DNA of 13,415 nt from Myxococcota bacterium (GTDB taxonomy: Bacteria > Myxococcota_A > UBA9160 > PR03). The notes under the pieces are model-generated. The model did no database searches and had not been told where the DNA came from. It was given only the letters and a program-made list of their open reading frames with translations. Of this stretch, positions 1-13,415 are shown piece after piece; positions within the stretch are counted from its first letter, which is position 1, and each line of letters begins with the position of its first letter. Location: positions 1 to 13,415 of the forward strand of contig JBFIML010000068.1 in assembly GCA_041611735.1 (NCBI GenBank), written 5' to 3'. The position numbers and the translations under genes were made by a program.

Positions 1-9
1 GGACGCGAC

Positions 10-762
10 GTGACTGAGATCGATCGGAGACGCTTCTGGCGCCTGGGGCCGGCTGGCCTGCTGCTCGGCGGGTGCTTACTCGCGGCGGTGGCGTCCCACG
101 CCACCACGATCCACGGCAACTTCGTCGGGACGAACTACGACTACCTGGGCGTGCAGGAGACCTCGAGCTTCGGGGACCCGGAGCCGCTGTTCGGAGCCCC
201 GATCATCGTGGGCGACAGCCTGGTCTTCACGCCGACGACCTTCAGCGCGTCGGCGGCCGGCGCCTTCGGCTTCGACCAGACCGGCGCGCAGCTGCAGGCG
301 ACGATCATGTCTACCGGCGCCCTCCCGATCAACGTCATCACGATCGATGAGTTCGGCGAGGTGGACCTCTCGGGGGTCGGCAGCCCGGCGACCGGCGCCT
401 TCATCAGCATGTCCGGCGTGGTCACCGTGCTCGAGACGACCGGCGGGCCGTGCGTCGCGTGCCAGATTCCCTGGGTCGGCACCTTCACCCCGAGCGACCT
501 GTATGGGCTGCCCGCGGACGCCGGTCAGACGCTGTTCCAGGGGAACGCGCTCATCGACGTCGCCTCGTTCTTCCCGAACGCGACGAAGGTATTCCTGTCG
601 TTCGACAACGACATGATCGTGTCCAGCGAAGCCGGGACCACGGCGATCATGGAGAAGAAACCGACCATCGTGATCAGCGTTCCCGAGCCCGGGACCGTGC
701 TCCTGCTGGGCAGCGCCGCGCTCGCATTCGCGCTGCGCGCCCGTCGCGGGTCCACTCGCTGA
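10..762 (+). CDS. PEP-CTERM sorting domain-containing secreted protein (cassette 1, small partner)
   Basis: N-terminal signal peptide (basic RRR, hydrophobic core, ASHA cleavage-like site). C-terminus VPEPGTVLLLGSAALAFALRARR is a classic PEP-CTERM signal (VPEP codons begin at 679). GTG start at 10 is near the window edge, so the start is uncertain. Confidence 0.9.
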   Translation: MTEIDRRRFWRLGPAGLLLGGCLLAAVASHATTIHGNFVGTNYDYLGVQETSSFGDPEPLFGAPIIVGDSLVFTPTTFSASAAGAFGFDQTGAQLQATIMSTGALPINVITIDEFGEVDLSGVGSPATGAFISMSGVVTVLETTGGPCVACQIPWVGTFTPSDLYGLPADAGQTLFQGNALIDVASFFPNATKVFLSFDNDMIVSSEAGTTAIMEKKPTIVISVPEPGTVLLLGSAALAFALRARRGSTR

Positions 763-827
763 GTCTCGACATGAATCCGACACTGAATCTGGACAGCCGG
801 TTCGCGAAGCGGGCCCGGTCTGCAGGC

Positions 828-834
828 AAAGGAG
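828..834 (+). promoter_or_regulatory. Ribosome binding site for the 841 GTG start
   Basis: AAAGGAG ends 6 nt upstream of GTG 841. Confidence 0.7.
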
Positions 835-840
835 TCTCAA

Positions 841-3666
841 GTGTGTAAGACCGGTCTCGTAACCGCCCTGTTCTCGATCTTCCTACTCGCCGCTCCGGCC
901 GCCTTCGGCCAGGTCAACTACGGCGACTTCCTGGGTACCGGCGTCGACTTCTTGCAGGTGACCGAGACGACCCAGACGCCTCCGGACCCGGCCGTCCTGT
1001 GGGACGCGCCGGTCCTGAATGGTGCGGGCTCGGGTCTGGAGTTCTTCCCGCCCAACTTCACCTCCATCTGCGCTGCCGGAAGCAGCGACATCACCTCTTC
1101 ACAGCTCCAGACGACGATCATGGCCCAGGGCGCCAACACCATCGATGAGGTCGCCCTGCTGGAGAGCGGCGATGTCACGCTCACCAAGTTCCCCCCCTTC
1201 GGCGACCCGACCACCAACGCGTCGGCGAGCCTCGGGGGCTTCCTGACCGTGATCGAGGACACCGGCGGGCCCATCGTGCCCGTGGTGATTCCGTTCGCGG
1301 GGACCTTCGTTCCGGCCAGCACCTTCAGCCTCCCGGGCGATTTCGGCGCGAGCACCTGGCAGGGCAGCTTCCTGATCGACGTCGCCGCGCAGGTGCCCAA
1401 TGCGACCAAGGCTATCCTGCAGCTCAACAACACCCTGGACTCGAACTGCGGGGCCGGGGCAACCAGCGGCAAGATCCAGAAGAAGTCCGTGGGCGGCCCG
1501 ACGGTTGCCCTGATCGTCAATCCGACGCCTTGTGACCTGCTGATCGAAAAGACCTGCTGCCTGCCCACGCCGGCCTCGCCGGGCATCGACATCTGCGAGG
1601 GCAAGTCCGTGCGTGCGGTCTTCGAGGTGACCGGCGGCGGCTGTGACGCCACGACGAACGACCAGGAAGGCAAGGCCAAGTGCAGCGGCCTCGACCCGGT
1701 GCTGGATCCGGGCGACACGGTGGACATCACCGTCCTCAAGGACGAGGACAAGGTCAGCGTGAACGGGAACCTGGGCGGCACGACGGGCGTGCCCGTCGGG
1801 AGCACCATCGAGTTCACGCACGTGGACGGCGAGCTCAAGGCCAGCACCAAGTTCCGGGTGAGCGGGCCGGGCGGCAACCAGGAGCTCACGGTCCACACCT
1901 CCTGCTCGAAGTCGCTGGCGTGCGGCGACCAGTTCGGCAGCGTCCAGCTGGTGGAGCTCCAGACCACCGAGGGTGGCACCACCGTCTGCACCCAGCCGGA
2001 AGAGGGCGGCACCCAGTGCACGCCGCCCCAGGGCCAGGTGGGGGTCGGGTGCACCGAGCGGCCGGTCCAGATCGTGTTCGAGTACACCGGCTCGGCGTGC
2101 CAGAACCCGTTGCCGCAGCCGCCGGACAAGGCGGAGTGCGCGGGTGATCCCGCGGGTGCGCAGCCGGTCAGCGTGACCTACACCGGCAAGGACCCCGGCA
2201 AGTTCACGCTCGATCCTGCCAGCAACATCGACGTGGGCGAGACCTTCTCGTTCACCGCGACGGGCCGCGACGAGCTCCACTCGGAGTCGCAGTTCCTGAT
2301 CGCGGACGCGGGCGGCGTGGTGCAGAACCTCAGGCTCCACACCTCGTGCTCGCAGCCGCTGGCGTGCGGCGACGAGTTCGGCGCGCTCAAGATCGTGGAG
2401 TTCACTCAGAAGGACGGCACTGTCGTGTCCTGCGACACCGATCCGGGGCCGCTCTTCCAGCAGGCGTGCGAGGTTCCGCTGGCGCCGCCGACGCCGCACT
2501 GCACCAGCAAGGTGATGGAGCTGCAGCTCGCCTACATCGGCGACGCCTTCGGTCTGGGCTGCGGCGTCAGCAATCCGCAGGACGGCAAGGCGAGCTGCAC
2601 GGGCGTGGACGACCCGGGCAGCCCGGTCTCGGTCACCATCACCAAGGACCCGGACAAGGTGTTCGCCGATCCGAACGCCGGCATCAACGCGCCGACGATG
2701 ACGAGCGTGGACGTGGTCTCGATCTTCAAGGAAGAAGGCGGGGTGCGGAAGGAGCTTGCCTCCACCACGGAGTTCGACGTCTCCGGTCCGGGCGGGACGC
2801 AGTCGCTCGCGATCCACACCTCCTGCTCGCAGCCGCTCAACCTGGGCGACGTGTTCGGCTCCTTCGCGGTGGTGGGCATCGACCGCCAGGACGACGGCTT
2901 CGTCGGCCTCGGCGGCCAGGTCGAGTACCAGTACACGGTGACCAACCCGAACGCGGGCGACGCCACCAACGTGGGGGTCCTCGACGATCCGTTCGGCCTG
3001 ATCGCGAGCGGGGAGACGATCCCGGCCGGCGAGAGCAAGACGTTCTTCACCACGAAGACGCTCTACGCGACGCTGACCAACGAGGCGTTCGTGTCCGGCG
3101 AGGTGGGCAACTCCACGTGCACGCAGACGCCGGATCCGGAAGAGCTCACGGTGACGGTCAGCCTGCCGCCCCAGGGCTCCTTCGACTGCAGCGACGCGAA
3201 GCCCATCAACCAGCTCTCGATGGAATGGGCGGGTCTCCAGAACGTCCGCATCCGCGCCTGGAAGGGAAGCGTGGGCGGCACGCTGCTGAAGGACCAGGAC
3301 AACGTCATGCCCAGCGACGTGGTGACGGTGACCGGTCTCGGCGGCTCGCCCAACGATCAGGTCTGGGAGGTCTTCCAGGCCGGGACGCTCAACAAGATCG
3401 GGGAGTCGCAGTTCCACATCTCGTGCTCGGATTCCAACATGAACGGGATCGAGGACTGTGGAAAGGCGCAGGGCGACGGGAAGAGCGACGACCCGGCGAA
3501 GCTCAACGACTGGCTCTTCGAGGGCATGAAGGGCGACCAGACGCTCGACTGCACGCCGGATCCGATCCAGACGCCGGGCCCGGGCTTCTGCGGTCTCGGC
3601 TTCGAGCTGGCCCTGCTCCTGCCGGGCCTGATGTGGCTGCATCGCCGGCGGCGGACGGCGAGCTAG
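841..3666 (+). CDS. Large Cys-rich secreted/surface protein (941 aa): head domain, HTSCS-repeat stalk, Ig-like (DUF11-like) segment, C-terminal CGLGFEL-TM-Arg tail
   Basis: Signal peptide ending AAFG. HTSCS motifs at 1894, 2338 and 2815, HISCS at 3415. GQVEYQYTVTN...NVGVLDD...IPAGESKTF Ig-like motif. Ends GPGFCGLGFELALLLPGLMWLHRRRRTAS. Good RBS; paralog at 6059..8785. Confidence 0.9.
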   Translation: MCKTGLVTALFSIFLLAAPAAFGQVNYGDFLGTGVDFLQVTETTQTPPDPAVLWDAPVLNGAGSGLEFFPPNFTSICAAGSSDITSSQLQTTIMAQGANTIDEVALLESGDVTLTKFPPFGDPTTNASASLGGFLTVIEDTGGPIVPVVIPFAGTFVPASTFSLPGDFGASTWQGSFLIDVAAQVPNATKAILQLNNTLDSNCGAGATSGKIQKKSVGGPTVALIVNPTPCDLLIEKTCCLPTPASPGIDICEGKSVRAVFEVTGGGCDATTNDQEGKAKCSGLDPVLDPGDTVDITVLKDEDKVSVNGNLGGTTGVPVGSTIEFTHVDGELKASTKFRVSGPGGNQELTVHTSCSKSLACGDQFGSVQLVELQTTEGGTTVCTQPEEGGTQCTPPQGQVGVGCTERPVQIVFEYTGSACQNPLPQPPDKAECAGDPAGAQPVSVTYTGKDPGKFTLDPASNIDVGETFSFTATGRDELHSESQFLIADAGGVVQNLRLHTSCSQPLACGDEFGALKIVEFTQKDGTVVSCDTDPGPLFQQACEVPLAPPTPHCTSKVMELQLAYIGDAFGLGCGVSNPQDGKASCTGVDDPGSPVSVTITKDPDKVFADPNAGINAPTMTSVDVVSIFKEEGGVRKELASTTEFDVSGPGGTQSLAIHTSCSQPLNLGDVFGSFAVVGIDRQDDGFVGLGGQVEYQYTVTNPNAGDATNVGVLDDPFGLIASGETIPAGESKTFFTTKTLYATLTNEAFVSGEVGNSTCTQTPDPEELTVTVSLPPQGSFDCSDAKPINQLSMEWAGLQNVRIRAWKGSVGGTLLKDQDNVMPSDVVTVTGLGGSPNDQVWEVFQAGTLNKIGESQFHISCSDSNMNGIEDCGKAQGDGKSDDPAKLNDWLFEGMKGDQTLDCTPDPIQTPGPGFCGLGFELALLLPGLMWLHRRRRTAS

Positions 3667-3688
3667 CCGAGCGGGCGGCGAGCCCACC

Positions 3689-3725
3689 CAACGCCCCGGC
3701 CTTCGGGCCGGGGCGTTGTCGTTTC
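3689..3725 (+). terminator. Probable intrinsic terminator hairpin (copy 1)
   Basis: Perfect 13-bp stem CAACGCCCCGGCC / GGCCGGGGCGTTG with a TTCG loop (C(UUCG)G tetraloop), followed by TCGTTTC. Begins 22 nt after the stop at 3666. The U-tail is weak. Confidence 0.8.
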
Positions 3726-3800
3726 GGGGGGCCGGCGTCGCTACCCTGGAGGCATTCCAAGCCGGGGGAGCCACCCTCCTTGAAGTTCAGACCGGCACCC

Positions 3801-4925
3801 ATGGGCGTTGCCGGCGCCCTGCTCGCGAACCTCGTGATCTTCGGCGCGCTGGGCCTCTTCAGCTGGTTGAACGGCTTCGACAGCGACCTCTTCTATCGCA
3901 GCGTGCAGGAGGACGAGTGGATCGAGTGGGGGACCTTCTGGGCCTTCCTGCTCGCCGCCGGCGCCTTCGGGTGGGCCGCCGTGCGCCAGCGGCGGGTCGC
4001 CCGCGTCTGGCCCTGGTTCCTGGCGGGAGTCGGTCTGTTCTGCTTCGCGGTCGCCATGGAGGAGATCTCCTGGGGGCAGCGCATCCTGGGCTACCGGCCC
4101 CCGGCCTACTTCCTGGCGCACAACTACCAGCAGGAGCTCAACGTCCACAACGTGATGGACAGCGACCTCCGCAAGCTCTCGGTGAAGGTCGTGATCCTGG
4201 GCTATGGGGCGGTGCTTCCGCTGCTCGGGCTGGTTCCGGGGCTGGCCGGGGCGTTGCGACGACTGGCCGTGGTGCCGCCGCCGGTGGAGCTCGTCCCCGG
4301 CTTCCTGGCCGCCTTCTGGATCTACGACGCCTACCCCTTCAAGTTCTCCGGCGAGATCACGGAGCTCATGATGGGCTTCTGCTTCCTGTTCGCGGGCCTC
4401 GCGCCCTGGCGCGAGCTGGCGCCGCCAGCTGCGAACACCGCCCGGCGCCGGCTGGCCCTGCCCGTGGCCGTGGCCACAGGGCTGGTGGTGGGCCTCGGCG
4501 CGGCCAACGCCTGGTCCTCGCGCTCACGGCGCAGCGCCTCGCCGGAGCTGTTGGAGGCCGCCCGCGCCGAGCTGTGGGCCCTCACTCGCGACTTCCACCA
4601 GCGCGCCCGGGAGATCGGCGGGCTCCCGAGCCGCTGCGGCGTGCACAAGCGGCTCTACACCTTCCGGCGCCAGTACGGCCAGCGCTTCCTCGACACGGGT
4701 CAGTTCGCCGCCCTGGGCGGGCAGGGGCTTCCCGCCGAGCGGGCGGAGTTCTTCCTGGATCCCTGGAACTCCCCCTACTGGCTCCGCGACAAGTGCAGCC
4801 CCGACCGGCGCCGGAGGGTGGTCTTCGTCTACTCCTTCGGGCCGAACCGGCGCCGGGACTCCAGCGCCTGGGAGGTCCGGGGTGACGACGTGGGTGGGCT
4901 GCTGCTGGTCCATCCTCGGGAGTGA
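3801..4925 (+). CDS. Multi-pass membrane protein with EEISWGQR/ELNVHN motifs and a C-terminal GspG (T2SS pseudopilin)-like domain
   Basis: Real coding part of the 2346..4925 ORF, taken from ATG 3801 (alternative in-frame TTG at 3780 with GGGGAG upstream). Several hydrophobic segments; motifs QEDEWIEW, MEEISWGQR (EE at 4059), QELNVHN, GEITEL. The C-terminal DPWNSPYW...YSFGPN...GDDV resembles the GspG C-terminal signature DPWGxxY...SxGPDG...DDI. Confidence 0.8.
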   Translation: MGVAGALLANLVIFGALGLFSWLNGFDSDLFYRSVQEDEWIEWGTFWAFLLAAGAFGWAAVRQRRVARVWPWFLAGVGLFCFAVAMEEISWGQRILGYRPPAYFLAHNYQQELNVHNVMDSDLRKLSVKVVILGYGAVLPLLGLVPGLAGALRRLAVVPPPVELVPGFLAAFWIYDAYPFKFSGEITELMMGFCFLFAGLAPWRELAPPAANTARRRLALPVAVATGLVVGLGAANAWSSRSRRSASPELLEAARAELWALTRDFHQRAREIGGLPSRCGVHKRLYTFRRQYGQRFLDTGQFAALGGQGLPAERAEFFLDPWNSPYWLRDKCSPDRRRRVVFVYSFGPNRRRDSSAWEVRGDDVGGLLLVHPRE

Positions 4926-5085
4926 GCCGCGCCGTGAGCGGAAAGCCTGAACCCCTTGGGGACTGGATGGGGAGGGAAAGCTGGTTCCGGAAAAGCAGAA
5001 GAGGTTTTCCTCGCCAGCCCCGCGGGAACTCGTTGCGCCGCTGCGGCGCCAGGATATAAGTCTCCGAAATGAATATGGTTTTATT

Positions 5086-5117
5086 GGACGCGAGGGACGC
5101 GAGGGACGCGGGGGGGG
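5086..5117 (+). repeat. 9-bp tandem repeat (GGACGCGAG x2 + GGACGCGGG) running into a G8 tract
   Basis: Units at 5086-5094, 5095-5103 and 5104-5112; G run at 5110-5117. Confidence 0.85.
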
Positions 5118-5118
5118 C

Positions 5119-5134
5119 TGGCACCGGGCTTGCA
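5119..5134 (+). promoter_or_regulatory. Sigma-54 (RpoN) -24/-12 promoter
   Basis: TGGCACCGGGCTTGCA matches the consensus TGGCAC-N5-TTGCW with exact GG(5120-21)-N10-GC(5132-33) spacing. It is intergenic, about 80 nt upstream of a PEP-CTERM gene. Confidence 0.85.
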
Positions 5135-5216
5135 TCGCTTTCCCGTGACTTTCTTTCGCGCTGCGGGGCGCGCAAGGGGCATTGTGCCGGGAACCCGAGG
5201 GAGAAGGGGGATCTTG

Positions 5217-5951
5217 GTGTCGGCTTCTGCGAAGCGGTTATCCGAGATTGCGTGCCGGGTCCTGCTCTCGGGGGCGTTGCTGCTCGGGCTTTCGGGCCCG
5301 GCGTCCGCCACGCTCTTCACCATCGACGGGAGCGGCGACGGCGCCCTCCAACTGGACGGCTCGGACGACAAGACGTTCAGCTTCACCGGGTCGACGGGCA
5401 CGGCCAGCGGCAGGATCCGGGCCGTCGACATCTCGTCCATCACGCTTGGCGACATTGCGTTCCAGATCGGCCCCGCGGGCTTCGCCGGCCTCGACGTCCT
5501 CGTCTTCGACATCGTGCTGAACGCCGGGTCGGCTCCCCTGGACCAGATCGGCGTCGCCGTGGCGACGGCTCCGACCGGCCTCGACCCGGCCGGTGCCGGA
5601 TACCTGGTGGCGCCCGGGGAGACTCCCTCCCCGGCCAACGCCGTCTCGATCTCCACGGGCTTCAACGTCTGGCCGGGTCAGGCGCTGTTCGACTACCATC
5701 TGAATGGCTTGAGCGCGGGGAACCTGCAGGCGGGCGAAGCGACCCGCCGCCTGTTCGTCACCTGGAACGACACCGGGCCGAACTCGCCGCTAAACATCGG
5801 CCAGACTGCCACCTTCATGTTGAGCTCGGGGCTGGACCAGGACTTCATGGTCACGATCGTGCCCGAGCCCGCCTCCCTGGCCCTGGTGGCCGGGGGGCTG
5901 GTGGCCCTGGGCTTGGGTCTTCGCCGGCAGCGAAAGGGAATGCGGCCGTAG
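5217..5951 (+). CDS. PEP-CTERM sorting domain-containing secreted protein (cassette 2, small partner)
   Basis: GTG 5217 preferred over the ORF-track start at 5130, which lies inside the sigma-54 site. RBS-like GAAGGGGG 6 nt upstream; signal peptide ending PASA. C-terminus VPEPASLALVAGGLVALGLGLRRQRK (VPEP from 5859). Confidence 0.9.
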   Translation: MSASAKRLSEIACRVLLSGALLLGLSGPASATLFTIDGSGDGALQLDGSDDKTFSFTGSTGTASGRIRAVDISSITLGDIAFQIGPAGFAGLDVLVFDIVLNAGSAPLDQIGVAVATAPTGLDPAGAGYLVAPGETPSPANAVSISTGFNVWPGQALFDYHLNGLSAGNLQAGEATRRLFVTWNDTGPNSPLNIGQTATFMLSSGLDQDFMVTIVPEPASLALVAGGLVALGLGLRRQRKGMRP

Positions 5952-6023
5952 TCAGAGCCCCGCTCCGGGGCGCGTGCCGGGTCTGACAGCAGTGGGTGCT
6001 GCCGCATCTCACAGAACGGATCA

Positions 6024-6050
6024 GGAGCGCCCGGCAGGGCGCTCCGGAGG
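6024..6050 (+). promoter_or_regulatory. Intercistronic hairpin directly followed by a GGAGG ribosome binding site
   Basis: GGAGCGCCC-GGCA-GGGCGCTCC (6024-6045, perfect 9-bp stem), then GGAGG at 6046-6050, 8 nt before ATG 6059. Confidence 0.6.
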
Positions 6051-6058
6051 TTAGTCCG

Positions 6059-8785
6059 ATGGATCGTCGCTCTCGTGGGTTCGTGGGCCTGCTCGCCGCC
6101 CTGGCGCTCTTGGCCGCGGCTCCGCTGACCGCCTGGGCGGCTCCCGACCTCACCTTCGTGAGCGTCGTCAACGAGGACGACGGCTTCCCCGGCGTCTGCG
6201 CCGCCCCGTGCTTCTCCGTCCAGAAGACGGCGGACGTCTTCTTCGCCGTCAACCCGACCGGTCCGGGCGTGTGCGGAGCGGGCCAGAACACCTACCTCTA
6301 CAAGCTCACGCACCTCGGGGGCAGCGTGAATCCGGCGCCCCCCGTGAACCGCTTCGAGCTCAATGTCGACTTCACCCTGGTGTCCAGCGCCGGCTTCATC
6401 CCGGGTCCCGGCATCGCGCCGAACAGCACGACCGTGAGCCCCCTGAACATCGTGAGCTGGGAGTTCATGGCGCCCCCCATCTTCCAGGGCCAGGCGAGCA
6501 CCCAGCTCTTCCTCTGCTCCCCGGCTCCCCCCGGCGCGCCGGGCCAGACCCTCGTCTCCGTGGGCGGGGGCCCCCTGGATGCCCCCGGCGAGTGCATCGG
6601 ACCGGTGCAGGGCTGCGACCTGCAGGTCGACAAGACCTGCTGCATCCCGCAGCCGCCCATCCCGGCCGGCGACATCTGCGAAGGCAAGAGCATTCGCGCC
6701 GTCTTCGAGGTGGTGGACGGCAAGTGCGCGGACACCACCAACTTCCAGAACGGCGAGGCCAAGTGCAGCGGCCCGAATCCCATCGTGAACCCGGTGTTGG
6801 ACACGGTGTCGGTGGCGTTCCGGAATGCCAGTGACGGCGCCGAGATGCCGGTCACGCCGAGCTCGGGCCTGGCCGTGGGCGACACCTTCGAGATCACGAG
6901 CGTCAACCCGACGCTGCGCAACCAGCTCAAGCTCCTGGTGACGGGGCCCGGCGGCAGCCAGAACGTGGAGATCCACGCCTCCTGCTCCCAGTCCCTGCGC
7001 TGCAACGACCAGTTCGGCAGCCTCAGGCTGGTGGAGCTCGAGACCACGCTCGGCGGCACCACAGTCTGCAACGCGCCGGCGTCGCCCACGGCGGGGACCC
7101 AGTGCGTGCAGCCGCCCGGCCCCGGTGGCACGCCCTGCGACAGCAAGCTGGTCGAGGCGACCTTCAAGTTCACGCCCTCGAACTGCCAGTCGGCCACCTT
7201 CCAGAATGGAGCGGGCAGCTGCGCCGGCGACGCCTCGGACACGAACCTGCCCGTGAGCGTCACCTACACCGGGAAGGATCCGGCCAAGATCTCGGTGATC
7301 CCGGCCGCGGGCATCGGGAGCGGCGAAACCTTCAAGGTGGTGGCCACGGGTCGCGACGAGCTGCACTCGAACACGCCGCTGCTCATCGCCGACAACGACA
7401 GCGTGGAGCAGTCCTTGAGCATCCACACCTCGTGCTCGGCGCCGCTGGCCTGCGGCGACGTGTTCGGGAGCCTCAAGCTGGTGGCCTTCAAGACCAAGAA
7501 CGGGCTCACCGTGGACTGCGACACCCAGCCCGGGCCGATCTTCCAGAATGCGTGTGAGGTGCCGCTGGCGCCGCCCACGCCGCACTGCACCGGCAAGCTG
7601 GAGTCGCTGACGCTGGTCTACCTGAAGGAGCTGTTCGGCGCGAACTGCTCGCTCAGCAACCCGCAGAACGGGAAGGCGAGCTGCAGCGGCGCCAACCTGA
7701 ACGGGGACGACGTCTCCATCACGATCCTCACCGATCCCAGCAAGATCTCCGCGGATCCGAACGCGGACATCGACGAGAAGGGCCTGTTCACCATCACGAA
7801 GGTGGAGAACAACCAGAAGAAGGAGCTCCCGTCGGAGATCCAGTTCACCGCCACCGATGGGAACGCCAACAGCCAGACGGTGAAGATCCACACCTCCTGT
7901 TCGCAGCCGCTGAATCTGGGAGACCGCTTCGGTGACTTCGCCGTGTTCGCCATGGATCGCGGGGACGGCGACAACGCCGACTCCGACAGCGACACCGACG
8001 GCGAGGATGGTCTGATCAGCCTCGGCGGCCTGATCGAGTACCAGTACAAGGTCACCAACCCGAACCCGACCGGCGTCGTCAACGTGGCCGTATTGGACGA
8101 CCCGCACGGCACCATCGTGACCGGGGAGAGCCTGGCGGCGGGCGAGATGAAGACGTTCTTCGCCACCCGCACCCTGTTCGAGACGGTCGTCAACAAGGCG
8201 TTGGTGACGGCGGAGGACGCCGGAGGGGCCGAGTGCACGGCGGCCATGGACCAGCTGACGGTCACGGTGACGTTGCCGCCTCCGGGGTCGTTCGACTGCA
8301 GCGCCGCCAAGCCCATCAACGAGCTCTCGATGGAATGGGGCGGCCTCCAGAACGTCCGGATCCGCGCCTGGAAGGGGAACGTGGGGAGCACGCTCCTGAA
8401 GGATCAGGACAACATCGTGCCGGGCACGGTGGTGAAGGTGACCGGTCTGGGCGGCTCGCCCAACGACCAGGTCTGGGAGGTCTTCCAGGCCGGGACGCTG
8501 ACCAAGATCGGGGAGTCGAAGTTCCACATCTCCTGCTCCGACCCCGACATGAACGGCATCGAGGACTGCGGGAAGAACGAGGGCAACGGCAAGGACAACA
8601 CCGCAAGCCTCATCAACGCCTGGCTGTTCGAGGGCATGAAGGGCAACGGCAAGACGCTGAGCTGCACGCCGGTGGTGATCCCGCCGGGCGGTGGGGGAGG
8701 CAGCTGCGGTCTCGGCTTCGAGCTGGTTCTGCTGCTGCCCGGCCTGCTGTGGCTGCGGCGCCGCCGGAGTGCCCGGGCGAGCTAG
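6059..8785 (+). CDS. Large Cys-rich secreted/surface protein (908 aa), paralog of 841..3666 with a different head domain and the same CGLGFEL-TM-Arg tail
   Basis: ATG 6059 with GGAGG RBS; signal peptide MDRRSRGFVGLLAALALLAAAPLTAWA. HASCS/HTSCS/HTSCS/HISCS at 6974, 7424, 7889 and 8525. Colinear with the paralog from CDLQVDKTCC (6614) onward. Ends GGGGGSCGLGFELVLLLPGLLWLRRRRSARAS. Confidence 0.9.
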   Translation: MDRRSRGFVGLLAALALLAAAPLTAWAAPDLTFVSVVNEDDGFPGVCAAPCFSVQKTADVFFAVNPTGPGVCGAGQNTYLYKLTHLGGSVNPAPPVNRFELNVDFTLVSSAGFIPGPGIAPNSTTVSPLNIVSWEFMAPPIFQGQASTQLFLCSPAPPGAPGQTLVSVGGGPLDAPGECIGPVQGCDLQVDKTCCIPQPPIPAGDICEGKSIRAVFEVVDGKCADTTNFQNGEAKCSGPNPIVNPVLDTVSVAFRNASDGAEMPVTPSSGLAVGDTFEITSVNPTLRNQLKLLVTGPGGSQNVEIHASCSQSLRCNDQFGSLRLVELETTLGGTTVCNAPASPTAGTQCVQPPGPGGTPCDSKLVEATFKFTPSNCQSATFQNGAGSCAGDASDTNLPVSVTYTGKDPAKISVIPAAGIGSGETFKVVATGRDELHSNTPLLIADNDSVEQSLSIHTSCSAPLACGDVFGSLKLVAFKTKNGLTVDCDTQPGPIFQNACEVPLAPPTPHCTGKLESLTLVYLKELFGANCSLSNPQNGKASCSGANLNGDDVSITILTDPSKISADPNADIDEKGLFTITKVENNQKKELPSEIQFTATDGNANSQTVKIHTSCSQPLNLGDRFGDFAVFAMDRGDGDNADSDSDTDGEDGLISLGGLIEYQYKVTNPNPTGVVNVAVLDDPHGTIVTGESLAAGEMKTFFATRTLFETVVNKALVTAEDAGGAECTAAMDQLTVTVTLPPPGSFDCSAAKPINELSMEWGGLQNVRIRAWKGNVGSTLLKDQDNIVPGTVVKVTGLGGSPNDQVWEVFQAGTLTKIGESKFHISCSDPDMNGIEDCGKNEGNGKDNTASLINAWLFEGMKGNGKTLSCTPVVIPPGGGGGSCGLGFELVLLLPGLLWLRRRRSARAS

Positions 8786-8807
8786 CCGCTCGGATCGTGA
8801 GCCCAAG

Positions 8808-8844
8808 CAACGCCCCGGCCTTCGGGCCGGGGCGTTGTCGTTTC
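8808..8844 (+). terminator. Probable intrinsic terminator hairpin (copy 2), between convergent genes
   Basis: Same 13-bp stem, TTCG loop and TCGTTTC as at 3689; again begins 22 nt after the stop (8785). Confidence 0.8.
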
Positions 8845-8870
8845 GGGGACGGGTCTCCGGCCGGATTCGC

Positions 8871-11654
8871 TCAGGGGACGGCAGCCAGGGCGCCGGCCAG
8901 GGCGTGGGCCTCGGGCGTCGCGCCGAACGGGGCGAGCTCGTCGAGGCGCGCCAGGAGCCGGCGGGCCCGCGCCAGATCGCCCGCCTCCACCGCCAGCAGC
9001 CCCGCGTTCCCCAGGGCCTCCGGGAAGAAGGGATCGGCGGCCAGGGCCCGGTCGAAGGCCGCGCGGGCCTCCGGGACCGCGTCCCGACGACGCTGCAGAA
9101 CACCGAGCTGGTTCCAGGCCTCCCCGTCCCGGGGATGCTCCCGCACCAGGCGGGCCAGCTCGCGGCGGGCGGCCTCCCGGTCTCCGCGCCGCTCCAACAG
9201 GGCCGCCAGGCCGAAGCGGGCATCCCGGTGGTCCGGCGCCTCCGCGAGGACCGCCCGGTAGGCGGCCTCGGCGTCGTCCAGGCGGCCCTCGGAGAAGGCC
9301 CTGGTGGCCCGCACGGTGGCGTGGCGCAGGCGCACGCTCCGCGCCAGGTCGAGGCCCGAGGCCTCGGCCAGGGTGAGGCGGGTCCGGGCCCGGTCGGGGT
9401 CGCCTCGCCGCTGGGCCGCGACGCCCTCCACCAGGAGCCGCAGGGCCTCGGTCCGGGGATCCTCCGCGGCGCCGGCACGCGCCAGGCGCTCCAGCAGGGC
9501 GAGCTCCCCGCCGCTGCCTCGCGCGCGGCCGCGCACCGCCAGGGTCTCGAGGAGCGGACGGTCGTCGCTCAGGATCGGCCCCGGGCCGAGCGCCGCGCGC
9601 AGGGCCGCGAAGGAGGCCAGGCGCCGCCGCGCCAGCTCCGAGGGGCCATCGATGCCCAGGCGGTGCAGGGCGGCCGCCAGCTCCGGGTCCCGCACACGCG
9701 CGCCGAGCGCCGCCCGGTCCGGCGTCGGCGGGACGTGCGCGACCACCAGGAGGTTGTTCGCCCCCCACCACACGTCCCCTTCCGGGAAGACGGTGGCCAG
9801 GGTGCGCAGGATCGCGGCCAGCGCCTCGGCGCCGATACGCTCGATGGGCAACCACTGGGCCGCGACGCCGCCCGGGCGCAGCGCCGTCGCCATGCGCTCG
9901 AAGTACTCGCGCGAGTAGAGCCCCGTGGCTCCCAGGGACCAGGGATGCAGCGTGTTGGCCACCACCACGTCGTAGGTCGCCGGGTGGCGGGCCAGCCAGG
10001 CCCGCCCGTCGGCGCGCACGATGCGGATGCGCCCCGGGTCGGCGGCCAGTGCGGCGTCGTTGTCCGGGGCGAACAGGCGCGCCGCACGCAGCACCGAGTC
10101 GGCGATCTCGACGCAGTCGATGCGCTCCAGGGGGAAACCGGCTGCCGTGGCCAGGGTGATGCCGGAGCCCAGGCCGATCTCCAGGAAGCTGCGTGGATCG
10201 GCATGCCGGACCAGCGGCAGCACCGCCAGCAGCTCCTCGGTGGCGCGGGCGTCGCCCCCCGTGGACGCCTCGGGGTCGCCGTCCACCACCAGATCGCGCC
10301 GCCCGCCCACCCGCACCACGGCCGCCGTGGCCTGGCGCCCGTGGTCCACGAAGACGACCCGGCCCGCCGGGCTGCGGACACCGACCCCCGACAGGGTGGG
10401 CGCCGCGGCCAGGGCCACCAGACCGGCGGCCAGCGCGGTTCGCGTCCGGACGCTCTGGCGCGTGGGCGCTGCGTGCGCGAGGAAGGCCAGGGCCAGGGCC
10501 CCGTTCAGCCCCGCGCACAGCAGGATGCTCCCCGCCAGGCCGAGGGTCGGCAGCAGCACGAAAGGAGCGGCCAGGGCGCCGACGATGCCACCGGCGGTGT
10601 TGGCCGCACTCAGGGCGCCGAAGGAGCCGGCCAGGGCGCCGGAGCTGCGCACGCCGAGGCGCACCAGGAAGGGGAAGGCGGCTCCCATGAGGACGCTCGG
10701 GGGCAGGATGCAGGCAGCGATCCAGACCATCCAACGCGTAGAGAGTCCGACGGCCGGGGTCGCTGCGAAAGGCACCAGGACCACGATCCCGGCCGCCACC
10801 CAGACGGCGGCCGCCGTCTGGATCAGCCCGAGGCCGTTCGACGGTCGAGGGCTGCGGACGGCCCGGCGCGCGGCCCAGGCGTTGCCCCCCGCCAGGCCCA
10901 GGAGAAACAGGGCCAGGATCAGGGCCCAGGCGTAGAGGGACGAGCCGAGACGCAGCGCCGCCGCCCGGGTGGCGAGCACCTCGAAGCCCAGGGTGGCCAC
11001 GCCGGCCACGAAGGCCGCGCCGAGCAACGCGGCGGGGGGTCGTGGGGCCTCGGGCTTCGATGCGGCTCGGACTGGCGGGGTCGGACGGGCCAGGGCCAGG
11101 GCGGCCAGGCCGATCAGGATCGCCCAGGCGCCCGCCGCCCACAGCGTCGCGCGCAGACCGAAGGCGGGGATGGCCAGCGCCGCCGTCCCCACGCCCAGCA
11201 CGGCACCCGCCGTGTTGGCGGCCAGCAGGCGTCCCGCGTGGCGAGCCGCCTGCACGGCATCCGCGGTGGCGCTTCGCAGCAGGGCGGGAAGCGTGCCGCC
11301 CAGGAGGAAGGTGAGCGCGGCGATCCCGGCCGCAGCCAGGGCCAGGCGGGTGCCCGGCGCCCGACCCACCCAGGGCTGGGCGCCGAGCGCCCGCAGGAGC
11401 CAGGGCGAGGCCAGCGCCAGGACGCCGGCGGCGATCTCGAGGCCGGCGTAGAGGCGCAGGGGCGCGTGGAGCCGATCGGCGCGCGGGCCGAGGACGCGGG
11501 CGCCCAGGGCGAGCCCCCCGAAGAAGGCGGCCACCACCACCGAGACCGCTTCGATCTGGCCCGCTACCGCCAGCGCCACCTCGCGGGTCCAGACCACCTG
11601 GTAGACCAGGGCCGGGATGCCGGAGAGGAGAGCGAAGACGAGCGCGCGGAGCAT
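8871..11654 (-). CDS. Fused MFS-like membrane / spermidine synthase-like (class I SAM-binding) protein with C-terminal TPRs
   Basis: Two-fold repeated membrane region (VYQVVWTREVALAVAG...FFGGLALG; LGFEVLATRAAALRLGSSLYAWALIL..FLLGLAGG; ANTAGAVLG / ANTAGGIVG). SAM-binding motifs LEIGLGSGIT, IDCVEI, DGRAWL, YDVVV, GLYSREYF and ILSDDRPLLE. TPR-like EAWNQLG...FDRALAADP..PEALGNAG. Confidence 0.88.
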   Translation of the reverse strand: MLRALVFALLSGIPALVYQVVWTREVALAVAGQIEAVSVVVAAFFGGLALGARVLGPRADRLHAPLRLYAGLEIAAGVLALASPWLLRALGAQPWVGRAPGTRLALAAAGIAALTFLLGGTLPALLRSATADAVQAARHAGRLLAANTAGAVLGVGTAALAIPAFGLRATLWAAGAWAILIGLAALALARPTPPVRAASKPEAPRPPAALLGAAFVAGVATLGFEVLATRAAALRLGSSLYAWALILALFLLGLAGGNAWAARRAVRSPRPSNGLGLIQTAAAVWVAAGIVVLVPFAATPAVGLSTRWMVWIAACILPPSVLMGAAFPFLVRLGVRSSGALAGSFGALSAANTAGGIVGALAAPFVLLPTLGLAGSILLCAGLNGALALAFLAHAAPTRQSVRTRTALAAGLVALAAAPTLSGVGVRSPAGRVVFVDHGRQATAAVVRVGGRRDLVVDGDPEASTGGDARATEELLAVLPLVRHADPRSFLEIGLGSGITLATAAGFPLERIDCVEIADSVLRAARLFAPDNDAALAADPGRIRIVRADGRAWLARHPATYDVVVANTLHPWSLGATGLYSREYFERMATALRPGGVAAQWLPIERIGAEALAAILRTLATVFPEGDVWWGANNLLVVAHVPPTPDRAALGARVRDPELAAALHRLGIDGPSELARRRLASFAALRAALGPGPILSDDRPLLETLAVRGRARGSGGELALLERLARAGAAEDPRTEALRLLVEGVAAQRRGDPDRARTRLTLAEASGLDLARSVRLRHATVRATRAFSEGRLDDAEAAYRAVLAEAPDHRDARFGLAALLERRGDREAARRELARLVREHPRDGEAWNQLGVLQRRRDAVPEARAAFDRALAADPFFPEALGNAGLLAVEAGDLARARRLLARLDELAPFGATPEAHALAGALAAVP

Positions 11655-11664
11655 CGCTGCGCGG

Positions 11665-13206
11665 CTACAGCACCGCTTCGATCAGGTGGGGTCCGGGCTC
11701 GGCCAAGGCCCGTTCGAGCTCTCGCGCCAGGGCGTCGGCGCTCTCGACCCGGTTCGCTGGGACGCCCTGGCCCCGGGCCAGCGCCACCCAGTCGAGCTCC
11801 GGCCGGGCCAGCTGGGTGAAGGCCCGGGTGGCGGAGCCCGGCTCGGCCGCCCCGGCCCGCGCCTGCTCGATCTCGAGGATCCGGTAGCTCCGGTTGGCGC
11901 ACAGGACCGTGGTGACGTCCAGCCCCTGGCGAGCCTGGGTCCACAGGGCCTGGAGCGTGTACATGCCGCTCCCGTCGGCCTGCAGGGCGATCACCGGCCG
12001 CTCCGGGCATGCCAGGGCCGCCCCGGTGGCGAGCGGGAGCCCGATTCCGATGGCGCCGCCCGTGAGGCAGAGGTGGGTGTGAGGGGGGGATGAGGCGGCC
12101 GCCAGGAAATGGGGGAGGCTGGAGGTGAGGCCCTCGTCCACCAGGATGGTGCCCTCGGGCTGGAGGGCCGCCACCACGGACCCCAGGCTCTCGGGGGTCA
12201 GGGGACCCGTGCCGCGAGCGGGCCGCACGGGAGCCCGACGGTGCGGGACCCGACGGGCGTCGAGGGCGTCGGCCAGGGCGTCGAGGGCGCCCCGGGCGTC
12301 CTCCTCGGGAGCCGCCAGGACGTGCCGCTTGCAGGCCTCCGGTGCGATGCGGCTGGGGACGTCCGGATAGCCGAAGAAGGAGACCGGCTCGCGGGTGGCC
12401 ACCAGGACGAGGTCCGACAGGCCGGCCAGGGACTGGGCGGCCGTGTCCGGGAAGTAGGGCAGGCGCTCGACGCTCGGGAGGTCGCGGCCCCGCTCCAGGC
12501 GCGCGGGGAAGGTCTCGCAGATCAGGCGCGCCCCACTGGCCGCGGCCACCCGTGCCGCAGCGTGAAGCCCTGCCTGGGAGAGTCCCTGGCCGCCCAGAAA
12601 GAGCGCCGCCTGCCGGGCGCTCCGCAGCGTGCGCGCCACCGCGTCCACGGTCTCCGACGCCACGGCCCGGGGCCCTCTGGCTTGCGGCGTCGCCACCGGA
12701 CCGTCCGCCTCCTCCCACTGGCAGTCCGCGGGCACCACCAGCGTCGCCACCTGGCCCGGCGGCTCGAGGGCGGCAGCCCAGGCCCGGGCGCCGTCGGGAG
12801 CGAGGTCCTTGGCGGAGCGCACCGCGTGCAGCCAGCCGGAGACCGGCCGCGCCAGGGACTCGATGTCCGACGCCAGGGGCGCGTCGTGGGTGGCGTGCCA
12901 GGTGGCGTGGTCGCCGATCAGATTGAGGACGGGGGTGCGGGCGCGGCGCGCATTGTGCAGGTTCGCGATGCCGTTGGCGAAGCCCGGCCCCAGATGGAGG
13001 AGCGTCAGGGCCGGGCGCCCGGTCATGCGGCCCCAGCCGTCCGCGGCGCCGGTGCAGACGCCCTCGAAGAGGCCGAGCACCGGCAGGATGCCCGGGACCC
13101 GGTCGAGGGCCGCCACCAGGGGCATCTCGGTGGTGCCGGGATTCGCGAAGCAGACCGTCACCCCGGCGCCGGCCAGGGTCCGCATCAGGCTCTCGGCTCC
13201 GTTCAT
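11665..13206 (-). CDS. Thiamine diphosphate-dependent enzyme, acetolactate synthase large subunit-like
   Basis: Start MNGAESL at ATG 13206 with GGGAGG upstream. Motifs CFANPGTTEMPLV, LGLFEGVCTGAADG (catalytic Glu), LLHLGPGFANG, GGAIGIGLP and the ThDP motif variant ADGSGMYT...N. Substrate cannot be determined from sequence. Confidence 0.92.
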   Translation of the reverse strand: MNGAESLMRTLAGAGVTVCFANPGTTEMPLVAALDRVPGILPVLGLFEGVCTGAADGWGRMTGRPALTLLHLGPGFANGIANLHNARRARTPVLNLIGDHATWHATHDAPLASDIESLARPVSGWLHAVRSAKDLAPDGARAWAAALEPPGQVATLVVPADCQWEEADGPVATPQARGPRAVASETVDAVARTLRSARQAALFLGGQGLSQAGLHAAARVAAASGARLICETFPARLERGRDLPSVERLPYFPDTAAQSLAGLSDLVLVATREPVSFFGYPDVPSRIAPEACKRHVLAAPEEDARGALDALADALDARRVPHRRAPVRPARGTGPLTPESLGSVVAALQPEGTILVDEGLTSSLPHFLAAASSPPHTHLCLTGGAIGIGLPLATGAALACPERPVIALQADGSGMYTLQALWTQARQGLDVTTVLCANRSYRILEIEQARAGAAEPGSATRAFTQLARPELDWVALARGQGVPANRVESADALARELERALAEPGPHLIEAVL

Positions 13207-13373
13207 GCCGCCTCCCCCCCTCGCGGCCGCCCAGGGTAGCCCCGCAGTCCCGAAAACCTCAATCGGGACTGGACGATCGGGCACCGGGGCCCTAGTGTGT
13301 GCCGCCGTCCGACGGCCCCCGGGGCGCCCTCCTCACGCCCCGGGCTTTCCTCGTCGATCCGGGAGAGCTTCGG

Positions 13374-13415
13374 ATGTCCACCCTCCTGTTCGCCCTCGCC
13401 GCGGCCGTGCTGGCC
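13374..13415 (+). CDS. Probable 5' end of a secreted or membrane protein, truncated by the window edge
   Basis: GGAGAG 6 nt upstream of ATG 13374; reads MSTLLFALAAAVLA, which is signal-peptide-like. Only 14 codons are visible. Confidence 0.5.
   Translation, partial: MSTLLFALAAAVLA

Follow-up and report, generated by a model that had tools for sequence, protein, structure and literature searches.

Curli (CsgA/CsgB), sortase pili with their basal pilins and type V pili (FimA/FimB) are each built from a repeating subunit and a homologous, anchor-bearing terminal subunit encoded in one operon. PEP-CTERM proteins, which are established exosortase substrates, abound in environmental bacteria and are required for flocs to form, and we know of no account of how they act physically; a literature search returned neither a cognate anchored paralogue nor a polymer of any PEP-CTERM protein. 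We analyzed a window of 13,415 nucleotides, contig JBFIML010000068.1 of a Myxococcota bacterium, in which a two-gene cassette occurs twice: a gene for a PEP-CTERM protein (S) is followed by one for a large protein (L) made up of a head, three DUF7467 domains and a CGxGxEL-helix-RRRR tail (Table 1). The cassette is real and is conserved in a group of uncultured myxobacteria. It can be likened to the above fibres in operon design, with S as the putative repeating subunit and L as the homologous anchor, although no sequence relation to them was found; it differs in that the predicted S-L contact is sheet-on-sheet stacking rather than donor strand or amyloid, and in that both subunits carry C-terminal sorting signals, of different classes.

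Table 1. Features of the two S-L cassettes and the region between them (window coordinates).
Feature	Position	Strand	Basis or remark
S1, class-A PEP-CTERM protein	10..762	+	PF07589 26.6 bits
S1 parts	signal peptide; all-beta domain, 103-681 (approximate); VPEP-helix-RRR starting at 679		
L1, large partner, 941 aa, 30 Cys	841..3666	+	
L1 class-A head, paralogue of S1 domain	910..1521	+	41% to S1; without aromatic face; extra conserved Cys pair
L1 CDL.I.KTCC strand, inferred first strand of split DUF11/DUF7507 Ig domain	1531..1560	+	position
L1 three DUF7467 domains	1618..2877 (1618-1956, 2059-2403, 2557-2877)	+	PF24269
L1 rest of DUF11/DUF7507-like Ig domain	2896..3174	+	weak DUF11 match from profile position 15
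L1 membrane-proximal Cys-containing domain with HISCS	3175..3570	+	no Pfam match
L1 CGLGFEL-helix-RRRR sorting tail	3589..3663	+	tail alignment
Terminator-like hairpin, end of cassette 1	3689..3718	+	30 nt
Inter-cassette membrane protein gene, function not assigned	3801..4925	+	recurrent neighbour
Palindromic enhancer-like site, upstream of cassette 2	4989-5010		
Sigma-54 -24/-12 motif TGGCAC-N5-TTGC, upstream of cassette 2	5119..5133	+	
S2, PEP-CTERM protein of class B (start codon not certain)	5217..5951	+	PF07589 23.5 bits
L2, large partner, 908 aa, 32 Cys	6059..8785	+	
L2 class-B head, beta-sandwich of Ig/cohesin type, remotely homologous to S2 family	6143..6610	+	AF2 and profile tests
L2 three DUF7467 domains	6710..7945 (6710-7036, 7145-7489, 7601-7945)	+	PF24269
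L2 CGLGFEL-helix-RRRR sorting tail	8705..8782	+	
Terminator-like hairpin, end of cassette 2	8808..8837	+	identical to cassette 1 hairpin

The layout set out in the original prediction was recovered: both cassettes lie where they had been placed, L1 and L2 end in CGLGFEL, a hydrophobic segment and RRRR, the same 30 nt form the hairpin behind each cassette (similar hairpins stand 3' of most homologous L genes), and the two large proteins align colinearly starting at CDL.[IV].K, with 56% identity over 696 columns. What had been overlooked is that this shared body is a catalogued Pfam domain, DUF7467, present in three copies above the cut-off; its name was absent from the papers found by literature search, and the domain is uncharacterised. 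The long stalk that had been proposed is doubtful, because the DUF7467 repeats seem to be nested inside a split DUF11/DUF7507 Ig domain, which L homologues match starting only at DUF7507 profile positions 11-17; L is therefore probably not a linear stalk. In an AF2 model of L2 that omits the C-terminal half, the equivalent of the CDL linker is unstructured with low pLDDT. Motif likeness suggests that the membrane-proximal domain of L1 is possibly a degenerate DUF7467. An early scan of the genome contigs with L1 gave no match. Homologues of the inter-cassette membrane protein (45-53% identity) adjoin cassettes at three other loci (L042, L107 and L121), and Pfam and TIGR-type profile searches assigned it to no family.

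Judged by their sequences, S1 and S2 are standard PEP-CTERM substrates: in both, a PEP motif, a helix and a basic C-terminal cluster score above the family cut-off (PF07589, 20.7 bits; also TIGR02595), and the genome encodes four exosortases (PF09721), one of which passes the XrtA model TIGR03109 (209.7 versus a cut-off of 208). A sigma-54 motif precedes both cassettes against a background of 0.007 per 700 bp, although in its strict form it turned up at only 5 of 25 cassettes; a sigma-70 scan gave no site and no conserved hairpin was evident in the S-L intergenic gaps. A published report (PMC9850573) describes a floc-forming PEP-CTERM gene under RpoN control. S1 and S2 resemble PepA of floc-forming Zoogloea and Aquincola in being PEP-CTERM proteins with a sigma-54 motif upstream, but differ in family, scoring 32.5 and 39.3 against the PepA cut-off of 80. 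The AF2 model of S1 (pLDDT 97) has as its top fold match the elongated beta-sandwich Bd1399/DUF4360 (PDB 8OKH; Z 11.4, rmsd 3.2 Å, 151 residues aligned; next entry Z 7.6), with which the class-A domain shares 7% identity and no DUF4360 Pfam match. In the crystal, according to PMC10792529, Bd1399 is a twofold dimer joined edge-to-edge, with no function yet assigned. Foldseek returned no close PDB match for the S1 or L2 models, and the Atlas matches of S1 and S2 were all under 0.9.

Each head had been claimed to resemble its own S and not the other head. The latter held (L1 versus L2 head, z = -0.7), and the former held clearly for cassette 1, in which S1 and the L1 head are 41% identical over 201 aa (E 1e-42, z = 41). 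For cassette 2 the pairwise comparison of S2 with the L2 head did not rise above chance (z = 1.2; 63 of 500 shuffles scored equally high), and likeness was seen at profile level only: hhalign gave probabilities of 20-24% (E about 1e-3, 76-104 colinear columns) as against 0.5% or less for mismatched head/S profiles after trimming, and a class-B head HMM run against 122 PEP-CTERM domains placed class-B S in 11 of the 12 top places (best E 2e-6). The L2 head block is confidently modelled (AF2 pLDDT 92-98) with generic fold matches at Z 7-8.7. A further head/S pair, class C, independent of these two, matched at 83% (hhalign, E 9e-6). Trimming abolished an early 62% hhalign match of class-A to class-B heads. 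The expectation that heads would be closest to their own neighbour failed: the own S was the best-matching S at only 1 of 16 class-A loci, and class-A heads, in all 16 of which C54 and C180 are invariant, form one clade (SH-aLRT 99.8), with best head-to-head identities of 58-72% versus 33-53% to their own S. Because the heads form their own clade, the head-S match is ancient rather than made anew at each locus; on the best-S test and this clade, per-locus co-evolution or gene conversion was rejected.

Gene order across genomes shows the pairing to be family-specific. A PEP-CTERM gene had been expected usually to lie upstream of L; a class-A S precedes all 16 class-A heads, and a cognate S lies upstream of 17 of the 18 tail-bearing L genes that could be assessed (any PEP-CTERM gene is found upstream of 2 of 61 other tail-bearing genes), but class-B heads, most of whose stalks carry no CGxGxEL tail, have a class-B S directly upstream at only 10 of 24 loci. 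Twelve of those 24 have no S nearby, seven coming from one genus and four having under 450 bp of upstream contig. No cross-class S-head pair occurred among 48 DUF7467 ORFs. At 3 of 16 GTDB loci the class-A head-type domain sits on another body, and the three genomes concerned, for which completeness was not given, yielded no class-A S. The 16 class-A pairs descend from one duplication, and it could be argued that pairing is incidental, arising from tandem duplication and shuffled domains, with heads captured from the neighbouring gene and linkage simply inherited; this single event would account for all class-A pairs, and tandem class-A PEP-CTERM genes exist also without L. We nevertheless regard that explanation as very improbable, given that 16 of 16 loci, spread over six families, kept the linkage even as S diverged to about 35-60% identity, that the arrangement arose with three unrelated domain families (classes A, B and C) and that the difference between S and head faces is directional.

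For class A, the L head is predicted to bind S. Complex modelling, a check proposed earlier, gave an ipSAE of 0.82 for S1 with the L1 head versus 0.00 for the best of three controls; in calibration, 116 of 157 solved pairs passed the ipSAE mark, compared with 2 of 215 mismatched pairs. The runs agreed in at least 99% of contacts, with a partner pLDDT of at least 91, and the predicted interface is face-to-back; mapped onto one domain, its two patches share no position. Face 1 carries on average 5.4 aromatics in S and 1.1 in heads, S being higher in all 16 pairs, while face 2 carries 2.7 and 2.8; S-head consensus identity is 58% on face 2 versus 38% on face 1, and the centre of face 2 is at least as aromatic in S (1.6 versus 0.8). 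At least three aromatics on the 17 central face-1 positions were counted in 15 of 16 L-linked S proteins and in 1 of 21 class-A PEP-CTERM proteins whose fetched stretch contains no L gene. The complex score and the face asymmetry are not independent, because both draw on the same sequences. Of the roles suggested earlier, a major subunit plus an anchor thus gains from the predicted interface and the face asymmetry, for class A.

The reading we favour, at somewhat less than even confidence, is that S chains end on L, the anchor. Each cassette would be an operon under sigma-54 control that encodes both subunits of a surface assembly, in which S would be exported and exosortase-sorted, as is established for PEP-CTERM proteins, and its beta-sandwich, with two complementary faces, would stack face-to-back into a chain, ribbon or ring. 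The paralogous head of L would keep the receiving face and have lost the aromatic donating one, so that L, whose binding is predicted, could stand only at one chain end. L would be held in the membrane through its Cys tail, probably after Lgt-type lipidation at the Cys followed by clipping, by analogy with MYXO-CTERM, and would act as a base or nucleator on which DUF7467 domains, rich in disulfides, are displayed as a cluster; the assembly would probably serve adhesion or aggregation in a surface matrix, as shown for the PEP-CTERM proteins of floc-formers.

The complex prediction itself covers a heterodimer only, and S could instead form a closed 1:1 pair with L as a non-polymerising dedicated partner, tether or folding aid, and be the sole anchor of L in the tail-less class-B forms. 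Two observations fit such a pair: L-linked S proteins typically have the aromatic face, which most unlinked homologues lack, and tail-less L often still has S upstream (L045, L127, L129, L134, L137-L139). Still, face 2 of S resembles that of the head in sequence and in its aromatic centre, so that self-stacking would need active prevention, and a tail-bearing L has no need of a second anchor; we consider the closed dimer unlikely, if a serious contender. S and L might also be adhesin or lectin variants that act independently, the same binding domain being shown on two carriers with two anchors under one promoter and without contact between them. Both head folds look like generic ligand-binding beta-sandwiches, heads are found without S, and an exposed aromatic face is typical also of carbohydrate-binding surfaces. 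The complex score far above controls speaks against this, as does the greater conservation of heads relative to S; moreover, the head has no aromatic face and therefore does not share that binding surface with S, and we judge independent adhesins improbable.

The family combines a specific partner with a predicted interface and identified residues to mutate, which makes PEP-CTERM polymerisation directly testable in E. coli. With distinctly guarded confidence, we can envisage an undescribed class of surface fibre or ribbon in diderms, in which exosortase-sorted PEP-CTERM subunits stacked sheet-on-sheet would end on a one-faced, lipid-anchored paralogue. Its Cys-CTERM signal, the fifth of its kind, would work without myxosortase and in many genomes rely on an Lgt paralogue of its own, and such a design would have been rebuilt at least three times with unrelated subunit domains.

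The tail is a find separate from the cassette and, as far as sequence can tell, is an undescribed Cys-containing membrane sorting signal. Besides L1 and L2, eight more intact genes of this genome carry it; it was found in 108 of 201 genomes of the class, at 1-32 copies each, and in none of 203 outside it, with 609 matches in the sampled genomes. The tail proteins fall into 1,750 clusters at 50% identity. The tail shows the features by which Haft recognises a tripartite C-terminal sorting signal: it is C-terminal (128 of 146 motif matches lie within 29 aa of the protein end) and multi-copy, has at least three invariant residues (C, G, G and E, with Glu +5 and Pro +11 in nearly all), a helix and an Arg cluster, and is carried by unrelated proteins of 7 Pfam types. 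Homologues without it or with another signal also exist, namely tail-less L homologues and class-A domains on PEP-CTERM proteins. It resembles MYXO-CTERM, for which Lgt-like lipidation has been proposed (Haft, bioRxiv 10.1101/2023.06.07.544157; Guo et al., PMC11980579), in being tripartite with an invariant Cys, in having many unrelated cargo proteins per genome and in occurring in the same phylum. MYXO-CTERM, however, is defined without charged or Pro helix residues and with frequent GCGC, whereas the tail helix has Glu and Pro. On the MYXO-CTERM model TIGR03901 the tails scored 15.8-19.3 bits versus a cut-off of 20, which nothing in the genome exceeded, and PEP-CTERM tails scored alike, although true members can score low (Haft, bioRxiv 10.1101/2023.06.07.544157). 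The best myxosortase (NF040914) score in this genome was 32 bits versus 100, and a myxosortase core was above cut-off in 1 of 201 class genomes. Score, helix residues and missing myxosortase all argue against MYXO-CTERM identity, and the claim that L is sorted by a route other than that of S stands. The sister signals of MYXO-CTERM were likewise rejected: the motif differs from that of JDVT-CTERM, with DP at +9, and of CGP-CTERM, with GP directly after Cys; these models and the Synergistota model of Synerg-CTERM gave no match to the tails up to E 10 with HMMER filters on, and MrtJ, MrtS and MrtA were all below cut-off in this genome. The tail would be a further Cys-containing sorting signal in a lineage with no recognisable myxosortase, and its profile would mark some 600 proteins of the sampled genomes as surface-anchored.

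CPBP, exosortase, rhomboid and neighbourhood searches revealed no cognate protease. Among CPBP clades in three tail-positive and three tail-negative genomes none was tail-specific, this comparison being blind to a clade common to all six, and no rhomboid clade was tail-specific in 11 genomes. The exosortase clade of locus L008 looked tail-specific in six genomes but not at class scale, occurring in 67 genomes, 40 of them with the tail, and in 21 of 32 genomes of a family in which the tail is rare, and not being found in 68 tail-positive genomes. An MrtA-like CPBP 6 kb from a tail gene (locus L005) was rejected because it recurred in only one of two other tail-rich genomes. The neighbourhoods of 61 non-L tail genes held no recurring membrane enzyme; rhomboid-like genes, below the rhombosortase cut-off, adjoined three. 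This genome has one Lgt only and no extra Lgt paralogue. Where the paralogue occurs without L (n = 20), no typical tail gene adjoins it, one degenerate tail lying 1.4 kb away. At 14 L loci, the extra Lgt paralogue stands 3' of L and is a candidate for the lipidating enzyme postulated by the MYXO-CTERM model.

Two copies of a two-gene cassette were found in the window, which is one entire contig (C68) of G000, a 4.1-Mb genome with 72% GC and 95% completeness. Each copy encodes a small PEP-CTERM protein (S1, S2) followed by a large protein (L1, L2) with a colinear body, as the original prediction had it, and the L1 and L2 bodies were 56% identical. The further claim that each head resembles its own upstream S held for cassette 1 (41% identity, z = 41 against shuffles) and failed pairwise in cassette 2, where similarity was at chance level (z = 1.2 against shuffles) and a remote relationship appeared by profile.

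Features of the window and their positions
Feature	Position	Strand	Observation
S1	10-762		over PEP-CTERM cut-offs
L1	841-3666		three DUF7467 domains
Membrane protein	3801-4925		no family match
Sigma-54 motif	5119-5133		strict match, 5' of cassette 2
S2	5217-5951		over PEP-CTERM cut-offs
L2	6059-8785		three DUF7467 domains
MFS/spermidine synthase-like protein	8871-11654	-	fused, with TPR repeats; NF037959 over cut-off
TPP enzyme	11665-13284	-	acetolactate synthase large subunit-like (NF005760)

DUF11/DUF7507 matches in the L body start at profile positions 11-19, directly after the last DUF7467, and the CDL.[IV].K stretch just past the head, unstructured in a model without the C-terminal half, fits the absent first strand of the DUF11 pattern. 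We infer an insertion of the DUF7467 repeats into one Ig domain, an arrangement that would put the head some two domains out from the membrane; given these profile starts and the placement of CDL.[IV].K, the body is probably no rod, contrary to its earlier description as a stalk.

To assess pairing across genomes, loci were taken from 41 of the 46 genomes (among 201 of the class) with PF24269 over cut-off, yielding 48 DUF7467 ORFs. Class-A heads, the family of L1, occurred at 16 loci in six families, and a class-A PEP-CTERM gene lay directly 5' at all 16. For the unrelated class-B heads, the family of L2, an S2-family gene lay 5' at 10 of 24 loci (8 of these 10 genes were also in the HMM training set used for scoring, and the same genes cluster by BLAST too); one locus was preceded by an above-cut-off PEP-CTERM gene at a contig edge, one had a PEP-CTERM gene downstream, and 12 had no S gene (7 from one genus; 4 with <450 bp of upstream DNA). 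The expectation that the upstream gene is usually PEP-CTERM was borne out for class A and partly for class B. One of the two class-C loci had a homologous PEP-CTERM gene 5' (hhalign 83%, E 9e-6), and the other six ORFs were 5'-truncated, frameshifted or carried different heads. No cross-class head/S pair was seen among the 48 ORFs. Tail-bearing L genes had a cognate S 5' in 17 of 18 assessable cases, against 2 of 61 with any PEP-CTERM gene 5' for other tail-bearing genes. Homology between class-B heads and S2 proteins is remote in sequence (hhalign 20-24%), with S2-family members taking 11 of the 12 top places when the class-B head HMM was scored among 122 PEP-CTERM domains.

This cognate pairing operates at the family level, and the sequences indicate a match at that level only: the own S was the best-scoring S for its head at just 1 of 16 class-A loci, and all 16 heads fell on one side of a branch (support 99.8) in a quick tree, so that the supposed closeness of each head to its own neighbour is not upheld. 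An ancient duplication lies behind class-A heads and S. The class-A head was joined to another body at 3 of 16 GTDB loci, with no class-A S found in those three genomes, which counts against strict partnership. Independent display of S and L is an unlikely explanation, and that the pairing is a mere by-product is very improbable.

The class-A domain was modeled as an elongated beta-sandwich (pLDDT 97), its nearest fold being Bdellovibrio Bd1399/DUF4360 (Z 11.4, rmsd 3.2, 151 aligned; Bd1399 is described in PMC10792529); the class-B head is a distinct, generic Ig/cohesin-like sandwich (matches at Z 7-8.7). Binding of S to the head is predicted in class A: S1 plus the L1 head gave an ipSAE of 0.82 (best control 0.00; of 157 solved pairs 116 attained the ipSAE mark, and of 215 mismatched pairs 2 did, figures that are approximate under the alignments used here), with at least 99% contact agreement between runs and partner pLDDT of at least 91. 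The modeled interface is heterologous, the face 1 sheet of S lying on the opposite sheet (face 2) of the head, and the two patches have no position in common. Such a contact could belong to a 1:1 dimer of S and L, which we consider somewhat unlikely. Across the 16 pairs, face 1 aromatics averaged 5.4 in S and 1.1 in heads (S higher in 16/16), and face 2 aromatics were alike (2.7 and 2.8); S therefore seems to have both faces and the head the receiving face only. Among 17 central face-1 positions, at least three aromatics occurred in 15 of 16 L-linked S proteins and in 1 of 21 class-A PEP-CTERM proteins without L in the fetched stretch. A two-faced S with a one-faced head would be the signature of a repeating plus a terminal subunit, and we tentatively favor a chain in which S would polymerize and L would serve as its terminal anchor. 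The asymmetry probably also drives the orientation of the complex model and the pairs are kin, so the complex score and the asymmetry are non-independent lines.

A lineage-specific Cys tail without a recognised sortase ends L1 and L2. A profile built from 39 sequences (consensus CG[LIF]G[FP]EL[AV][LF]LLPPL[ML]WL[RH]RRRR) gave 609 matches, spread over 108 of the 201 class genomes. It had none in 203 genomes sampled from the rest of the phylum, and a search of 1.84 billion representatives yielded 1,750 clusters. The tail agrees with Haft's criteria for a sorting signal and differs from the definitions of MYXO-CTERM and its three sister signals; a myxosortase core scored over cut-off in 1 of 201 class genomes. 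Searches for the tail motif in mostly open literature returned no relevant paper. G000 has ten intact tail genes, with cargo including a multicopper oxidase, two subtilases, a trypsin-like protease, a CAP protein, a LamG protein, an FG-GAP/ASPIC protein and a GDPD with a variant tail, and three fragments; near-identical tail fragments without a long ORF lie at the ends of contigs C53 and C103 (L062:3014-3115, L063:4690-4922). In many cargo proteins (L055-L061, L333) the tail is immediately preceded by acidic double-disulfide repeats (NF033662), a common spacer module. Tandem subtilase genes with a degenerate tail alternate with small PEP-CTERM genes in G005 (L051, L052), and several reading frames there stay open through to the following gene.

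No protease tracking the tail was found among CPBP clades (6 genomes), rhomboid clades (11 genomes) or 61 tail-gene neighborhoods. The sole tail-bearing gene of G058, an RHS/YD protein (L335:4095-5891), has a rhomboid gene directly 3' of it (38 bits against the rhombosortase cut-off of 84). An Lgt paralogue (PF01790) lay directly 3' of 14 L genes, all with GPEL-variant tails and 13 of them also accompanied by a convergent PAP2 gene, and 3' of 0 of 6 GFEL-variant L genes, L1 and L2 included. All 40 genomes with the paralogue had the tail, 26 with the paralogue apart from L, and two or more Lgt genes occurred in 80 of 108 tail-positive versus 20 of 93 tail-negative genomes, counts whose significance is overstated because the genomes are kin and size was uncontrolled. 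G000, with 13 tail matches, carries a single Lgt; the paralogue is therefore either dispensable or missing from the assembly. The paralogue (L040:11367-12134) has SSFGG at the position of the catalytic HGG motif of E. coli Lgt, and a conserved HDHPG follows its GR motif; its chemistry or specificity may be altered. We infer lipidation of the tail Cys. At 15 loci a tail-less L gene has a GspC-like PDZ gene, scoring below the GspC cut-off, as its companion instead, a hint of type II secretion. In one genus (L126, L128, L130, L132, L133, L135) the tail-less class-B L proteins terminate in His-rich runs, and a basic insertion rich in Trp interrupts their first DUF7467.

Strict sigma-54 motifs lie 5' of cassette 2 and, on overlapping contig C59 (L064), of cassette 1, and 5 of 25 cassettes have the strict form (background 0.007 per 700 bp). 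Across the 416-base overlap with window 1-416, C59 shows 6 mismatches yet encodes the same protein over the compared part, and so could stem from a variant strain or represent an additional S1 copy. Homologues of the MFS/spermidine synthase-like protein lie near class-B L genes in nine other loci, so this site is probably ancestral for cassette 2; the TPP enzyme has no relation to the cassettes. Distant class-A PEP-CTERM genes (L048, L371-L374, L377) form tandem pairs or triples without L, mostly without the aromatic face. In G035 (L042:2090-3839), all that remains of L behind the S gene is its C-terminal ~230 aa, the head and the DUF7467 repeats being deleted or mis-assembled. Homologues of the membrane protein flank cassettes in L042, L107 and L121, and its C-terminus (LDPWNSPY...YSFGPN...GDD) resembles the C-terminal motif of the type II secretion pseudopilin GspG.
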